Shown piece after piece: positions 1 through 52,569 of a DNA stretch of 52,569 nucleotides. The translations under genes were made by a program, and so were the position numbers. Position 1 is the stretch's first letter. Each line of letters begins with the position of its first letter. Source of the stretch: a virus. Its lineage: Duplodnaviria; Caudoviricetes. The notes beneath the pieces are model-generated. The model was given only the letters and a program-made list of their open reading frames with translations, searched no databases and had not been told where the DNA came from. The DNA lies in IMG/VR virus record IMGVR_UViG_3300022918_000016, positions 1-52,569 of that record; one strand, written 5' to 3'.

Positions 1-130
1 TTACCTTCCGTGGCAGGCGAAGCCCCGAATATAATCTCACTATTAACCTTTGTAGCGCGTGATTTCGTCTTAGAACCGAACACTATACCATCTACCTTAA
101 CTGCGCCCTCTAAACGCATTAAAAACCCTG
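1..130. repeat. Terminal direct repeat, copy 1 (circular assembly overlap)
   Basis: 1-130 matches 52440-52569 with one mismatch (pos 127 c vs 52566 a). It lies inside a coding region, so an assembly overlap is more likely than a physical DTR. Confidence 0.95.
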
Positions 131-2711
131 CGTAGTTGTTTTCGTGTTGCGTGCCTGCGAATACTTTAGATATAAATTTTGACGTATCGCTGAATAATAT
201 ATAGTTACCATCTACTCGCATACCGGCGCGTAGCAGCGTTATTTGTGCGAGTGAAACGGTAATTAAATAATCTGCATTTTCTGATCCTGTAGCGACCGAT
301 ATTAATTCTCCAACTGTACGCTGCATTACCCCGGCCTCCGTCTCAACGCGAATATCTGCTTCCATCAACTTATTAATAACCTTAGTCTCATCTTTAGTAC
401 TATCCTGTAGTTTTTCTCCTGACCAATCTTTTTGCCTGATAAATTTACAGGCATCCTCATACGATATTAAATCGTCGTTTTTCAGGCTGTACGCACCGGC
501 TAATAAGATTCCGATTTGGTCGCCTGCACGCTGGCTGTCTAATTCTGCTGCTGCAGCCGTAGAAAACATTTTACTATTTTCTAATATTACGGGCAGCATT
601 TTTATAGAGCGCGATATAAACGCTTGTACATATTCAGGTGTAAATATTTCAGCATACATTTTAAGCGTTTCATTCCATTTTTCGCGCTTATTCTCTGATT
701 TATCTTCGAGCAGTTCCACTACAGTAATCCTGGATATATCTGAACGCTGCGTCAAATTAATTCCTACCGAAGAGAACGCGAACACCGAACGTAAATCGTA
801 CTGGCTGTAACCGCCGTTTGCCGTACCTTTTAAAATAAAACCGCCTTCTGATGTGGAGCTGGCGCGCATTAACTCAATTACAGACTGTCCGCGTTCCTGC
901 GCCTGCTTGCTTTCGCCTTCCATTTCATCAATGATAACGGGGCGCGCATCCATGCCTAAATAACCGCGAATACCTGCAGATGTGGTGTCTGCCTGCGCAT
1001 GCACTCCTATACCCTCTGTAAAACGTTTTACGAACATTTGCAGAACGTGTGATTTACCCGATCCTGATGCGCCAGTAAGCCATAAATGCGACCTCCAATG
1101 TAGCGCACCGCACAACGGAGCTGATACTATCCACCCTGCCAGTAATCGTGAATTTACATCGCGTGCCCAATTCAAACGCTCTAACGTATCAGTTAATAGA
1201 CCTGCACGTTCTTTCGTAAGCGGTTCGGTAACTGAGAATTCTAACGCCTCGCCTGCTTCATAAATATATTTCGATTTATATTTTCCTAACGATTGTATTT
1301 TTCCATCAACAATTAAATGGTCGCCGCAATGAATTACCGGCACGCCGTTATCAATCCATGCACCACGACCACGAATATTTTTAGGATTAAAAATTCCTAT
1401 TTTTTTGCATGCCCATATTAATTTATCGGCGATATCGGTAATATTAAGTTTTCCTTTGGATGGATATTCATGCTCCCAATGATTCAATGGCGCAAGCTGA
1501 AATAAATTATTTACCGATATGCTGCTCGATGATAGTTTAACGATAACGTTACTTTGGAAAACGTAAAAAACATAATGCGCTCCGGAGTTTATATTCTCAA
1601 ATCCCAGGCATTTAAAGTAGGTATTTTCCATAGTATATTTTTCGGTTTTTATGAAAGGTAAAGCAGGTGGTATCTGTTTTAGCTGTAGTGGCTCAGGAAT
1701 AACTGGCGGCTCAGGAACAGAAACGGAAGGTAAAGGTACTTCATTAGGTGGGTATTCCGATATAATAGGTATATCAGAAATATTATTTTCAAAATAAACC
1801 CGTGCTTCAGTCTGGTTCCATGTAGCATCAGCTATATCCCATTTATTAGGGAAATCACGCTGATTATTGATGCGTTTAAAATTCGCCTCCACGCGTTCCA
1901 CGATGCCTTTAACCCGTCTGTATTCTCCTGATTTTTCATTTTTACGCCAGCCCCCAAACATACATACCACACCAGGAACGTCGTTATCTGCCCAGCCGTA
2001 AACATTACGGCCTGCAAGCGGTGTAAAATCCGCCGCACCTATCCCATCTGCGCCACCTATCCATGTAGTGCATACAAATTCAGGAAACAATATAGCGGCT
2101 GCATCGGCAGCTTTCTCGCCCTCAACCAGTAATATATCCCTGTCAGGGTATTTATGGATTAGGTGTAGGTTGTATAGCGGACGCGGCGTATTAAACCCTA
2201 ACGTAGTCCAGCCTGTGTTTTTATGCACGTAAGGGGTTATCGTTTTTGGCGTGGTGCAATCGAAGCGCAAAATATAACCGATAACCTCGCTGGCTGCATT
2301 ATGGTAAATCCAGTACCTATCAGGTTTGCCTAATAGTTTATTATGTACTGTAAAATCAATCACAGGAACGTTAGGTAAGAAATTTTGATCCGGTACAACG
2401 TCGAATAACTCCTGTTTAACTGGCGCAGGTGGTATGTATTTTGGCGCGGTGGTTAATCCGCCTGTAATGATGTTCATGGCTTCTTTCGGGGTAACTGAAT
2501 TGTACCTAACAAAAAAACCCACTACGTCGCCTTTAGCACCGCACGCAAAGCAGTTATAGCATTGGCGTTTAGAATTAACGATCAACGAAGCTCTATCATC
2601 GGTATGAAACGGGCATACGCCTGCCATGTTCTGCCCTTCTTTTTTAAGGGGAATGTGTTTACCTATAACCTCGGCTATATCGTAAGATTGTTTTATTTCA
2701 GCTATAGTCAT
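1..2711 (-). CDS. DNA primase-helicase (CHC2 zinc finger + TOPRIM + P-loop NTPase), continues across the join to the stop at 52385, ~921 aa
   Basis: Manual translation from ATG 2711 gives CPFH...CFACG (CHC2), ILLVEGEKAADA and WADND (TOPRIM), WLTGASGSGKS (Walker A) and VIIDEME (Walker B). The spot-checked motifs are in the same frame as the C-terminal ORF 52385-52567. Confidence 0.9.
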   Translation of the reverse strand, partial: MTIAEIKQSYDIAEVIGKHIPLKKEGQNMAGVCPFHTDDRASLIVNSKRQCYNCFACGAKGDVVGFFVRYNSVTPKEAMNIITGGLTTAPKYIPPAPVKQELFDVVPDQNFLPNVPVIDFTVHNKLLGKPDRYWIYHNAASEVIGYILRFDCTTPKTITPYVHKNTGWTTLGFNTPRPLYNLHLIHKYPDRDILLVEGEKAADAAAILFPEFVCTTWIGGADGIGAADFTPLAGRNVYGWADNDVPGVVCMFGGWRKNEKSGEYRRVKGIVERVEANFKRINNQRDFPNKWDIADATWNQTEARVYFENNISDIPIISEYPPNEVPLPSVSVPEPPVIPEPLQLKQIPPALPFIKTEKYTMENTYFKCLGFENINSGAHYVFYVFQSNVIVKLSSSSISVNNLFQLAPLNHWEHEYPSKGKLNITDIADKLIWACKKIGIFNPKNIRGRGAWIDNGVPVIHCGDHLIVDGKIQSLGKYKSKYIYEAGEALEFSVTEPLTKERAGLLTDTLERLNWARDVNSRLLAGWIVSAPLCGALHWRSHLWLTGASGSGKSHVLQMFVKRFTEGIGVHAQADTTSAGIRGYLGMDARPVIIDEMEGESKQAQERGQSVIELMRASSTSEGGFILKGTANGGYSQYDLRSVFAFSSVGINLTQRSDISRITVVELLEDKSENKREKWNETLKMYAEIFTPEYVQAFISRSIKMLPVILENSKMFSTAAAAELDSQRAGDQIGILLAGAYSLKNDDLISYEDACKFIRQKDWSGEKLQDSTKDETKVINKLMEADIRVETEAGVMQRTVGELISVATGSENADYLITVSLAQITLLRAGMRVDGNYILFSDTSKFISKVFAGTQHENNYAGFLMRLEGAVKVDGIVFGSKTKSRATKVNSEIIFGASPATEG

Positions 2712-3121
2712 AACCCTACTCCTTTCAAAGCCTCATCAGAATTACGGGCAATGAAACCCCTGCCTCCTGATTCGTTCAATACGTTAATAAATGCAATCTG
2801 TTCTTTTGTGGCTCGTCCTGATGCGTTTTTAACCTCACAGCCTACGAACACGGCTATTTTAGTGCCTACCATTTCAGTAGTTACCGTAATGGTTTTCCAG
2901 CCTATTAAATCGCTGCTCCCTACACATAACCCGGCATGTAAAATGCGGGCGTTTTGAATTAAAACATCGCCTGCCTGTACATTAACCGTTTGGCGCGTAG
3001 TGAATTTTTTTGAAGCTCCGATCCACGCTACGCCCTGGTTGTTTCTGAATATTTTAACTCCGGCTTTAGATAACGCTAACTGGATTAGGCGCATTATATT
3101 GGATTCTGTTTTATGTTCCAT
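2708..3121 (-). CDS. VRR-NUC domain nuclease (Holliday junction resolvase-like)
   Basis: TES..I, FRNN, GSSDLIG, EVK..GR.TKEQ..F motifs. Confidence 0.85.
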   Translation of the reverse strand: MEHKTESNIMRLIQLALSKAGVKIFRNNQGVAWIGASKKFTTRQTVNVQAGDVLIQNARILHAGLCVGSSDLIGWKTITVTTEMVGTKIAVFVGCEVKNASGRATKEQIAFINVLNESGGRGFIARNSDEALKGVGL

Positions 3122-3635
3122 AGATAAGGTTTTTGGCGGTTTGGGTTAATATTAATTCGTATCTATAGGAAATATCTTCAACTGTTTTGAAATTCCAGAT
3201 AAAGTAATCTGGTTGCGCTTTGTATATGCAAATCTGTTGGGTATTATTCGGTTTTATAATTTGAAATGATCCGCCCGGGTTAAATATATACTCCAGAACA
3301 AAGCCTTCAAACAAAACATTTTCTTTAGCTTTATTATAGATATGTAAATCATCAAAATAAACTTTGCATTCTCCTGATTCATTGAATGGTTTTGATGCGT
3401 AGTCAGATTTTAAGGGTTCTTCCGTGACTTCGCCATCTGAATTTACAGGCACAAACATTCCAAGCGTGAGCGGCTGTTTTAGAAATTCTGCGTATTTCAA
3501 TATCGCTTCATATTTACTATCTATATCCCAGTATTTTAAACTATCTATTTCGGCTACAAAATCCACCATCGGTATTAATTTTTCTATATCTGTCATAATC
3601 TTAAATTTTAAATATTCCCCTCTTATATAACTCAT
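3111..3635 (-). CDS. Hypothetical phage protein (true start probably MTDIEK)
   Basis: Long ORF packed in the operon. Confidence 0.7.
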   Translation of the reverse strand: MSYIRGEYLKFKIMTDIEKLIPMVDFVAEIDSLKYWDIDSKYEAILKYAEFLKQPLTLGMFVPVNSDGEVTEEPLKSDYASKPFNESGECKVYFDDLHIYNKAKENVLFEGFVLEYIFNPGGSFQIIKPNNTQQICIYKAQPDYFIWNFKTVEDISYRYELILTQTAKNLIYGT

Positions 3636-4155
3636 AAACTATCTCTGCTTCAAAATACGCATCATCAGCGCCTCTGTGTTTTTCGATATAACCTACGTCG
3701 CCGAATAAAAATTTATGACACTCCTCGACGTTCGGCCATTTCCAACCGTAACCGGCTTTCTTGGGTATTTTACATATTTCAGTACTTAATTTCATAGGGC
3801 AGGCTAATTTCTTAGGAAAAATAAAACCCCTGGATTCTAAAAAATTAAAATCAAACGCATTATTGAATGCCGTTGCGCCTAATTGATAACTATTAACTAT
3901 ATCCTGAATTTCTGCCTGTACATGAATTAACTGAGGACTACGCTGTATTTCCGCTACCGTTAAATCTGAATTATTTACTATCCATGATTTTTCAACGTGT
4001 TCGCGAGTTATGGGGCGTTCATGGCAAACCTTATCGAAAATTATTTTACGTTCTCCTGTATTCAGGTTAAGGTCTACCATACCTACTTCAACTATTTTAC
4101 CGTTACGGGCTTGGAAGTCGGTTGTCTCTATGTCGATTATTAGGATGTTACTCAT
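3601..4155 (-). CDS. DEDDh 3'-5' exonuclease (DnaQ-like)
   Basis: IDIETT, AFNNAFD, HRGADD motifs. Confidence 0.9.
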   Translation of the reverse strand: MSNILIIDIETTDFQARNGKIVEVGMVDLNLNTGERKIIFDKVCHERPITREHVEKSWIVNNSDLTVAEIQRSPQLIHVQAEIQDIVNSYQLGATAFNNAFDFNFLESRGFIFPKKLACPMKLSTEICKIPKKAGYGWKWPNVEECHKFLFGDVGYIEKHRGADDAYFEAEIVYELYKRGIFKI

Positions 4156-4774
4156 GTCGTACCGATTTTAATATTTCAACGCATAATTCTGCCGGTATTT
4201 TACTTCTGTTGTAAGCACCTTTCTTGCCCTGAGTGCCAGTTTTACTTCCTCTTGGCGCGCTTTCGTGATGGCAATTTTTATTTCCATTATGGCACATAGG
4301 GCGAGGAATCCACGTATCTGAATTAGTCCATATATCAGTTGGTTTAGCTCTTGTATCCCCATAAGCGCAGTACCATACTGTATGCCTTTTAAAATCCTGC
4401 ATGAACGGCATTTTACGCATCATTCCGCGAGGGTTCTCTATAAAGAACACCATTTTAGGATTAAGCTTCAAAAAGTCATTAATCAGTTCTATGAAGTTAA
4501 TATTTACAGCATCGCATTTCTTTGCATAATCGCTTTTAGGTTCTGTTCCGTTTCGGTGGTGGCTAATTGCTGCTATTGTATATGTAGTGCAATCAGGAGA
4601 AGCCCACACTACGTCCGGGATAAAAGGAACATCAAACATGTTCATTTCTTCTATATCTATAGCTAAATTTATATTTTCGTAAGGATGCCAATCCACAGAG
4701 AAAACATCAAAACCTAATTTATCAGCTTCGTTCCCAACTGACCTGCTGCCTGCGAATAACTCTAATAGTTTCAT
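4148..4774 (-). CDS. DNA cytosine-C5 methyltransferase (short phage type)
   Basis: LELFAGS (motif I), WASPDC (motif IV variant), IENP (motif VI). Confidence 0.8.
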   Translation of the reverse strand: MKLLELFAGSRSVGNEADKLGFDVFSVDWHPYENINLAIDIEEMNMFDVPFIPDVVWASPDCTTYTIAAISHHRNGTEPKSDYAKKCDAVNINFIELINDFLKLNPKMVFFIENPRGMMRKMPFMQDFKRHTVWYCAYGDTRAKPTDIWTNSDTWIPRPMCHNGNKNCHHESAPRGSKTGTQGKKGAYNRSKIPAELCVEILKSVRHE

Positions 4775-4776
4775 AA

Positions 4777-4959
4777 TTACTTATCTCTTAAATTTTTATT
4801 TATAATCCTCAGCATTTCAGTATCGTGATCGTGCTGCCTGCATCGTAATCGGTATTTTTTAGCAGCGTAAAATAATATTACAATAATAATCAGCCATAAT
4901 ATCACACCGCTGAATATCAGTAAACGCCAGTACCATTGTAGGTCGTTTAGGTTTGTCAT
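4777..4959 (-). CDS. Small membrane protein
   Basis: Single hydrophobic helix followed by a basic tail. Confidence 0.7.
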   Translation of the reverse strand: MTNLNDLQWYWRLLIFSGVILWLIIIVILFYAAKKYRLRCRQHDHDTEMLRIINKNLRDK

Positions 4960-4965
4960 AATTTA

Positions 4966-5136
4966 TTATTTTAAAATAACCTCTTTATCATTGTCTAAAA
5001 TTAACTCCTTGCATTTTCCGTAAACGATATAGACTTTACCGGGTATTAAATTAAGGTCTATCTGTTTTATAAATCTAAATTTAGAGCTGCCTTTGACTCT
5101 GAATTCATTTCCTTGTTCTAATTCTTTCGCTGTCAT
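4966..5136 (-). CDS. Small hypothetical protein (56 aa, MTAKELEQ...)
   Basis: Manual translation; fills the gap; typical AAATT-ATG start. Confidence 0.65.
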   Translation of the reverse strand: MTAKELEQGNEFRVKGSSKFRFIKQIDLNLIPGKVYIVYGKCKELILDNDKEVILK

Positions 5137-5139
5137 AAT

Positions 5140-5574
5140 TTAAAATAATATTTCGCCCTCATTAGGCTCTGTTAATAATTTATCTATCTCGTGGTATTTT
5201 TCAATATTTTCAGTCATGCTTAATAACTGAATATTCCAAATGTGATAGCCGTATTTATTATTTATCCGGTCAACGGTGTATCGGTAGCCGCGCATCCCCT
5301 TATTAATAATATATCCTGTCTGCTCACAAAACAATCGGAACTCAATTAAAGTAATTGTAAATTCCTTTTTACGGGTTAATGCCTTCTGTCTGAAATTAGC
5401 ATATCGGTTATACACCGGGTCTATAATTCGCCTGTACCTATGGTAGTGTTTATGGCATAATCCGCGCTTCTTAGCACACGGTTTATTACGGCATGAAATA
5501 GCACAGCAATATACGCCGTCTTTCTTTTTGTTTTGTGAAATTTGGAATAATATTTTTTTAGGTACGAAAACCAT
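5140..5574 (-). CDS. HNH-like endonuclease with N-terminal Cys/His cluster
   Basis: TVDRINNKYGY..WNIQL....N beta-beta-alpha-metal pattern; CC...C...C....LCHKH. Confidence 0.65.
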   Translation of the reverse strand: MVFVPKKILFQISQNKKKDGVYCCAISCRNKPCAKKRGLCHKHYHRYRRIIDPVYNRYANFRQKALTRKKEFTITLIEFRLFCEQTGYIINKGMRGYRYTVDRINNKYGYHIWNIQLLSMTENIEKYHEIDKLLTEPNEGEILF

Positions 5575-5734
5575 GTTTCAGCGTTTTAATATACCTGTCC
5601 AAACATTTTTCAACCTGTAGCGATGTTACGCCTGTAGCCTCAGCTACCTGAGCTGATTTATTTTCGATATGTGTGCGCCAGTAATTTATAATTTCCTGTT
5701 CTTTTTCTTCGGATAATCTTGTTGGGTAAGCCAT
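5558..5734 (-). CDS. Small helix-turn-helix protein (58 aa)
   Basis: Manual translation MAYPTRLSEEKEQEII...SAQVAEATGVTSLQVEKCL. Confidence 0.65.
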   Translation of the reverse strand: MAYPTRLSEEKEQEIINYWRTHIENKSAQVAEATGVTSLQVEKCLDRYIKTLKHGFRT

Positions 5735-5737
5735 AAT

Positions 5738-7321
5738 TTAAAATTCTAAATCGTTACTGAATTCGTGTTCCATGTCCTGATTTACTGGTTCATGCTCAGG
5801 TTCTGCAACCACATCAATAATTACAGGCATCGGTGGCATTAGTTTTTCTCGCTTCTTAGCTTTAAGCATGTACTGAATGGTTGCCCATTTTGGATCGTAA
5901 CCGCGTTCTTTCGATATTTTTACCAATTCCTCTAACGTACTGGCGCGCCCAACCTCCTGCCGCTTCTGCTTCTTTAATATATCAACCTCGGTAATCTCCT
6001 GCAACTTTCCTTCTACCTGCTTAGGCGTGGTATCGCGTATCGGATATATATGTCCACATTCCGGACAAACGGGCGCAGGCTCGTGTACCGCAAAGCAACT
6101 CAAACATTGCGTAACTCTTACCGCGGTTTCCTGTTTTTTAGCACTGCGTTTTTTGCGTTCGCCTTCTAGTGTCCATTCTTGAATATCGGTCGGTAATCCA
6201 TGACGCTGAGTGTTGTTTACGTGATCTAAAATTATAGCGTAAGGTTTCTCGGATGCAGCGATTGCAGCTAAACGCCCTGCTTGCGTTTTTAAATCGTAAC
6301 CATCAGCATATACAGGTCTTAAAACCCTACCGCGCTGCTGCATATTAAGCGTTTTACTTTGTGTTGGGCGCAACTCTATAGCACAGGTCGCTCTTGGTAT
6401 ATCTGTTCCTTCTGATATTAACTCACACGATGTTAAACCCTGAACTTCGCCTGTAGCTAAACCATTGATGAGCCATTCGCGTTTATCATCATCAGTATTA
6501 CCGTCGATAGAATAGAACTTATGACCAGAGTCTCTAAATTCCTGCGCTACATGTTCTGCGTGCGCAACGGTAACACAAAATACAATTGTAGGCACTCCGT
6601 TACATAATTCCTCATAATGCTGCACCGCACTACCGGTAATTTTAGGTTTATCGACTAAATCCGAAAGTTGCTGTTTATTGTAATCCGAACCTGACTTATC
6701 AACGCCGGACAAATCTAAATATTCAGGAGTTCCGTAAACTTTTGGATATACCAAATATCCCTGCTCCATTAGCCACTTAGCTTGTGGCCCCATTATTAGT
6801 TTACTAAAATGCCCACCGTAATCAATACCCAACCCCTGACCGTCCGAACGGGTTGGTGTGGCAGTTACGCCTATAATCCGTAATTTTGAATTTTGTTCTT
6901 TAAAGAAATCAATTATTTTAGTATACGATTTAGCATTACTGTGATGGCATTCGTCAATTATTATAAAATCAGGTATCCAGTTTATTGAAGCGAAATAATT
7001 TAATCTTCCAACTATTGTACCAACGCTTGCGACCTGGATGTTGGTTTGAAAATTTGGCGTATACAATGAATTAACCATACCATGCTCCACTTCGAATTTA
7101 AGCAGGGCTTTTGAGGTTTGGCGTAGTAATTCTATACGGTGGACTAAAATAATACCTTTAGAGCCTTTTAAATTAGCCTTAAGAGAAATATATGTAAATA
7201 GCACAGTTTTGCCAGAACCTGTTGGGCTTACGTATAAAACTTCGTTGCATGATTCCTTAAAAGCCTGCGTAATATCTGTTAAACCATCTTCTTGATAGTC
7301 TCGCGGGGTTAAGGCTATCAT
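5738..7321 (-). CDS. SF2 DExH helicase with C-terminal zinc finger (RadD/YejH-like)
   Basis: PTGSGKT, IIIDECHH, TATP, EGTDIP, QQRGRVLR; CLSC...CPECG. Confidence 0.92.
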   Translation of the reverse strand: MIALTPRDYQEDGLTDITQAFKESCNEVLYVSPTGSGKTVLFTYISLKANLKGSKGIILVHRIELLRQTSKALLKFEVEHGMVNSLYTPNFQTNIQVASVGTIVGRLNYFASINWIPDFIIIDECHHSNAKSYTKIIDFFKEQNSKLRIIGVTATPTRSDGQGLGIDYGGHFSKLIMGPQAKWLMEQGYLVYPKVYGTPEYLDLSGVDKSGSDYNKQQLSDLVDKPKITGSAVQHYEELCNGVPTIVFCVTVAHAEHVAQEFRDSGHKFYSIDGNTDDDKREWLINGLATGEVQGLTSCELISEGTDIPRATCAIELRPTQSKTLNMQQRGRVLRPVYADGYDLKTQAGRLAAIAASEKPYAIILDHVNNTQRHGLPTDIQEWTLEGERKKRSAKKQETAVRVTQCLSCFAVHEPAPVCPECGHIYPIRDTTPKQVEGKLQEITEVDILKKQKRQEVGRASTLEELVKISKERGYDPKWATIQYMLKAKKREKLMPPMPVIIDVVAEPEHEPVNQDMEHEFSNDLEF

Positions 7322-7325
7322 AATA

Positions 7326-7763
7326 TTAAAAATTAATAGTTAGTTCTTTACCTGTGAGTGCGTGATATATATTTTGTAGCCTATGAACGAATAAAAATTT
7401 ATCATAATCATAGTTATGTAAACATATTAAGTCATTAATAGTTTTACCGTCATCAACTAATTCTTGTATAAAAAGCATTTCATTTGGATTCCCAACGCAT
7501 CCTATTGATAATTGACGATTCCTTCCAACATCTTTAATTAAACTGTTACTTATAGTAAAATGAGGTATTTTTTCAAACCCAGCCTTCAATAAAATATCTT
7601 CGGTTATTGGTATTCCTGTAAATTGAAATAAATCAATCCATTCCGTTTCTTCAGTTTTAGGTATATACACTACTACACCTTGTTCGTCAATTTCTTTTAC
7701 ATGACTTACTAATCCATCGAAATCTATACAATTCCCTCTACGCAATTCATTCGCCTGTATCAT
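7326..7763 (-). CDS. Hypothetical phage protein
   Basis: ELRRGN...PITEDILLKAGF...VHRLQNIYHALTG pattern recalled from Bacteroidota phage proteins. Confidence 0.75.
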   Translation of the reverse strand: MIQANELRRGNCIDFDGLVSHVKEIDEQGVVVYIPKTEETEWIDLFQFTGIPITEDILLKAGFEKIPHFTISNSLIKDVGRNRQLSIGCVGNPNEMLFIQELVDDGKTINDLICLHNYDYDKFLFVHRLQNIYHALTGKELTINF

Positions 7764-7960
7764 AAACTTTCAGATTTACTGGCAGCCAATGCCGTGATGG
7801 TTTCTTTAATTTTGTCGTAGGTCTGGAATGCTTTTGGATCTTCCTCCCAGTTCTGCATCGTCGCATAAGGTATTTTAGCCTCTCGCAATACTTCTGCGGG
7901 TTTTAGTCCGTTTTCGTCGCACAAACGAACTATCTCTTGTTTTCGTGTTTCTTTTTGCAT
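7760..7960 (-). CDS. Cro/XRE-like HTH regulator
   Basis: LKPAEVLREAKIPYATMQNW helix-turn-helix pattern. Confidence 0.7.
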   Translation of the reverse strand: MQKETRKQEIVRLCDENGLKPAEVLREAKIPYATMQNWEEDPKAFQTYDKIKETITALAASKSESL

Positions 7961-7969
7961 GGTTTATAT

Positions 7970-8215
7970 TTAAAAAGGTAAATGTGTAATTTTGTCTTTC
8001 GTAATCTCTTGTAACGAATTATATAAATCCTCTTTTGTGTTAAAAACACCTGTATCATTTATAGTTGCTACAGACCCTCCGTTAACAACGAATTCATAAG
8101 TGGTTCTTGAATAAGTTTCTGTTTGCTCAAATTTTACTTTATTTATAGGCAGGAAATAAAGTTCATTATTGTGCAGAAAAAACACAGTGTCTTTTGGTTT
8201 TCTTAAATTTTGCAT
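7970..8215 (-). CDS. Hypothetical protein, first gene of the leftward operon
   Basis: ORF directly downstream of a leftward promoter. Confidence 0.7.
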   Translation of the reverse strand: MQNLRKPKDTVFFLHNNELYFLPINKVKFEQTETYSRTTYEFVVNGGSVATINDTGVFNTKEDLYNSLQEITKDKITHLPF

Positions 8216-8238
8216 TTTTATAAATTATTTTGATACCG

Positions 8239-8302
8239 CAAATATAATACATTAATTTTAATGAAAAATATTTTTTTATTCAAAATGTTAGTTGTAGGTT
8301 TG
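8239..8302. promoter_or_regulatory. Divergent Bacteroidota-type promoters with a central palindrome
   Basis: TAtaTTTG on - (8246-8239), TAggTTTG on + (8295-8302), CATTAA-tt-TTAATG at 8250-8263. Confidence 0.75.
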
Positions 8303-8322
8303 CTGAACTAAAAATAGAAATT

Positions 8323-8538
8323 ATGACACCAACCGAAAAATTAATAATACTTAAAGAGTATGAGAACTTAGGCTTAGATACTGAGTTTGTAGAATCTATA
8401 ATGGATGACAGGGGTTTTATACCTGAACACGAATGGGAAGAATTTAATCCTTATTTGCATGAGTGGGATATGGAATGTTCTTTCGGTGTTACTAAATTCA
8501 GGCCAGTAAACATTTATCCGAAACTTAAATCTTTGTAA
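8323..8538 (+). CDS. Small acidic early protein
   Basis: First ORF after the rightward promoter; rich in Glu/Asp. Confidence 0.75.
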   Translation: MTPTEKLIILKEYENLGLDTEFVESIMDDRGFIPEHEWEEFNPYLHEWDMECSFGVTKFRPVNIYPKLKSL

Positions 8539-8541
8539 CCG

Positions 8542-8733
8542 ATGACACCAACTGAAAAAACCCAACTCCGCCACGCCATCGTAAAATCTCCCGGATTAAT
8601 CGATATGCTCAAAACAGCTATTAAAAACGATAATCAGTTAAATAAAACGAATGCTATCTGTGTTTTAGCTGTTCGCTCAGGTCTAAGTAAAGAGTTTGTA
8701 AGTGAAAATATTAATGAAATAATAGAGCTATGA
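8542..8733 (+). CDS. Hypothetical protein
   Basis: Tightly packed ORF; starts MTPTEK like the preceding gene. Confidence 0.7.
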   Translation: MTPTEKTQLRHAIVKSPGLIDMLKTAIKNDNQLNKTNAICVLAVRSGLSKEFVSENINEIIEL

Positions 8734-9029
8734 GTAATTTTAAAGTAGGGCAGAAAGTTGTTTGTGTTGAAAGACCGCCAAGAGATAATTTTGATGAATT
8801 CTATGGTCTTGTAGATCCTCTTTTGAATGATATTTATACAATCAGAGAATTAGATGGTATTTACATTAGATTAGAAGAAATAAAAAATCCTTTATTGCAA
8901 TATAGTGATGGTGTCAACGAATGTGCTTTTAAAGCGTCATATTTCCGCCCCTTAGACCATGCTTTCGCCGATGAAGTAGAGGCTATGATTAAAGAGCAGA
9001 TTAAACAGGATGAATTAATAAATATATAA
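8730..9029 (+). CDS. Hypothetical protein (FKVGQKVVC, SH3/KOW-like start)
   Basis: ATGA-coupled ORF. Confidence 0.75.
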   Translation: MSNFKVGQKVVCVERPPRDNFDEFYGLVDPLLNDIYTIRELDGIYIRLEEIKNPLLQYSDGVNECAFKASYFRPLDHAFADEVEAMIKEQIKQDELINI

Positions 9030-9031
9030 TT

Positions 9032-9544
9032 ATGACAAACCTAATAAAAGAATGGGCAATATCCTGCCACGAAGATACCAATCACAAGTATGATGGTAAA
9101 CCTTACGAATTGCATTTAAATTTAGTTGTTAGTGTTGCAAGAGAGTTTTTATACCTTGTACCTTTATCGGATGCAGACGCTGTTATACAGGCGTGCTGGT
9201 GTCACGATGTAATTGAGGATTGCCGAAAAACCTACAACGATGTTAAGGAAGCGGCAGGCGTTCAGGTAGCAGAAATAGTTTATGCGCTAACTAACGAAAA
9301 GGGCAAGAACAGAAAAGAGCGCGCTAATGATAAATATTACAAAGGCATAAGAGATACTCAATATGCTGCTTTTGTAAAAATATGCGATCGTATTGCTAAT
9401 ATTCAATATTCCGTGGCTACGAATAGCAGAATGCTTGATGTTTACAGAAAGGAATCAAGTAATTTTGAGCAGGAGTTATTTTCGCCCGTATATCAGGTTA
9501 TGTTTAATAGGATAGACTTTTTTCTGAAACATTATGCAATCTAA
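9032..9544 (+). CDS. HD-domain phosphohydrolase, RelA/SpoT (Mesh1/SAH)-like
   Basis: H....Y.GKPYELH, HDVIED, ALT, VKICDRIAN motifs. Confidence 0.85.
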   Translation: MTNLIKEWAISCHEDTNHKYDGKPYELHLNLVVSVAREFLYLVPLSDADAVIQACWCHDVIEDCRKTYNDVKEAAGVQVAEIVYALTNEKGKNRKERANDKYYKGIRDTQYAAFVKICDRIANIQYSVATNSRMLDVYRKESSNFEQELFSPVYQVMFNRIDFFLKHYAI

Positions 9545-10286
9545 CTCTATAACCAAACACGGCTTAGACCTCATTCTAAAATCCCCTAAGCAATACTGGT
9601 ATCATTACCTACGTGAGGGCAGGGAGGAATACGCACCATCATCCGCCACGGTTTTCGATATGGCTTTGCGCGCATCGGTTTTACATAAATATGAATTTAA
9701 TAAGCTGTATGTTCGGCGACCTAATTACGACCGCAGGAAAACACTTGAAAAACACGATGATGATTTACTCATTGCTGCATGTAAAAATAACGGACAGTTT
9801 CTATTACCGGCAGAAAAATACGATACGGTTATCGAAATGACAGCCGCTATTAAGGAACATAAAACCTGCAACATATTATTCAATTCAGGCAGTTCAGGAG
9901 AAAACACAGAATTTATGCATCCTGATAGCGAAGCGGTAATTTCTATAAAACCGCATTGGGTTTCAGATAACGGATTAATCGTGAATTTAACCAGCACAAC
10001 TGATATTTCAAAAACCGCTAAAGATGCAGTGTTATTTAACAGGCATCGTAAAGCAGCGATTTTAACCGACGTATTTCATTTGCCTGTAGTTTTTGTTATT
10101 GTTGAGGAAAAACCGCCTTACAACATCGAAATATCAGTTTTAGACAGCCGAAGCTTGCAGTTGGGGCGTGAGGAATATATAGCTGCCAGTAAAATATATT
10201 CTGAATGCCTTAGTTCCGGTAAATGGGGCGGCATGAGTGAAGAAATTAAAATAATAAGTTTACCTGAATGGGTATTTAATAAGTAG
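9534..10286 (+). CDS. RecE/exonuclease VIII-like (DUF3799-type) protein, catalytic motif degenerate
   Basis: LDLILKSP..Y, FVIVEEKPPY, GREEY...C..SGKW layout; IKPHW...IVNLTST at the PD...DLK position. Confidence 0.7.
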   Translation: MQSNSITKHGLDLILKSPKQYWYHYLREGREEYAPSSATVFDMALRASVLHKYEFNKLYVRRPNYDRRKTLEKHDDDLLIAACKNNGQFLLPAEKYDTVIEMTAAIKEHKTCNILFNSGSSGENTEFMHPDSEAVISIKPHWVSDNGLIVNLTSTTDISKTAKDAVLFNRHRKAAILTDVFHLPVVFVIVEEKPPYNIEISVLDSRSLQLGREEYIAASKIYSECLSSGKWGGMSEEIKIISLPEWVFNK

Positions 10287-10484
10287 TGTTACGAGAAAAG
10301 GATTTAAAGTAGGTTATTCATTGACTCAGAAATCCACATGCGTATTGGTATATAATGTAGAAGAAAGCAATTTTATAAGTATTATTGGGTGGATAAGTCC
10401 GTGGGCGGCTAAATTTACTATGGCCGGCTATTCTGATTGCGTTGGAATATGGCAGCCCAAAGGAACTAAACAAAACCGTAAGCC

Positions 10485-10880
10485 ATGAGCGAACACATCG
10501 AAACATTCAATTCCTTCATCGGCAAGCGTGACCGTGTAGCCGTAATCGGATCACGAGGTTTCAGCGATTATAAATTATTTGCTGATAAAATACACCATTT
10601 CACTAAAAACATTGAAAATATATGCTTCATAAGTGGTGGTTGTAAAACAGGTGCGGATAACTTAATTGAAAGGTACTGCAACGATAATAATTTACCAATA
10701 CTGATATTTTACCCTAACTATGCGGAATTTGGTAAATTAGCACCTTTGAAACGTAACCATCAGATAGTGGATAACTGCGATATGCTGATTGCGTTTTGGG
10801 ATGGCGTAAGCACAGGAACAAAATATACGTTGGATTTGGTGGATGAAAAATTAATACCTAATAGAATAGTAAAAATATGA
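10485..10880 (+). CDS. SLOG superfamily protein (YspA/DUF2493-like)
   Basis: AVIGSR, ISGG..GAD, PLKRN, IAFWDG.S.GT motifs. Confidence 0.85.
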   Translation: MSEHIETFNSFIGKRDRVAVIGSRGFSDYKLFADKIHHFTKNIENICFISGGCKTGADNLIERYCNDNNLPILIFYPNYAEFGKLAPLKRNHQIVDNCDMLIAFWDGVSTGTKYTLDLVDEKLIPNRIVKI

Positions 10881-10881
10881 A

Positions 10882-11193
10882 ATGAAACGAGATAAAAATG
10901 AGTATCAGGCTAAGTATATTTATTTAACTAAGTCTATAATACCTGATAATTTCGACATACATCATATAGACGGCAATAGAAATAATAATCTTATAGATAA
11001 TTTAGTTTGTCTGCCCGTAAAGTTGCATAGTGATTATCATAAGTATTTTATGAATGGAGATTTTGAGAAATTAGAACAAACTGAATTAAACATAACCTAT
11101 TGGGTTATATTCAGAAATTATTTATTAGGTAAGCTGCATTATTTTATAGACGGCTTCAGTTACGAAAACAATAATTTAAATCCGGCGGGATAA
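10882..11193 (+). CDS. HNH endonuclease
   Basis: IHHIDGNRNNN.IDNL...H..YH. Confidence 0.85.
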   Translation: MKRDKNEYQAKYIYLTKSIIPDNFDIHHIDGNRNNNLIDNLVCLPVKLHSDYHKYFMNGDFEKLEQTELNITYWVIFRNYLLGKLHYFIDGFSYENNNLNPAG

Positions 11194-11205
11194 CGCATAA
11201 AAATT

Positions 11206-11709
11206 ATGTCAGAAATAACAGTTACAGGCAGGGTTAAATTCATTGGAGAAATGGTAACCCGAGGAACATTTAGCAGTAGGGAAATTGTAGTAACTACAGA
11301 CGAGCAATACCCGCAACACATAAATATCCAATTTGCCCAGGATAAATGCGATTATCTCGATAAATATTCTATAGGTCAGCCTGTAGAAATAGCAGTAAAT
11401 TTACGTGGCCGCGAATGGGTCAACCCACAAGGCGAAACAAAATACTTCAATACCATTCAGGGGTGGAGGATAAAGGCAGGAGAAGGAGCTGCACCACAAC
11501 AACCAGCACCCGTATTCCCTGCTCCGTGGCCGAGTGCCGCGCCCGTAAAAACATATCAGCATACCGATGCGACCATTACATTAGACAGGTATTTAGCAAC
11601 GCTAGGGTGGACTTATGATGTTTTAGTAGCTAAAGGTAAAGGTATTTGGGTTGAAGCCACACCGGGCGTGCCTGCTGCTGAGGATGATAACGATGGATTG
11701 CCATTTTAA
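11206..11709 (+). CDS. Single-stranded DNA-binding protein (DUF3127-like OB fold)
   Basis: TDEQYPQ...NLRGREW...YFNTIQGWRI; acidic C-terminus DDNDGLPF. Confidence 0.85.
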   Translation: MSEITVTGRVKFIGEMVTRGTFSSREIVVTTDEQYPQHINIQFAQDKCDYLDKYSIGQPVEIAVNLRGREWVNPQGETKYFNTIQGWRIKAGEGAAPQQPAPVFPAPWPSAAPVKTYQHTDATITLDRYLATLGWTYDVLVAKGKGIWVEATPGVPAAEDDNDGLPF

Positions 11710-11782
11710 AATGGTAATTTTTTTAAATTTATATTTTTACCTTTCTAAATAAAAACATATCTTTATATAAAATAAATAATAT

Positions 11783-12277
11783 ATGAAGATATGTTTTAAA
11801 TGCAATTTAGAATTACCATTTAGTGATTTCTATAAACACGCACAAATGAAGGATGGCTACTTAGGTAAATGCAAAACATGTACCAAAAAAGACAGTTCTG
11901 TTAATGAAGCCAAAATAAGATCTACACCCGAGGGGCTTGAAAGAGACAGGCAAAGGCATCGTGATAAATATTTTAAGCTAAACTATCGAGAGAAGCAAAA
12001 AATTTGGGATAAAGATAAACCGTGGAAACAAAGTCCTATTTATAAAAGCCTACACAAACGGTTTAAAGTACCTAAAGGTTTTGAATTGCATCATTGGAAT
12101 TATGAAGATAAATATTTAGAAGATGTATTTTTAATGACTGTTTCAGAACACAGAAAATCTCACATGCATATTAAATTAGATTTAGAAAACAAAATATTTA
12201 AAACTGATACAGGCGAATTATTAAAAACAAAATCAGACCATTTACAATACTTAATTTCAAAGGGTATTAAATTTTAA
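11783..12277 (+). CDS. HNH endonuclease with N-terminal CxxC zinc finger
   Basis: CFKC...FY...DG....CKTC; ELHHWNY...EHRKSH. Confidence 0.75.
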
Positions 12278-12281
12278 AATT

Positions 12282-12971
12282 ATGTCAGAAAATAAACTAC
12301 CAAAAATTAATGACCTGTACAAAGATGTGCAGCTTGCTCAATCTAACGATGTATTAACCGCATTGCTTAATCAGCCTCCAAAACAGGAATGGGTAAAAAC
12401 CCATCCTTACATTGCTAATTACAAGTATCTGCCTATAGATAAGGTGGAGTTCCTGCTTAAAAAAATATTCAAGGCCTATAGAATTGAGGTTTTACGTGAG
12501 GGAACGGCCTTTAATGGTGTATACGTTATTGTTAGGGTTCATTACCAAAATCCGGTTACAGGCAATTGGGATTATCACGATGGTGTAGGAGCAAAGGAAC
12601 TACAGACCAAAAAAGGAGAATCCGCTGCTAATTTAGCGATGATAAATCCAGGCGCATTAGCAATGGCATTTCCTATAGCCAAAACAGTTGCTATAAAAGA
12701 TGCTTGTGATCATTTCGGGATGCTGTTCGGATCTGACCTTAACCGTAAGGACGTAATGAGTATCGGTGTAGATGAAAATCTGCAATCAAAAAATGCTATA
12801 GACGAAATAAACAAACTCGTTAAACAGCCTGTAACTGAAACGCACGATTTCGAAGTTATTCAGCCCGATATTGTTTCGCCTGTAAATAATTCGATTGAAG
12901 TTACTGAACCGCTGGATATTCCAGCCCCCGAACCATTGATGCCGGAATTACCAAACGATAAGGATTTTTAA
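12282..12971 (+). CDS. ssDNA-annealing recombinase (Rad52/Sak-like)
   Basis: YLPIDKVE..L..IF...DGVGA...AIKDA...FG.DLNRK; next to SSB and the RecE-like gene. Confidence 0.7.
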   Translation: MSENKLPKINDLYKDVQLAQSNDVLTALLNQPPKQEWVKTHPYIANYKYLPIDKVEFLLKKIFKAYRIEVLREGTAFNGVYVIVRVHYQNPVTGNWDYHDGVGAKELQTKKGESAANLAMINPGALAMAFPIAKTVAIKDACDHFGMLFGSDLNRKDVMSIGVDENLQSKNAIDEINKLVKQPVTETHDFEVIQPDIVSPVNNSIEVTEPLDIPAPEPLMPELPNDKDF

Positions 12972-12994
12972 AATATAATCACTATATTTACCCC

Positions 12995-13067
12995 GTCATA
13001 ATTTCTATCTAAAACCAGTTTACTGTATAGCTGCTAACATAGCCCTTATACATGAACTGGTTTTTTT
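12995..13067 (+). ncRNA. Candidate antisense sRNA 1 (5' seed GUCAUAAUUUCUAU + long terminator hairpin)
   Basis: TAtaTTTA box 12983-12990; seed complementary to 8314-8327; stem 13011-13064 plus U tract; no ORF. Confidence 0.5.
13011..13067 (+). terminator. Intrinsic terminator ending the rightward early operon
   Basis: AAAACCAGTTTA/TGAACTGGTTTT stem with inner stems, then T7. Confidence 0.8.
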
Positions 13068-13082
13068 ATTTCCATAAAATAC

Positions 13083-13114
13083 AAAACCCGACAACAATTC
13101 AATATGCCGGGCTT
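13083..13114 (-). terminator. Intrinsic terminator for leftward transcription
   Basis: Minus strand GCCCGGCA...TGTCGGGT followed by TTTGT. Confidence 0.65.
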
Positions 13115-13141
13115 CGAAACTAATTCCGTGTGGAATCAATA

Positions 13142-13366
13142 TTATTCTGCTTCTTTGAATTCGCAAACATATTCTTTCCCGGGCTTAAAAAATAATAATG
13201 CATCGGGATTTGTTATATGCATCTTTACAGAGGCATTTGGGGTATAAATGCTAAATGTTTTGTTTTCTTCCGAAGTATTTGTTACGGCAGAAAGATTAGC
13301 TTCTACATTGTTGTTTCCGTAATCTACAACAGAACCAACTTTAAATTTTGCTAAAAGTGTTTTCAT
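13142..13366 (-). CDS. Hypothetical phage protein with its own promoter (TAtaTTTG 13403-13396)
   Basis: AKFKV...ENKTF..YTP...I.NP....F.PGKEY pattern. Confidence 0.75.
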   Translation of the reverse strand: MKTLLAKFKVGSVVDYGNNNVEANLSAVTNTSEENKTFSIYTPNASVKMHITNPDALLFFKPGKEYVCEFKEAE

Positions 13367-13407
13367 TATTTGCTTAATTTTTTAAATGTTAGCTGCAAAT
13401 ATATGAA

Positions 13408-13932
13408 TTATATATTCGGATAAATAAACCCGTTTTCATTTATATATTTACCGGAATTTACCGTGTTCTGCAGTCCCTGCCAATTGTAACCGAAGGTTTT
13501 TTCAAAGTGCGGCATATCAGGAAACGATCGCCAGTCTCCGCCCCATACCCAACCAATGGACTTAAAATATTTTACTACTTCCATCCAATCGGCTATCCCG
13601 TCTTTGTCATTATCAGCCACAACACTCCATGATGCGGTTTCGAAAATCCCGTCGTTATTTTTATCTAAAAGCAACACAATGTCAAAAGCCAGCCCGTAAT
13701 TATGTATGGATTGTCCGGCTTTAGCATTCGTAACCTTATTACCTGGTTTAGTCCTTCCCTGAGCGTATAAGGCTGCTTGCTCTGTTAAACTCCTGTAGGT
13801 GTACGCAAAACGTAATCTAACGCCTTTTCCAAGTAGTTTATCGTTTACGTGCCTGTAAGCCTGTAAAACCTCATTGCGTACTTTAGGATGCATCTGCTGT
13901 ATTCGGTATATGGTTATTAAATCGTCTGCCAT
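13408..13932 (-). CDS. Endolysin, M15 (L-Ala-D-Glu) peptidase
   Basis: YRS..EQ..LYAQGRT, SIHNYGLAFD, WGGDW..F.D.PHFE. Confidence 0.92.
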   Translation of the reverse strand: MADDLITIYRIQQMHPKVRNEVLQAYRHVNDKLLGKGVRLRFAYTYRSLTEQAALYAQGRTKPGNKVTNAKAGQSIHNYGLAFDIVLLLDKNNDGIFETASWSVVADNDKDGIADWMEVVKYFKSIGWVWGGDWRSFPDMPHFEKTFGYNWQGLQNTVNSGKYINENGFIYPNI

Positions 13933-13937
13933 AATAT

Positions 13938-14309
13938 TTAATTTTTATCGTTTTTCTGATACTCCTTCAATTTATCATCCCGGTATTTATTGTAATGTAT
14001 TAAACAAACCCAAAACACAACTGCTGCAATAATCGCTATTTCAGGTCTAACATGTATTAATCCGTCTTTAAGCTGTTTCAGGTACGCCAGTATAATTACA
14101 AATACACTTAGCATTAAAGGAGGCACTGATAGCAAATATTTATTACTCATGAGCCATTCGTAGGGCTTTCGGTCTTTATGCCTTATACAGCGCATAAACA
14201 CGTACCAGTAACTGTATTTCATTCCGGACACGATGTAACTCATATAAACTATAAAAGTCATCATAAGTATAATCAATAATATGTTTGCAGCATCAATCAT
14301 GGTTTTCAT
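13938..14309 (-). CDS. Membrane protein (3 TM), holin candidate
   Basis: Three hydrophobic segments; adjacent to the endolysin. Confidence 0.65.
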   Translation of the reverse strand: MKTMIDAANILLIILMMTFIVYMSYIVSGMKYSYWYVFMRCIRHKDRKPYEWLMSNKYLLSVPPLMLSVFVIILAYLKQLKDGLIHVRPEIAIIAAVVFWVCLIHYNKYRDDKLKEYQKNDKN

Positions 14310-14694
14310 CTTTTATTTCTTCATCAGCTAATAACTTTTTTAGCATACCTTTAAAATAAGCGGTTAAACCCTGCTTAAATATTTTATCCATCAAACTTAC
14401 AATGAAAACACTAAATATACTCACAAAGAAAATATAAGTTGTTACAGGCCATTTAGTTTCAAGTAAAGGCCACATGTTTAGACCGAACCAAGATAACCCG
14501 ACAATGTACAGTATCTGAATAAGGGTTCTTGTCCATGTTAATTGTTTATTCTGTATGTCCATACCTAAGCGTATAGCGTATCCCGTAAGAGCTGCTAAAA
14601 ATATAGATAACGAAAGCATAGGAGCTTCCTGCGAGGTTTCGGATACTATTACCGTGGTAATTAATATAAATATCTTGTTTAGCATAGTTAGCAA
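14293..14694 (-). CDS. Membrane protein (3-4 TM), holin candidate
   Basis: Multiple TM segments and a charged C-terminus. Confidence 0.65.
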   Translation of the reverse strand: MLTMLNKIFILITTVIVSETSQEAPMLSLSIFLAALTGYAIRLGMDIQNKQLTWTRTLIQILYIVGLSWFGLNMWPLLETKWPVTTYIFFVSIFSVFIVSLMDKIFKQGLTAYFKGMLKKLLADEEIKDENHD

Positions 14695-14711
14695 TTACAC
14701 GGTAAAGATAA

Positions 14712-15140
14712 TTAAATTCTGTGGGTTATTTTACCCATAACGAAAACTGTTATCGTACAGTAAATTACAATAGAGAACCATGCAAAATACTGCGCTGTAT
14801 CTATCCCAAATAAAATATAGTATTCATTGGTTAGCCACATAAAAATTAACCCAGCGTAGGATGTTTTACCTATCGTGTTAAACCTCCCGCTAAACATGAA
14901 TAAAAGAAACAGCGTAGCTAATGAGGTGTTAAAAAATAAAAAACCCTGTTCGTTAAAATTTTCATATAAATTATTTACAGGCTCGTTATTGAAATACGGA
15001 AATAGCCTGTATTTACAGTAGGCTAAATACCCTATCACATTACACATATAGATAACAAAAACAACAATATTAATATCTATTTTTGTTAAATAAAATAAGC
15101 AGGCGTAAACCTGCTTAAATATATTTTTTAAACGTTCCAT
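14712..15140 (-). CDS. Polytopic membrane protein
   Basis: About four hydrophobic segments. Confidence 0.65.
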   Translation of the reverse strand: MERLKNIFKQVYACLFYLTKIDINIVVFVIYMCNVIGYLAYCKYRLFPYFNNEPVNNLYENFNEQGFLFFNTSLATLFLLFMFSGRFNTIGKTSYAGLIFMWLTNEYYILFGIDTAQYFAWFSIVIYCTITVFVMGKITHRI

Positions 15141-15442
15141 TATCTCGGGAACATTTTACGCGGGCGAATTATAGGCCATGCGTTATTTACCGAATCATAA
15201 GTTATCTCCCCTAAAGTTTCATTTCTTTTATCTGAAATTTCAACCGACTGAAATGTATCGAGAGGTAATACTTCGGTTGCATCATCGAGATAACCGTAAT
15301 ATTTAGTTCCTCCGATAAATGCTTTTTTACCTGCTGCAACTAATTTGTGCGCATCACTTTCGATAAAAACCTCTGCTACTGTGTAAGGCATAAAAATATT
15401 TTTAAAAATTGATAAAATGCGTAAATCATAAATGCTGCCCAA
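15140..15442 (-). CDS. Hypothetical protein (true start probably MPYTVA at 15391)
   Basis: ORF coupled to the downstream gene. Confidence 0.6.
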   Translation of the reverse strand: MGSIYDLRILSIFKNIFMPYTVAEVFIESDAHKLVAAGKKAFIGGTKYYGYLDDATEVLPLDTFQSVEISDKRNETLGEITYDSVNNAWPIIRPRKMFPR

Positions 15443-15457
15443 AACAGGACGGCTATT

Positions 15458-15655
15458 TTATAGGTTTTTCTGGAAAACCCCATTTCCCGGGTAATCTCGC
15501 TGAATATGTTTTGACGTTTTAATGCTGTCAGTTTGTTTTTTAAGGTCATCAGTGTTTTTGTTAATCTTGCCTGCATCACAACACCCGAAGTTTATTACTA
15601 TAACCACAACGATTACAACGGCAACCCCTGTTAAACGGCTTAGAAATTCTTTCAT
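15458..15655 (-). CDS. Small membrane protein or lipoprotein
   Basis: Hydrophobic N-terminus ending in FGC. Confidence 0.55.
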   Translation of the reverse strand: MKEFLSRLTGVAVVIVVVIVINFGCCDAGKINKNTDDLKKQTDSIKTSKHIQRDYPGNGVFQKNL

Positions 15656-15918
15656 TGTTTTTTAGCTAAATCAGAAATAGTTTCGTCTTTTTTAGTACCG
15701 CCTGTTGAAGCTCCAAAAAAGTAAGATATAACGCTGCTGGTTGTAGAAACTATAGCAATTAGTATCTGATCGTTCGGCTTAGTATGCTGCAATAGGTTTA
15801 TGAAATAATAAGTAAATCCCAATAATATAACTATTAAAGCCAGTATAGGTTTAATGTGTTCACTTAGTGTTTTCATAGAGTAGTGATTTAAAATGCAGGA
15901 GTGTATGTCCTCCTGCAT
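15652..15918 (-). CDS. Two-TM holin-like protein (likely start MKTLSEH at 15876)
   Basis: Two TM helices, YFFGAS..KKDETI tail. Confidence 0.65.
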   Translation of the reverse strand: MQEDIHSCILNHYSMKTLSEHIKPILALIVILLGFTYYFINLLQHTKPNDQILIAIVSTTSSVISYFFGASTGGTKKDETISDLAKKQ

Positions 15919-15934
15919 TTACAAATATACTAAA

Positions 15935-16342
15935 TTATTGCTTTGCTGTAATTAAAAAATCTACATCCGCGTTAGCTACGGGCGTTGTGCTTGCTAAAAG
16001 TATCTCTAAATTTAATAACGCTGGTATTACGCTCGTTTGTTGATACACTTGGCAGGTAAACCCGGACACGGTGTTATTGTATATCCTGATTAGCTGCCTG
16101 CCTGTTGATGCCTGGTTTACGATGTTAGCCTGCACGTTAGGTATTATCTGATACGGGTTAGGGTATACTACCGTAATTATCCCGGATGCGTTGCTGGTGT
16201 ACGTGTAGGGAACGGATAGTCCAGCTACAGGGGTTTCTTTAAACGATAGTCCCCACAACGAAATCATCGTAACGCATAGCAGCACTAAACCGATACTTAA
16301 AACTTTACTGAACGCATTTTTTTTCTTTACTTCTTCTTTCAT
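15935..16342 (-). CDS. Exported or tail-associated beta-rich protein
   Basis: N-terminal hydrophobic segment, beta-rich body, at the end of the tail operon. Confidence 0.55.
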   Translation of the reverse strand: MKEEVKKKNAFSKVLSIGLVLLCVTMISLWGLSFKETPVAGLSVPYTYTSNASGIITVVYPNPYQIIPNVQANIVNQASTGRQLIRIYNNTVSGFTCQVYQQTSVIPALLNLEILLASTTPVANADVDFLITAKQ

Positions 16343-16360
16343 GTTATATAAATTAATTGA

Positions 16361-17446
16361 TTAAAATGATCCCGTTTTATCAAATGCTGTACCGTTCCAT
16401 TGTACCCTAAGCCCTGAACCCTGCGTATTAAACTGAGGATTTGTAATGCCATCAACAGTACCGCCAACAGTTAGAACTCCAGTTCCTTTGTTTTTAATAA
16501 CAAACTCCATATTAGTGGTTAACCCTGTAGGAAGGGTAAATGTACCGTTTCCAGAGGTAAGTGCTACATAATAATCAGCAGTAGTTATAGTGGTATTGCC
16601 GGTAAGCATTCTAACGGGTTTATTGTTGGCTACGGCGTTTAGTTGGGATAGGTTTACTGCATGCCCTGACAGAGTACCATTCGGCACGGTTACTGGCAAT
16701 GAAAAACTTGCGCCGCTGGTAGAATTAAACGGTATAGAAGTTACAATCTGATCTAACAATACCCTGAATACACTCGTATGTACAGGACTGACACCTCCTG
16801 CAGCAACGGTATTACTACCTAAATCTAATAGTATTTTTTCGCCTGTACCGGCAGAACTTATAAATGGACTAACTAATATGCAACCAAAAGATGAATCTCC
16901 TGATTTATTTATAGTAGGCCTTAAAGCAAGCCCATGTGTCCTTCCTGTAGTTCCTGTCTGAGTTCCTGCTACTACGTTTTGATTTGCACCTGGTTGACTT
17001 GCTGAAGATATAGATCTAACCGCCCCTGAATCCCCTTGTGATGGCGAAACTATTAATTGATTACCGGCTACATCAAATATCATCCCTCCGAGAGTGCCGT
17101 TACCACCCTGTTCTGCGGTAATAGTCAAATTGCCTCCGTTTTCCCTAATAACAAACCTCCTGTAGTTAGTGCCGTCGTTATTAGTATAGAACGCAATACC
17201 CGTAGAACCAGCGTTAATTGTAATTGGATGCGTGATGCCGCTATTAGTACCGAAGCCTATACCTAATCCATTTGTTCCTTCAAATAGCTTAGTGCTTTCT
17301 GCCAATCCTGTGGCTGCGTATATCACAAACCTACCTGCAGTACCGTTTATTTGCGTTTTATCAGCTTTTAATCCTAAAGCTGTAGATAGTCCAGTTATTT
17401 CAGCTAACTGATAATCGTCTATTTGTGCGTGTTTTATTTTTGCCAT
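16361..17446 (-). CDS. Tail fiber / receptor-binding protein
   Basis: EITGLSTAL..KAD, HAVNLSQL, FTLP...IKNKGTG fiber-like motifs; rich in Gly/Thr/Ser. Confidence 0.75.
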   Translation of the reverse strand: MAKIKHAQIDDYQLAEITGLSTALGLKADKTQINGTAGRFVIYAATGLAESTKLFEGTNGLGIGFGTNSGITHPITINAGSTGIAFYTNNDGTNYRRFVIRENGGNLTITAEQGGNGTLGGMIFDVAGNQLIVSPSQGDSGAVRSISSASQPGANQNVVAGTQTGTTGRTHGLALRPTINKSGDSSFGCILVSPFISSAGTGEKILLDLGSNTVAAGGVSPVHTSVFRVLLDQIVTSIPFNSTSGASFSLPVTVPNGTLSGHAVNLSQLNAVANNKPVRMLTGNTTITTADYYVALTSGNGTFTLPTGLTTNMEFVIKNKGTGVLTVGGTVDGITNPQFNTQGSGLRVQWNGTAFDKTGSF

Positions 17447-17452
17447 GATTTA

Positions 17453-18154
17453 TTATAATTGAAATACTCCTACGAACCATATATTACTTGATGCAAATGC
17501 TGAATTCGCAGTAGTGAGCGAATACGTTCCTCTCCTTGAAAAATACAACTTCATATTTGTATTTGCTACACCTGTGTATTGCGTACCATCAGGGTTGTAG
17601 AATTTTATTTGCGCAGATACGTTATTTACCGATCCTATCCTTACATCATAAGCTGACGTGTCTCTTGCGGTTGCCTGCACATCGTAAGTAGTACCGAAAT
17701 TTTCAGTAGTAATAGTTAATACTCCCGATGCATACGACATCGTAGGGAATATATTATTAGTAGATGTAAATAAACCTGTAGTTGAATTATAGGTTATGTA
17801 ATCGGATTGGTCGCTCTTGTACATAGAAATCTCAGCACTTCCTCTCAATACTGAGCTGCCCATAGTAACACCGTTTTTGGCATAAGTTTCATCAGGGGTT
17901 GCTATAAAACTTATTATATTATCGTAGGTTTTATTATAAGTTATTACAGGCATACCTGTACCGCTTGTTGTTACGCTAAGGCATCCACTCCTGCCGTAAT
18001 GAGTGGCATCTTCTATAAATTCCCAAGTTCCGGCATTATTTCTAATAACACCCGCTATTATCTCTATAGTTCTGCCTGTTTCTCTTTGTATTGCCGGTAT
18101 TTGAGATTGAGCCGCTTGCAGCTCTGCTATTGTTATGTAAGGAACTACTACCAT
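17453..18154 (-). CDS. Tail-associated protein
   Basis: Beta-rich, Thr/Ser-rich, located in the tail module. Confidence 0.65.
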   Translation of the reverse strand: MVVVPYITIAELQAAQSQIPAIQRETGRTIEIIAGVIRNNAGTWEFIEDATHYGRSGCLSVTTSGTGMPVITYNKTYDNIISFIATPDETYAKNGVTMGSSVLRGSAEISMYKSDQSDYITYNSTTGLFTSTNNIFPTMSYASGVLTITTENFGTTYDVQATARDTSAYDVRIGSVNNVSAQIKFYNPDGTQYTGVANTNMKLYFSRRGTYSLTTANSAFASSNIWFVGVFQL

Positions 18155-19440
18155 TATGTATTTATTATATATTCGTAAACAGGATTTATTTCTTCTCCTG
18201 AAACTAAGGTTGGTAAAATTGTTATTGTTTTAGGCAGTGTTAAAGTATAATCTGTATTTAATTTTAGTTTAACTCCATTCCTGAATACAGCCCTTAGATT
18301 AGCTATGTTATTTGCTACAGTAAAAATATTAGACGAACTGTAAGTAAAATATTCATTGTCGCTTCCCGCTATATTTAACCCAATAACATCGGAATCGCTA
18401 ATGTATAGAGTATTATCTGTTGTTAAATTCGGGGATGCACCTGCTATCATAGCCGCTATACCCTTCCTCTGTACATAGTCCAAATCCCCTGTAGCATTAG
18501 CTGTGAAATCTTGTAAACCCGTAAGTCCTGATGATAAAGGATAGTTAGATCCAATTACAGTGCCTTCCGCCTGTACACTTATGTTTGACTGGTAATTAGT
18601 AGTATTCTCTACTGTGTTTAACGATATTAAACCCTCGCCAAACAACATAAATGATTTTGAATCACTACTATTACTAAAAATTGTGAGATCGTTTTCTTCT
18701 CCTATAAATTCTATATCCCCCGTTACCGGAATTCCGCCAACAGTTCCTGTAAGCGGAATATAGTAAGGCGGCGTAGCATTTTCACTCAACAGCTGAAAAT
18801 CACTAACCGTAGACTGCAATTGCCCCACTCCGTAAATACCCGATGCGCCTACAAATAAATACGACTGCTCTAAACCGTTTACAGTACCTTTAAATAACGT
18901 GTATCCATCGGTTTGCGGCTGTATTACAATAGGTGTAGTCTGAGTATTTAGCCACTCCGAAACATTCTGTGTAGTTAAAGCGCCGTAATTCACGATATCT
19001 GTTGTGGGGTCACTTTCTACTTCATCGGCAGCAGGAACATTAGCATTTATTAATCCTAAATCGCCTCGTGTTATCTGAATACCGCCCACCCCGTAAGTAC
19101 CTTTACCTTTATTGAATAATTTATAAAAATAAGTAGACACAGTGTCGTTTTCGTTTACGCTAACCATAAACCAAACGCTTTGAATTTGGCTAACTGTGTA
19201 TGAGGGTAAAGCGTTTATAGCCGCCAGTACATTTGTTAGGTCAGAACTATTGGTTAACACGTTTTTCCTTATATCGATATTATCCTGATCTATCCCTCCT
19301 GAAAATTCACTAAAAGGGATAGTTACTAATTCTCCTGCGTTTTCTCCGGAAATTATCCTGCCTATAGGCTCTACATTTTCTATGTCGGTTACAACATCAG
19401 GTTCGGTAACGAAATTAACTTTACCTTTTATAAGCTTCAT
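18154..19440 (-). CDS. Minor tail / fiber protein
   Basis: YIPLTGT...VTGDI and VFRNGV.L....DY motifs; position. Confidence 0.7.
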   Translation of the reverse strand: MKLIKGKVNFVTEPDVVTDIENVEPIGRIISGENAGELVTIPFSEFSGGIDQDNIDIRKNVLTNSSDLTNVLAAINALPSYTVSQIQSVWFMVSVNENDTVSTYFYKLFNKGKGTYGVGGIQITRGDLGLINANVPAADEVESDPTTDIVNYGALTTQNVSEWLNTQTTPIVIQPQTDGYTLFKGTVNGLEQSYLFVGASGIYGVGQLQSTVSDFQLLSENATPPYYIPLTGTVGGIPVTGDIEFIGEENDLTIFSNSSDSKSFMLFGEGLISLNTVENTTNYQSNISVQAEGTVIGSNYPLSSGLTGLQDFTANATGDLDYVQRKGIAAMIAGASPNLTTDNTLYISDSDVIGLNIAGSDNEYFTYSSSNIFTVANNIANLRAVFRNGVKLKLNTDYTLTLPKTITILPTLVSGEEINPVYEYIINT

Positions 19441-19452
19441 ATAATAAATTGT

Positions 19453-20289
19453 TTAATTACTTTCTTCATAGCCTGGTTCTCCTTCCATTGGGTAAAAATC
19501 TCCGTCGCCCCATTCTATGCTTGCTAAATCCGTGAGGTCGCCGCCTTTCCACCTGCCTGTATATAATACGGGATAACCGTCTGTATTAATTATCATAGCC
19601 TGAAAATAATCGCCAACCTCCTGCACATAAATATCTTGATTTGGCGTTAAATCGCCGTCTATGTACTGGTAGCCTTTTTTAAAAAACCTTGCTTCGTTAA
19701 ACTCTGCTGGCCTGTCAATCAAATTCAATATCGGTGCAACCCCGAAACCTGTAGCATTTCCGCTTCCATCGGTTTGACTGCCTGTAATCAGGTAACTATC
19801 CGGTGGAAAATATCCGGGGTTTAAATAGTTTGCTAAATCCTGTAAATTAATATTCAGTAAAGGGTTTTGCATCGACCTGATAAATAACCCGTCTATGTAT
19901 AGTATCTGCCCGTTACGTCCCGTGAACGATGGAACGTCAACATCGGTTAACTGTTTGAATTCATCTACACCACCCGAACCGCCGCCGCCTGTTCCGCCTG
20001 TGGGTATCCTGAAAAATGTTTCTTCTATCAAGTGTCCCTGTAACAATTCTGCGCTTACAGGCGTAACCATATTTTTAGACGGATCTACTTCGCTGTAATA
20101 CGATATAACACTATAATATACATCGGGTAGTATTATCGCGCCTGTAATCGTATTTATCGTTATTAGATTTCCGTTACGGTTTCCTGTATACGCGTTGGCA
20201 TCCCTTGTATCGGGTTCGTCATTCAGAACATACACCCAATGGTTAGCTGATTTCCTCGTTATTATTAATCTGTTTACAGGTATAGCCAT
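19453..20289 (-). CDS. Minor tail protein
   Basis: Gly linker followed by FKQLTDVD; position. Confidence 0.65.
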   Translation of the reverse strand: MAIPVNRLIITRKSANHWVYVLNDEPDTRDANAYTGNRNGNLITINTITGAIILPDVYYSVISYYSEVDPSKNMVTPVSAELLQGHLIEETFFRIPTGGTGGGGSGGVDEFKQLTDVDVPSFTGRNGQILYIDGLFIRSMQNPLLNINLQDLANYLNPGYFPPDSYLITGSQTDGSGNATGFGVAPILNLIDRPAEFNEARFFKKGYQYIDGDLTPNQDIYVQEVGDYFQAMIINTDGYPVLYTGRWKGGDLTDLASIEWGDGDFYPMEGEPGYEESN

Positions 20290-20291
20290 AA

Positions 20292-21653
20292 TTAAGTTGT
20301 TGGTAGTGAAAATATAACTACGTTTGAAATTATCCCGTAAACAGGGTATGTTATTCTAAAATACCTGTATTGTATCGATGATGCCGGGGTAGCTACAATT
20401 AAAGGACTGCTGTTTCCTCGCGTGTTACGAATCCAGTTTATACCATCCGTTGATATTTCCGCGAAAAATCCTGCGCTTGGCGATGTTGATAACGTGAAAT
20501 CGTAGGTAAAATATAAACTGTAGGTATTTCCTATAGGGTTAAATTTCGGGTTATTTGTGCTTACTTGATTTAAATATATCGTTAATTCAGGTAACTGCAG
20601 AACATTAGAGCGTGTGCCTGTAATCGGATCGTAAACACTGTAATAAAAACCTCCGTTTATATGTCCCGGTACGCCAACGATATTTTCAGGAAACGAAGTA
20701 TTTGCAACGCTCATTTCATCCGTCCATGTTACGCCGTCCAAACTCCATTGGAACAATAAAAATTCAGGATCAAAATTTATTTGCTGGTGCGTATACTGCA
20801 CGACGTTTTCGTTTAGTGAATCTACAGCAGATAAAATTATCTCATATACTGGCAATGGTGGATCAGGTGGTATCGGTGGTACGTAATTAGGATTGTATAA
20901 ATCGAATGGATCGCGCAGTAATAAAACTTCGCTCTCTATAAAATTCTCCCTGCCTTCGGTGTCTGGCGTTTCAGGTGCTTCTTTTAAATCCGTTCCCTGT
21001 AAATCTGAATAAACATATTGATTTCGAAACATATCTTTAAAACGCTCGAAAACCTCAATATCTACAACCCCTGTTTGCCAGCGTTCGTATTTACTGATTT
21101 GGCTAACGCGGTTTGTTTCTTTACCGCTGCCTATCTGTTTATAATTAACAAGCGTTAAATCTGATTTTTTTTGCCTGAACCATATAAATAACTGCGTGGA
21201 TAGCATAGTATCTTCAAGGTTATTCCTGTAATCCCAACGTGAAGTATATTCTGCATTATCCTCAGATAAATAAAATGGTGTGCTATATATTGAGCCTGCT
21301 GCCTGCCTGAACTCGATGTAAACAGGCTGTAATCCGAAATCAAGCGATGTTATAGGTAAGAATGACCAGTCCACCTGTGGCAACCCTGTACGTGGATCGT
21401 TAAACGTTTGGATTATTTCAAAACACTCTGCCGGTATCTCGATTAATATATTGCCGCAAGCATCACGCAGCACCGCATCGTTAATTTCAAGGTTAATACC
21501 ATCGGGCGCATACGTGCGTTGAATGTATTTGTAATCTGAATTAGGTAATAGTTGCACGCCTTCAAAATTATAAATATCCATAAAGGGGCTGTTACGATAG
21601 TACATTGCCTCGTTAAATGTATTGTATAATGATATGAAAGTAGGTTGCTGCAT
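20292..21653 (-). CDS. Tail tip / baseplate protein with two C-terminal beta-sandwich-like repeats
   Basis: Pro linker, then SLDGVTW and STDGINW repeats. Confidence 0.65.
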   Translation of the reverse strand: MQQPTFISLYNTFNEAMYYRNSPFMDIYNFEGVQLLPNSDYKYIQRTYAPDGINLEINDAVLRDACGNILIEIPAECFEIIQTFNDPRTGLPQVDWSFLPITSLDFGLQPVYIEFRQAAGSIYSTPFYLSEDNAEYTSRWDYRNNLEDTMLSTQLFIWFRQKKSDLTLVNYKQIGSGKETNRVSQISKYERWQTGVVDIEVFERFKDMFRNQYVYSDLQGTDLKEAPETPDTEGRENFIESEVLLLRDPFDLYNPNYVPPIPPDPPLPVYEIILSAVDSLNENVVQYTHQQINFDPEFLLFQWSLDGVTWTDEMSVANTSFPENIVGVPGHINGGFYYSVYDPITGTRSNVLQLPELTIYLNQVSTNNPKFNPIGNTYSLYFTYDFTLSTSPSAGFFAEISTDGINWIRNTRGNSSPLIVATPASSIQYRYFRITYPVYGIISNVVIFSLPTT

Positions 21654-21730
21654 TTCGAGTGTAAATATACCGAATAAAAATAAAGTAAAAAAATAAATGT
21701 AATTATGCGTGCGTAATTAAAATATAGTAG

Positions 21731-21738
21731 TATATTTG
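21731..21738 (+). promoter_or_regulatory. Bacteroidota -7 promoter element for island 1
   Basis: TAtaTTTG about 20 nt upstream of ATG 21760. Confidence 0.75.
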
Positions 21739-21759
21739 TGAAAAATAAAACTAAATATT

Positions 21760-21930
21760 ATGACACCAATTATCTTAAAAGCACTTAAAGATCACGGAGT
21801 ACCTTACAAAAACGAAAACGGTATTTTATTAGCAGGAGAAGAATATACCAAAGAGCAGAAATATTTTTGCGATTGGGTAAATACGTCAGCATGGTCTATT
21901 AAAGATTTAAAAAATTTCTTAGGATACTAA
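21760..21930 (+). CDS. Small hypothetical protein (56 aa, ends WSIKDLKNFLGY)
   Basis: Manual translation; first ORF after the promoter. Confidence 0.7.
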   Translation: MTPIILKALKDHGVPYKNENGILLAGEEYTKEQKYFCDWVNTSAWSIKDLKNFLGY

Positions 21931-21948
21931 ACCGCCAGTATATTAATC

Positions 21949-22092
21949 ATGAGTAAAATAAACCCAAAAAATGCAGGGCGTAAACTCGACTTCGGAGAAC
22001 CCAGCAAGCGCGAAACATTCCGATTACCGGCATCACAATCGGATAGGATTAAAGGAGTAATTAATAGGTATCTAAATAAATTTAAGAAATGA
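21949..22092 (+). CDS. Small DNA-binding protein (NAGRK hook + RHH-like), 47 aa
   Basis: MSKINPKNAGRKLDFGEPSKRETFRLP... Confidence 0.6.
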   Translation: MSKINPKNAGRKLDFGEPSKRETFRLPASQSDRIKGVINRYLNKFKK

Positions 22093-22259
22093 AAAAAATT
22101 AACGCCGTCTCATTATTCTGTTTAGGTATCAGCTTCGGGATAAATATCATTAACATATTTGATAACATAATACTAAATAATATAAATTTAGTCATCATAA
22201 ATTGTATAACAGAGGTTTTTATAATAATAATGGTTTTTATAATATTTTTAAAGAAATGA
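22089..22259 (+). CDS. Small membrane protein (56 aa)
   Basis: Manual translation; two hydrophobic stretches; ATGA overlaps at both ends. Confidence 0.6.
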   Translation: MKKINAVSLFCLGISFGINIINIFDNIILNNINLVIINCITEVFIIIMVFIIFLKK

Positions 22260-22522
22260 AACTGTTATTTAAAATATACCCTCTGTTTACGGTCTTAGGT
22301 TTAATAATGATGTTCGTGTCCATGTTTAGCGAGCATGAACCTTGGTTGTTGATATTTTTCTTTATAGGGTTTGGCTTAATGTTATTAGCTGCTAATCTTT
22401 ATGAATTATCGGGAGATTCAAAACGCGATGATGAATACATTTTAGCGAGCCAAAGGAGAATTACTGAATTAGAGAAAGAAATCGATGCTATTAAACTAAA
22501 AACTAAATTACTTAAGAAATGA
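22256..22522 (+). CDS. Two-TM membrane protein with a coiled-coil tail
   Basis: Start at MKLLFK via ATGA coupling. Confidence 0.7.
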   Translation: MKLLFKIYPLFTVLGLIMMFVSMFSEHEPWLLIFFFIGFGLMLLAANLYELSGDSKRDDEYILASQRRITELEKEIDAIKLKTKLLKK

Positions 22523-22674
22523 AAACAACCCTAAAAATAAAACACACCGATGGCGTAACCCCTGTATCAGTTACAGGTAATTTAATCGACGGAACATTTA
22601 CAGGAGAATATAAATTTCAGGGTATGATGTATGGTGTTAATATTACTTACCCACCTAAGCCATGCAAACCATAA
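22519..22674 (+). CDS. Small hypothetical protein (51 aa)
   Basis: Manual translation MKTTLKIKHTDG...; ATGA coupling. Confidence 0.55.
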   Translation: MKTTLKIKHTDGVTPVSVTGNLIDGTFTGEYKFQGMMYGVNITYPPKPCKP

Positions 22675-22774
22675 TAATAACCCAAAACCACCCCGACCCA
22701 AATTACGCCCTGCCTTTAAATAATTTATTTACAGATTACGGGAAAAATCCTAACTATGAAAAAATAATTGAATT

Positions 22775-22975
22775 ATGAAATATTACAGAACGCCTATAAT
22801 TTTATTTTTAACACTCCTGATTATAGATTTAATTTTAACCTGTATATTAGGCTGGAATAGAGTTATTAATGCTCTTGTTCAAAATACTGACTTTTGGACT
22901 TTTGTTTCGTTATTAAATTTTGCATTTTCTATATGGTCGTTTAATATGGCTTACAAAACTTATAAAGGTCGGTAA
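22775..22975 (+). CDS. Two-TM membrane protein
   Basis: Two hydrophobic helices. Confidence 0.65.
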   Translation: MKYYRTPIILFLTLLIIDLILTCILGWNRVINALVQNTDFWTFVSLLNFAFSIWSFNMAYKTYKGR

Positions 22976-23227
22976 ATTATTATTCGGTTACTCGGTGTGC
23001 TTACGAATATTTGGAATAACAATAATTTAAATACTAAACGATATCAGCAGTAAAGGAAATTACGAACCAGAGGGTTGAGAGAAAGCCGTTAAGGCAGCAA
23101 AGGAACAGAAATTATTTGATGCCATCGTGGAAACATCCGATGCCATAATTCAGGGATTCAAAAACCACGGCACAGGAAAAACCCGAAACAAAATGACACA
23201 TTTAAAACCTAAAAATAAAAAGAGGAA

Positions 23228-23620
23228 ATGATAGAAATTAAATTTAGAGTATTTGATGTTGATTCATCAGAAATGCTGTTTACAGACTCAGATAACAACT
23301 ACCGCGATTGGTTCTTTGAATTTCAAGGTGGGTTTTTGAAATTATTTACACCTGAAGAAGATGATTTTGCTGAAGAAAGAGAAGCTGTATTCATGCAATA
23401 TACTGGCTTTGAAGATGCAGGAGGTATAGAACTATATGTTGATGATATTATCGAAGAGGATGGGAAGTTCTATATAATTGAATGGGACGAAAGTATGGGT
23501 ATGTTCCAATGTACAAATATTCATTCGTTAGACAACATTGCTTTACATGAGTTTGACGGTGTTAATACGGTATGGCATCAGGGTAATAAACACGAAAACC
23601 CTGAATTACTAACTACCTAA
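23228..23620 (+). CDS. YopX family protein
   Basis: EIKFR...MQYTG..D..G.E.Y..DI...GN.HENPELL. Confidence 0.85.
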   Translation: MIEIKFRVFDVDSSEMLFTDSDNNYRDWFFEFQGGFLKLFTPEEDDFAEEREAVFMQYTGFEDAGGIELYVDDIIEEDGKFYIIEWDESMGMFQCTNIHSLDNIALHEFDGVNTVWHQGNKHENPELLTT

Positions 23621-26336
23621 TCGCATACAAATTCAGCCACCCGCTAACCTCCTGAGCACTTACTGCCGCCCCGCTATCATTAATCCTAATACGGTTATAT
23701 AGCACAGGCGGCAGTATTCGTTTACTGTTATAATCCTTTAGGGTTACGTATCCTAAACCGTCTATACTGTACCTAAATCCATCTTCGTAACCAACTCCGT
23801 TTATTACCCTGGCGTTACCCTCTGCGATAACAACCACCTGAAACTGATTGTACTTTTCCTCAAACATACCTTTCATTACCCCACCAAATTCTTCGGGAGT
23901 TTCTGCGCCGAATATTAAACCCGTCCACTCCATATTTTTAGGATAACCCTGAATAATTAAACCGTCCTGGTCTAATGTTTCAATATAACCTCTACTTAGC
24001 TTCACGGCGGACTGCAAGGCGAAATATTCAGCAATATTCATCTGTAACTCGCACTCAAAGTTAAAACGCGTTAAAATCGCTCCTTTAGGGTAGAATGTTT
24101 CGCCTTCAGTTATTACAGGCTCGCTACCGAATTGCGTAATCGCATTTTTACCATACAGGTATTTAGTATTTTTAATCGGTAAAGGATTATTTAATAATAT
24201 CGTGGCTAACTCTGAATTGTAGTAATTTTCTAAAATACGCTGTTTCGTAAATCGTAAATTACCGAAATTATCGCCGTCATTTAATCCGCTTATTATTGTA
24301 AATCCTTCGTCAGTTCTTAATTTCAATGCTATAGAACTATCTATGATGTACGTGTATCTTGTATTTACATCAAGTAAATCGAAAAATTCACGCCCTGTAA
24401 TATCGCCTATAGGCTGCAGGGTTAAATCCTGCCTTGTAACGCCTGTAACTACGTAATTTCCTGCATTAGTGGTATTCAGTATTTTAAATATACTTCCTAC
24501 GACAATACCCAGCGTTACCCAGCTAAATGAATTATCATTTTTAAGACTTACAATCGGTATCGCGCCTGCCCTGGCAACGCTATGTATTAACTGTGATGTT
24601 TCGCTGCGTTCGCGTGTACCTGAAAACTGTGTAACATCTAATATCGCTATTTTATCATCATCCTGTGTGGCGGTATCATCAGTAGTTTCATTAGCTTTAT
24701 TCAGCATGTCCTGAATATAGAACGGATCGCGGATAAAACCTATGGTTATATCACGGGTATCAGCAACCATATCGTTAGGGATATAGTTTTCGCTTTCGCC
24801 ATGTACAATATCCAACGTGTTACCTGTAGTTGATTCTTTTTGGGAGGCGTAATTCGTGAACGAAATATTTACGGCGTTGCAGGTGGTGCGCTCATTTATT
24901 AATAAGCGCCATGTATCGTACTGCCTTACCGGTAACTCCGGAGTGTGGACGGTATATGTACCCATTCTAACGTTCCTGTAAAAATCCTCCCGTAACCCGA
25001 AAAATACAGTACCGTTATTTATCTGATAATCCCCGTTCAGCTCAGGTCGTATCTGTTTGTCTAAAATATCTTTCATAGATACATAGAAAGGCCTATCCAA
25101 ACCACGCATCAACTGCGCGTTGGTTATAAACTGGTCGTAAAACTCGCCGCCAAACTCAAAACGGGGCGCGCTAACCGGTAAACCTGAATTAGACAGCGTA
25201 ACATATTTTATAGCGTCTATGTAACGCACTGCGTCGATTATGCTGTTATACGCTACCTCGCTACCTTTAATCGTGAATTTTGACGGGTAAAATGTGTTTT
25301 TAGAAACGGCTATATCTGTACCTGCTGCGTGTATAAATACGAAGTAGAGGCATTCTCCCCTGTTTAAATCAGGTAACTGAATATCTGCTATAGTGCCGTT
25401 GTACTCATACGTTCTGCGGCTCGTATTAAGCACGCCTGTATCATATACAGTTATTCCGTTAGCGATATTAGCAGCTTTAAAATCATCGAAGCTTTCGCCG
25501 TAGACACCTTTAAATATTCTGCCGCGTATCTGCATGTTCGTAGCAGGCGGCGATTCGTTAGTCCACTCTGATTTAAGGTGTAGCTGCAAAGTCGCGGTTA
25601 AGCCGGTAAGATTTGAATCTGCCCTAAGAAACACGAAATTTTGCGGCGGTGTATTATAATCAGAGACGCTGTTACCGCCTGCCGTATCGGTTTCATTAAC
25701 CAAATTAGTTAATGAGGCATCAATATCGCCTTTAGTAATATTCTGTATAGCGTTAAAAAAACCTGGCAGTATAGTATTACCCTGTGGTCCTAATGGTTGA
25801 AATCCTAACGGCCTGTAACGCGATATAACTATTTCAGACGGATTAGTCCACTCCGATTCCTTAGTATAGGGCTTAGCAGGCATGTAAATTTTATACTTAG
25901 CGCATGGCGTTATAGGCTCGCCCTTCAAATTTACCGTAGAAAATAAATCTACAGTAGTTTCCATCGTTTCTTTAAACTTCGCTTCGGTGCTATCCTGAAT
26001 AACGGTAAACTCAAAGAATGTTTTACCATCCGTGTCAGGATCTATCATGTTTACGTTACCCAGCACAATAATACCATCGCCATAATCGATGCTTATTTTA
26101 ACTTTAGCCTGATGCGATTGTAATTTCCAGTTCAGTAATAATAAATCAAGGCAGCCATTCATTTTATCCGTTACCCGGTATTTAAAACCTGAATCCCCGG
26201 CTGACTGCGTATCTCTGCCTTTCCTGCCGTCATCCTGTTTTATGGAGAACGAAACAGCATCAGCCCCTTGCGGTTCTTCAATTTCACGCACGCCGTGACC
26301 GGAAGTTATAAAGTCGAGATATATTCTTAATGCCAT
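23613..26336 (-). CDS. Large tail tip / central tail protein
   Basis: 907-aa beta-rich ORF, next structural gene downstream of the tape measure. Confidence 0.7.
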   Translation of the reverse strand: MALRIYLDFITSGHGVREIEEPQGADAVSFSIKQDDGRKGRDTQSAGDSGFKYRVTDKMNGCLDLLLLNWKLQSHQAKVKISIDYGDGIIVLGNVNMIDPDTDGKTFFEFTVIQDSTEAKFKETMETTVDLFSTVNLKGEPITPCAKYKIYMPAKPYTKESEWTNPSEIVISRYRPLGFQPLGPQGNTILPGFFNAIQNITKGDIDASLTNLVNETDTAGGNSVSDYNTPPQNFVFLRADSNLTGLTATLQLHLKSEWTNESPPATNMQIRGRIFKGVYGESFDDFKAANIANGITVYDTGVLNTSRRTYEYNGTIADIQLPDLNRGECLYFVFIHAAGTDIAVSKNTFYPSKFTIKGSEVAYNSIIDAVRYIDAIKYVTLSNSGLPVSAPRFEFGGEFYDQFITNAQLMRGLDRPFYVSMKDILDKQIRPELNGDYQINNGTVFFGLREDFYRNVRMGTYTVHTPELPVRQYDTWRLLINERTTCNAVNISFTNYASQKESTTGNTLDIVHGESENYIPNDMVADTRDITIGFIRDPFYIQDMLNKANETTDDTATQDDDKIAILDVTQFSGTRERSETSQLIHSVARAGAIPIVSLKNDNSFSWVTLGIVVGSIFKILNTTNAGNYVVTGVTRQDLTLQPIGDITGREFFDLLDVNTRYTYIIDSSIALKLRTDEGFTIISGLNDGDNFGNLRFTKQRILENYYNSELATILLNNPLPIKNTKYLYGKNAITQFGSEPVITEGETFYPKGAILTRFNFECELQMNIAEYFALQSAVKLSRGYIETLDQDGLIIQGYPKNMEWTGLIFGAETPEEFGGVMKGMFEEKYNQFQVVVIAEGNARVINGVGYEDGFRYSIDGLGYVTLKDYNSKRILPPVLYNRIRINDSGAAVSAQEVSGWLNLYAIR

Positions 26337-26373
26337 GTGGTAAAAGTAATAAATTTATTTGTATGTTTGTAGT

Positions 26374-26456
26374 CTATTAAATGGGTTTGATAGGTCATAA
26401 TTTTGGTTCGGTTTTTTAGGGATACAGATATTTTTTAAATGTCTGTATTTTTTTTT
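26374..26456 (+). ncRNA. Candidate sRNA 2 (U-rich, contains GUCAUAAUUU)
   Basis: TAtgTTTG 26362-26369; terminator GATACAGATA/TGTCTGTATT plus T run at 26421-26456, with G-U pairs favouring the + strand; only a 12-codon ORF inside. Confidence 0.55.
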
Positions 26457-26491
26457 GTGAAATAATTAAATATAAGTTGTATGTTTGTGGC

Positions 26492-26572
26492 ACGGACAGC
26501 GACCCGTAACTAAAAACTTAACAATAGCCCTTTATTATACTGTCGCTGGTATTTTAGAGGGTTTATTATTTT
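26492..26572 (+). ncRNA. Structured 5' leader, kissing-loop motif copy 1
   Basis: ACGG-[ACAGCGAC]-CCGT hairpin; second hairpin with loop TGTCGCTG; promoter TAtgTTTG 26480-26487. Confidence 0.65.
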
Positions 26573-27199
26573 ATGAAAGTATTAAAAGTGTTGATTGCCT
26601 GTGAAGAAAGCCAGGCTGTTACGAAAGAGTTCAGAGCGTTAGGACATGAAGCTTTTAGCTGCGATATACTACCGTGCAGCGGTGGGCATCCCGAATGGCA
26701 CTTACAACAGGATGTAACCGAATTATTAAAACATGAGTGGGATTTAGTTATTGCATTTCCGCCTTGTACCCATTTAGCATGCTCAGGTTCCAGGCACTTT
26801 GCTAAAAAAATTGAAGACGGTAGGCAACAACAAGGTGTAGACTTTTTTATGTTATTTACTAATATTGATTGTCAGTATGTTGTGATAGAAAACCCTATAG
26901 GAGTTATGAGTTCAAAATACAGAAAACCTAACCAAATAATTCAACCATTTCAATACGGGCATCCATCTAAAAAATCTACTTGCTTATGGTTAAAAAATAC
27001 GCCATTACTCAAACCAACTAATATTGTTGAGCCTGAAATAATAACACTAAGTAATGGTAAGAAATTTTCTGCGGACTACATGAAAGGGGTAAAAAGAAGC
27101 AAAGCCGGTGAAAGTAGCGTAGAAAGGAGTAAGACTTATCCCGGCATCGCAAAAGCTATGGCAGAGCAATGGTCTGAATATATTTTATCTAAAATTTAA
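26573..27199 (+). CDS. DNA cytosine-C5 methyltransferase (short phage type)
   Basis: VLIACEES, AFPPCTHL, IENPIG, TCLWLK, RSKTYPGIA.AMA.QW. Confidence 0.8.
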   Translation: MKVLKVLIACEESQAVTKEFRALGHEAFSCDILPCSGGHPEWHLQQDVTELLKHEWDLVIAFPPCTHLACSGSRHFAKKIEDGRQQQGVDFFMLFTNIDCQYVVIENPIGVMSSKYRKPNQIIQPFQYGHPSKKSTCLWLKNTPLLKPTNIVEPEIITLSNGKKFSADYMKGVKRSKAGESSVERSKTYPGIAKAMAEQWSEYILSKI

Positions 27200-27204
27200 T
27201 TATC

Positions 27205-27459
27205 ATGGAAGATCAATACAAAAAGTACAGAGAATTCACGAAAGAGGAACGTGAATGGGTGAACAGGCTTAAGAAATTAATGAATGAAAAAGCGTGTGGC
27301 AATTTACTTATGTTCATTGGAAGTGGTAGTATGGTTATTTACACTACTCCAGGAGATTATAAAAGCAATCTTTATATGACCAGTGAAGGAGGAGTAGATC
27401 AATACGCTCCAAATTTTAATATAAATACTAAATGCGCCTGCGACGGTGGGGACTGGTAA
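27205..27459 (+). CDS. Hypothetical protein (C-terminal DGGDW)
   Basis: ORF in the operon. Confidence 0.7.
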   Translation: MEDQYKKYREFTKEEREWVNRLKKLMNEKACGNLLMFIGSGSMVIYTTPGDYKSNLYMTSEGGVDQYAPNFNINTKCACDGGDW

Positions 27460-27511
27460 ATAATTTTTCACAAAACCCTACTTCAATTAAAATAAATAAT
27501 TATATTTGCAA

Positions 27512-27605
27512 TGCAGACCGCTACCTGCACAAACTCATAAGTCTTGAATGACTAACAGAGAAACCTCATAGAATGCTGTAGCGGCTTTTATGGGGTTTTC
27601 TTTTT
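27512..27605 (+). ncRNA. Structured 5' leader / attenuator, kissing-loop motif copy 2
   Basis: TGCAG-[ACCGCTAC]-CTGCA hairpin; terminator-like hairpin with GTAGCGG in the loop plus U tract; promoter TAtaTTTG 27501-27508. Confidence 0.7.
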
Positions 27606-27618
27606 ATATTTTATTATT

Positions 27619-27882
27619 ATGAAAACAATATTTAAGCAGAAATTAAAAATAACAGATTTACAGGTTGTTGAATTGCCTGTAAATTCTAAGTTTTTAACTG
27701 TTCAAATGCAGGATGGAATTCCTTGCTTGTGGTATGAGCATAATTCAGATGCCGTAACCGATAAATTCAATATTTATACTTTCGGTACTGGACACGAAAT
27801 AACAACTGATAATAAAATCAGTTATCTGGCTACGTACCAATCAGGAATGTTTGTAGGACACGTTTATTACGCTAAACAATGA
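27619..27882 (+). CDS. Hypothetical phage protein
   Basis: L.VQMQ..IPCLW...GTGH...Y..TYQ...FVGHV pattern. Confidence 0.75.
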   Translation: MKTIFKQKLKITDLQVVELPVNSKFLTVQMQDGIPCLWYEHNSDAVTDKFNIYTFGTGHEITTDNKISYLATYQSGMFVGHVYYAKQ

Positions 27883-28169
27883 TCCACTACAACGACCCAA
27901 AATACCAACAGGAACGCGCTAATGTAAAGCCTCTGAGTGTTGAGGAAATGCAGGAATGCATCGACGGTATTAACCAGCTTATACATAACACCAAGGAATA
28001 TACTCCCTACTCTCAGGATTTATCTATAGTCGCTAATCTACAACGCCTGATATGGGATTACGAAAACCTGCAGCATATGAGGGAGACATACGAAGCCGCA
28101 TTACAGGAAAAATACGATGAAGGATTTGAAAAGGGACACGCTTACGCAGTTAATACTTACATAAAATAA
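27879..28169 (+). CDS. Hypothetical protein
   Basis: ATGA-coupled ORF. Confidence 0.7.
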   Translation: MIHYNDPKYQQERANVKPLSVEEMQECIDGINQLIHNTKEYTPYSQDLSIVANLQRLIWDYENLQHMRETYEAALQEKYDEGFEKGHAYAVNTYIK

Positions 28170-28182
28170 AAACCAAAATATT

Positions 28183-28440
28183 ATGAGCAGACCAAAAGGA
28201 ATTTCCGTTATCGTAAAAACAGAAGCGGAGTACAAAAAAGTACAGGATTTTTTAACTAAAGAGGTACTTTATGTTAATTGGCATCCGGTTATGGAAACTA
28301 CAGAAACAGCTATAGTTTTAAAAGCTGATAAAAACAGCGATTTCTCTACAGGCAGTGTTGGATTGGCTGCATACCAGAGAGAGTGCGGAATAAAAACAAT
28401 GCCGTTTATAGAAAACCTATCATCTTATTTAACGAATTAA
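28183..28440 (+). CDS. Hypothetical protein
   Basis: ORF in the operon. Confidence 0.7.
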   Translation: MSRPKGISVIVKTEAEYKKVQDFLTKEVLYVNWHPVMETTETAIVLKADKNSDFSTGSVGLAAYQRECGIKTMPFIENLSSYLTN

Positions 28441-28444
28441 AATT

Positions 28445-29725
28445 ATGAGAAACATTAAAGATTTAAAACCTAATGAGTGCATTAAAATTAGCACTAAGAA
28501 GGAGGCGCGTAAAATATTTGAATTACTGGGAAGAAATCCGACTTATAATTTAAAATTATATGTGGGTTTTTATGTATTTTTTTCAGAACCTTATCCTGAA
28601 ATGATTTTTAGCGAAAATTACCTCTCTAAAGGCATGGTATCTGTTAACGCCTCCGAATTCCTACCCAAGAAGCACAGCCGTAAAAAACAGCTTTATAACA
28701 GCATAGCGGAAAATACGCATGATATACAGGCGTTGCAATCAGCTTTTAAAATATTGGCTGATAAGGTTGATTCGTTGCCGTCAGTTAACTGGAGCGATAA
28801 CGGTATTGTTAAGGTAAATATTCCAGGGCTTAAACTTGAAGATTCCGTCACTATAAGTCCCGAAGCGTTATTATTCGAGCCTGCCAGTAAACCTGAATCG
28901 TTAACTGAATTGCCTGAAAAGTGGTATATATCCGTAAACGATGGAAACCGTGGTATGATCGAGAAATGGCGCTCAGGACTTGAATCACTCAGAAATAAAA
29001 CCCTTAGTTATGGGCTCTATGTTAATGAATCTGGCAGAGGTTTTTCAGGAATTCCCGAATCTACCGAAATATCGACCGAAGATTTTAAACGCTTAGTGCT
29101 TAAGGAAAATGTTTTGGAGGTGGGTAATTGGTATAAAGATAAATCCCGTGTCGATACAAGTGTTCCTTATAGGTTTATTTTTATAAAAAACATAAATGAA
29201 GGGAGTATTGAAACTTGTGGCTTTGATGGTTTTGGAAATTGGTTTACTGAATCATATTATAATTTAGATGAAGCTGTTTTAGCGACCCAACAAGAAGTTC
29301 AGTCCTCTTTAATAAACGAGGCTGAAAAAAGATACAAATTTGAACAAGAAATCAATGCTATAGATGATACTGAAAATGGCAGTCCAGTAAGAAAACAGCC
29401 CTTAATAGGCAGTGATTATCAATTTAAAGATGGACGATTATTTTCTTTAGGGTTTGGTAAATGGTGTGTTTTTAAAAACGGCATCTGGGCAGAGATAGTT
29501 AAGCCTGTTAAAGAAGAAATTGATTGGAGTAAGCCGGGGCAGTTGTTTGAGGCTGTAAGTGACGGTTGTATAATTTTAAACTCAGGAGAAAGCAACGAAA
29601 GGCAAATGCAAGGAATAATAGTTTATTCAACAACCAACGCGTATCCGTTAGGCTGTTTTAAATGTGGATGGTTAAAAAGCGACTTAAAACTATACACCGG
29701 CGAACCCATAACATTATCAAATTAG
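28445..29725 (+). CDS. Mosaic multi-module hypothetical protein
   Basis: 426-aa ORF with short modules (LPEKWYI, LEVGNWYK, IDWSKPGQL). Confidence 0.75.
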   Translation: MRNIKDLKPNECIKISTKKEARKIFELLGRNPTYNLKLYVGFYVFFSEPYPEMIFSENYLSKGMVSVNASEFLPKKHSRKKQLYNSIAENTHDIQALQSAFKILADKVDSLPSVNWSDNGIVKVNIPGLKLEDSVTISPEALLFEPASKPESLTELPEKWYISVNDGNRGMIEKWRSGLESLRNKTLSYGLYVNESGRGFSGIPESTEISTEDFKRLVLKENVLEVGNWYKDKSRVDTSVPYRFIFIKNINEGSIETCGFDGFGNWFTESYYNLDEAVLATQQEVQSSLINEAEKRYKFEQEINAIDDTENGSPVRKQPLIGSDYQFKDGRLFSLGFGKWCVFKNGIWAEIVKPVKEEIDWSKPGQLFEAVSDGCIILNSGESNERQMQGIIVYSTTNAYPLGCFKCGWLKSDLKLYTGEPITLSN

Positions 29726-29753
29726 ATCAACTTGGCGAGTGGGGTTTAATTTT

Positions 29754-29785
29754 AAAAGCCAGTAATATTATGTTACTGGCTTTTT
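29754..29785. terminator. Bidirectional terminator
   Basis: AAAAGCCAGTAA-tattatg-TTACTGGCTTTT between convergent genes. Confidence 0.85.
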
Positions 29786-29797
29786 ACTTTTTATAAA

Positions 29798-32700
29798 TTA
29801 TTTAATCTTCCTCCCCTGAAAACTCGCTATCCTATTTTTATATTCGGTGCGTTGCCCTTGTCGTTCGCTGTAAGCTGAATATCCCTTAGCATCAAATGTA
29901 ACACCGTTTACAGGCATCTTAGCTAATGTTTTATCCATGATACGCTCCATATCCGATGCGCTAACCCCTTCGACGCGGTTCATCGCCACCGCAGGCAACC
30001 CGCTATTTAAAATACCGCTGCTGGCAATATCAGGATAAACCTGCGAACCTTTAGGTAAATCAATCAACGTGTTTTTATTTGGCGTTAATGCCATTTTGCC
30101 ATCAGGGTAACGGATAACCTCATGTTTGCCGCCATCCCCTACTAAGGCCTTGCCGCCTGGGTGGTAATCCGTACCTTCAGCATAAGCAGGAACAGGTTTA
30201 GACGCTATCAAACCGATTTGTATAGCTCCTAACGTACCTACTAATATTGATGCCGCTATATTAGGCAATGCTGCTACAACTGCGCTGGCAGTGTTTATAA
30301 TAGCGTTAAACAACGCTGTTTCTTTAGCTGCCTTCGCTTCACGTGTGCGTATTTCACGTTTCTTGTCTGCTAATTGTTTTTCGAGTTCTTCTTCGGCATC
30401 AGCATTGCCACCTGCGAATTTTTTACGTATCTCATATTCACGCTCAATATTCGTTAATTCAGCATCGAAACGCGCCTGGTTATTCTGTTGCATGAAATTA
30501 AATACCTCCTGAAATGTAGACAATGCTGTTGTACCGATAACTTTTAATTTCTCCCCGGCGGTTTGTGCCTGGTCAATCATTTTATCGAATGTACTGCCGG
30601 TCTTACTTTCGATTTCTCCGGCCGAATTTACAAACTGGTATGTTACCTGATCGGTAAATTTAGCCAGCGAGCTTAAACCCATATCGCTAAGGAAACCTGA
30701 TTTAATACTGTTGAATAATTCATCAGTAGCGGTTTTCATTTCATGGCGTAAATCTGCTACTTTTTGTAAACGTTCCGTTTCTGTATCTTTTAACGCCTGC
30801 TCATAACCTATTTGCTCTTTTAATAATTCATTTATCGCCTGGTTGTTTTCGATGTTAGGTTCTTGCAGTTTTATTTCTTCTATTTTAGCTTTAACCCGGT
30901 CTAAATCTATTTGCGTTAATTTATCAGCTCTGTCTAACGCTGCGTTATCCAAATCACGCATTTTATTAGCCAAATCGGTATATTGTTTCTCGGTGGTGCT
31001 ACCTGAAACGCTCGCCAGTAATGAATTACGTTCTGATGTATCGCCTAATCCTAAACGTCCCTGAGTATTACGTGCATTTTGCGCCTGTATATCCAGTAAT
31101 ACGCCTTGCAGCTTACGCGCCGATTCAATCGTTAGTTTCGTTTTGTCATACTCGTATTTTTCATCAATTCGTTTTTTCTTGATGATGTATTTATAGTTTA
31201 TTTCATCTAAATTAGCCTGCGTGGCTTTACCTTCTGAGATAGCTGTTTTATACGTTTCATTCTGGTTCTCGTTTTCAAGCTTATTTAAACGTATTTCTTC
31301 GTCATGCTCTAATTTCAATAACGCTTCTTTCTGGAAATAAAAATTATTTGCCGCAGCTAAACGGGTTTCATAATTTTTCTTGTCGTTATTCATTATTTCT
31401 TCTTCATCGGCAATATGATTTTCAGTATTTTGTCGTTGTAAATTATAGACTTCTTTCAGGTAATCGATGTCGGATTTTTGTTTCTTTGGTTTGCCTACAC
31501 CTGCATAATCCTGCTTAGGTAGCGGTTTCTTTAAAAAGTCGTAAGCTGCCTGTAATTGTCCTAATGAAGTTTTAGTAGTATTCAAACTTGCATCATATAG
31601 AGTATTTAATTTTTTAATCTGGGATTCTATTTCTCCATTTCCAAAACCACCTATATTACCAAATTCCGCCTTAAATGCATCATTCTTTTTTTCTAAAGCA
31701 ACGATCTGTTCGTTTATTGCGTCTCTTTCATCCCTTAACTCTTTTAATCGTTTTGGATTCTCAATTATTCTGTCTTTTGCCGCGTATTCAGCTAAATCTT
31801 GCTGTTGTTTAGTTAATTCTGCAAATCTTTTTTTATCATTAACAGCCTCTTTGTCTTTTACCGTAGCTAATTCTTTTAACTCTTTTAATTCCTGAGCATA
31901 GGCGGAATCTTCTATATACTTCAATTGTTCGTCCCTACGTTGTTCTTCTGATTTAGCTAAATCTGCCATTCCTTCGGCTGCGCCTTTTAAAAACTTAACC
32001 AATCCTGTTAAGCTTTTAGTGATTACGCTATCCCCTTCGCTTATCTGTTTTATTAAATTAGTCCACGCGTTACCTAAACGTGTAGTTTCTGCTGTAAGAT
32101 TCTCTACTCTATTCAGGTTTTCAACGCCGTAGGCTTTTTCTAACTCTGCCGCGAATGCCGGCAATACTTCGGCCGCCAATACTTTACCATCCTTTAGTAG
32201 CTTGTTTAACTGAATTTCTGTAACACCCATAGATTTAGCAAGAATGCCAAATGCACCAGGCAAACGTTCTGCGAGCTGCCCGCGTATCTCCTCTGCTTGT
32301 ACATTGCCTTTAGAAATCATTTGTTGCAAGGCTAAAAATGCACCCTGCTGCTGATCTACAGATAATCCCATTGCCCCGGCTGCTTTAGATACCGATTCAA
32401 ATATCCCGTTTATCTGTTCTGCTGTAATAGCCCCCGATTCAATAGCGTTTTTACTGGCGGCATAAAATCCAGTATAAGAACGCGTCAATCCTTTTATTTC
32501 TATACCGTAAGCCTCGGATATACGTTGCAAAAAAGCCTGTGATTGCCCGAATAATTCATTTGTCCCAAGTACTTGTTTTAACGCAAAATCAAGGGATTGT
32601 AATTCACGGGTAGTGTTGAATATGTCTTTAGATATTGCCGCAAACGCCTGCACGCCACCAACAACACCAAAAGCCATTAAGAGGTCTTTTAAGCCTCTTG

Positions 32701-33322
32701 CCGCCTGCATAGGATAATTACCTACATTACGGTTAAATCTACCCACAGCACGATCCGCTGCAAGCACTCGTGTGTTTAAAGCATCGAACTGGCGTTGTGC
32801 ATTTTGTAATTCACGGTTATACTGACGTTGTGTTTGCTCCCCGGTACGCCCACGCGCTATTAAATTTTGAACTGCACGGGCTGCAATATTTTGTTGTGCA
32901 GATAATCGTTCATAGGAATTAGCGAATGTAGAATTAGCCTGAGCCACCCTTGAAGCGTTAGCTGCCAGTAGACGTGTGTTAGTTATTTCCTCCTGTGTAC
33001 GCTGATTACCTGCAGCACGCGCCTGAGTTTGCCTTGTTATAGCTTGGTTAGTAGTATCTATACCTGCTCTTAATCTGTTTTGCAGGTCAATTTGTTGCTG
33101 TATCAACTGATTGTTAGCCGCTAAAACCGTATTCAACTGCGTAATCAGCCCTCGCGCCTGACTGGGTATCTTAATATTTTTAAAAGCATTATTCAGCGTG
33201 TTAGCCTGCGTAACAGCAAGCTGCAAGTCTTTAGTAAGCTGCGTAACGCCTTTAATGCCTTTATTAAGATCGGTTATCGCGCCTTTTTCTAAAATACCTA
33301 TAAATTCTCCGTTACTTGCCAT
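29798..33322 (-). CDS. Tail tape measure protein
   Basis: 1174 aa, helical, rich in Ala/Gln; QMISKG.VQAEE.RGQLAERLPG tape-measure motif. Confidence 0.92.
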   Translation of the reverse strand: MASNGEFIGILEKGAITDLNKGIKGVTQLTKDLQLAVTQANTLNNAFKNIKIPSQARGLITQLNTVLAANNQLIQQQIDLQNRLRAGIDTTNQAITRQTQARAAGNQRTQEEITNTRLLAANASRVAQANSTFANSYERLSAQQNIAARAVQNLIARGRTGEQTQRQYNRELQNAQRQFDALNTRVLAADRAVGRFNRNVGNYPMQAARGLKDLLMAFGVVGGVQAFAAISKDIFNTTRELQSLDFALKQVLGTNELFGQSQAFLQRISEAYGIEIKGLTRSYTGFYAASKNAIESGAITAEQINGIFESVSKAAGAMGLSVDQQQGAFLALQQMISKGNVQAEEIRGQLAERLPGAFGILAKSMGVTEIQLNKLLKDGKVLAAEVLPAFAAELEKAYGVENLNRVENLTAETTRLGNAWTNLIKQISEGDSVITKSLTGLVKFLKGAAEGMADLAKSEEQRRDEQLKYIEDSAYAQELKELKELATVKDKEAVNDKKRFAELTKQQQDLAEYAAKDRIIENPKRLKELRDERDAINEQIVALEKKNDAFKAEFGNIGGFGNGEIESQIKKLNTLYDASLNTTKTSLGQLQAAYDFLKKPLPKQDYAGVGKPKKQKSDIDYLKEVYNLQRQNTENHIADEEEIMNNDKKNYETRLAAANNFYFQKEALLKLEHDEEIRLNKLENENQNETYKTAISEGKATQANLDEINYKYIIKKKRIDEKYEYDKTKLTIESARKLQGVLLDIQAQNARNTQGRLGLGDTSERNSLLASVSGSTTEKQYTDLANKMRDLDNAALDRADKLTQIDLDRVKAKIEEIKLQEPNIENNQAINELLKEQIGYEQALKDTETERLQKVADLRHEMKTATDELFNSIKSGFLSDMGLSSLAKFTDQVTYQFVNSAGEIESKTGSTFDKMIDQAQTAGEKLKVIGTTALSTFQEVFNFMQQNNQARFDAELTNIEREYEIRKKFAGGNADAEEELEKQLADKKREIRTREAKAAKETALFNAIINTASAVVAALPNIAASILVGTLGAIQIGLIASKPVPAYAEGTDYHPGGKALVGDGGKHEVIRYPDGKMALTPNKNTLIDLPKGSQVYPDIASSGILNSGLPAVAMNRVEGVSASDMERIMDKTLAKMPVNGVTFDAKGYSAYSERQGQRTEYKNRIASFQGRKIK

Positions 33323-33983
33323 TTTTATTATGTAGTTTTTTGAAGCTGTTAGATCGCTCTATAGCCGATTGTTTCAGGGCAATATATTTATACAGGCTTA
33401 CATCGTCTGGTATTGTTCTTTCAAGAGCGTTTTCGATGGAAACCAAATCATTTTCGAATGAATGCTTTACTTTTTCGTTAACGGTTTTTTCGCTGGCTAT
33501 TTCTTGGTTAAGCTGATTTTTTAGCTGCCCAATAACCGATGTTTGTACTCTTGATATTTCCTCTAACGGATCTTTTTTTAAGGAGAAATTAATCCTAACT
33601 CCTTCAATTGAGTTCAAAATATCCACAGCCTCTTTACGCTCCGCATGGGTCATAACAGTCATAGCTATATGATGCAAGCACAAATTAATCGTACTTATCT
33701 TAGTGTTTATGTCAAGCACACGGCATTTTTTTTTAAACCATTGGATTACTTTATCGTTGTTGTCAAGTAATACATATTCATCAAAAATAACATCGTAAGC
33801 GGCTTGTAATTCAGTTTCTGAAGCCTTGCCTAACTTAGTATAATCACTCGAATACATGACCTCAAAAAACAGTTTTGCAGGAATGTTACAATCATGCCAG
33901 TAAATTAGTGGTGCTGGCTGTTCGGTAGTGCGTTTACGTTTGAATAGAATCATATCCCTTAAGTTTTTTATCAAAATATACAA
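33312..33983 (-). CDS. Pre-tape-measure protein (tail assembly chaperone-like)
   Basis: Directly upstream of the TMP; likely start MILFKR. Confidence 0.6.
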   Translation of the reverse strand: MYILIKNLRDMILFKRKRTTEQPAPLIYWHDCNIPAKLFFEVMYSSDYTKLGKASETELQAAYDVIFDEYVLLDNNDKVIQWFKKKCRVLDINTKISTINLCLHHIAMTVMTHAERKEAVDILNSIEGVRINFSLKKDPLEEISRVQTSVIGQLKNQLNQEIASEKTVNEKVKHSFENDLVSIENALERTIPDDVSLYKYIALKQSAIERSNSFKKLHNKNGK

Positions 33984-34260
33984 CCCACTCGTCTTTGGTC
34001 ATATTTAACCTATCCCAAGGCTCATAATTAGATACAGAGCGTTTTACGGGTATTTTTTCATCGTAATTTTCAAGAGCTTTTTTTAATCTGACAACAAATC
34101 CTTTTATGAATTCATTTTCAGGTTCTTCTTTCAGCCATTTAACAGCAGCCTGTAATTCATTAGATAATTTTTCGTAAGTTAAATAGTCAACTTTTACAGG
34201 CTTTTTAAATATCGATTTTATAAATTTCAGCATAGCGATACGTATATTATTTCCCCGCAT
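33934..34260 (-). CDS. Hypothetical protein (moron-like)
   Basis: ORF between tail genes. Confidence 0.55.
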   Translation of the reverse strand: MRGNNIRIAMLKFIKSIFKKPVKVDYLTYEKLSNELQAAVKWLKEEPENEFIKGFVVRLKKALENYDEKIPVKRSVSNYEPWDRLNMTKDEWVVYFDKKLKGYDSIQT

Positions 34261-34427
34261 TCCAGCGTTACAGGAATTTCTTTTAAATCACGATTATCCA
34301 TTAACTTATCACAGGCAATATTTATATTTTTTTCATCAGCAGACGTGAACGCGGGTAATACCCTATCGAAATCAAGTAATTCCGATAATCTATTTATAAA
34401 CACCTCTATACCTTTAATTATCCTCAT
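34227..34427 (-). CDS. Hypothetical protein
   Basis: ATGA-coupled to the upstream gene. Confidence 0.55.
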   Translation of the reverse strand: MRIIKGIEVFINRLSELLDFDRVLPAFTSADEKNINIACDKLMDNRDLKEIPVTLECGEIIYVSLC

Positions 34428-34867
34428 TGCCCTAACTGTCTTTTAATAAACCTGATTAATAATGGCGCATGCACCTCACGCTGTAACCGTATCCATTCGC
34501 CCTGATTTAAACCCATAATATCTTTACCGTATTTACCTATTAAATCATTGGTCTTATCATCGGTGCTGTCAAAAGTGTACCTGCTATTTCCTAATGATTC
34601 AACAAACAACCCCCTTGTAAACGAACCTGTCAATATCAAATCGACTGTACCGCCTGCAAGAGGGTTCATTCTTTGCTTGAATAATCCGTATTCAGTATTA
34701 CGGTAAAATCCTATAGCTGTGCCATCGGGCTTATCGCCGCGTTGAAATTCTTTATACTTCGCTGCTATTACCTGAGGATCCCTTTGGATTATCCTTCGTG
34801 TTTCCTCCGGTATTTCCGTTACTAACCGGTTTAACCTGCGTAGCATTTCCGCCGCTGATATTGCCAT
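34424..34867 (-). CDS. Tail completion / neck protein (HK97 gp10-like)
   Basis: Basic; VDLILTGSF motif; position. Confidence 0.65.
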   Translation of the reverse strand: MAISAAEMLRRLNRLVTEIPEETRRIIQRDPQVIAAKYKEFQRGDKPDGTAIGFYRNTEYGLFKQRMNPLAGGTVDLILTGSFTRGLFVESLGNSRYTFDSTDDKTNDLIGKYGKDIMGLNQGEWIRLQREVHAPLLIRFIKRQLGQ

Positions 34868-35024
34868 CTTTTAAGATTTTTTCAGCCAGTACATAGTCTT
34901 TAGGGCTTAACGATTCGTAAACCTGATCTACCTGGTCTTTGTGAGGTAAAGATAGGAAATTATCGTATGCCTCCTGCGAGCCGAAAGTAATATTACCAAC
35001 GGCTGGTATTTTTTTACGTTTCAT
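34752..35024 (-). CDS. Small protein after the major tail gene (tail assembly chaperone candidate)
   Basis: Start MKRKKIP overlaps the MTP stop; 3' end overlaps the next gene by 116 nt. Confidence 0.6.
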   Translation of the reverse strand: MKRKKIPAVGNITFGSQEAYDNFLSLPHKDQVDQVYESLSPKDYVLAEKILKDGNISGGNATQVKPVSNGNTGGNTKDNPKGSSGNSSEV

Positions 35025-35959
35025 TATGCTACGGTTGTTAATGTTGCTGAAATTCCTTTGTATAGTTGGTTTTCGCCAACTAACGCTACATTTACAGGCG
35101 GCGTTGCTGTGGCATCCCATAATTCAACAACTACAGGTGTGCCAACAGTAAGTGCAGGTGTTGTAGTTATCCTGTAAGACCCCTCATTGATAAGCGGCAC
35201 AACGGTAGCTATTGTTATAGCGGCATTCGTTACCGGGTTATATACCCTGAAGTTAGCCGCTGTAAGGGCTTCGATACCGTAAGAGGTATTAGTAGCCGCG
35301 TTAACCTGAATAGTTATTCCCGCAACCGCTGCGATGCCTGTAATAGTCGTGCCTGTTACTGCCGGTAAATCGTTAAAATCAACCTCTGACTGGTCAATGT
35401 TATACGTTACCATACGGCGGTTAAATTGCTGCTCATTCGTTAACTGGAACGAGAACCCTGTCATTGAATCGGTATCCCCTGTACGAGGCGTATATGTAGC
35501 AGCGTTAACCATTCCTGCCGTTAAACCTGTCACGTATTGACCATCCGGAGAAAGCGCCAAAATAAGCGTCCCTGAATCGTCGACAATGCCAATATCAAAG
35601 CGGTTAAATCCGTTTTTAGAGTATATAGCCTTGTGGTATCCGATGCCGTTATCAATATCAAATTGATACTGCGGTTTCGCGTTACGCACCACACTAAGTA
35701 CACCACCTGTAAATTCCTGAGTAGTAACGTCCGGCGTGTTGTTGGTAAACTGTTTAGAACCCAGTACCGGTTGCCAATCTCCTGATTGAACCAACGCTAC
35801 AAATCCCTCCTGGTCTAACGCTTCAAAAGCCGTGCGCAGCATTCTCCATCCTTTACGGATAAGAATAGGTGTTTTAAATTCGGTAAGGTACTGCTCGCAG
35901 CTTACGATACCTAATTCAAGGGTATCTTTATCGCAATTAATAGCATTTATTAATCCCAT
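35024..35959 (-). CDS. Major tail tube protein with a C-terminal Ig-like extension
   Basis: 311 aa, Thr/Ala/Val-rich C-terminus, canonical position. Confidence 0.75.
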   Translation of the reverse strand: MGLINAINCDKDTLELGIVSCEQYLTEFKTPILIRKGWRMLRTAFEALDQEGFVALVQSGDWQPVLGSKQFTNNTPDVTTQEFTGGVLSVVRNAKPQYQFDIDNGIGYHKAIYSKNGFNRFDIGIVDDSGTLILALSPDGQYVTGLTAGMVNAATYTPRTGDTDSMTGFSFQLTNEQQFNRRMVTYNIDQSEVDFNDLPAVTGTTITGIAAVAGITIQVNAATNTSYGIEALTAANFRVYNPVTNAAITIATVVPLINEGSYRITTTPALTVGTPVVVELWDATATPPVNVALVGENQLYKGISATLTTVA

Positions 35960-35963
35960 GATT

Positions 35964-36482
35964 TTAAGTGTATTTTATTGTTTTTAAACATTTATCGTTT
36001 ATTGTAATCGTGGTATCGAAGCGTAATGCGTCGATAATATCAGTTGTTTTATTTTTTTCGCCGTCTCCGTAATTAGGAAACTCTACGGTAGTAAAAACTC
36101 CGTCCCAAACGAATATTTGCGATTTCGTAAATAACTGTTCAATGTTGCGGGCTAATGGAAATAGTATGTTATTATATGATGTAGCCCAACGCTGTGAGTT
36201 AGTCATATCAATAGCCGTGTTCCTTGTTGCCAGTATAAGCGTTAATGTAGCCGTTGCAGCTACCTGTTTCGTGTCATGCTCAATAGTATTCGCCGAATTA
36301 TAAATAATCGGGTATACAGGCTTGCTTGGATCGTTACCGAACAACTTAATTAGTTTATTCAGATGATAATCGTCTCCCCATTCGTAACGCGGTTTAAACC
36401 CCTCCGAAACAGGATCTAACGTGGCTCCAATGTAAGGCAGCGTATCGAACGCATCAATCAGCCTTTTATGTACGTTTATCAT
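35964..36482 (-). CDS. Tail terminator / head-tail joining protein
   Basis: Position and size; YPII motif. Confidence 0.6.
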   Translation of the reverse strand: MINVHKRLIDAFDTLPYIGATLDPVSEGFKPRYEWGDDYHLNKLIKLFGNDPSKPVYPIIYNSANTIEHDTKQVAATATLTLILATRNTAIDMTNSQRWATSYNNILFPLARNIEQLFTKSQIFVWDGVFTTVEFPNYGDGEKNKTTDIIDALRFDTTITINDKCLKTIKYT

Positions 36483-37060
36483 ATCCCTAAAATATTTTGA
36501 ATTTGATAAAACCCAAAATTACCTATACTGTAATCGGCTTGGTTTTCATTTAGGAATTGGTACAAGCTCACAAAATTAGGCGTGTAACTTCCGTATAATA
36601 TACAGCCGCATCCATGATGATACTGATACATGCTAACGAATTCATTCCAGTAATCGATAACACGCTGCTCTGCTAAAACGGGTGTTGAATTAGCGGATTC
36701 TGCGCGCTCCAATCCAGTTGTATTAAATTGTACTGATTCGTATTTCAGGAAATTAACATACACATAGTATCCGATTATATCGCGTAAACCGTCAAATCGT
36801 TTATTATCGTAAGTTTTACCGTTTACGAGGTCATACCATTTGTTGCCCGGCACATAATCTGTTACAGACCCCATTACGGCTACCAGTAAATCATACTGCT
36901 CAGCTCCTAACGCATTAATCAATAACAATCGCTCATACTTCACTATGGCAGCCGTTAATTTATCCTGATTGTTAGGCTGCGTACCACCGTGTATATCGGG
37001 TACTGCCTGAACGTTCGGGATAAAAAGTTTGCCTGTAAAGTATGATTTATCGATTATCAT
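36479..37060 (-). CDS. Head-tail adaptor protein
   Basis: Position after the capsid gene; helical; IIDKSYF start. Confidence 0.65.
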   Translation of the reverse strand: MIIDKSYFTGKLFIPNVQAVPDIHGGTQPNNQDKLTAAIVKYERLLLINALGAEQYDLLVAVMGSVTDYVPGNKWYDLVNGKTYDNKRFDGLRDIIGYYVYVNFLKYESVQFNTTGLERAESANSTPVLAEQRVIDYWNEFVSMYQYHHGCGCILYGSYTPNFVSLYQFLNENQADYSIGNFGFYQIQNILGI

Positions 37061-37326
37061 TATAGTTTCTCTATTACTCCTGCTTTATCGTAAATAGCGT
37101 ATGCAACGTCAGAAACAGACAACTCGTCTCCTTCTTTCATATGTTTACCGAAATCCCTTGTAAACCTTACAGGCGTAGTTCTTTCAAGGTTTATCACAAC
37201 GCCTTCCGTTTTGCCCTCGGCAATTAATTTTTTACTTTTTGCGCCCTGCTCTTTGTAGTAGGCGTTAGTAATTCCTGCCACTTCGTTTTTTACAGGTGTT
37301 TCATCTACTGTTAGCCCTTTAGCCAT
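37060..37326 (-). CDS. Small capsid-adjacent protein
   Basis: Position after the MCP. Confidence 0.65.
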   Translation of the reverse strand: MAKGLTVDETPVKNEVAGITNAYYKEQGAKSKKLIAEGKTEGVVINLERTTPVRFTRDFGKHMKEGDELSVSDVAYAIYDKAGVIEKL

Positions 37327-37347
37327 GATGTTTTAAATTTATAGGTT

Positions 37348-37367
37348 AAACCCCGCCGAAACGGGGA
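37348..37367 (-). terminator. Hairpin / terminator after the major capsid gene
   Basis: Minus strand CCCCGT-TTCG-GCGGGG-TTT. Confidence 0.7.
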
Positions 37368-37376
37368 TGTAATAAT

Positions 37377-38702
37377 TTATGCTGCTGTAATTAAAGTTTT
37401 CACGTTAGCGAACGTATCAGATACAATCGCCGTACGTGTTGCGTTAGGTATTAGCGTAGCCACGAAACGCTCTACAACATGCGTACGTATGTTTCGCGAT
37501 AAACCTGAAGCACCTGCTGTAGTAGCATCTGTACGTCCGTCTGTCTCGAAATACAATAATTCGCCGTCCAAGCCAACTTTAACACCTTGTATAAAGTCGC
37601 CTACAAGGAATCTGTCAGCCGCTATAGTAGGATCAATTACCCATCGAATTATACGCCCCTGGTAAGATATTCCGATTTCTCCAACAAGAGAAATAGCGTT
37701 ACCATTCCAAACAGAGTAGTGTCCGTCTGAAGCTTTAGAATGTATCATCCTGTACCACGCAGCAGGCGAAAGAACAACAGCGTTAGGCACGTAACCAAGT
37801 GTCTGAAGCTGCGCTATAACAGCACCTATAGCATCGTAATCGTTAGGATCTTCGTTCACTACGAGCGAAGCATTAGGAGTAAACGCGGTTCCTGCCGCTA
37901 CTACTGCTGCCAGTACAGATGCAGGTGTTTTGTCCATTACAAGCTCAGCGATTTTACTCTGTATAGCGTTAGCTATTGTAGGATAAAAACGTCTTAGTTG
38001 GGTTGTCGTAGCCCACTCTGCTGCTACCGCTAAAGCTTCCGCCTGTTGCCCGGCATACGTTACTTTAACTATAGGTTTTAATGTACATTCAGGCGTGATA
38101 GCCGCATCGCCCGTAAAACTTTCGTTTAGGATATACAGGTTAGCCTCCTGAAGCGGCCTAACATCTACAACTTCCATTATAGGGCTGTATGGCTTCCTGT
38201 AACGTGCAATACCTATATTTTGCGAAGCCCTCAACACGTAACCGGAATCTATAGCCTGCGTTGCGCCTGCGGTTGGAAATTGAGTAGAGTTAACAAGAGT
38301 AGATGATAAAACATCGCTTGATATAGTTACTTTCTCTACATCAATTTTAATTTTATCCTGCCCTTTTATAGAAAACTCGCCGTCTTTAGGGACTTCATCA
38401 TAAGCCGCTTTAAACGCCTCCATGATATCCATTTTATTATTAGCCTCACTAACCGTTTTAAGAGCTACAAGAGATTTACCCTGCTCCTCGATTATAGCTT
38501 TTTGCTCGTTAAGCGCATCGTTAGCTGTTTTAAGTTCAGCTTTCAGCGAGTCGCCGATAACTTTAACCTGTTCAGCAACCTGCGTTTTAACAGCCTCGCT
38601 TTGTTTATTGTCTTCGTACTCCCTTTTGGCAGTAACATATTTTTCCTGTTCTTCAGGTGTCATTGCGGAAAGTTCTGCCGCGCTTTTGTACTTAAAATCC
38701 AT
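37377..38702 (-). CDS. Major capsid protein (HK97 fold, N-terminal coiled-coil delta domain)
   Basis: Coiled-coil N-terminus; PNAVVLSP..W......SDGHY, LVGDF; follows the protease. Confidence 0.88.
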   Translation of the reverse strand: MDFKYKSAAELSAMTPEEQEKYVTAKREYEDNKQSEAVKTQVAEQVKVIGDSLKAELKTANDALNEQKAIIEEQGKSLVALKTVSEANNKMDIMEAFKAAYDEVPKDGEFSIKGQDKIKIDVEKVTISSDVLSSTLVNSTQFPTAGATQAIDSGYVLRASQNIGIARYRKPYSPIMEVVDVRPLQEANLYILNESFTGDAAITPECTLKPIVKVTYAGQQAEALAVAAEWATTTQLRRFYPTIANAIQSKIAELVMDKTPASVLAAVVAAGTAFTPNASLVVNEDPNDYDAIGAVIAQLQTLGYVPNAVVLSPAAWYRMIHSKASDGHYSVWNGNAISLVGEIGISYQGRIIRWVIDPTIAADRFLVGDFIQGVKVGLDGELLYFETDGRTDATTAGASGLSRNIRTHVVERFVATLIPNATRTAIVSDTFANVKTLITAA

Positions 38703-38705
38703 TGT

Positions 38706-39527
38706 TTATAGATTAAGATTAAAATAATTTTTTTCTACTCCGTTTTGAGTGGATTCCTCCGGCTCTATTTTTGAAGTGCCTTCAGCGGCTTCATTTTCTT
38801 TTTGATATAATACAGGTGTTGCGCTGTTTGACCCAAATAATACAAGACTGCCCTCTTTTTCTACACTTGCCTCGTCGATTGCCCAGAAATACCCTGCAGC
38901 CTCAGCGGCTTCTTTGTTTACAACTAAATCTATCCTGTCTTTCCATAGCTGATTTTGCTTAGCCAGCCCCTCATCATCAGATTTAGCAGCCAACGCTATG
39001 GATATGTAACGCATCCTTACAGAGTTTTCAAAAGATACCATTTCACTAAAAAGATCTTTAACTTTTGGTATTCTTATTTTGTCTTTAGCGATCTCAAATA
39101 TTAATGCCTGTGTTTCTCCTTCATAAGGTAGGTTCAAATCGCTCCACGGCATGTTTTTTACAAATGCCCGTACATCGTTAGGGTATGCAATTACATTATC
39201 AATCGAAAGCTTATGTTCAAGAACGTAAAAAATCTTGTTTACCTTATCTTTTAGTGTTTTATTCCAAAGGTTAGGGAAATGCACATCGCCATGGCTATCT
39301 AAAAAATTGGTAGTATTAATTACTGGGTAAACAAAACCCTCTTTTATAAAATTTAGTGCTTTTTCTGCCCCGGCATCAGGAATTGAAATAAAGAAATTAA
39401 CGCTGTCAGTTTCTTTAATAGCAGCTTTTTTAAGCTCAACTATTTTAGATTCGTTAGCTGACAATTCTTTCAGCATTTCTGCTGTAGTATCAAAATGTTT
39501 ATTTAATTCCTTGCAAAATACTTTCAT
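38706..39527 (-). CDS. Prohead protease
   Basis: DSHGDVH, LEH, ENSV.M, EGSLVLFGSN.ATP. Confidence 0.8.
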   Translation of the reverse strand: MKVFCKELNKHFDTTAEMLKELSANESKIVELKKAAIKETDSVNFFISIPDAGAEKALNFIKEGFVYPVINTTNFLDSHGDVHFPNLWNKTLKDKVNKIFYVLEHKLSIDNVIAYPNDVRAFVKNMPWSDLNLPYEGETQALIFEIAKDKIRIPKVKDLFSEMVSFENSVRMRYISIALAAKSDDEGLAKQNQLWKDRIDLVVNKEAAEAAGYFWAIDEASVEKEGSLVLFGSNSATPVLYQKENEAAEGTSKIEPEESTQNGVEKNYFNLNL

Positions 39528-39649
39528 TTTTTCACGTCTTTATTGCTTTTCAGCGTTTCGATCTTACTGGCAATTTCTTTTTTCAAATCAGGATCGGTCG
39601 TTTTATCGGCTGTATCCTGTAGTTTTTTTATAGTTTCATCTACTTTCAT
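39524..39649 (-). CDS. Small protein between portal and protease (41 aa)
   Basis: ATGA overlaps at both ends. Confidence 0.65.
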   Translation of the reverse strand: MKVDETIKKLQDTADKTTDPDLKKEIASKIETLKSNKDVKK

Positions 39650-40875
39650 GACAGTATTTTCATATCAGTTAGCATTTTTTTCATTTCAGGCGCGGTAATT
39701 ACACCGTCAGCCATGAGAACTGATAAATTATCAATAATCAGTTTGTTTGTCTCGTGTACCTGGTTATTTGTTTTAGCTACGCTGCTAACGTGGTCATAGC
39801 TTACTGAAATACCTGCTGTGAAATTAGCAAATTCCGCGTTAAACGTTTTCACTATGTTTGAGGCTATCGGCATTACTTCATTTTCATATAGCGATGATTC
39901 CGCAATTCCTTTATTGTCGAACGTATTATCTTTACCGTATGGGCTTAACTCTGCAGGCACGCCAAAAGCATCATAAATCGCCAGTATATCAGTTTCGACC
40001 ATTTCATAGAACTTCAAGCCATTCAACCCCTCCGCTAAATTGTAGCCGTCAACACCTTTTCTTGCGACTATGATCCTGTTACTGATACCACGAGAATTAA
40101 GTTTGTCCTCCATGTCATCTTTCTCGGTACGTGGGGCAGCTTGACCTGGAGCGGTTGGCATTGTTATCATTGGCGCATTTAAACCTTCATCGATTGGGCT
40201 GCCTGTAGTAGCTTTAGGGCTAATCAACGTAACCCCAGAGTTACATATCTGAATGTTCTTAGCTATCTGTGCATCTTCAATATTTTTAACCTGTGAACGT
40301 AGCGGTCTTATACGGCTGTAACCTTTATCATCGTTGATGTTCTTTTTAACATCGTAGAAGAATATAACATCTATTTTTTTTATCGTTTCTGACTTACCAT
40401 CTACCACCGTTTTAACTGAATTTGCCAGTATTTCAGTATCGTCAGGGTTAAGGTTAATCAGTTGAAGCGTTTCCATATTACCTACTGACTGCCATTTTTT
40501 CCAGATCATTGTATATCCGGGAGACAGCAGATAGATGCAAAACTCTTTTAAAAATTCCTCCGTAGTCTGTTTATCGTTAGGATTCTGAATAACCCTCAGT
40601 AATTTATCATTCTCATTCTCGCTTGTAAACTTAGCGTTAGAAAGCGATTTAGCTATCTTACCTATCACGTTACCTAACACGAAGTTGTTTTCTACCAGCT
40701 TAACGTACTTCGTTGAGTTATCGTAATTAATACCCTGAAACGTATAACCGTTGTAGACATCGAAACTTCCTTCTACAGGCTGACCGTTTATAATCATCAT
40801 TCGTTTATCGATGCTATTATCAGCTTCGCCCCTAAACGAAGGCCATGTCATTGGATTGTACCAGCTCATACCCAT
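39646..40875 (-). CDS. Portal protein
   Basis: NPN..QT..EF, GYSRI.PL, AFGVP.EL, TFDN motifs. Confidence 0.88.
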   Translation of the reverse strand: MGMSWYNPMTWPSFRGEADNSIDKRMMIINGQPVEGSFDVYNGYTFQGINYDNSTKYVKLVENNFVLGNVIGKIAKSLSNAKFTSENENDKLLRVIQNPNDKQTTEEFLKEFCIYLLSPGYTMIWKKWQSVGNMETLQLINLNPDDTEILANSVKTVVDGKSETIKKIDVIFFYDVKKNINDDKGYSRIRPLRSQVKNIEDAQIAKNIQICNSGVTLISPKATTGSPIDEGLNAPMITMPTAPGQAAPRTEKDDMEDKLNSRGISNRIIVARKGVDGYNLAEGLNGLKFYEMVETDILAIYDAFGVPAELSPYGKDNTFDNKGIAESSLYENEVMPIASNIVKTFNAEFANFTAGISVSYDHVSSVAKTNNQVHETNKLIIDNLSVLMADGVITAPEMKKMLTDMKILS

Positions 40876-41005
40876 AAAGCATTAAAGGCTATGCCTAAAT
40901 TAATAAGCATAGCCTTTTGAGTTGTAATATGAGGGGTAACCTGTATCTTCACAGATTTTAATATTTTATGTTAACCCTGTAAAGGGATATTGTATTGCAA
41001 ATATA
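40876..41005 (-). promoter_or_regulatory. Promoter and structured leader of the head operon
   Basis: TAtaTTTG 41005-40998; three hairpins, the last (AAAGGCTATGC/GCATAGCCTTT, 40884-40917) just before the ATG. Confidence 0.6.
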
Positions 41006-41030
41006 ACTAAAATTTGTTATAAGCAATAAA

Positions 41031-41261
41031 TTATTTTATTTTAGACGATTCCTGTAATTTATATAGCTGCGTATATAGAATATTCTGTATAGCATGAATG
41101 TGAAAACGAATATCGTTATTATCATCAGGGTGCTGTTCTGTGTGTGGTATTTTTAAATACTCATTCCATAAATCAGCAGAAATATTTAAGATTCTATCTT
41201 GCTGGGATTGGGTTGAGATTTTACAATCCTCTGTAGGTCTGTCTGATTTTGATATATACAT
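41031..41261 (-). CDS. Hypothetical protein
   Basis: HPDD...F.IHAIQNI pattern. Confidence 0.7.
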   Translation of the reverse strand: MYISKSDRPTEDCKISTQSQQDRILNISADLWNEYLKIPHTEQHPDDNNDIRFHIHAIQNILYTQLYKLQESSKIK

Positions 41262-41289
41262 AATGCCAGTAATTAATGAGGATTAAAAT

Positions 41290-41514
41290 CTATAGAGCCT
41301 CAAACTCTTTATTTAAAACATCAATCTCTCTGATACAATAATCATCTATAGCAGCAAATACACCATCCCGGTATTTAGAATCTATCATGTTTATTTTTAC
41401 AGCTACAATAGCTAATCTTTCGGCTGTACTTTTATTATCAATCTCTATTATATCAGTAAGTTTCTCTATTCTAAAACTTAAATCGTTTGCTTTATTAAGT
41501 TGTTCTTGTGTCAT
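41290..41514 (-). CDS. Hypothetical protein
   Basis: MT.EQL.KA..L...KEFEAL helical protein. Confidence 0.7.
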   Translation of the reverse strand: MTQEQLNKANDLSFRIEKLTDIIEIDNKSTAERLAIVAVKINMIDSKYRDGVFAAIDDYCIREIDVLNKEFEAL

Positions 41515-41521
41515 AGTTTTG

Positions 41522-41683
41522 TTATTTAAAATTAATCTCTAATACATTTTCTCTAAAAGAATGATCCTGATAAATAAAACCTTTTTGTTTCATTAATCCA
41601 GACCATCGTTCTATATGAGTTTCGATTACCCACTGGAAGATGTTTAAAACGTTGGGGGATATGTGGAATACTGAGGTTATCAT
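41522..41683 (-). CDS. Small hypothetical protein (53 aa)
   Basis: Manual translation; ATGA-coupled. Confidence 0.55.
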   Translation of the reverse strand: MITSVFHISPNVLNIFQWVIETHIERWSGLMKQKGFIYQDHSFRENVLEINFK

Positions 41684-42009
41684 GGTATTAATTTTAATGC
41701 TTCCAGTAATCCTGCTTCTAAAGCTTGTTCGTAGGTTTCGTATTCTGAACTAAAAGAATATACGTTTCCTTTAAAATAAACTGATGGAAAATATTTCGTA
41801 TCAGGATATTCATCGTAAGTAAACATTGCATTTACCAAGGTTTTATGAACCTCCCTAAGCCATTTTTGTAGTAATGACTGTGTGCAGGTATTGTAAAGTT
41901 TTACCCTCCACTCTACAGCAGAATCCTGTTTAGTATAGCTATTAAAATATTCAAATCCTTTCTCTTTAGCTAACACAGCTGTTTGATAGGTTATTAATTG
42001 TTCTGTCAT
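41680..42009 (-). CDS. Hypothetical phage protein
   Basis: TA.LAKEKGF...TQSLLQKWLRE.H...TYEQALEAGL pattern. Confidence 0.75.
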   Translation of the reverse strand: MTEQLITYQTAVLAKEKGFEYFNSYTKQDSAVEWRVKLYNTCTQSLLQKWLREVHKTLVNAMFTYDEYPDTKYFPSVYFKGNVYSFSSEYETYEQALEAGLLEALKLIP

Positions 42010-42021
42010 AATTTCATGGGT

Positions 42022-42291
42022 TTATCTAATTTTAATTTTAAGTATATCAGTTAAGTGCTGCAAATAATCCCCCTTTTTAATTCCAGCCTCTTTCATGCTT
42101 TGAATTAATCCATCAATTAAAATGTAATCTACAGCTAATCTTCCTGTATCGTTCAGTCTACCATCAGGATTAAAATAAATTTCGCTATCTGAATTAGAAA
42201 CTAACTCGTTTTTAGTAGTTACAATTTTACCTTTATTTTCGTCTGTGCAATCAAACGACTGGGTGGTTTTTACTTCAAAATTAAATTTCAT
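42022..42291 (-). CDS. Hypothetical protein with its own promoter (TAtaTTTG 42316-42309)
   Basis: ATG 42291 preferred; the track's GTG start lies in the promoter. Confidence 0.65.
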   Translation of the reverse strand: MKFNFEVKTTQSFDCTDENKGKIVTTKNELVSNSDSEIYFNPDGRLNDTGRLAVDYILIDGLIQSMKEAGIKKGDYLQHLTDILKIKIR

Positions 42292-42316
42292 GGGTTTAAT
42301 ATTTTTCACAAATATA

Positions 42317-43816
42317 CTAACTTATTTCAAACATCTGCCTATGATTCACATACATATATCGAATAAATTCAGTAACCGCATCTTCTATATCGTCGTGACC
42401 GTCCTCTGCCTTACCAATTTTAGGGTATGCCTGTAAATGTTTAACGGCCTGATTGTGCTGAGGCTGCGTTACAGGGTTAGCTCTCACAATATAAATCTTA
42501 CTCATAAACTGCGCAAACGAGGTTATGCGGTGATCTTTATTACCCGATGAATAATAGCCCTCTACATGCACACCCATGTTCTGCAGCAACGTAACATACA
42601 CGCTGCCCTGGTTGTTCGTTTCCATCTTGTTTATGATACTGCCATGCTCCTGTATTTTTTGCTTCAACAGCGGCGATGTAACCGCGCTGCCCTCCTGCGT
42701 GTAAATAGTATCGAACCAATACATTTTCCCGGCATTGACCTCAAAGAACGGCGTGGCAAAATAATCAGAACCGGTGTCGGCTACATCGGTAAAACTTAAA
42801 CGTATTTCGTCGCCCCGGCGCGGCGGTAATGCATCGACGAAATTTAATTCCGGATACAGTAACCCGTCAACCGATTGTGCTATCTGATTGTACTGGATGT
42901 TATATGCTACATCGGAAATCGGTTTATTATCATCCAACAACCCGGCGCGCTGGTCAGACAATACCTTACGGGATAAACGTTTCGGATCAAGCAGTCCATC
43001 GATATAAAATGCCCGTAATTCAGGAGGGTTAATATTCTGGTAAATATCCTCAGCAGGTAAACACAAATGCCTTACATCATCTTTAAGTACCTTAAGCGCA
43101 TGGCCTGCGGTGTCTTTATTTGACAAACGTTGCATGAATAAGATATACGGCGTTTTACGTTTATCTTTTTTACGGGATTGCAAGGCTTTGAACCCCTCGA
43201 TGCATTCTGCGGCTTCTGCAGGGCTTTGAGCCGTTGAGTAGTCCATTGCATCATCATCGGTAATTAAATCAACGTGCTTACCTGTTTTTGATTTAGAGTT
43301 TGTAGTTACGGAATATCGTATGCCGCCTTTTTCGGATTCGTAGTATGTTTTAGCCGACACGTCCCGGCGAACGCGTACAGTCGGGAAGTAAAGCCTGTAC
43401 TTATCAGATTTTATAATATCAAGCGAATCCTTAGCAAACCCGCTGGCATTTGATGCCGATATGGTGTTACTCATAATAGATTTAGAATCATCGATGCACC
43501 ATACCCACGCCGGTACTGCCCGAGATAGTATCGTTGACTTAGTTGTACCTGGCGGCATGTTGCCTACAAGGTTTTTTTTAATATCATCTAAAATAGTTGG
43601 ATACCATTTTCCTGCCTGTATATGTGGCGGTCTTTCAAAAACATACTTGTCAATTACTAACTGTATCTCATCGCAGAAGTATTCGATATTAAAATTGTCC
43701 TCATAAGGATTATTTATTATAACATCCCAAAATTCTTTTAAAAAGTAAAAAAGCCGTCGCTTACATAGCTCGGCTTTTACTTCATGTATTTTTGGTAGTA
43801 AAATCTGTTTAGTCAT
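42317..43816 (-). CDS. terL: Terminase large subunit
   Basis: NMPPGTTKS (Walker A), LITDD (Walker B), MQRL, TDVAD.GSDY, HDDIED nuclease motifs. Confidence 0.92.
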   Translation of the reverse strand: MTKQILLPKIHEVKAELCKRRLFYFLKEFWDVIINNPYEDNFNIEYFCDEIQLVIDKYVFERPPHIQAGKWYPTILDDIKKNLVGNMPPGTTKSTILSRAVPAWVWCIDDSKSIMSNTISASNASGFAKDSLDIIKSDKYRLYFPTVRVRRDVSAKTYYESEKGGIRYSVTTNSKSKTGKHVDLITDDDAMDYSTAQSPAEAAECIEGFKALQSRKKDKRKTPYILFMQRLSNKDTAGHALKVLKDDVRHLCLPAEDIYQNINPPELRAFYIDGLLDPKRLSRKVLSDQRAGLLDDNKPISDVAYNIQYNQIAQSVDGLLYPELNFVDALPPRRGDEIRLSFTDVADTGSDYFATPFFEVNAGKMYWFDTIYTQEGSAVTSPLLKQKIQEHGSIINKMETNNQGSVYVTLLQNMGVHVEGYYSSGNKDHRITSFAQFMSKIYIVRANPVTQPQHNQAVKHLQAYPKIGKAEDGHDDIEDAVTEFIRYMYVNHRQMFEIS

Positions 43817-44363
43817 TTTTTACGGCTCTGTCGTATTCTTCAAGTGCTGCATCAGATAGTTTAGACATATCGAAATTAACAGTTTGCTCTGCTTTCTTCT
43901 GTTCGTTGTCTTTTTCGTAAAAACCAATATGTTTGTTAATTTTCTCTATCGTCCAGTCCTTACCATGCAAGGTTAGCTCAACGCCAAATTTACCATTCTT
44001 AATGCTTTGGATGCACATCAGTTGGGTTTCGGTAAGCTCTGCGAAATCTTTGAAAATTAATTGGCCTTTCTCGAATTTAACATATTCATCGATACGGGCT
44101 TCTCGCAAAATATTTAGATGCCGTAGCATTTCTTCAGCACTAACAGAGAATTTAGTATTGGCTACTTTTTTCTTAATTTCAGTCAATTCGTCCATCCTTG
44201 CGGATACGTGGGGGACTTTGGATCGCCTTGAAGCTTCCTGGTTTATAGTTTCAGGCTTCATGCCTTTTGTGGAATAAACTTCACGATATGCGGCAGATTT
44301 ATCAAGCGACTTAGCGTAAGCCTGACAAAATTTCTCTTGCTTTATCGTTAGTTTTTTTTCCAT
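43809..44363 (-). CDS. terS: Terminase small subunit
   Basis: LT.KQEKFC..Y.....SAAYR..Y; KHIGFYEKDNEQ; directly upstream of terL. Confidence 0.88.
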   Translation of the reverse strand: MEKKLTIKQEKFCQAYAKSLDKSAAYREVYSTKGMKPETINQEASRRSKVPHVSARMDELTEIKKKVANTKFSVSAEEMLRHLNILREARIDEYVKFEKGQLIFKDFAELTETQLMCIQSIKNGKFGVELTLHGKDWTIEKINKHIGFYEKDNEQKKAEQTVNFDMSKLSDAALEEYDRAVKND

Positions 44364-44365
44364 GA

Positions 44366-44695
44366 TTAAAAATTATCACACCCCACAAAATATCCGACTG
44401 ATTTACTCGGCTGTAGTGGCTGTTTGGTTTCGCAGTCAATCGGCATCCCGGAAACTAAGTAACTCCCGGATTCCGTTCTGTATTCTGCGGTACAATGGCA
44501 ATCTGGTTTATCGCTGGAGCAGGATGTTAGCCCCAGAATAAAAATAGCGATAACGCCGGTAATTTTAAGTTTTTGCCTCATCAGCTCAGATAGCGAAATT
44601 TTTTTATCTGCCGCTTCCTGTTCAAGCTGTTTTTTACTTTCAGGGGTTACCTGAACGTTGATGAATGGTTTTTTCTGTTTAGCTTCGGTCTGCAT
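44366..44695 (-). CDS. Ribbon-helix-helix domain fused to a Cys-rich lipoprotein
   Basis: INVQVTPESKKQLEQEA..KKISLSELMR (RHH), then hydrophobic helix and lipobox LTSC; promoter TAtaTTTG 44724-44717. Confidence 0.7.
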   Translation of the reverse strand: MQTEAKQKKPFINVQVTPESKKQLEQEAADKKISLSELMRQKLKITGVIAIFILGLTSCSSDKPDCHCTAEYRTESGSYLVSGMPIDCETKQPLQPSKSVGYFVGCDNF

Positions 44696-44724
44696 TTTGT
44701 TCGATGTTGATACTGGCAAATATA

Positions 44725-45030
44725 AAACAATCTTTCACAATCAAACAAGAAAAATCGTAAAAAAAAATTTGTTGCATTTTTTCGCTGAAAAACAAAGAGA
44801 CATAGAAACAAATAAATATCTATTATATTAAATATATATTTAATTTAATATAAATTATTATTATTATAGGGCTCTTTATCTTTGGGATTTTTTACACACA
44901 TATTTTACACTTTCATTGATTATCAGTTACTTATATTTTTACTATGTTTTTTAATATTTATGTTAAATATAGTTTGTTTAATTTAAAATTAAAAATTACC
45001 TTTGAATCGTTAATATTAAATTAAAATATA
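44725..45030. promoter_or_regulatory. Very AT-rich divergent control region (possible origin or packaging site)
   Basis: Largest non-coding gap; 18-bp palindrome 44827-44844; TAccTTTG 44997-45004. Confidence 0.45.
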
Positions 45031-45921
45031 ATGAAAGATTTTAAACTTGTTACTAAAAAAAACTACGTAAATGTATTTGCAGAAATTAAAAACCCGTACA
45101 TAATCGTTAAGTTTGATGTTGAAAAAACACGCGAAAAATTTAATTTTCTTATTAATTTAGGAAATAAGTTTTTTGTTGAAACACGATTTAAGGAAAAACC
45201 ATACTTTGAAACTGTCAGAAATGATGATGATGAAGTAGTGGAAAATGAAATTGAGGGGTATTATTTTATCTATTGCACTGATAAAAATTCAAATATTGAG
45301 TTTTTAGATGACGAAATCAATCTACAGGAGATCATTAAAAAAGCCTCAGAAACGCAAAAATCGATAGAAATAAACATCCGAAAAGAGCTATTTAAGTATG
45401 CTAAAACGCTTTGTTTTGAGTCCGGATGTAAATTTAAGGTAGAGCCTGACAGACAAATTATTGATGGTAAAAAGCCTGGTAAAAGTATTTTTAGGCTCAT
45501 GGAGGATGCGTTTAGAGCTGGGGATGCCAGTATATCATTCGATGCGAAAGATGTAAATTTCCCTACCTTAAGAACCTATACAAGCCAGTTAGGCGCACGT
45601 GCAGATAAGAAATTTAAACCCGTTGTTATCGGCGATACTATGACTGTATTTTTTAAAGAACCGGATACTATACAGGTTTTTGAAAATGATTTAAAAGTGT
45701 TACTCCGGGGTTTTGATGACAAAATAAGCGTTCCTGATCTATTCCGGGCGATGGTTAAAACGCGTGTTACCGAACATAACTCTACAGAGGTAGTGAAGAG
45801 CATTTTTAGCGCATTAGAGGGATTATTTGACTATACAGAGGCCGTAATGTTATTTAATGATATGATCCCGCAGCCGACAGAAAAACAGTATGATTTAGAT
45901 GAAAATGAAGAAATAAATTAA
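45031..45921 (+). CDS. Hypothetical protein
   Basis: 296-aa ORF downstream of a promoter. Confidence 0.75.
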   Translation: MKDFKLVTKKNYVNVFAEIKNPYIIVKFDVEKTREKFNFLINLGNKFFVETRFKEKPYFETVRNDDDEVVENEIEGYYFIYCTDKNSNIEFLDDEINLQEIIKKASETQKSIEINIRKELFKYAKTLCFESGCKFKVEPDRQIIDGKKPGKSIFRLMEDAFRAGDASISFDAKDVNFPTLRTYTSQLGARADKKFKPVVIGDTMTVFFKEPDTIQVFENDLKVLLRGFDDKISVPDLFRAMVKTRVTEHNSTEVVKSIFSALEGLFDYTEAVMLFNDMIPQPTEKQYDLDENEEIN

Positions 45922-45926
45922 ATATT

Positions 45927-46262
45927 ATGATAGTAGAAATTAAAAAAGCGAAAATTACAGCGGGTATTATGGCACAGGTTCAGTATTTACAGGTAATAAA
46001 TGGTTATAAATTTAAAGCTTTAGGCTGGTGTATTATTAAGGATGTTAAGTTTATTTTATTAGAGAGTTATCAGGATAAAACCCTGTGCAAAGTTCCGATA
46101 TGGAGTAAATTGGTTAAATATAATAATAGCATATCTTGTGAGTTCCCTGATAGTAGAGAATCTGTTAATCACTACATGAAAAACGAATACGTAGATAATG
46201 TTATTAAGCACATGGAAAGGATTAAAAAAGAGGCTCTGGATTTAGGTCAGTTCTTTATCTAA
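45927..46262 (+). CDS. Hypothetical protein
   Basis: ORF followed by a terminator. Confidence 0.7.
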   Translation: MIVEIKKAKITAGIMAQVQYLQVINGYKFKALGWCIIKDVKFILLESYQDKTLCKVPIWSKLVKYNNSISCEFPDSRESVNHYMKNEYVDNVIKHMERIKKEALDLGQFFI

Positions 46263-46302
46263 AAAACAGAAATACACCGCATTAATTTACCCACTACGAA
46301 AT

Positions 46303-46337
46303 AAAAAACCCTGATTTAATAGTCAGGGTTTCTTTTT
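46303..46337. terminator. Bidirectional terminator
   Basis: AAAAAACCCTGA...TCAGGGTTTCTTTTT between convergent units. Confidence 0.75.
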
Positions 46338-46504
46338 AGTATATACAGGAATATCTTTGATGCCTGCGTGTATTTATCGTTTCGGTCAGGGTAAGCTATA
46401 AGATTATGTTTAACGTGTTCTACAGCCTGTAATCGTTGCTCTGCGCCTACTTGGCTGTATTCATTCAGGGATATTTTAAGGAGGTGTTTTGCTTCGGGTG
46501 TCAT
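46316..46504 (-). CDS. Small hypothetical protein (MTPEAK...)
   Basis: ATG just downstream of the previous stop. Confidence 0.6.
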   Translation of the reverse strand: MTPEAKHLLKISLNEYSQVGAEQRLQAVEHVKHNLIAYPDRNDKYTQASKIFLYILKRNPDY

Positions 46505-46508
46505 AATA

Positions 46509-46724
46509 TTAAAGCACGTTTTCAGGCTCAGTATATTCCTGCCTTGATATCTCACACATTTCTAAATTATAAATTACCTGAAGCCTAATTCTGTAATTTA
46601 TAAATTCAGCTTCTGTCATTTCTATCTGAATTAGACCTTTATAAATGAGATGTATTAATTCAGGATGTGTCTCCTTAAAACCTTTATTGGTATCTAAACC
46701 AAAAACATAAATGTATTTTTTCAT
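46509..46724 (-). CDS. Hypothetical protein
   Basis: ORF in the operon. Confidence 0.65.
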   Translation of the reverse strand: MKKYIYVFGLDTNKGFKETHPELIHLIYKGLIQIEMTEAEFINYRIRLQVIYNLEMCEISRQEYTEPENVL

Positions 46725-46729
46725 AACTT

Positions 46730-47260
46730 TTACTTATAAGGGTTGTTTTGTTCGGTTACTGGTATCCATGATCCATCCGGAAGGTTAATAGCGAAGTTCC
46801 ATTTGCGGAGTTTGTCGAACAGAACGTCCTGACCATTAACAACACTGTGCCTTGGGTGATTAGTAAATTCGTGTGGAATAGAATAAGCTATAAAAGAATT
46901 CATTCTAATATTAAAATCAAACCAAGTATTGGTATTTTTATCTCCTCTATCATAATAGGCCTTATTTTCTTTAAACTGCCATACTATAAACTTTTGATAT
47001 ATTTTAGCCAACTCCACAATAGGCACAAACGTTTCTCCTTTGTGAGTAATCTCTTTAGTAAGGTCTAAAGGGCGGGCTAATATGTGGTAGTCAACGCCTA
47101 TTTTGTCGAAATAAATAGTTTTAAATATTGCGGATGATTGCAGTTTTATTTTATTTTTTCTAAGTTCAACAATTGAATATTTAATATCAGTTTCGGATTC
47201 TAATATTTTGAATCCATTACCATATAGCGTTGCAGCTTGTTGTTTTGTTATTGTTTGCAT
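46730..47260 (-). CDS. Hypothetical phage protein
   Basis: ILARP.DLTKEITH.GE.FVPI pattern. Confidence 0.75.
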   Translation of the reverse strand: MQTITKQQAATLYGNGFKILESETDIKYSIVELRKNKIKLQSSAIFKTIYFDKIGVDYHILARPLDLTKEITHKGETFVPIVELAKIYQKFIVWQFKENKAYYDRGDKNTNTWFDFNIRMNSFIAYSIPHEFTNHPRHSVVNGQDVLFDKLRKWNFAINLPDGSWIPVTEQNNPYK

Positions 47261-47266
47261 GGTGGG

Positions 47267-47434
47267 TTATATTTTTTTATTGTGTGCTGCAATAGCATTA
47301 TGAAGAGACAAAGGCATTTTATTTAAAGGCGTAACCCCTATAGCTGCTTTTGGGTTATCAAGCATGTATTGCTTAATTTTATTAGCTGTCAGGGCTTTTG
47401 TAACACCTTTAGCCTGTATAGTATATTTTACCAT
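47267..47434 (-). CDS. Small basic protein (55 aa)
   Basis: Manual translation MVKYTIQAKG... Confidence 0.6.
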   Translation of the reverse strand: MVKYTIQAKGVTKALTANKIKQYMLDNPKAAIGVTPLNKMPLSLHNAIAAHNKKI

Positions 47435-47468
47435 AATAATTTATTTTAAAGGCTTTCGCCTGTTGTTG

Positions 47469-47687
47469 TTAATCGGAATCGTAATACTCTTTAAGCATTT
47501 TTGAAAAGTCTGTATACACAGGTTTATCGGTTATTCTATCTGCTATTATAGATATTTGTTCCTGCAAGTATTTTATTTCTTCAAAACTAAATACCTCTTT
47601 TTCATCCATCAGCATCACTTCATCAGATGCATAGAGTATAGATTTTGCAATTCTTTTAGCAATCTCTTTAAGAATACGTTTATCCAT
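47469..47687 (-). CDS. Hypothetical protein
   Basis: ORF in the operon. Confidence 0.65.
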   Translation of the reverse strand: MDKRILKEIAKRIAKSILYASDEVMLMDEKEVFSFEEIKYLQEQISIIADRITDKPVYTDFSKMLKEYYDSD

Positions 47688-47720
47688 AATAATTTATTTT
47701 AAAGGGAGGCGTTAACCTCG

Positions 47721-48266
47721 TTAGTTTTTAATTAATAATCCCGATACAAACCCAATGATACCCCATAAAATAGGGTGTTTAAACCATTTTACCGGCTTAC
47801 TGGCTTCAATTTTTACCGATTCAACCGTTAGATCCTCGTGTGCCTGGTTTAATTCTAAATTAAGAACCGTAAGCCGGGAATAAATAACCTGAAGGCTATC
47901 ATTCTGTTTCTGTATAATGATATTTAACTCCTGTGCTGCATTGTACGCCTGCTGATATTGTAACCGGTACTCATTGCTTGTTTTAAGTCCTTTGTAGATG
48001 TTTTTATACTGCGCTGGTGTTAGACATAGGGTATCCTGAGAATATGCCTGTAAACCGATAAATAATATAATTAAGGGTAATTTTTTAATCACTATTTCTA
48101 AATCATAACCGATGGAGTTGGCTATTTTTTTAAGCGTAGTAAATGCCAAAGGTTTATATCCTGAATTATAACCATACAGGTTACGTTTATCGATATTTGA
48201 TTTCTCGGAGATTACCGGTATTTTTAAACCGGATAGCTGTATTAGTTTTTGGAGTGTTTTTTGCAT
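47721..48266 (-). CDS. XRE-type HTH fused to signal peptide + coiled coil + C-terminal TM (spanin-like)
   Basis: Residues 1-58 HTH-like (..TLKKIANSIGYDLEI); KKLPLIILFIGLQAYS/Q signal; ILWGIIGFVSGLLI C-terminus. Confidence 0.65.
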   Translation of the reverse strand: MQKTLQKLIQLSGLKIPVISEKSNIDKRNLYGYNSGYKPLAFTTLKKIANSIGYDLEIVIKKLPLIILFIGLQAYSQDTLCLTPAQYKNIYKGLKTSNEYRLQYQQAYNAAQELNIIIQKQNDSLQVIYSRLTVLNLELNQAHEDLTVESVKIEASKPVKWFKHPILWGIIGFVSGLLIKN

Positions 48267-48271
48267 TTTAT

Positions 48272-48412
48272 TTATTCTATAAAATATTTAGCTATATATT
48301 TAAATAAAGGAAAAATAAACCTTATAAATATGTATATAAAAACACATACCCAGCATATCCCTATAGATATCCAGTTTACATTTTCCCAAAAATAATTTTT
48401 TTTATTTCTCAT
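48272..48412 (-). CDS. Small membrane protein (46 aa)
   Basis: Manual translation; one TM. Confidence 0.5.
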   Translation of the reverse strand: MRNKKNYFWENVNWISIGICWVCVFIYIFIRFIFPLFKYIAKYFIE

Positions 48413-48436
48413 TTTATTTAGTATTAAAATATTTTT

Positions 48437-48667
48437 TTATGTTATAACAATATAGACGGGCTCTAAGCAATCTAAATTGTACCATCCAGATACACCCATA
48501 AAACCCATGTTTCCAGAGACAGACGTGTCATCGCCTTCAATCACATGGACATCGACAAACGTATTAAAATTCCTTATAGATTCTACTACACCGTTTTTAA
48601 TTTCTTTGTAATGTCCATTACTTTCAATACGAACATTAACAATATCACCTTTTTTAAAATTTTTCAT
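48437..48667 (-). CDS. Hypothetical protein (FKKGDIV, SH3/KOW-like)
   Basis: ORF in the operon. Confidence 0.65.
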   Translation of the reverse strand: MKNFKKGDIVNVRIESNGHYKEIKNGVVESIRNFNTFVDVHVIEGDDTSVSGNMGFMGVSGWYNLDCLEPVYIVIT

Positions 48668-48825
48668 AATCCAAGTTTTTTGATTGCGTTATCTAAATCT
48701 CTAAGTTTTGTTTTACGTACTTTCTTAGCCTCTTCATGATCTTTAGAAATCCATTCCTTTAGAATAATTTCCAGATGCCGTTTCTCTTCTTTAAGCACGA
48801 ATAAGGCGTGATTATATTCTGCCAT
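48664..48825 (-). CDS. Small helical protein (53 aa)
   Basis: Manual translation; coupled at both ends. Confidence 0.6.
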   Translation of the reverse strand: MAEYNHALFVLKEEKRHLEIILKEWISKDHEEAKKVRKTKLRDLDNAIKKLGL

Positions 48826-49070
48826 TAGTTATATTTTAAAATTATTTTACACTCCCATTCAAAACCCCAAGAGTAATCTATATCAAAAGATATTTTATTT
48901 GATTCTAAAACTTTTAACGTCTTAGATAATTTACTTACTGATATTGATATATTTTCAATATTAAAATCTATCAAAACTTTAGACAGGTCAGATATTTTGT
49001 AAATATTTACAAAGTTTTGACCTATTACATTTAGAACCTTATTGTATTTTAATGTCGCTCTAGCTTTCAT
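48825..49070 (-). CDS. Hypothetical protein (start MKARAT)
   Basis: ATG downstream of promoter 49100-49093. Confidence 0.65.
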   Translation of the reverse strand: MKARATLKYNKVLNVIGQNFVNIYKISDLSKVLIDFNIENISISVSKLSKTLKVLESNKISFDIDYSWGFEWECKIILKYN

Positions 49071-49081
49071 AATTCCTATTG

Positions 49082-49104
49082 TTTTATACATACAAATATA
49101 CACC
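49082..49104 (-). repeat. 23-bp duplicated promoter cassette, copy 1 (GGTGTATATTTGTATGTATAAAA)
   Basis: Identical to 52329-52351. Confidence 0.85.
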
Positions 49105-49132
49105 ATTATATAATACCCACAACAAAATTGTG

Positions 49133-49162
49133 AAAAAAAATACACCCGTTAAGGTGTATTTT
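49133..49162. terminator. Terminator
   Basis: A8-TACACC-cgttaa-GGTGTA-T4. Confidence 0.7.
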
Positions 49163-49172
49163 ACAAATTAAG

Positions 49173-49487
49173 TTATTCTGATTTATAATTACGTAAATAC
49201 TGCTTCATATACTCATTTGTTGTATCCCTGATAACAGGTTTTTCTACACGTAATTTTTTAATTATTTCTTTTGATTTTTCTACTGAATTTTTAGAAACAT
49301 CTGAAGCTGATTTTATTTCTCCTGTAATAGAATCGTTTTTAGTTTTAATCGTTTTCTGTAGCTGCTCCGTTTTATTAGATACAGGCAGATGTTCACGAAG
49401 TGGCGCGGTTAAAAACCACACAGCTAAACCTGCTATTATTGCGGCTGCCAATACTGCCCATCCCGGGTATTTAGTTTCTTGTTCCAT
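49173..49487 (-). CDS. N-terminal TM + coiled-coil protein (i-spanin-like)
   Basis: One TM followed by a charged heptad region. Confidence 0.55.
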   Translation of the reverse strand: MEQETKYPGWAVLAAAIIAGLAVWFLTAPLREHLPVSNKTEQLQKTIKTKNDSITGEIKSASDVSKNSVEKSKEIIKKLRVEKPVIRDTTNEYMKQYLRNYKSE

Positions 49488-49493
49488 GATTTA

Positions 49494-51647
49494 TTACTCC
49501 ATTTGTTTAATTACTATTTCGCACAACTCTTTAATCATAACCGATTTCATTTTACCGTTTGGATCTGGCGCGCGATTTAGAATATCGATTATTTCCAAAG
49601 CTAAATCCTTACGCCCTATGTTGCTATATGACCTGCATTTAATAAACGCATCAGGTACGGGATTAAGGTTTAAAAAATAAGCGTGTGCTTTATCGAAATG
49701 CTGCAGCGGAGTATTACCTGGCATTGCAGGTTTAAATGTTGTTTCGGGCTGATAACCTAAAGGTATGTTTGATTTTACTGGTTGCGGCGCAGGTGCTGGC
49801 TTAGATGGTTTAGGCTGCTCCATACCCTGTAATACAGTTTGTTTTAATCCGTCTACGATTTCGATGACGGGTTCGGGTTCTGTTATAGCTTCGGGAATAG
49901 GAGGTAAAACCTCGTTAATTACTGGTGTTGCAGGTTCGGGCGCAGGATTATTCATAGCAGCTAATTTAGCTTGCATTTCCGCTAATTGCTTTTCTAAATC
50001 CTGCTTCTCTTTCAGTAACTTATTATTTTCAGATTCTTGCGCTTCTAATTCAGATTTTTTCTGCTGCCCGTCAGTAACAAATTTTAAAAACTCTTCTTCG
50101 GTGGCTGTGTCGATTTGCGTGCCGGTAACAAATAAATTACGGATATTATACAGGTCGCCATTAAAAATATATCCGGCATCGAATAAATCCTGTTTTCGAT
50201 TATTCAGTTTAGCGATCTGGGCGGTGCGCTCTGCCTGGATTCGGATTTCTTCGGCGTTTTCAAAACGTAAGCGTTCTGTTTTTTGTTTTTCGTGAGCTTC
50301 ACGGGTTATTTTAGCGGCAGGCGTAACCAATGATTTGATAGTTGATTTTATAGAGTTTAGCAGCTTACTGGCACCTGCTTCTATTTTCTCAGTATCGGTG
50401 CTGGCTTTTAGTAATGCCGATTCATGTTTCTTAGCTAATTTAAGCGATTTAACATCTATTATAGATATAAACGGATTGGCGGCAGCTATAGCCTCCTGTT
50501 TGGCTACAAGGTTCTTTAGATCGCTTATTTTATCAGGTTGTATCGATAAAACTGTTTCGAGCGTGGCTAATCCCGTTTCATTATCTTCAGCAGCAGGTAA
50601 CTCCTGAAATTCTACCGTTTCAGCCGGATCTGTTTTTTTTATTTTAGGAGGGTTTAATTCCATTCCGATATGCATCAAACGTTCTTCCCATTCTTTCGGC
50701 TCTGCTTCCTGCAAGTAATCCATTTTTACAGATATAATACCCTTCTCGAATTTATCAGATTCCTGATTGTAAATTAATCCATAATACTGCATTGCAGAAA
50801 TTCTGCGCTGTCTTTCGATAGCGTGTTCCGGGATTGAAATATCGAATTTTTTATCTGCGGCGGGCGCGGCTGGTTGCTCCATAGGTTGTAATAGATTTTT
50901 AAGTTTTTTAGTTTCGTTTTCGGGGTATCCTGTAAGGTTATTTAATAATATTTTTTTAGCTTCGGTTACGGCTATCTCAGCAGATGGTAATTCAAATTTA
51001 GAACACGGAATAGAAAAGCCTGCACTCCTGTTGTGCATAAATTCAATACCATACGCCCAAAGATTTCTATCAGATTTAGCGATTACTATTTTACATTCTA
51101 TCCCACCTGCATCGAACATAAATTCGGTATCAGGATTAAGAGCAACACCGTTGTCATTTATTTTATAGTTTTTCATAGATGGTAAATTATTTTGCAGTTC
51201 CTGTATTCGCTGCGGTATTGTGATATTTTTACTGTTGATGTATTTTAATTCTGTTTTCAGCAGGTAAACCCCTGATTTATATCTTAGTGATAACAAATAT
51301 TCATGCAATACCTGTATGTGTTCAGGTGTGTTCGGCGGAAATAAAACCGATAACTCTGTGAAATGTTCCCCGGTTAAATCATGGCTTTGTTTCTCATGTA
51401 CGATATCGAAAACACCTAAATCTGAGAGGGTTAATTTTTCAGTGATAACCCTATTTTTAAAAGCCAGTAAATCTGATGGTGCTGTAATTTCGCGTAATGA
51501 ATCATCGATTTCAATCAGGATAGTGTTCCTGCGTAATAAACCCGATGTGTGCAGGTTGTAAACTTTATAAGGTTTTCCATCGATGTTTATTGTTTCATGA
51601 TGCTCTGAGGCGGTGTTGCCGCGTTTAAGGGGTTTCATCAGGCACAA
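49494..51647 (-). CDS. Large multi-domain coiled-coil protein
   Basis: 717 aa; central coiled coil; Pro-rich linkers. Confidence 0.75.
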   Translation of the reverse strand: MCLMKPLKRGNTASEHHETINIDGKPYKVYNLHTSGLLRRNTILIEIDDSLREITAPSDLLAFKNRVITEKLTLSDLGVFDIVHEKQSHDLTGEHFTELSVLFPPNTPEHIQVLHEYLLSLRYKSGVYLLKTELKYINSKNITIPQRIQELQNNLPSMKNYKINDNGVALNPDTEFMFDAGGIECKIVIAKSDRNLWAYGIEFMHNRSAGFSIPCSKFELPSAEIAVTEAKKILLNNLTGYPENETKKLKNLLQPMEQPAAPAADKKFDISIPEHAIERQRRISAMQYYGLIYNQESDKFEKGIISVKMDYLQEAEPKEWEERLMHIGMELNPPKIKKTDPAETVEFQELPAAEDNETGLATLETVLSIQPDKISDLKNLVAKQEAIAAANPFISIIDVKSLKLAKKHESALLKASTDTEKIEAGASKLLNSIKSTIKSLVTPAAKITREAHEKQKTERLRFENAEEIRIQAERTAQIAKLNNRKQDLFDAGYIFNGDLYNIRNLFVTGTQIDTATEEEFLKFVTDGQQKKSELEAQESENNKLLKEKQDLEKQLAEMQAKLAAMNNPAPEPATPVINEVLPPIPEAITEPEPVIEIVDGLKQTVLQGMEQPKPSKPAPAPQPVKSNIPLGYQPETTFKPAMPGNTPLQHFDKAHAYFLNLNPVPDAFIKCRSYSNIGRKDLALEIIDILNRAPDPNGKMKSVMIKELCEIVIKQME

Positions 51648-51954
51648 GCTTAAGCGCGTTTAGGATGCGTTGTTTTGGGGTCTTGCCTAATGATATAGCA
51701 CTGTCGTTTATTTCGTAGACGTGATCCATAAAATCACTCGTTTGTCCGTGAAGATTTTTATATACTGGCGCGAGTAAATTACCTAAGCTAACCGCTTCTT
51801 CAACTTTATTTTCAAGGCTTAAAACCTGTAGCCCGCAATGACCAAGCGCGCAATGACAATCAGGATCTGATTTACTGGTTAAGATACCAACGCACCATTT
51901 CTCATCGGGTATAGCCTGAAATTTCTCTATAAAATATTGTTTAGTGTATTTCAT
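51625..51954 (-). CDS. Hypothetical phage protein
   Basis: FIEKF.AIP.EKW...CALGHCG...IND pattern. Confidence 0.75.
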   Translation of the reverse strand: MKYTKQYFIEKFQAIPDEKWCVGILTSKSDPDCHCALGHCGLQVLSLENKVEEAVSLGNLLAPVYKNLHGQTSDFMDHVYEINDSAISLGKTPKQRILNALKLVPDETP

Positions 51955-52091
51955 TACTTGGTAGTATTTAAATCGTTAAATAATTCCGTAATCTCCAACT
52001 CCGTATAAAACCGATCCTTAAATCGGTATTTTTTACGGGTTATCGTTTTTACGGGTGTGGTCTGGGTTTCGATGAAGGTTTTTAGTGTCAT
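51954..52091 (-). CDS. Small hypothetical protein (45 aa)
   Basis: Manual translation; TAATG coupling. Confidence 0.55.
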   Translation of the reverse strand: MTLKTFIETQTTPVKTITRKKYRFKDRFYTELEITELFNDLNTTK

Positions 52092-52097
52092 GGGTTT

Positions 52098-52304
52098 TTA
52101 TTTAATTACAGTAGTGAATAATTTACCACCATGCACCAATGCATAAGCCTCTGGGTTATCGTAAAGCGTGTCATTGATGCTTATATAATATTTATCTGCG
52201 GGCTTTACGTTAACTGTTTCATAAGGTTGATTTTTAAATTCAGATTTTTTAACACATGAGGTTAGAGAGGTTAAAACGATAAGTGATACGATAATAATTT
52301 TCAT
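52098..52304 (-). CDS. Small lipoprotein
   Basis: MKIIIVSLIVLTSLTSC lipobox; first gene after a promoter. Confidence 0.75.
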   Translation of the reverse strand: MKIIIVSLIVLTSLTSCVKKSEFKNQPYETVNVKPADKYYISINDTLYDNPEAYALVHGGKLFTTVIK

Positions 52305-52328
52305 AATAGGTATTTTTAAATGCTGTTT

Positions 52329-52351
52329 TTTTATACATACAAATATACACC
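52329..52351 (-). repeat. 23-bp duplicated promoter cassette, copy 2
   Basis: Identical to 49082-49104; contains TAtaTTTG. Confidence 0.85.
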
Positions 52352-52384
52352 TATTTTTCAATTCACAAACATTTTTCACAAAAA

Positions 52385-52569
52385 TTATTTAAATTTTATT
52401 TCTGTCTGTTCTTCGTTATTTCGTATCACTTCAAACGGCTTACCTTCCGTGGCAGGCGAAGCCCCGAATATAATCTCACTATTAACCTTTGTAGCGCGTG
52501 ATTTCGTCTTAGAACCGAACACTATACCATCTACCTTAACTGCGCCCTCTAAACGCATTAAAAACACTG
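52385..52569 (-). CDS. C-terminus of the primase-helicase (continuation of 1-2711)
   Basis: Same frame through the terminal overlap; stop at 52385-52387. Confidence 0.85.
   Translation of the reverse strand, partial: VFLMRLEGAVKVDGIVFGSKTKSRATKVNSEIIFGASPATEGKPFEVIRNNEEQTEIKFK
52440..52569. repeat. Terminal direct repeat, copy 2
   Basis: Matches 1-130. Confidence 0.95.

Follow-up and report, generated by a model that had tools for sequence, protein, structure and literature searches.

The DNA analysed here, referred to below as the window, is the whole of an IMG/VR virus record of 52,569 b that is estimated to be 96% complete. Positions 12972-13141 form the convergent junction of two operons. 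The rightward genes (8323-12971), which include a phosphohydrolase, an exonuclease, an HNH protein, an SSB and an endonuclease VII-like protein, constitute a replication/recombination operon with its last stop codon at 12971. The next genes lie on the other strand, from 13142; the operon of these leftward (lysis/late) genes closes with a peptidase M15 endolysin-like gene. The product of the first rightward gene is acidic (15 D+E vs 7 K+R in 71 aa), as had been stated in a preliminary description of this DNA, and has no PHROG family, no Pfam family and no relative among viral contigs. For the 229-aa product of the last rightward gene, one distant homologue was found among genome contigs, on a contig of a Saprospiraceae MAG (L035) from which the junction is absent. 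Megablast of positions 8000-14000 against phage records gave no match, ARAGORN detected no tRNA and no tmRNA, and Rfam returned nothing at gathering score for the whole window and only two chance-level matches (E about 7) for 12850-13250. The features under discussion are the following:

8295-8302, plus strand: predicted −7 box TAGGTTTG of the rightward-operon promoter, intergenic, 28 nt before the ATG, kept in the relatives L010 and L011
8307, plus strand: predicted start of the rightward operon, giving a leader of 16 nt, from a box at −12 to −5 as described in PMC9723704
8314-8327, plus strand: proposed target ATAGAAATTATGAC, consisting of leader, ATG and 2 nt of gene 8323
8323-8538, plus strand: first rightward gene, 71 aa, acidic
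12282-12971, plus strand: last rightward gene, 229 aa, PHROG 15333, unassigned function
12983-12990, plus strand: −7-like box TATATTTA with A for the consensus G, a putative promoter element
12995-13008, plus strand: 14-mer GTCATAATTTCTAT, complementary to 8314-8327, its first base being the predicted start site
12996-13004, plus strand: conserved core TCATAATTT, the complement of the consensus start context AAATTATGA
13011-13064, plus strand: long hairpin, predicted intrinsic terminator of the rightward operon
13061-13067, plus strand: T7 run of that terminator
13082-13140, minus strand: predicted terminator of the leftward operon plus a 9-bp hairpin (two hairpins; −25 kcal/mol, z −3.83)

The terminator hairpin of the preliminary description is well founded. 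It begins 40 nt past the stop codon of the rightward operon, spans 54 nt with a folding energy of −22.2 kcal/mol (z −6.49; none of 200 shuffled sequences was equally stable) and runs into the T7 stretch, so that a stable stem-loop with a U-run lies downstream of the last stop. The structure is kept in relatives: compared with L011, 2 of the 20 pairs carry compensatory double changes and 1 a one-sided change, and L010 has a different 9-bp hairpin with a T-run at the same site. Fold, T-run and compensatory pairs together identify the long hairpin as the intrinsic terminator of the rightward operon, an activity that we infer from these features. A simple terminator scan did not list 13011-13064 because it requires a loop of 3-8 nt and the stem is interrupted; a simple sigma-70/terminator scan is in any case uninformative for this host type. 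Like other intrinsic terminators of convergent junctions, this one is a stable hairpin with a T-run just past the stop, paired with a terminator on the opposite strand; it differs from them in its unusually long stem (20 pairs, 54 nt) and in the conserved promoter-like box before the hairpin. Given its position in a convergent junction, the long hairpin is therefore needed as the rightward terminator, whatever its other roles. Among viral and metagenome contigs, 20-mers from the hairpin matched only the contig of L002.

Two further observations concern termination around this locus. Directly after the SSB gene, inside the rightward 'operon', lies another terminator-like hairpin with a T7 run (11696-11724, plus strand; hairpin + T7 11696-11717), and the rightward genes may thus form two transcription units. 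On the minus strand, 55 of the 67 columns of the terminator block 13076-13141 are invariant in four genomes, and the 3' UTR 13076-13147 is better conserved than the flanking coding sequence; the last leftward gene itself differs between relatives. The minus-strand terminator with its 9-bp hairpin could represent a conserved 3' UTR element or a processed RNA. A 28-mer from this terminator matched only the three known relatives among viral contigs, and a 24-mer had no match among genome contigs. Between the two terminators, a 24-nt insertion is present in L002 (about 2345-2370), where it contains the perfect palindrome GTCGAATTCGAC, and in L010; it is absent from the window and from L011.

Start regions in the window, counted over 91 crude gene calls, are A/T-rich with the consensus AAATT-ATG-A (A at −5 in 58/91, A at −3 in 56/91, T at −2 in 51/91 and A at +4 in 51/91). 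SD-like motifs occur in only 4 of the 91, in agreement with the earlier assumption of a host that does not use SD sequences. The motif TAnnTTTG is described as the −7 box of the Bacteroidota sigmaA, at position −12 to −5 (PMC9723704; PMC7366714), and TATATTTG is found in 10 copies in the window, 8 of them intergenic and the other 2 at most 30 nt upstream of a start. We read the A/T-rich starts, the scarcity of SD motifs and the TATATTTG boxes as the expression signals of a Bacteroidota host. Elsewhere in the window, two operons of opposite orientation have the same promoter segment of 20 nt, TAGTATATTTGTGAAAAATA, at their head (21728-21747, plus strand, and 42300-42319, minus strand), and −7 boxes at 15918-15929 and 21653-21669, both on the minus strand, end only 3 and 8 nt before called ATGs, which points to leaderless or nearly leaderless mRNAs or to wrongly called starts.

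The start regions are also strikingly alike. The sequence AAATTATGA, equal to the consensus start context, has 8 copies in the window where 1.95 are expected, 5 of the 8 at called gene starts, and 12 of the 91 genes have an identical run of at least 14 nt through the ATG in common with another gene. A 17-nt identical start region, for example, is found at genes on opposite strands (4947-4963, minus, and 9028-9044, plus), and several further start twins of 14-22 nt exist in the window.

Upstream of the rightward terminator, the box followed by 4 nt that had been pointed out previously is indeed present: TATATTTA at 12983-12990, then CCCC, then the 14-mer. With the box at −12 to −5, as described in PMC9723704, +1 is predicted at G12995, the first base of the 14-mer, and hence where the preliminary description had expected transcription to begin. 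The junction is present in four related genomes, L002, L010, L011 and L003, with only three independent lineages plus L003 represented. L002 (the same as L008 and L009) has 90% aa identity to the window in the flanking gene, and its contig starts downstream of the operon head; both operon ends are present in L010 and L011, which share synteny with the window and 76% aa identity in the exonuclease. The box matches the sigmaA motif at 7 of 8 positions in the window, L002 and L010, where it reads TATATTTA, and completely in L011 and L003, where it reads TATATTTG; L011 has a perfect extended box TAGTATATTTG, and its tail box belongs to the 4 TATATTTG copies of a 16.7 kb locus, which are all intergenic. 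The predicted +1 base is G, G, A and A in the four genomes that can be aligned here, the window included.

Conservation extends from the box into the tail and stops there. In the four-way alignment, 18 of 22 columns of the block 12983-13004 are invariant, including all 9 of the core, compared with 2 of 10 in the adjacent spacer 13005-13014; as the spacer varies freely, the conservation is local and does not reflect a recent sweep. The conserved architecture thus begins with a −7 box and 4 nt, continues with a purine and TCATAATTT, and leads through a variable spacer to a hairpin with its T-run; it stays intact where unrelated genes have been inserted ahead of it. The 5' tail including the core is unpaired in all four folds, which makes it a conserved single-stranded seed by structure. 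In L003 (73% aa identity in the flanking gene) the homologous junction is otherwise unalignable, and it carries TATATTTG and, after 4 nt, a G, followed by a tail of 12 nt and by a hairpin with a T-run. The block is found once in the window, with up to 3 mismatches allowed. Its motif occurs in 24 stretches among viral contigs: the 3 known relatives, 17 coding stretches, most of which carry one conserved protein-coding motif, and 4 other AT-rich sites. In one of these 4 (L016), which shows no tblastx similarity to the window, the block likewise lies between a stop codon, 4 nt away, and a terminator. Among the 97 distinct sites listed for a relaxed form of the motif in viral contigs, 8 have a downstream terminator, of which 4 are the family itself, and the opposite-direction control gave 1 of 97 among the sites listed; these counts among the matches listed do not point to a clear wider class.

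The explanation that we favour, with about even confidence, is that the locus is an operon terminator combined with a plausible short RNA that shares this terminator and has a generic anti-start 5' end, and not a dedicated regulator of gene 8323. The conserved promoter-like unit probably yields a short RNA sharing the operon terminator. In this scheme the Bacteroidota sigmaA-type −7 box, 4 nt, a purine and TCATAATTT would set the start of a 73-nt RNA, from 12995 to 13067, which would end at the rightward operon's terminator and have an unpaired 5' tail of about 16 nt. Only the 9-nt core is kept, and if either this RNA or the operon 3' UTR, in which the sequence is equally present, pairs at all, it would do so as a generic anti-start seed that reaches several AAAUUAUGA-type starts. 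The sRNA of the preliminary description therefore survives in part: the layout of box, predicted start, unpaired 5' tail and terminator is kept in four relatives, but the dedicated pairing with 8323 is not. Some features speak against a promoter of its own for the RNA, namely that the box in the window ends in A and not in G, that 12 of the 20 copies of TATATTTA in the window lie inside genes, and that no TTTG is found in the window 19-21 nt upstream of the box, where a −33 element would be placed. The −33 TTTG motif is reported as not identifiable in Flavobacterium johnsoniae (PMC7366714), and TATATTTA is also the box ahead of the leftward operon at 21669.

By its layout, the candidate resembles the 3' UTR-derived sRNAs with their own start that are described in PMC7366714, in that its start is predicted past the last stop, it shares the terminator and it would be about 73 nt long. 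It differs from these in being a predicted element, with a start read from a 7-of-8 box.

The main rival to the terminator-sharing short RNA, which we consider possible and less probable, is that the junction is no more than a terminator with a 3' UTR, where box and core are kept only as part of a linker for module exchange and no separate RNA is made. In its favour, the flanking genes differ on both sides among relatives and the junction is kept. Extra ORFs of 94 aa in L002 and 106 aa in L010, which are unrelated to each other (BLASTP E = 2.1), sit upstream of the block and never between box and hairpin. The 94-aa ORF (L002 1914-2244 vs window 12966-12975) lies between the homologue of the 229-aa gene and the block, the 106-aa ORF of L010 occupies the same site, and the extra segment of L002 is bracketed by a 10-nt direct repeat TTTTAAAATA, as expected for a short-homology deletion or insertion. 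The neighbouring minus-strand terminator block, conserved even better than the box and tail, also fits a linker. A precedent exists in the PeSLs of T4-type phages, described as composite motifs of a conserved promoter and a stem-loop that mediate indels where ORFans were inserted or replaced (PMC2839356; PMC4122927). The junction shares with them the promoter and stem-loop at sites of indel or replacement, but it is single-copy in the window where PeSLs flank ORFans in many copies, no gene follows the promoter, and the box is of the sigmaA −7 and not of the sigma70 type. Two further findings weigh against a mere linker: the conservation is local, with the spacer next to the core nearly free to vary, and L003 keeps the layout of box, tail and hairpin despite its unalignable sequence.

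Gene replacement is also seen at the head of the rightward operon. Promoter and leader through the ATG (window 8266-8325; about 6812-6902 in L010 and L011) form a conserved cassette behind which the gene is replaced, and the first gene is a different one in L010, L011 and the L002-type phage. For the latter, an 816-nt Logan contig (run X2) covers 8229-8325 with 9 differences and then continues into a different first gene.

The preliminary description had centred on the 14-mer, and its reading of the sequence was accurate. Between 12995-13008 and 8314-8327 the reverse complementarity is perfect, and it is limited to 14 nt, since the flanking bases match on neither side; the shorter matches reported at other starts (11 nt at 42009, 10 nt at 5136 and 4959) were reproduced. 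At a predicted −17.6 kcal/mol, the duplex of the tail with the start of gene 8323 outranks those with all other starts among the 91 (next comes start 42009 with −15.7), and none of 300 shuffled tails attains this value. The shuffled tail is nevertheless the wrong null, because the tail on the minus strand reads AAATTATGA, the consensus start context. When real start regions were reverse-complemented and used as anti-start control seeds, 4 of 91 bound another gene's start at least as well, and this result, together with the start twins of 12 in 91 genes, makes a 14-nt match ordinary for start-like sequence in this genome. Genome-wide, 41 maximal inverted exact matches of at least 14 nt were counted against 14.8 ± 3.6 in 30 Markov-1 simulations. 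Whether the 14-mer exceeds chance accordingly depends on the null: it does against random sequence, but neither genome-wide nor against start-like sequence.

Comparison with the relatives also went against a covariation of seed and target. Relative to the window, L002 is identical at 97 of 102 positions over 12966-13067, with the whole 14-mer included. In L010 and L011, promoter and leader are kept at the operon head and the target reads TATGAAATTATGAA, which differs from that of the window at the three positions −12 to −10 and in the second codon; the tail seeds, ATCATAATTTTTAT and ATCATAATTTATTT, have changed elsewhere. Complementarity thereby drops from 14 nt to 9 nt (AAATTATGA / TCATAATTT), and none of the changes is compensated. 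Both sites retain the 9-nt core, yet it is invariant and so provides evidence neither way on covariation. The head start still ranks high as a partner of the tail, first of 32 starts in L010 (−10.1 kcal/mol) and second of 31 in L011 (−8.4), which may reflect a weak conserved interaction, but these ranks stem from the shared invariant 9-mer and are not independent support. That the tail matches the start of gene 8323 over 14 nt is thus probably a coincidence, confined to this lineage, of start sequences that are alike.

A stronger role for the tail than our favoured explanation assigns to it is unlikely. In this reading the phage would produce, from a separate −7 promoter, an RNA of about 73 nt with R-UCAUAAUUU, its first ten bases, acting as a universal anti-start seed that pairs with the AAAUUAUGA-type starts of some phage mRNAs (8323, 42009, 4959, 5136 and 28445) and possibly of host mRNAs, thereby tuning translation in a phylum that does not rely on SD sequences. 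By its proposed action, the element resembles GibS of Bacteroides thetaiotaomicron, in the account of which (PMC7366714) a single-stranded, conserved, AU-rich 5' seed pairs across start codons in the same non-SD type of host phylum. GibS is described there with an extended seed of 30-50 nt and validated targets, however, compared with a conserved core of 9 nt on a phage here, and the window element has no sequence relation to it (no Rfam match).

The original proposal, a dedicated trans-acting antisense sRNA with a 5' end that occludes the start codon of gene 8323, and more weakly other Met-Thr starts, so as to shut off early genes, is unlikely. It has in its favour the strength and rank of the 14-nt duplex, the match beginning exactly at the predicted +1, the tail that is unpaired in all folds and the precedent of a 5' single-stranded part pairing with start regions described for GibS. 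Against it stand the different positions at which target and seed have changed in L010 and L011, leaving 9 uncompensated nt, the target gene that is not conserved, the anti-start controls that do equally well, and the start twins found among the genes.

Action in cis, in which the anti-start sequence of the 3' UTR would pair with the 5' end of its own mRNA (8314-8327) or with internal starts, is highly improbable: the plus-strand transcript from the predicted start at 8307 to the terminator contains both partners, and in the described icaR case of Staphylococcus aureus (PMC3868564) a sequence of the 3' UTR is likewise the complement of the region where translation of its own mRNA starts, but the partners here are a predicted pair 4.7 kb apart in a polycistron, with an anti-start and not an anti-SD sequence, the hairpin and T7 at 11696-11717 may split the operon, and the relatives carry the same uncompensated changes. 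Equally improbable is a minus-strand reading of the core, as the relic of a start or the start of a mini-gene. Despite the excess of AAATTATGA and its frequency at called starts, the ATG there opens only ATG ACG GGG TAA, as had been noted; the frame has 3 codons in the window, L002 and L010 and 6 codons in L011. On that strand the core follows two terminators and has no box upstream, and the stop codon of the frame is no more than the −7 box in complement.

Other elements of this kind were observed in the same phages. At 27501-27605 on the plus strand of the window, a consensus TATATTTG is followed after about 50 nt by a strong hairpin and T-run in the 159-nt gap before gene 27619, and the segment 27513-27612 folds with −29.9 kcal/mol (z −4.85); it may be a second and cleaner candidate for a small RNA or a leader/attenuator. 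In L010 (12296, minus strand) and L011 (12120, minus strand), an intergenic TATATTTG with a 63-nt tail, a hairpin and a T-run is kept in both genomes.

The locus illustrates a pitfall, in that start regions are so alike in this genome that 14-nt 'antisense' matches to start codons arise without selection. The part worth testing is the conserved unit of box, tail and terminator, and not the 14-mer. We found no described sRNA of a Bacteroidota phage in a non-exhaustive search of the literature. Should the short RNA exist, it may be an early candidate for a base-pairing regulator from a phage of the Bacteroidota and would provide a test case for start-codon occlusion without a Shine-Dalgarno sequence.

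What the first reader, a model, noticed from the sequence alone, without database searches (positions are those of the whole stretch)
26362..26456. Second stand-alone sRNA candidate with the same anti-AUG seed
Seen: a consensus promoter (26362-26369) and a strong + strand terminator (26421-26456) enclose about 80 nt with only a 12-codon ORF. The body GGGTTTGATAGGTCATAATTTTGGTTCGGTTTTTT reads as the reverse complement of a typical Bacteroidota initiation region (AAAAAACCGAACCAAAATT-ATG-ACC-TAT-CAA-ACC). It shares GTCATAATTT (26394-26403) with sRNA 1. I found no long perfect target in the phage (partial similarity near 23178-23197 and 28169-28186), so the target may be a host mRNA such as a defence gene. 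Together the two RNAs suggest a family of phage anti-start-codon sRNAs.
Basis: partly seen in the sequence, partly recalled or inferred. Interest (0 to 1): 0.72.

Follow-up and report, generated by a model that had tools for sequence, protein, structure and literature searches.

The report
Candidate small RNA unit in phage
A Flavobacteria-type phage carries a small promoter-plus-terminator unit that probably makes an 80-base non-coding RNA, but its proposed job of blocking start codons is an untested idea with no identified target.

Summary
A consensus Bacteroidota -7 box (26362-26369) lies 52 nt upstream of one of the three strongest terminator-like hairpins in the window (26418-26452, plus T9). 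Neither short ORF between them is conserved.

The unit sits in a divergent intergenic region. On one side is a near-leaderless 907-aa tail-region gene (- strand). On the other is a mosaic accessory island (+ strand) that starts with a DNA methyltransferase.

Five of nine related records with this junction carry the unit, in three body versions. Four have the same promoter joined directly to the island's pseudoknotted leader. The unit is therefore a discrete, dispensable module, and a second promoter (P2, 26480-26487) follows its terminator.

TCATAATT is kept in all three body versions, and TCATAATTT(T) in two. Its complement, AAATTATGA, matches the phage's consensus start-codon context. The same 9-mer is conserved in the other unit (12996) in two phages.

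Against the reading: the seed duplex is weak (-5.6 to -8.3 kcal/mol) and pairing to phage start regions is no better than for shuffled RNAs. No extended target was found in the phage, in 185,579 species genomes or in 401 Flavobacteriaceae genomes. No RNA data exist.

Verdict: a plausible new phage sRNA. The anti-start-codon mechanism is only partly supported.

The parts
26341..26348 (-). -7-like box (TACTTTTA) of the 907-aa gene, 4 nt before its ATG at 26336. This predicts a leaderless or near-leaderless mRNA, back-to-back with P1.
   Evidence: Read. The same box-to-ATG spacing of 4 nt is seen in L009, L010, L007 (TATATTTG) and L018 (TAATTTTA), and 5 nt in L004, L005 and L017. The box position of -12 to -5 is taken from PMC9723704.
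26359..26370 (+). Promoter P1: TTGTATGTTTGT, with the -7 box at 26362-26369. Predicted start of transcription is 26374.
   Evidence: It is 33 of 33 identical in G001. In L017 it is identical and is the only island promoter.
26374..26393 (+). Weak 5' hairpin: 8 bp with a UGGG loop.
   Evidence: dG -4.4 to -4.8, z -1.85. G001 and G002 have a different 7-bp stem around the same UGGG loop. The - strand does not fold at all.
26394..26417 (+). Predicted unpaired stretch. TCATAATTTT at 26395-26404 is the conserved 'anti-start' motif. GGTTTTTTAG at 26410-26419 (running 2 nt past this stretch) is also semi-conserved.
   Evidence: Unpaired probabilities. Conservation. The complement is AAATTATGA, found at 5 of 92 called starts.
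26418..26456 (+). Intrinsic terminator: a 16-bp hairpin plus T9. The end of the T run plus G (26454-26457) forms the TTTG -33 element of P2.
   Evidence: Identical in L003, L019 and L020 and in L011. On the - strand no T run follows the hairpin.
26477..26488 (+). Promoter P2, a second copy of TTGTATGTTTGT, with the -7 box at 26480-26487. Predicted start of transcription is 26492.
   Evidence: In L011 a different consensus box (TATATTTG) takes its place.
26492..26572 (+). Structured (pseudoknot-like) leader of the accessory island, ending at the methyltransferase ATG (26573).
   Evidence: The same two-stem crossing architecture occurs in two sequence types across relatives.
26381..26419 (+). 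12-codon ORF, not conserved.
   Evidence: In G001 and G002 the corresponding ATG is followed by GGT TAG.
26327..26398 (-). 23-codon ORF, not conserved.
   Evidence: It is 6 codons long in G001 and G002. No consensus - strand box lies upstream. The 907-aa protein's N-terminus aligns with its homologues from residue 1.

Best explanation
The region holds a discrete, dispensable module. It consists of the ancestral early promoter of an accessory-gene island (P1), a 47-nt variable body (65-72 nt in relatives) and a strong intrinsic terminator. A second promoter (P2) follows immediately and takes over expression of the island.

P1 should therefore make a non-coding RNA of about 80 nt on the + strand (26374 to about 26452-26456). 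This RNA has a weak 5' hairpin, an unpaired middle and a terminator hairpin.

The most likely function is a small regulatory RNA that acts through its conserved unpaired UCAUAAUUU(U). That motif is the exact complement of the phage's consensus start-codon context (AAAUUAUGA), so it would pair with start regions of that type.

Shown: the sequence elements, their conservation, the absence of conserved coding, and the strand asymmetry.
Inferred: that P1 fires, that the terminator works, and every part of the trans-acting mechanism and its targets.
For: - Architecture: a consensus -7 box, then after 52 nt a 16-bp hairpin plus T9 that is terminator-like only on the + strand.
- P1 is probably active. 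In L017, L009, L010 and L007 the homologous promoter is the only one in front of the island leader.
- Module behaviour. The unit is present in 5 of 9 records with this junction: the window, L002, L004, L005 and L011. What follows the terminator is exchanged: leader type A or B, and in L011 a different P2.
- Uneven conservation between the window and G001. P1 is 33 of 33 identical and the terminator-to-leader stretch is 96.9% identical over 160 nt. The flanking genes are about 68-86% identical and the body is scrambled.
- No coding. Both short ORFs collapse in relatives.
- G-U pairs make the hairpins + strand specific, and the - strand body has 0 kcal/mol of structure.
- TCATAATT survives in all three body versions and TCATAATTT(T) in two. 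The 9-mer is predicted unpaired in the window and G001 versions.
- The 9-mer also sits in unit 1 (12996), conserved in G001 at 41773.
- In the window's 9132 non-coding 9-mers, CAT-containing complements of at least 3 start regions occur only at 12995-6, 26394-6 and 29764.
- Precedent: the Bacteroides sRNA GibS pairs an unpaired conserved seed with start-codon regions (PMC7366714, passages seen).
Against: - No RNA evidence of any kind.
- The body fold is not better than shuffles (z -0.73, +0.25, -0.36).
- The body alignment is ambiguous, so the hairpin 'covariation' rests on two independent sequences.
- The seed duplex is weak: -5.6 kcal/mol for the 9-mer and -8.3 for the 10-mer.
- Pairing with 93 phage start regions does not differ from 200 shuffled RNAs (best energy p = 0.33, mean p = 0.12).
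- No long complementary site in G001 either; the longest is 12 nt.
- The 22-mer gave 0 hits in 185,579 species genomes. The 20-mer gave 1 hit, in a Bacillota genome, about what chance predicts.
- The 24-mer with up to 3 mismatches gave 4 matches against 16 for the reversed control in 401 Flavobacteriaceae genomes.
- The unit is absent from 4 of 9 related records.
- Five of the window's 8 copies of TCATAATTT, and most of G001's 9, are the reverse strand of real or probable gene starts. The motif could therefore be a relic of one.
Confidence: 0.5

Rival explanations
1. By-product of modular recombination, with no trans-acting function. Island modules are swapped at the shared promoter sequence. 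A module that brought its own promoter plus an upstream terminator left P1 stranded, so P1 now makes a dead-end transcript. Any role would be in cis. The terminator could insulate P2 and its leader. P1 could also be kept because it overlaps, and may compete with, the back-to-back promoter of the 907-aa gene.
For: - Homology breakpoints fall right after P2.
- P1 and P2 share a 12-nt core.
- L017, almost identical to L004 at the start of the 907-aa gene, lacks the unit.
- The body is the least conserved part and is not significantly structured.
- No target was found.
- The - strand box of the 907-aa gene lies 13 nt from P1's box.
Against: - In L011 the unit is followed by a different P2, so it is not a simple duplication of P1.
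- A neutral spacer would not be expected to keep TCATAATT, ATGGGTT and GGTTTTTAG through a rearranged body.
- It would also not be expected to share its 9-mer with a second, independently conserved unit.
Confidence: 0.28
2. Regulated attenuator. P1 transcripts stop at the terminator unless a phage or host factor lets RNA polymerase read through. This resembles the short terminated transcript made upstream of the lambda late genes (recalled knowledge).
For: A promoter followed closely by a strong terminator upstream of an operon. The island leader downstream is itself a conserved structured RNA.
Against: - A full consensus promoter (P2) sits directly after the terminator in all 5 records, so read-through is not needed for island expression.
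- The fold shows no alternative antiterminator pairing; MFE and centroid agree.
- No antiterminator gene was looked for or found.
Confidence: 0.1
3. A small protein is the product: the - strand 23-aa ORF (26398-26327) with its textbook start context, or the + strand 12-aa ORF.
For: AAATTATGA is a genuine start context: 5 of its 8 occurrences in the window are called gene starts. The - strand body is completely unstructured, as start regions are.
Against: - The - strand ORF is 23 codons in the window but 6 in G001 and G002. The + strand ORF is 12 codons against 2.
- No TAnnTTTG box lies on the - strand between 26337 and 26572. The nearest look-alike (TATATTTA) decays to TATATTTC and TATACTTC in relatives.
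- The promoter of the 907-aa gene lies downstream of this ATG.
Confidence: 0.04

Closest known systems
Trans-acting intergenic sRNAs of Bacteroidota, e.g. GibS of Bacteroides thetaiotaomicron (PMC7366714, passages read)
   Same: Own sigma-A type promoter, intrinsic terminator, AT-rich. A conserved single-stranded stretch proposed to pair across the start codon of mRNAs in a phylum without Shine-Dalgarno sequences.
   Different: GibS is chromosomal, experimentally detected, and uses an extended 30-50 nt seed with validated targets. Here the RNA is phage-borne, unobserved, has only 8-10 conserved nt and has no target. No Rfam family matches.
Phage antisense RNAs that mask a start region: P22 sar (68/69 nt), P1/P7 c4, lambda OOP (77 nt) (review PMC12197685, passages and table read)
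   Same: Short phage-encoded RNAs with their own promoter and terminator that block translation of a phage gene.
   Different: Those RNAs are complementary over long stretches to a specific phage mRNA. Here no gene lies opposite, and the best phage match is 15 of 17 in an A-rich stretch that is not conserved in G001.
Short terminated transcript upstream of lambdoid late genes (PR'-tR' 6S RNA / StxS; recalled, not read here)
   Same: A constitutive promoter followed within about 100-200 nt by a strong terminator, in front of an operon.
   Different: Here a second consensus promoter follows the terminator, so antitermination is not required. No Q-like factor was examined.

Membership tests
Stand-alone base-pairing sRNA (generic class) | Own promoter | tested here: met
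   Sequence level only. Perfect TAnnTTTG at 26362-26369. It is identical to the sole island promoter of L017.
Stand-alone base-pairing sRNA (generic class) | Intrinsic terminator on the same strand | tested here: met
   16-bp hairpin plus T9, dG -13.1, + strand only. Identical in 4 relatives.
Stand-alone base-pairing sRNA (generic class) | No conserved reading frame | tested here: met
   Both ORFs collapse in G001 and G002.
Stand-alone base-pairing sRNA (generic class) | Transcript of the predicted size exists | not testable with these tools
   Needs strand-specific RNA data from an infected host or a matching sample.
Stand-alone base-pairing sRNA (generic class) | Conserved, accessible seed | tested here: inconclusive
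   TCATAATT is kept in 3 of 3 body versions. It is predicted unpaired in the window and G001 versions and partly paired in the G002 MFE. Only three versions exist.
Stand-alone base-pairing sRNA (generic class) | Target complementarity beyond chance | tested here: not met
Cis-antisense phage RNA (OOP, sar, c4 type) | Long complementarity to a phage mRNA start region, or an overlapping opposite-strand gene | tested here: not met
   No - strand gene or promoter over 26374-26456. The longest perfect complement elsewhere is 11 nt.
Any Rfam family, tRNA or tmRNA | Match to a curated model | tested here: not met
   0 matches at gathering score in the whole window. Only chance-level hits at E up to 10. 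ARAGORN found 0 genes.
Antitermination-controlled leader transcript (lambda PR'-tR' type) | The terminator is the only barrier between the promoter and the operon | tested here: not met
   P2 follows the terminator in all 5 records.
Small-protein gene | ORF conserved in length and sequence among relatives | tested here: not met
   23 against 6 codons (- strand) and 12 against 2 codons (+ strand).

The most novel reading that the evidence does not exclude
The two units (12991-13066 and 26374-26456) belong to a family of phage RNAs that carry the complement of the consensus, Shine-Dalgarno-less start context of their Bacteroidota system (AAAUUAUGA). They would act as general 'anti-initiation-region' RNAs, masking or titrating a whole class of start sites on phage and/or host mRNAs rather than one specific target.
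Probability: 0.12. Interest if true: 0.75.

Novelty: new member of a known kind. Interest (0 to 1): 0.4.

Why it matters
Phage-encoded small RNAs are known almost only from phages of Proteobacteria. A 2025 review of them does not contain the word stem 'Bacteroid' at all.

Bacteroidota start translation without Shine-Dalgarno pairing. An RNA complementary to their Kozak-like start context would therefore be a new way for a phage to touch translation.

If real, this module, together with the neighbouring conserved pseudoknot leader and the near-leaderless late promoter, gives a compact and testable picture of how these phages organise a swappable accessory-gene island. As it stands it is a reasonable prediction, not a discovery.

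Tried and rejected
- RNA evidence: no RNA holder listed. Three DNA runs from leaf-litter metagenomes were listed, one of which may be the source of the window.
- Relatives of a virus record cannot be drawn.
- Prophage or host search with the 907-aa family in species genomes found nothing.
- Cultured-phage DNA search matched only the methyltransferase gene.
- Copies of the module elsewhere: none in the window or G001. The terminator and P1 strings occur only in the same three viral records.
- A 16-mer of the seed complement hit at least 120 genomes of all phyla, which is chance.
- Reading TCATAATTT as a promoter element was rejected, because its distance from the -7 box differs: 5 nt in unit 1, 25 nt in the window's unit 2 and 41 nt in G001's.
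- Reading it as a DNA operator palindrome was rejected, because the arm mismatches are all G-T, which pair only as + strand RNA. This is a post hoc argument.
- An N-terminal extension of the 907-aa protein was rejected, because its homologues align from residue 1.
- The similarity of unit 1's loop to the P2 leader, seen by eye, did not pass a motif search that allowed no indel.

Full report
**Setting**

The window is a single IMG/VR virus record of 52,569 bp, estimated 96% complete. The finding lies in a 236-bp divergent intergenic region (26337-26572).

On the left is a 907-aa gene on the - strand (23613-26336, P0001), which has no Pfam or PHROG hit. On the right is a + strand block of small genes (26573-29725). 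That block starts with a DNA methyltransferase (phrog_757, E 7.5e-68) and includes a DUF7352 protein. It ends at a bidirectional terminator next to the tape-measure gene (29798-33322, - strand). The + strand block is thus an accessory island wedged into the tail-gene region.

Start regions in the phage show no Shine-Dalgarno signal: G is 3-12% at positions -10 to -4 and at -2 and -1, and rises only at -3 (21%). They are A/T-rich, with consensus A(-5)..A(-3)T(-2)t(-1)ATGAaA.

All 48 cultured-phage records with a homologue of P0001 infect Flavobacteriaceae: Flavobacterium 46 and Olleya 2, at no more than 24% identity. A Bacteroidota host is therefore a fair inference. The host species is unknown.

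**The observation**

TATGTTTG at 26362-26369 is a perfect sigma-A -7 box.

In Flavobacterium psychrophilum this box occupies -12 to -5 (PMC9723704, passages seen). That places the start of transcription at 26374.

From there the RNA folds into three parts (dG -17.9, z -4.09):
- an 8-bp hairpin with a UGGG loop (26374-26393);
- a 24-nt unpaired stretch (26394-26417);
- a 16-bp hairpin (26418-26452) followed by T9.

The z-score is carried by the terminator. The body alone is unremarkable (z -0.73), and the 5' hairpin alone has z -1.85, with 12 of 200 shuffles as good.

In my scan for hairpins with a 7-of-8 T tail, this one (dG -13.1) is one of three at or below -10 kcal/mol among 13 sites on both strands. 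The tool's own scan did not list it because it requires three G-C pairs. On the - strand no T run follows the hairpin, so it can only terminate + strand transcription.

**What relatives show**

Searching with P0001 and an alignment of its homologues gave nine distinct records that contain this junction, counting the window.

- Five carry the unit: the window, L002 (96% protein identity), L004 = G001 and L005 = G002 (59%), and L011 (63%).
- Four have the homologous promoter joined directly to a structured leader with no unit: L017 (59%), L007, and L009 and L010 (37-38%).
- Three further records (L006, L008, L018) have another arrangement upstream of the gene.

L017 is nearly identical to L004 at the start of the 907-aa gene yet lacks the unit. 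Gain or loss is therefore recent, and the unit is dispensable.

What follows the terminator is exchanged between records. There are two unrelated leader types. In L011 a different consensus -7 box (TATATTTG) stands where P2 is. Homology between the window and L002 ends just after P2.

The unit therefore behaves as a module of its own rather than as a simple duplication of P1. In all five records the end of the terminator's T run plus G supplies the TTTG -33 element of the next promoter.

**Conservation inside the unit**

G001 is a complete 54,750-bp relative with terminal repeats. It is collinear with the window at about 68-86% identity over most long aligned blocks.

Against that background conservation is uneven. 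P1 is 33 of 33 identical, and the stretch from the terminator through P2 and the leader is 96.9% identical over 160 nt. The body is so different that MAFFT and my by-eye alignment disagree. Body length is 47 nt in the window, 65 nt in G001 and 72 nt in G002 and L011.

Three short pieces survive: ATGGGTT, TCATAATT(TT) and GGTTTTTAG.

Both body types place UGGG in the loop of a 7-8 bp hairpin whose stem sequences differ. Their non-Watson-Crick positions are all G-U, so they pair only in the + strand RNA. The - strand folds to 0 kcal/mol.

This is suggestive of an RNA-level constraint. It rests, however, on two independent sequences and an ambiguous alignment.

**Coding is unlikely**

- The + strand ORF is 12 codons in the window and 2 in G001 and G002.
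- The - strand ORF is 23 codons in the window and 6 in G001 and G002.
- No TAnnTTTG box lies on the - strand in the region. The nearest look-alike decays in relatives.
- The 907-aa protein aligns with its homologues from residue 1, so the - strand ORF is not an extension of it.

**The 'anti-AUG seed'**

AAATTATGA matches the phage's consensus start context. It occurs at 5 of 92 called starts in the window and 8 times in all. In G001 it occurs at 3 of 89 called starts and 9 times in all.

Listing every TCATAATTT in both phages shows that most copies are the reverse strand of real or probable gene starts. In the window the exceptions are this unit, the other unit at 12996 and one site inside the tape-measure gene.

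Among the window's 9132 non-coding 9-mers, CAT-containing complements of three or more start regions occur at only three places:
- 12995-6;
- 26394-6;
- the loop of the terminator at 29764 (- strand).

Unit 1 is conserved in G001, with a perfect -7 box, the same TCATAATTT 5 nt after the box, and compensatory changes in its terminator stem.

**The limits of the seed idea**

- The 9-mer and 10-mer duplexes are worth only -5.6 and -8.3 kcal/mol.
- The RNA body pairs with 93 phage start regions no better than 200 shuffled versions do: best energy -24.5 against -23.5 plus or minus 2.3 (p = 0.33), and mean p = 0.12.
- The longest perfect complement is 11 nt in the window and 12 nt in G001.
- The site at 23178-23197 is the best partial match but lies within the background tail, and no G001 alignment spans it.
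- For host targets, the 22-mer complement has no match in 185,579 species genomes. The 20-mer has one, in a Bacillota genome, about what chance predicts.
- The 24-mer with up to 3 mismatches matched 4 times in 401 genomes of the Flavobacterium antarcticum family, against 16 for the reversed control.
- The host may not be in these samples, and imperfect pairing was not modelled with accessibility.

**Judgement**

The safest reading is that P1 makes a short, terminated, non-coding RNA and that P2 drives the island.

Whether that RNA acts in trans is open. I give 0.5 to a functional small RNA, with the start-context motif as its likely business end. I give 0.28 to a dead-end product of modular recombination with at most a cis role, 0.1 to a regulated attenuator and 0.04 to a small protein.

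Known analogues are Bacteroides GibS and the classical phage antisense RNAs sar, c4 and OOP (PMC7366714 and PMC12197685, passages only). The unit fails the defining test of the antisense RNAs, which is long complementarity to a specific mRNA. It matches no Rfam family.

I saw only the search listing of PMC6847099. Statements about the lambda PR'-tR' transcript are recalled, not read. Supplementary files were not consulted, and none bears on the claims made here.

Noticed in passing
window 26492-26572 (+); also L004, L017, L007, L002, L005, L009, L010: The leader that follows the island promoter has a conserved crossing two-stem (pseudoknot-like) architecture in two unrelated sequence types, ending in a T-rich stretch just before the first ATG. 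In type B, 98.5% of cells pair and 2 pairs show compensatory changes. Type A has the same layout by eye, but I did not count its stem 1, and RNAalifold recovered only the long-range stem in both types. No Rfam match. It could be a cis-acting regulator of the island and may be more interesting than the unit itself.
   Followed up: partly
window 26336-26348 (-); L007, L009, L010, L018, L004, L005, L017: The 907-aa gene has a -7-type box ending 4 nt (5 nt in three relatives) before its ATG. This predicts a leaderless or 1-nt-leader mRNA. It is back-to-back with, and 13 nt from, P1's box, so the two promoters probably exclude each other.
   Followed up: partly
window 12983-13066 (+); G001 41750-41835: 'sRNA 1' is a second promoter-to-terminator unit. 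It is conserved in G001 with a perfect -7 box, the same TCATAATTT 5 nt downstream, and compensatory changes in its terminator stem. Its large loop resembles part of the P2 leader by eye, though a motif search without indels did not link them.
   Followed up: partly
window 26488 onward against L002, L005, L011, L017: Homology between relatives breaks right after the island promoter. The island content then differs (methyltransferase in the window and L004, other genes elsewhere). The promoter appears to act as a recombination joint for swapping accessory modules.
   Followed up: partly
L011 1-200: In this 3010-bp metagenome contig the first 16 codons and the promoter of the 907-aa homologue are missing, and its coding sequence abuts the P1 box directly. 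This is either a deletion variant or an assembly chimera.
   Followed up: no
window 29754-29784: The bidirectional terminator between the island and the tape-measure gene carries CATAATATT in its loop on the - strand. This is the complement of AATATTATG, which occurs at 6 of 92 start regions.
   Followed up: no
window 23178-23197 (+): An A-rich stretch upstream of the YopX-family gene (23228-23620) is 15 of 17 complementary to the unpaired part of the RNA. It is the best match in the phage, but it lies within the background tail and no G001 alignment spans it.
   Followed up: yes

What the first reader, a model, noticed from the sequence alone, without database searches (positions are those of the whole stretch)
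26480..26575. Kissing-loop leader RNA (copy 1) upstream of a DNA methyltransferase
Seen: promoter TAtgTTTG (26480-26487), then ACGG-[ACAGCGAC]-CCGT (26492-26507), then an imperfect hairpin 26523-26567 whose loop GTCGCTG (26542-26548) complements CAGCGAC (26497-26503). The 8-nt loop length, the 5' A and the TGT start of loop 2 match copy 2. The 3' arm ends 5 nt before the MTase ATG and has only a weak U tract, so it may occlude translation initiation rather than terminate. The two copies have non-cross-pairing loops, which suggests orthogonal switches.
Basis: partly seen in the sequence, partly recalled or inferred. Interest (0 to 1): 0.8.

Follow-up and report, generated by a model that had tools for sequence, protein, structure and literature searches.

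The report
Kissing-hairpin leader RNAs heading phage gene cassettes
Two short RNA leaders in this phage, each starting right at a promoter, have a small first hairpin whose loop base-pairs with the loop of a second hairpin just before the gene, and related phages keep this pairing while changing the letters, so it is a real and apparently undescribed regulatory module.

Summary
I located its "copy 2" at 27501-27604. One copy alone is not beyond chance. The comparative evidence is what supports it.

- A homologous element in another phage contig (L001) has loop 1 ACTGCAAC and loop 2 GTTGCAG. The same two positions differ among copy 1, copy 2 and L001, and all changes are compensated.
- A second group (L293/L074 versus L296) differs at 4 of 7 loop-1 bases, all compensated in loop 2, while the stems are identical and the flanks nearly so.
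- A further leader sits directly upstream of an MTase orthologue (L072) and has two fully complementary 7-nt loops.
- In all of these, hairpin 1 begins 3-5 nt after a Bacteroidota TAnnTTTG box, which is at or next to the predicted transcription start.
- Hairpin 2 is followed by a T-rich tail. In the L293 group it is a canonical terminator.
- The leaders are conserved junction modules between swapped gene cassettes, comparable to PeSLs.
- Rfam has no matching family, and no RNA data were available.

My best reading is a cis-acting 5' leader locked by an intramolecular loop-loop helix. The structure is well supported. Its output (attenuation, mRNA stability or insulation) is inferred. "Orthogonal loops" is confirmed energetically. 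"Switch" and "start-codon occlusion" are untested.

The parts
26480..26487 (+). -7 promoter box TATGTTTG of leader copy 1 (Bacteroidota sigma-A type). A TTTG lies 21 nt upstream at 26455-58.
   Evidence: The box position of -12 to -5 comes from a PMC9723704 passage and gives a predicted +1 at 26492. The box and its upstream region are conserved in G001, G003 and the L191 contig.
26492..26507 (+). Hairpin 1 of copy 1. Stem ACGG/CCGU, 8-nt loop ACAGCGAC (26496-26503). It begins at the predicted first transcribed base.
   Evidence: It is identical in G001. The L001 homologue has stem AGGA/UCCU, which is two stem pairs changed on both sides, and loop ACUGCAAC.
26508..26525 (+). A-rich single-stranded spacer AACUAAAAACUUAACAAU.
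   Evidence: Unpaired in the MFE fold. AA(N)UAAAAAC is shared with L001.
26526..26563 (+). Hairpin 2 of copy 1. It is an imperfect 14-bp stem with a UU/UU internal loop. The apical loop GUCGCU(G) at 26542-26548 is complementary to 26497-26503.
   Evidence: Loop duplex -12.1 kcal/mol. The base AGCCCU is shared with L001.
26564..26572 (+). AU-rich tail UUAUUAUUU between hairpin 2 and the ATG. It could be a terminator U-tract, an SD-less initiation region, or both.
   Evidence: 8 T in the first 10 nt after the stem. Only 3 of 82 crude genes have an SD-like motif, and A+T is about 80% at positions -16 to -1.
26573..27199 (+). DNA methyltransferase gene (208 aa), the first gene of cassette 1. It is followed by an 84-aa ORF at 27205-27459.
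   Evidence: phrog_757 E 7.5e-68. Pfam PF00145 weak. blastn hits to phage MTases.
27501..27508 (+). -7 promoter box TATATTTG of leader copy 2.
   Evidence: Predicted +1 at 27513. Conserved in the L191 contig.
27512..27529 (+). Hairpin 1 of copy 2. Stem UGCAG/CUGCA, 8-nt loop ACCGCUAC (27517-24).
   Evidence: In L191 the only change inside the leader transcript is A27529G, which turns U-A into U-G.
27557..27603 (+). Hairpin 2 of copy 2, a long stem. GUAGCGG at 27578-84 in its apical part is complementary to 27518-24. It is followed by UUUUUAUAUUUU.
   Evidence: z -4.19, 0 of 200 shuffles as stable. Loop duplex -11.7 kcal/mol. Tail has 8 T in 10.
27619..27882 (+). DUF7352 gene (87 aa), the first gene of cassette 2.
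   Evidence: PF24043 E 5.9e-20. A 90%-identical gene in G003/L180 has no such leader.
26362..26458 (+). Upstream companion unit. It has a second TATGTTTG box (26362-69), about 85 nt of sequence, and a strong hairpin with a T9 run (about 26417-26458) abutting the copy-1 promoter. This forms a composite terminator/promoter.
   Evidence: z -4.28. Conserved in G001, G003 and L191.

Best explanation
The two elements are cis-acting structured 5' leader RNAs at the heads of two small gene cassettes in a Bacteroidota-type tailed phage. These cassettes lie in a plus-strand island between a 907-aa gene and the tape-measure gene.

Proposed anatomy. Transcription from a TAnnTTTG promoter starts at the first base of a short hairpin, or one base before it. 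The 7-8-nt loop of that hairpin forms a 7-bp Watson-Crick helix with the apical loop of a second, longer hairpin. That second hairpin ends 9-15 nt before the start codon and is followed by a U-rich tail. The result is an intramolecular kissing complex that ties the 5' end to hairpin 2 and makes the leader a closed, autonomous fold.

What is shown: the sequence anatomy, the position relative to the promoter box, the covariation of the loop pairs, and the modular conservation.

What is inferred. I think the most likely role is that the kissing helix stabilises and pre-organises a terminator-like hairpin 2. The leader would then act as an attenuator or gate for the cassette. Terminated products would be compact small RNAs. 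Read-through mRNAs would carry a protected 5' end and an initiation region insulated from whichever ORF has been swapped in behind it.

Different loop sequences in the two copies keep the two leaders from pairing with each other.
For: 1.

2. In all of A, A', B, D, E1 and E2, hairpin 1 starts 3-5 nt after the box. With the box at -12 to -5 (PMC9723704 passage), this leaves at most about one unpaired 5' nucleotide.

3. Covariation between homologues.
- L001/L130 was recovered by a pattern that says nothing about loop 2.
- Of the 99 matches to that pattern, only the 2 related contigs have a 4/4 stem, and only those 2 have the 7-mer complement.
- Loop 1 of L001 differs from copy 1 at N3 and N6 of ACNGCNAC, and loop 2 carries both compensating changes. 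The same holds for copy 2.
- L293 and L296 are homologous by their flanks. Differences between them: 4 of 7 loop-1 bases, 7 of 15 columns in the loop-2 region, 0 of 10 hairpin-1 stem bases, 1 of 16 terminator-arm bases, 3 of 39 spacer bases and 5 of 282 downstream bases.
- Each of the two keeps an 8-bp complement.
- Pair counting gave 72 of 72 cells paired, against 22-47% with slid partners.

4. The three one-sided changes seen all give G-U on the plus strand. They are A27529G in L191 and two terminator pairs. This fits an RNA of this strand and does not fit a DNA duplex.

5. L072 has the same layout directly upstream of an MTase orthologue, with two fully complementary 7-nt apical loops and z -5.19.

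6. Cognate loop duplexes are -8.6 to -12.1 kcal/mol. Non-cognate pairs are -2 to -6.

7. Controls. Among promoter-adjacent hairpins in all held loci, 10 distinct elements have a GC-containing reverse complement downstream. The reversed word gave 2, the complemented word 3 (2 of them an artefact of copy 1's near-symmetric loop) and the same word 2.

8. Hairpin 2 is followed by 5-8 T in 10 nt in every type. In the L293 group it is a canonical GC stem plus T7, and no conserved ORF follows it.

9. The same leader precedes different genes. Copy 2 does so in the window and in L191. The type-C leader does so in G003 and in L191.
Against: - There is no transcript, 5'-end, 3'-end or probing data. No RNA run is listed.
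- The family is small: about six loop variants from roughly nine contigs.
- Several members (L072, L293, L296, L013) were found by a scan that required complementarity. Their complementarity is therefore not independent evidence. Only the homologue comparisons are.
- With three sequences the shuffle control is not significant (57 of 500 shuffles reach the observed value).
- MFE z-scores of copy 1 and L001 are modest (-2.4 and -2.0).
- The simple terminator scan flags neither hairpin 2 in the window. U-richness before a start codon is the norm in this SD-less genome, so it does not by itself show termination.
- The hypervariability of the loops is not needed for a purely cis structural role. 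It points towards selection on specificity, which would favour a trans component.
- The related type-C leader forms a 17-bp nested 5'-3' helix, not a kissing complex, so the class is not uniform.
Confidence: 0.6

Rival explanations
1. The leaders act in trans as specificity determinants, like an RNA immunity, incompatibility or copy-number system. Short terminated leader RNAs, or the 5' hairpin alone, would kiss loop 2 of nascent transcripts from the same or a co-infecting genome and set termination or read-through. Loop sequences would diversify to create orthogonal groups.
For: The loops are far more variable than their surroundings. Between L293 and L296, 4 of 7 and 7 of 15 positions differ in the loops, against 5 of 282 downstream. 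Two non-cross-pairing specificities occur in one genome. The L293-type unit is a promoter-to-terminator small RNA with no conserved ORF behind it.
Against: Both partners lie on the same molecule 34-50 nt apart, so intramolecular pairing should dominate kinetically. No antisense promoter box lies in either leader on the minus strand. There are no expression data. With so few sequences, hypervariability could also come from recombination between leader variants.
Confidence: 0.15
2. The conserved intergenic blocks are mainly DNA-level recombination linkers and transcription-unit boundaries (PeSL-like or moron boundaries). Under this view the loop complementarity has no RNA tertiary function.
For: Homology with relatives breaks exactly at the leader edges. 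The break points are 26495, 27457 and 27625, with 1070 unrelated bases between the first two in the L191 contig. The flanking genes are swapped. A terminator hairpin abuts the copy-1 promoter. PeSLs in T4-type phages are composite terminator/promoter motifs that mediate such exchange (PMC4122927 abstract).
Against: A linker needs sequence identity and has no need for compensated changes. Yet the loops change in pairs, and one-sided changes give G-U on the plus strand only. The two roles are not exclusive. I regard the linker role as an additional property.
Confidence: 0.12
3. The leader is a polymerase-modifying antitermination RNA of the HK022 put kind. Two stem-loops transcribed just after an early promoter would bind RNA polymerase in cis and let it read through downstream terminators.
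For: The position is immediately downstream of promoters. There are two copies per genome and two stem-loops. A terminator-like hairpin of copy 2 lies downstream of cassette 1. The put properties are recalled and were not checked here.
Against: There is no sequence or structure model to test against. Rfam gives no hit. In the L293 group the second hairpin is itself a canonical terminator. The variable loops argue against a conserved polymerase-binding surface.
Confidence: 0.07
4. The feature is either chance complementarity in AT-rich intergenic DNA or an inverted-repeat operator for a DNA-binding protein.
For: The loose scan finds many such arrangements by chance. The z-score of copy 1 is weak.
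Against: The strict scan returns only the two copies. Changes in homologues are compensated. The half-site spacing is variable: 45 and 60 nt start to start in the two window copies, and 34-50 nt from hairpin-1 end to the complement across all types. Each half sits in a hairpin loop, which is unlike an operator.
Confidence: 0.04

Closest known systems
PeSLs (promoter-early stem-loops) of T4-type phages. PMC4122927: abstract read. PMC2839356: seen in the search listing only.
   Same: They are short conserved intergenic promoter/stem-loop modules at the borders of exchanged gene cassettes in hyperplastic regions. Copy 1 has a terminator hairpin abutting its promoter.
   Different: PeSLs are defined as a terminator plus a sigma-70 early promoter in T4-like myoviruses. 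The abstract describes no downstream leader and no loop-loop pairing. Here the conserved unit extends about 80-110 nt downstream of the promoter as a folded RNA with co-varying loops. The promoter is of the Bacteroidota type, and there is no sequence similarity.
Antisense-RNA kissing control of leaders (pT181/pIP501 attenuation, ColE1 RNA I/II, R1 CopA/CopT).
   Same: A 7-nt loop-loop helix between hairpins acts as the recognition step. A terminator sits in the leader. Specificity is set by a few loop bases that can change in pairs.
   Different: Those systems use a separate countertranscript from an antisense promoter. Here both loops lie on the same sense transcript, and no minus-strand promoter box is present.
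P1/P7 c4 and P4 CI immunity RNAs. Recalled, not read; one search gave only tangential listings.
   Same: They are phage leader-derived RNAs that pair with complementary sequences in the same operon. Heteroimmunity arises from a few compensated base differences.
   Different: Those are processed trans-acting repressors in temperate enterobacterial phages with defined targets at a ribosome-binding site or terminator. No processing and no lysogeny module has been shown here.
5'-terminal stabiliser hairpins such as the ompA 5' UTR. Recalled.
   Same: A hairpin begins at or within about one nucleotide of the 5' end.
   Different: Stabiliser hairpins need no partner loop. Here the loop is under pairing constraint.
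Guanidine-II (mini-ykkC) riboswitch and other leaders with loop-loop tertiary contacts. Recalled.
   Same: Two hairpins in a 5' leader, joined by a variable linker, interact through their loops just upstream of a start codon.
   Different: Guanidine-II has conserved ACGR tetraloops that bind a ligand. The loops here are 7-9 nt, fully Watson-Crick complementary and variable in sequence. Rfam gives no match.

Membership tests
Any Rfam 15 family (riboswitches, leaders, ribozymes such as pistol, sRNAs) | Covariance-model score at or above the family's gathering threshold | tested here: not met
   There were 0 hits at gathering threshold over the whole window. Only chance-level hits (E 0.39-9.7, far below gathering) appeared in 26330-27640. 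There were 0 hits at E<=0.1 in L293, L072, L001, L180 and L191.
PeSL-type cassette junction | A conserved intergenic block at the exact borders of exchanged, unrelated genes | tested here: met
   Homology with the L191 contig ends at 26495, resumes at 27457-27625 (96% over 169 nt) and then ends again. The genes on both sides differ. The type-C leader precedes different ORFs in G003 and L191.
PeSL-type cassette junction | A composite of a terminator stem-loop immediately followed by an early promoter | tested here: inconclusive
   This is present upstream of copy 1: a hairpin plus T9 at about 26417-26458, then the box at 26480. It is absent upstream of copy 2, where the promoter follows the stop codon of the 84-aa ORF by 41 nt with no hairpin.
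PeSL-type cassette junction | Sequence relatedness to T4-type PeSLs with a sigma-70 early promoter | tested here: not met
   The promoter is TAnnTTTG. blastn against 50,697 phage records finds only MTase coding matches and no match to the L293 or L072 leaders.
Intrinsic terminator / transcription attenuator | A G+C-rich hairpin followed directly by a U-tract | tested here: inconclusive
   T-rich tails of 5-8 in 10 nt follow every hairpin 2. The L293/L296 hairpin is canonical, with an 8-11-bp GC-rich stem plus T7. The window's two hairpins are long and imperfect and are not flagged by the consensus scan. AU-rich sequence before a start codon is general in this genome.
Countertranscript (antisense) kissing attenuation | An antisense promoter producing an RNA complementary to the leader | tested here: not met
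   There is no TAnnTTTG box on the minus strand between 25933 and 29893. Both complementary loops are on the plus strand.
Intramolecular kissing-hairpin leader (the class proposed here) | Loop 1 and loop 2 remain complementary when their sequences change in homologues | tested here: met
   Copy 1, L001 and copy 2 differ at 2 variable positions, all compensated. L293 versus L296 has 4 pairs changed on both sides, of which 2 are countable in register on alignment A4.
Intramolecular kissing-hairpin leader (the class proposed here) | Hairpin 1 lies at the transcript's 5' end | not testable with these tools
   This is only predicted. The gap of 3-5 nt between the box and the stem in 9 of 9 listed instances is combined with the published box position. 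No RNA holder is listed.
HK022 put-like antitermination RNA | Binds RNA polymerase in cis and suppresses downstream terminators | not testable with these tools
   No model or assay is available. The positional analogy is all there is.

The most novel reading that the evidence does not exclude
The leaders form a programmable RNA-RNA recognition system. The loop pair would be a specificity code under diversifying selection. Leader RNAs would act between molecules (between cassettes, genome copies or co-infecting relatives) to set termination or read-through. That would make this an RNA-only immunity or copy-sensing device in Bacteroidota phages, and a natural set of orthogonal kissing-loop parts.
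Probability: 0.15. Interest if true: 0.85.

Novelty: new variant of a known kind. Interest (0 to 1): 0.62.

Why it matters
Bacteroidota and their phages lack Shine-Dalgarno-led initiation, and their initiation is tuned by mRNA structure (PMC6847099 abstract). Very few cis-regulatory RNAs are known for them.

A compact leader of about 75-95 nt would be a new regulatory part class. Its fold is held by a short, re-codable loop-loop helix, and it travels with swapped gene cassettes. If real, it could explain how accessory genes such as an anti-restriction-type methyltransferase get context-independent early expression. It would also offer ready-made orthogonal leader parts for engineering Bacteroidota. 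Finally, it links RNA structure to the modular evolution of phage hyperplastic regions.

Tried and rejected
- Rfam. A gathering search of the window and E-value searches of the leaders and of five related loci gave nothing.
- Expression data. No RNA holder is listed. Laying three DNA runs only reproduced the cassette junctions.
- Family expansion by pattern.
  - ACNGCNACNNNNAANTAAAAAC in IMG/VR gave 99 matches, 2 of them real and both already known.
  - TAAAAACNTNNACN{0,4}AGCCCTT gave 27 loci, of which only L130 is real. My pattern also failed to match copy 1 itself.
  - The promoter pattern gave 5 loci: 3 known relatives and 2 coding chance hits.
  - The degenerate A-type pattern in metagenome contigs gave 30 matches, 1 of them real and already known.
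  - A 22-nt core of the L293 type in genome contigs gave 2 loci, with no new loop variant.
- Family expansion by protein.
  - DUF7352 gave 4 loci, none with a leader.
  - The 426-aa and 907-aa neighbours gave only one further relative contig.
  - The L001 MTase gave no close relative of that contig, but its loci yielded L293 and L296.
- Cultured phages. Cellulophaga phages with the same MTase have it inside operons, and their small gaps show no such architecture. There are no blastn matches to the L293 or L072 leaders.
- Covariance model. None was built, because MAFFT misaligned the copy-2 loop against copy 1 and custom alignments cannot be supplied. I used my own descriptor scans instead.
- Other intergenic gaps of the window. 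The other seven plus-strand 5' gaps have z between -1.2 and +0.9. The other strongly structured gaps look like terminators.
- Additional ACNGCNAC sites at 15618 and 41399 are not hairpin loops.
- Literature. Searches for kissing/loop-loop/terminator/leader/bacteriophage and for TAnnTTTG plus bacteriophage found no description of such a leader. Supplements were not consulted.
Full report
**Observation**

The window is the whole held record, a 52,569-bp virus contig with 37% G+C. It carries a primase, a helicase, a large terminase, a portal-like protein and a tape-measure protein. Only 3 of 82 crude genes have a Shine-Dalgarno-like motif. This fits a Bacteroidota host, as does the use of TAnnTTTG boxes.

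- the box TATGTTTG at 26480-87;
- hairpin 1, ACGG-ACAGCGAC-CCGT, at 26492-26507;
- GTCGCTG at 26542-48, in the apical loop of a second imperfect hairpin (MFE 26526-26563);
- ATG at 26573, opening a 208-aa DNA methyltransferase.

I found it at 27501-27604:
- the box TATATTTG;
- hairpin 1, TGCAG-ACCGCTAC-CTGCA;
- a long second hairpin at 27557-27603 holding GTAGCGG;
- a T-rich tail, then the ATG of a DUF7352 gene at 27619.

Both first loops read ACNGCNAC.

**Is it more than chance?**

One copy alone is not. The fold z-score of copy 1 is -1.3 to -2.4. A loose scan for a 4-bp stem, an 8-nt loop and a downstream 7-mer complement gives 27 rows in the window, against a mean of 12 in shuffles. The box motif is not enriched genome-wide.

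With modest G+C requirements, the same scan on both strands returns exactly two hits. These are the two copies, each directly behind a box. Of the nine plus-strand 5' gaps folded, these two have z of about -3 and the other seven lie between -1.2 and +0.9.

**Relatives**

Three related contigs exist at about 70-90% nucleotide identity: G001 (54.75 kb, terminal repeats), G003 and the L191/L219/L223 contig. A more distant fragment, G002 (L001/L130), has an MTase 75% identical.

- *Copy 1.* It is present in G001 with hairpins and loops unchanged and only one spacer substitution, although the MTase behind it is only 63% identical in protein.
- *L001.* A clearly homologous element lies after the MTase and before an unrelated 81-aa ORF. 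It shares the loop frame, the spacer AA(N)TAAAAAC and the hairpin-2 base AGCCCT. Its stem 1 is AGGA/TCCT, loop 1 is ACTGCAAC and loop 2 holds GTTGCAG.
- *Independence of the L001 find.* This contig was also recovered by a pattern that specifies nothing about loop 2. Among the 99 IMG/VR matches to that pattern, only the two related contigs have a complete stem, and only those two have the complement. In the metagenome scan the figure was 1 of 30.
- *Result.* The two variable loop positions take three states (A,G / C,U / U,A), each matched in loop 2.

**A second, cleaner test**

Scanning the MTase-neighbour loci with loops of 7-9 nt found another group, L293/L074/L334 and L296. Its layout is:
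- the box TACATTTG;
- 5 nt;
- the hairpin TCGAA-N7-TTCGA;
- two small hairpins;
- a canonical terminator, ACCCTAGC-loop-GCTAGGGT-T7.

L293 and L296 are homologous through their flanks. They differ at 4 of 7 loop-1 bases and in 7 of 15 columns of the loop-2 region. By contrast they differ at 0 of 10 stem-1 bases, 1 of 16 terminator-arm bases, 3 of 39 spacer bases and 5 of 282 downstream bases. Each keeps an 8-bp loop-loop complement: ACTCGTACT with AGTACGAG, and ATCCACACT with AGTGTGGA.

On alignment A4, 72 of 72 cells pair, against 22-47% with slid partners. Two of the six loop-loop pairs that are in register change on both sides. With only three sequences the shuffle control is weak, at 57 of 500.

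**A further member**

L072 sits directly upstream of an MTase orthologue. It has two fully complementary 7-nt apical loops (GUAGAAG and CUUCUAC) and z -5.19.

**Controls and an ascertainment caveat**

Across all held loci, promoter-adjacent hairpins with a G+C-containing downstream reverse complement number 10 distinct elements. Control words gave 2, 3 and 2.

L072, L293, L296 and L013 were found by a scan that demanded complementarity. Only the homologue comparisons count as independent evidence.

**RNA rather than DNA**

- The three one-sided substitutions seen all create G-U on the plus strand.
- The spacing between the complementary words varies, from 34 to 50 nt.
- Both words lie in hairpin loops.
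- The box occupies -12 to -5 in Flavobacterium (PMC9723704 passage; consensus also quoted in PMC7366714). The gap of 3-5 nt between box and stem in all nine listed instances therefore places hairpin 1 at the first or second transcribed nucleotide.

**Modularity**

Homology between the window and the L191 contig runs as follows:
- it ends at 26495;
- it is replaced by 1070 unrelated bases;
- it resumes from the stop codon at 27457 to ATGAAAA at 27625, which is the copy-2 leader with a single A-to-G change inside the transcribed leader;
- it is then lost again.

At the copy-1 site, G003 and L191 carry a different "type C" leader behind the same promoter. In type C the 5' end forms a 17-bp interrupted helix with a segment about 55 nt downstream (-23 kcal/mol, z -3.3). 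Part of an AGCCC-based hairpin 2 is sequestered in that fold. Type C precedes different ORFs in the two contigs. A DUF7352 gene 90% identical to the window's has no leader in G003.

The leaders are therefore portable units at cassette borders. The closest described analogue is the PeSL of T4-type phages (PMC4122927 abstract). The copy-1 promoter is itself abutted by a strong terminator hairpin that follows a second box at 26362.

**Mechanism**

Shown:
- the anatomy;
- the promoter-relative position;
- the compensated loop changes;
- the loop energetics, with cognate pairs at -8.6 to -12.1 kcal/mol and non-cognate pairs at -2 to -6;
- the modular conservation.

Inferred:
- The loops form an intramolecular kissing helix that closes the leader into a compact domain with a paired 5' end.
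- Hairpin 2 is followed by 5-8 T in 10 nt everywhere and is an unambiguous terminator in the L293 group. On that basis I favour a kissing-stabilised attenuator or gate at the head of each cassette, with 5'-end protection and insulation of the AU-rich, SD-less initiation region as by-products.
It is also not excluded.
- The excess variability of the loops is more than a purely cis role requires. It keeps a trans, specificity-driven reading alive.

**Comparison and novelty**

No Rfam family matches. No cultured phage carries the element. Two literature searches found no description.

The element works like known loop-loop recognition systems and like leader attenuators, and it sits like a PeSL. 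It fails the defining tests of each. It has no countertranscript promoter and no sigma-70 PeSL sequence, and the terminator-promoter composite is found at only one copy.

I rate it a new variant of a known kind. It is a small but real family, supported computationally only.

Noticed in passing
window 26362-26458 (+): A second TATGTTTG box is followed by about 85 nt and a strong hairpin with a T9 run (z -4.28). This is a candidate small RNA or a terminator-promoter composite directly upstream of the copy-1 promoter. The boxes and terminator are conserved in G001, G003 and L191, while the middle part varies.
   Followed up: partly
L180 383-507 and L191 1403-1530: A 'type C' leader sits behind the same promoter as copy 1. 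Its 5' end pairs over 17 bp with a segment about 55 nt downstream, competing with an AGCCCGTATA/TATACGGG hairpin. It looks like an antiterminator/terminator pair. It precedes different ORFs in the two contigs.
   Followed up: partly
L293 about 915-1197 (also L296, L074, L334): About 280 nt of non-coding sequence between the leader's terminator and the MTase start is almost invariant (5 of 282 positions differ between L293 and L296). It shows no significant fold (z +0.43) and has no Rfam hit. A word GAGTAC/GAGTGC inside it changes in step with loop 2 of the leader.
   Followed up: partly
window 26573-29725 (+): A plus-strand island of six small genes (MTase, 84 aa, DUF7352, 96 aa, 85 aa, 426 aa) lies between a minus-strand 907-aa gene and the tape-measure gene. 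Its content differs in every relative, so it behaves as a hyperplastic, moron-like region.
   Followed up: partly
window, all genes: Only 3 of 82 crude genes have GGAG/GAGG/AGGA at -20 to -4. A is enriched at about -13 to -11, -5 and -3. This is the SD-less, Kozak-like pattern described for Bacteroidota.
   Followed up: partly
window 40876-41030 (-) and 12972-13141 (-): These intergenic regions are very strongly structured (z -6.3 and -4.0), with several perfect hairpins. They are probably terminators between structural-gene operons.
   Followed up: no
L013 minus strand about 896-990: This is a possible further member. It has the box TACATTTG, a weak AAAT/ATTT hairpin with loop CACGCATT, and AATGCGTG in the loop of a TTATCA/TGATAA hairpin about 60 nt downstream.
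   Followed up: no
L335 4631-4652: The 22-nt middle hairpin of the L293-type leader recurs in an otherwise unrelated context. The contig is binned as a Nitrosomonadales MAG.
   Followed up: no

What the first reader, a model, noticed from the sequence alone, without database searches (positions are those of the whole stretch)
27501..27621. Kissing-loop leader RNA (copy 2): a 5' hairpin loop pairs with the loop of a terminator hairpin
Seen: immediately after promoter TAtaTTTG the transcript starts with TGCAG-[ACCGCTAC]-CTGCA (27512-27529). A long hairpin (about 27557-27601) plus U tract follows, and its loop carries GTAGCGG (27578-27584), the exact complement of CCGCTAC. The same architecture occurs 1 kb upstream (copy 1) with different stems and two compensatory double changes in the 7-bp loop-loop helix (C-c/a-GC-t/g-AC with GT-a/c-GC-g/t-G). 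Covariation within one genome is good evidence for a selected RNA tertiary structure. Inference: a phage attenuator or switch that gates downstream accessory genes, perhaps opened by a phage protein or a trans RNA. It is conceptually like P1 c4 / P4 CI control but acts in cis. I do not recognise it as a named family.
Basis: partly seen in the sequence, partly recalled or inferred. Interest (0 to 1): 0.85.

Follow-up and report, generated by a model that had tools for sequence, protein, structure and literature searches.

The report
Kissing-loop leader RNA of Bacteroidota phages
Just after a phage promoter lies a short structured RNA whose first hairpin loop base-pairs with the loop of its own terminator hairpin; the same design, with co-varying loops, recurs in several phages and matches no described RNA family.

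Summary
A Bacteroidota-type -7 box (27501-27508) puts the predicted start at hairpin H1 (27512-27529). Its loop segment CCGCUAC (27518-27524) is the exact complement of GUAGCGG (27578-27584) at the apex of a long hairpin, H2, which is followed by a U tract and then the ATG at 27619.

Inside this one genome the match is weak evidence, because two-loop 7-mer matches are about as common in shuffled sequence. The real support comes from relatives. I found seven leader types (A-F) in two unrelated phage lineages. All have H1 at the predicted +1, a terminator-like H2, and 7-9 perfect Watson-Crick pairs between the two loops. That is 51 of 51 pairs, with compensatory changes among homologues. Five types were found without selecting on complementarity. 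Of 147 chance matches to the promoter/H1 pattern, 1 reached 7 pairs. A covariance model built from the other lineage finds copy 2. Rfam has no match.

The leaders precede unrelated genes and sit at mosaic breakpoints.

The structure is well supported. The function is inferred: most likely a portable promoter-leader cassette that attenuates transcription, with a kissing-locked 5' end. A switch or a trans-acting role is not excluded.

The parts
27501..27508 (+). Copy 2 (type B): Bacteroidota-type -7 promoter box TATATTTG. Predicted transcription start at 27513.
   Evidence: sequence. The box lies at -12 to -5 according to PMC9723704 (passage read). The same 16 nt (box plus CAATGCAG) recur in phage G005.
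27512..27529 (+). H1: 5'-terminal hairpin (stem GCAG/CUGC in the RNA, 8-nt loop ACCGCUAC). The kissing segment is CCGCUAC, 27518-27524.
   Evidence: A27529G in two relatives keeps U-G pairing.
27540..27553 (+). M: small middle hairpin AGUC-UUGAAU-GACU, shared in position with types D, E and F.
   Evidence: (covariance-model alignment).
27557..27603 (+). H2: long terminator-like hairpin. Its apex carries GUAGCGG (27578-27584), the complement of the H1 loop segment. The core stem is 27564-27573 / 27586-27595.
   Evidence: It contains G-U pairs, and the sense strand folds 7 kcal/mol better than the reverse complement.
27596..27605 (+). U tract UUUUCUUUUU directly after the G-rich base of H2 (partly overlapping the weak outer pairs of the predicted stem).
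27619..27882 (+). Downstream gene of copy 2: DUF7352 protein (87 aa).
26480..26487 (+). Copy 1 (type A): -7 box TATGTTTG. Predicted start at 26492.
26492..26507 (+). Copy 1 H1: ACGG-[ACAGCGAC]-CCGU. Kissing segment CAGCGAC, 26497-26503.
26526..26563 (+). Copy 1 H2: terminator-like hairpin with GUCGCUG (26542-26548) at its apex, then UUUAUUAUUUU and the ATG at 26573.
26573..27199 (+). Downstream gene of copy 1: DNA methyltransferase (208 aa).
   Evidence: phrog_757, E 7.5e-68.
26362..26456 (+). Upstream unit P1-T1: a second TATGTTTG box (26362-26369), about 80 nt, then hairpin 26422-26447 and T9. This is a promoter / short RNA / terminator unit in tandem with copy 1. It has no loop-loop complementarity.
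   Evidence: Conserved in G1, G2 and G4.
29754..29784 (.). Two-way terminator-like hairpin that closes the + strand island against the tape-measure gene (29798-33322, - strand).

Best explanation
Copy 2 (27501-27618) and copy 1 (26480-26572) belong to an undescribed family of promoter-proximal phage RNAs, about 75-100 nt long.

Anatomy: transcription from a Bacteroidota sigma-A type promoter starts at the first base of a short hairpin, H1. In types B, D, E and F a small middle hairpin follows. The RNA ends in a long G+C-based hairpin with a U tract (H2, an intrinsic terminator by anatomy) a few bases before the start codon. Seven to nine nucleotides of the H1 loop pair with the H2 apical loop (kissing loops) while both stems stay formed. 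This closes the RNA into a compact rod with a base-paired 5' end.

Most likely function (inferred): a portable expression cassette. H2 stops most transcripts, both from the cassette's own promoter and from upstream, so a short stable RNA is released and only read-through reaches the gene (attenuator and insulator). The kiss locks the otherwise weak 4-bp H1, so the 5' end has no single-stranded overhang. That would protect the short RNA and the read-through mRNA from 5'-end-dependent decay and fix the fold. Different loop sequences keep leaders in one genome from cross-pairing.

Shown: the anatomy, the covariation, the strand, the modular spread. Inferred: the transcription start, termination, the effect of the kiss.
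For: 1. Seven leader types (A, B in the window; C, D, E1, E2, F in relatives). The longest Watson-Crick run between nt 1-30 and the rest of the leader is always the H1 loop against the H2 apex: 7, 7, 9, 7, 7, 9, 8 bp. At the minimal helix lengths this is 51 of 51 Watson-Crick pairs, with no G-U.

2. Homologues D/E1/E2 differ by compensatory changes. Kissing position 6 is U-A, G-C or A-U. Position 7 is C-G or G-C. H1 stem position 3 is A-U, G-C or C-G. A and B differ at 2 of 7 kissing pairs. In-register cross-type pairing is 5 of 7 (A x B), 6 of 7 (D x E1) and 1 of 7 between these two groups.

3. Five types were found blind to complementarity. C came from homology of a neighbouring gene. D came from a pattern with the loop left as N8. 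E1, E2 and F came from homology to D's downstream protein.

4. Chance matches to the same patterns: 0 of 13, 1 of 119 and 0 of 15 reach 7 pairs.

5. A model built only from D/E finds F (47.1 bits), B' (32.7 bits) and window 27501-27616 (29.9 bits; E 2e-4 to 8e-4).

6. In all 7 types H1 begins 4 nt after the -7 box, which is the predicted +1.

7. The sense strand folds 3.6-9 kcal/mol better than its complement in 7 of 7 types.

8. The two-hairpin fold with free loops is at or near the minimum energy. Adding the duplex (-10.5 to -14.8 kcal/mol) makes it the best state.

9. The same leader stands before different genes: B before DUF7352 or a 78-aa protein; C before an HNH endonuclease or an SPFH protein. 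Homology breakpoints lie at 26490-26495, 27457 and 27616-27625. One contig joins T1 directly to the B promoter.

10. Ordinary leaders in this phage are about 20-25 nt and unstructured.
Against: No RNA data exist. No RNA run holds the phage, so the start site, termination and abundance are all predictions.

Two strong terminators in tandem (E, then F) stand before a replication-type gene. That fits regulated read-through better than a fixed leak.

Because the kiss coexists with H2, nothing shows that it affects termination or decay at all.

In type C a nested long-range fold that frees the 3' arm of H2 (an antiterminator-like state) equals or beats the two-hairpin fold (-28.3 vs -22.0 kcal/mol before adding the duplex). 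In copy 2 the kiss must first open a 4-bp apical helix.

All examples come from a few metagenomes and two lineages. A and C are not found by the covariance model, so their homology to B/D/E/F is unproven.

I could not run the formal pair-count tool or R-scape. MAFFT and model alignments put the loops out of register, so the counts are from my own script.
Confidence: 0.5

Rival explanations
1. Regulated switch. Read-through of H2 is conditional and the kiss is the controlled element. A phage or host factor, or the folding order during transcription, decides between a kissing/terminator state and a read-through state, and so times the downstream genes.
For: Strong terminators (14-18 bp stems, U5-U8) sit directly before genes that must be expressed, including two in tandem before a replication-type gene. 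Type C has a competing fold in which the long-range helix encloses a hairpin that sequesters the 5' arm of H2. HK022 put RNA is a precedent for a promoter-proximal double hairpin that makes polymerase resistant to terminators (PMC8632103, passage read).
Against: An antiterminator alternative is seen only in type C. In A and B the nested alternative is 9 kcal/mol worse. In the other six types the kiss uses only loop nucleotides and is compatible with a complete H2. No conserved loop or bulge sequence suggests a ligand or protein site. No antiterminator gene was identified, although only 30 of the window's reading frames were scanned.
Confidence: 0.2
2. Trans-acting small RNA with type-specific loops. 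The terminated leader is the product. Through the same loops it pairs with nascent leaders of its own type (or with another target) and controls their fate, like P4 CI RNA or plasmid countertranscripts. The loop types are specificity classes.
For: Unit E is followed by another promoter, not by a gene, yet keeps a perfect kiss with compensatory changes (E1 vs E2). Leaders within one genome always differ in loop sequence (A/B, C'/B', E/F). In P4, RNA-RNA pairing inside the leader causes premature termination before the replication genes (PMC4825925, passage read). StxS shows that a phage leader ended at a promoter-proximal terminator can act as a small RNA (PMC7547250, abstract as listed).
Against: The two loops of one molecule are each other's best partner and are linked by 18-35 nt, so pairing within the molecule should win. 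E in L174-L176 looks like a leader displaced by insertion of F plus a new 5' gene part. No other target was sought in a meaningful way, since 7-mers recur by chance.
Confidence: 0.15
3. Recombination cassette only. The conserved intergenic blocks matter as shared sequence for module exchange, like the PeSL cassettes of T4-type phages, and the hairpins are ordinary promoter and terminator parts.
For: Breakpoints lie at cassette borders, and the same leader stands before different genes. PeSLs are promoter plus stem-loop terminator cassettes that mediate such shuffling (PMC2839356, abstract and section 13 read; PMC4122927, abstract).
Against: This does not explain why the H1 and H2 loops stay complementary through seven different sequences, or why H1 always starts at the predicted +1.
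Confidence: 0.1
4. Chance, or a DNA-level feature: an operator palindrome at the start site plus an unrelated terminator, or inverted repeats made by template switching.
For: Within one genome such matches are as common as in shuffles. The kissing helices contain no G-U pair, as DNA inverted repeats would.
Against: Five of five blind replicates are positive, against 1 of 147 chance matches. The H1 'palindromes' differ between types, so no single protein could bind them all. The stems hold 3-4 G-U pairs each, and the sense strand folds better in 7 of 7 types.
Confidence: 0.05

Closest known systems
PeSL cassettes (promoter-early stem-loops) of T4-type phages
   Same: Small intergenic cassettes that combine a strong promoter and a stem-loop terminator. 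They stand before variable genes of unknown function and mark the points where modules are exchanged between related phages (PMC2839356 section 13).
   Different: PeSL stem-loops lie at or before the start site, so a cassette's own transcripts escape them. Here H2 lies 45-60 nt after the start. PeSLs have sigma-70 promoters and no second hairpin. No loop-loop pairing is described in the abstracts or in section 13, which is all I read.
Phage P4 immunity (CI RNA with seqA and seqC) and P1/P7 c4 RNA
   Same: Complementary segments inside one leader transcript, linked to premature termination ahead of replication genes (P4; PMC4825925 passage). Specificity types with compensating changes are known for P1/P7; that point is recalled, not checked.
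   Different: CI and c4 are processed out of the transcript and act as antisense RNAs on linear targets. Here two hairpin loops of one short RNA pair with each other, next to an intrinsic terminator. There is no Rfam match at E up to 10 in 26300-27700.
HK022 put RNA
   Same: A promoter-proximal structured RNA of about 65 nt with two hairpins, present in two copies per phage genome, acting in cis on transcription (PMC8632103 passage).
   Different: put acts on terminators further downstream and is not itself a terminator. No loop-loop helix is described in the passage I read. There is no sequence relation.
Lambdoid PR'-tR' leader (6S RNA, StxS)
   Same: An always-active promoter with a terminator immediately downstream, yielding a short RNA and requiring read-through for the genes behind it (PMC7547250, abstract as listed).
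   Different: There the read-through depends on the Q protein. No kissing structure is involved, and the host and promoter type differ.
Kissing-loop control RNAs (ColE1 RNA I/II, R1 CopA/CopT, pT181 attenuation), guanidine-II riboswitch, phi29 pRNA
   Same: Loop-loop helices of 6-7 bp between hairpins as the functional contact. pRNA loops also co-vary between phages (PMC4201828, abstract as listed). The remaining points are recalled.
   Different: In those systems the kiss is between two molecules, or (guanidine-II) uses conserved ACGR loops that bind a ligand. Here the kiss is within one RNA, the loops are not conserved in sequence, and one partner is the RNA's own terminator loop.

Membership tests
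Any Rfam 15 family (including C4 antisense RNA, pistol, twister, hammerhead, mini-ykkC, pRNA) | Score at or above the family's gathering threshold | tested here: not met
   0 matches in the whole window. The best match in 26300-27700 at E up to 10 scores 19.5 bits against a threshold of 40, for an unrelated lncRNA model. In five relatives' loci at E up to 0.1 only tRNA matches and one tmRNA-like match appear, none at a leader.
PeSL cassettes of T4-type phages | Composite promoter plus stem-loop terminator in intergenic regions before variable genes | tested here: met
PeSL cassettes of T4-type phages | Cassettes mark recombination junctions between related phages | tested here: met
   Breakpoints at 26490-26495, 27457 and 27616-27625. 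A contig joins T1 to the B promoter.
PeSL cassettes of T4-type phages | Stem-loop placed at or before the transcription start; sigma-70 type -35/-10 promoter | tested here: not met
   H2 lies after the predicted start. The promoter is TAnnTTTG.
P4 CI / P1 c4 type leader antisense control | Complementary segments within the leader | tested here: met
P4 CI / P1 c4 type leader antisense control | Small RNA processed from the leader that acts in trans and causes termination or blocks translation | not testable with these tools
   No RNA data.
HK022 put-type antiterminator RNA | Nascent double hairpin that renders the transcribing polymerase resistant to terminators | not testable with these tools
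   Only the anatomy is comparable.
Intrinsic (factor-independent) terminator / attenuator | G+C-based stem immediately followed by a U tract, on the sense strand, within the 5' leader | tested here: met
   7 of 7 types. The simple consensus scan did not list H2 of either copy, because its loop limit is 3-8 nt and it counts continuous stems.
Guanidine-II (mini-ykkC) riboswitch | Two hairpins with conserved ACGR loops | tested here: not met
   The loops differ in all seven types. No Rfam hit.

The most novel reading that the evidence does not exclude
The leaders form a protein-free, type-specific RNA control system. The terminated leader RNA accumulates. Through the same two loops it kisses nascent leaders of its own type, competing with the pairing inside the nascent RNA, and so sets how many polymerases read into the replication or accessory genes. 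That would be a timer or immunity device whose loop 'types' (A-F) are orthogonal specificity classes. It would be comparable in logic to P4 CI, P1/P7 c4 and plasmid countertranscripts, but built into an intrinsic terminator and found in Bacteroidota phages.
Probability: 0.15. Interest if true: 0.85.

Novelty: new variant of a known kind. Interest (0 to 1): 0.72.

Why it matters
Gene control in Bacteroidota phages is almost unexplored, and their hosts lack Shine-Dalgarno-led initiation, Hfq and ProQ (recalled). This is a compact RNA with an unusually clean covariation signal for a tertiary contact: 51 of 51 Watson-Crick pairs across seven loop sequences. It is attached to a consensus promoter and an intrinsic terminator, and it moves between phages as a cassette.

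It gives a directly testable model for how a 5' hairpin and a terminator loop cooperate. The test is loop mutants with compensatory rescue.

It may also be a source of orthogonal expression parts for Bacteroides or Flavobacterium engineering, and a marker of module boundaries in phage genome mosaics.

Searches of the held paper library found no description of such an element. That is not proof of absence in print.

Tried and rejected

- No RNA holder is listed for the stretch. The four runs laid were DNA contigs and say nothing about expression.

- The third 'copy' at 15078 is a terminator of - strand genes plus a chance 7-mer inside coding sequence. The hit at 13171 is a convergent terminator region.

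- The methyltransferase homologue in Cellulophaga phage phi46:3 and the replication-gene homologue in Elizabethkingia phage TCUEAP2 lie inside operons without a leader.

- More distant relatives of the 426-aa island protein (L029, L030) have other intergenic elements and no kissing leader.

- A protein scan of genome contigs with the 426-aa alignment found no relative.

- blastn of the E+F region against cultured phages found no match.

- Model R2 on 5 Bacteroidota genomes and on 151 Bacteroidales genomes gave one genome with two weak hits. These are a different promoter-proximal hairpin with no H2 and no kiss. Only 25 candidates per genome were scored, so this says little.

- The exact pattern in 401 Bacteroidales genomes gave 15 places, none a member.

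- L180 and the three extra hits (L032, L033, L035) are chance matches.

- MAFFT and covariance-model alignments put the loops out of register.

- No conserved leader peptide. Short frames exist in B and E2 only, from reading the sequences.

- The P1-T1 RNA has no complement to the leader loops, and its variant does not track the leader type.

- Paper supplements were not consulted.

Full report
**Setting.** The window is a whole 52.6-kb phage contig (37% G+C). It carries terminase, portal, tape-measure, helicase, primase and SSB genes. Its promoters are of the Bacteroidota TAnnTTTG type. The finding lies in a 3.4-kb island of + strand genes (26.3-29.8 kb), set between two - strand tail genes: a 907-aa gene at 23613-26336 and the tape-measure gene at 29798-33322. 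A two-way terminator-like hairpin at 29754-29784 closes the island.

**The observation.**
- The -7 box TATATTTG is at 27501-27508.
- Hairpin H1, TGCAG-[ACCGCTAC]-CTGCA, is at 27512-27529.
- A long hairpin at 27557-27603 is followed by UUUUCUUUUU.
- GTAGCGG at 27578-27584 is the exact complement of the loop segment 27518-27524.
- The ATG is at 27619.

The RNA fold is better than all 200 shuffles (z -4.2). It also shows a small middle hairpin, M, at 27540-27553.

Copy 1 has the same plan. The box is at 26480-26487. H1, ACGG-[ACAGCGAC]-CCGT, is at 26492-26507. GTCGCTG at 26542-26548 lies in the apical loop of hairpin 26526-26563. The ATG is at 26573.

In Flavobacterium the sigma-A box occupies -12 to -5 (PMC9723704, passage read). 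By that rule the predicted start is the first base of H1 in both copies.

Two caveats apply. In the minimum-energy fold of copy 2, four of the seven nucleotides sit in a 4-bp apical helix that must open for the kiss. That costs 6.2 kcal/mol, against about -10.6 for the duplex. And within this one genome the match is not above chance:
- A generic two-loop 7-mer search gave 14 hits, against 3-21 in shuffles.
- 20 of 60 TAnnTTTG boxes have some downstream complement of 7 nt or more, against 19 for a reversed-sequence control.
- Two apparent extra copies are ordinary terminators plus chance matches.

**Relatives in the same clade.** Protein and pattern searches found four related contigs: G1, G2 (the same phage type as L027), G4, and the more distant G3.
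- G1 carries leader A with one change, in the spacer.
- G4 carries leader B with one change (A27529G, which keeps U-G pairing), but before a different gene, a 78-aa protein.
- At the position of leader A, G2 and G4 carry a third type, C. Its H1 is GUUAC-[CGUCUCACUAUAC]-GUAAC. Its H2 is an 8-bp G+C-based stem with an upper stem and a 10-nt loop holding AGUGAGACG, the exact complement of nine loop nucleotides of H1.
- C stands before an HNH endonuclease in G2 and before an SPFH protein in G4.

C was reached through a neighbouring gene, not through complementarity.

blastn breakpoints between the window and these contigs fall at the leader borders: 26490-26495 (the start of H1), 27457 (the stop codon of the preceding gene) and 27616-27625 (the start codon). 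A metagenome contig joins the upstream terminator T1 directly to the promoter of leader B. The leaders therefore travel as cassettes and are not tied to a particular gene.

**A second lineage.** I searched with a pattern that fixed the box and the H1 stem of copy 2 but left the loop as N8. It hit one unrelated complete phage, G005 (40.1 kb, 51% G+C). Its leader D is:
- H1: GCAG-[UGUCGCUC]-CUGC
- a middle hairpin
- H2: a 14-bp stem with loop A-GAGCGAC, which is again the perfect 7-nt complement
- then U8 and the ATG

Relatives of its downstream gene carry E1 (loops GUCGCGC / GCGCGAC) or E2 (GUCGCAG / CUGCGAC). In tandem behind E they carry a further unit, F (GUAGCGC / GCGCUAC), and then a replication-organiser-like gene.

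D, E1 and E2 align base for base and differ by compensatory changes:
- in the kiss, position 6 is U-A, G-C or A-U, and position 7 is C-G or G-C
- in the H1 stem, position 3 is A-U, G-C or C-G

A covariance model built only from D/E finds F (47.1 bits), B' (32.7 bits) and window 27501-27616 (29.9 bits; E 2e-4 to 8e-4). It does not find A or C. Copy 2 is therefore a detectable homologue of the second lineage. The shared plan is H1, M, H2.

**Statistics.** One uniform rule was applied to all types: the longest Watson-Crick run between nt 1-30 of the predicted transcript and the rest of the leader. In all 7 types it picks out exactly the H1 loop and the H2 apex, with runs of 7, 7, 9, 7, 7, 9 and 8. 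At the minimal helix lengths this makes 51 of 51 Watson-Crick pairs.

In-register cross-type pairing is 5 of 7 (A x B), 6 of 7 (D x E1) and 1 of 7 between these two groups.

| Test | Result |
|---|---|
| Shuffled H1 loop reaches the observed run, type A | 2151 of 200000 |
| Same, type B | 1218 of 200000 |
| Same, type C | 255 of 200000 |
| Chance pattern matches in genome contigs reaching 7 pairs | 0 of 13 |
| Chance pattern matches in viral contigs reaching 7 pairs | 1 of 119 (a G+C-rich coding region) |
| Chance pattern matches in 401 Bacteroidales genomes reaching 7 pairs | 0 of 15 |

Five types (C, D, E1, E2, F) were blind tests, and all five are positive.

The sense strand folds 3.6-9 kcal/mol better than its complement in 7 of 7 types, and the stems hold 3-4 G-U pairs each. 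This is an RNA feature of the promoter-sense strand.

I could not use the pair-count tool or R-scape, because every alignment put the loops out of register.

**What it is.** It is a family of promoter-proximal RNAs with these features:
- H1 (4-5 bp, with a loop of one free nucleotide plus seven paired ones in most types) sits exactly at the predicted 5' end.
- A linker of 18-35 nt follows, with or without hairpin M.
- H2 is a long hairpin with a G+C base and a U tract, which is the anatomy of an intrinsic terminator.
- The start codon lies 8-25 nt further on.

The two-hairpin fold with free loops is at or near the minimum energy. Adding the duplex (-10.5 to -14.8 kcal/mol) makes it the most stable state in all types. 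Only type C has a competitive nested alternative that would free the 3' arm of H2. Ordinary leaders in this phage are about 20-25 nt and unstructured. Rfam 15 has no match, here or in the relatives.

**How it most likely works.** What follows is inference. The kiss uses loop nucleotides only and both stems persist, so it probably does not prevent termination. I read the unit as a portable expression cassette.
- H2 ends most transcripts, from the cassette's own promoter and from upstream. It therefore insulates the gene and lets only read-through express it.
- The kiss locks the weak H1, so the RNA has no single-stranded 5' end. That is the known requirement for protection from 5'-end-dependent decay (recalled from work on E. 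coli ompA and B. subtilis 5' stabilisers).
- Different loop sequences keep leaders within one genome from cross-pairing.

Against a purely constitutive role: two strong terminators in tandem stand before a replication-type gene. It would equally suit a trans or immunity role of the released RNA, as for P4 CI RNA (PMC4825925). None of these can be separated without RNA data, and no RNA run holds this phage.

**Comparison with known systems.**
- As mobile promoter-terminator cassettes at module borders, the leaders work like the PeSLs of T4-type phages (PMC2839356, abstract and section 13; PMC4122927, abstract). But PeSL stem-loops lie before the start site, and no second hairpin or loop pairing appears in what I read.
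- As a promoter followed at once by a terminator, they resemble the lambdoid PR'-tR' leader (PMC7547250, abstract as listed).
- As internal leader complementarity ahead of replication genes, they resemble P4 immunity.
- As a 7-bp loop-loop helix, they resemble plasmid antisense systems and phi29 pRNA, where the kiss is between molecules.

I file the element under none of these families.

Two paper searches for kissing loops combined with terminators, leaders or phage small RNAs listed nothing like it.

**Verdict.** The functional part remains open. It is a new structured RNA family of Bacteroidota phages, a new variant of the leader / attenuator / cassette kind.

Noticed in passing
window 26362-26456: A second consensus box (TATGTTTG, 26362-26369) is followed after about 80 nt by a perfect hairpin (26422-26447) and T9. 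This looks like a stand-alone short RNA unit in tandem with leader A. The promoter and terminator are conserved in G1, G2 and G4, but the middle part differs between window/G4 and G1/G2. No conserved reading frame.
   Followed up: partly
L174 790-1041 (also L175, L176): Two complete promoter / kissing-leader / terminator units (E, then F) stand in tandem before one gene. The ATG after E looks like the remnant of the gene start seen in G005, so F plus a new 5' gene part seems to have been inserted at the leader border.
   Followed up: partly
L030 7860-8070 and L029 795-985: More distant relatives carry a different conserved, highly structured intergenic block. It has a palindromic AGAATATATT / AATATATTCT pair around two hairpins, a terminator and a TATATTTG box. 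Possibly another regulatory cassette.
   Followed up: no
G124 (a Bacteroidales genome), loci L186, L191, L193-L198: Eight copies of one promoter-proximal element: TATATTTG-GAAT-GCAGCGGCAGAGCCGC, and about 45 nt later GGTGCAGAGCACCGTAA. This is a repeated leader or mobile-element end unrelated to the kissing leaders.
   Followed up: no
L036 114-242, 338-401, 1021-1092 (- strand): Phage G005 carries one clear tRNA gene (56.8 bits), a borderline tRNA match, and a tmRNA-like match below threshold (23.5 bits against 47).
   Followed up: no
window 27529, and record 10 of run X4: A27529G (U-A to U-G at the outermost H1 pair) is shared by G4 and by contigs of two other runs. One 198-nt contig places leader B directly behind T1, which is a third arrangement of the island.
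   Followed up: partly
window 23613-26336 vs G1/G2: The 907-aa tail gene is only 54% identical in protein sequence between the window and G1/G2. Yet the adjoining non-coding block (P1, T1, the second promoter) is nearly identical. So the regulatory region is either much better conserved than its neighbours or was recently exchanged.
   Followed up: partly
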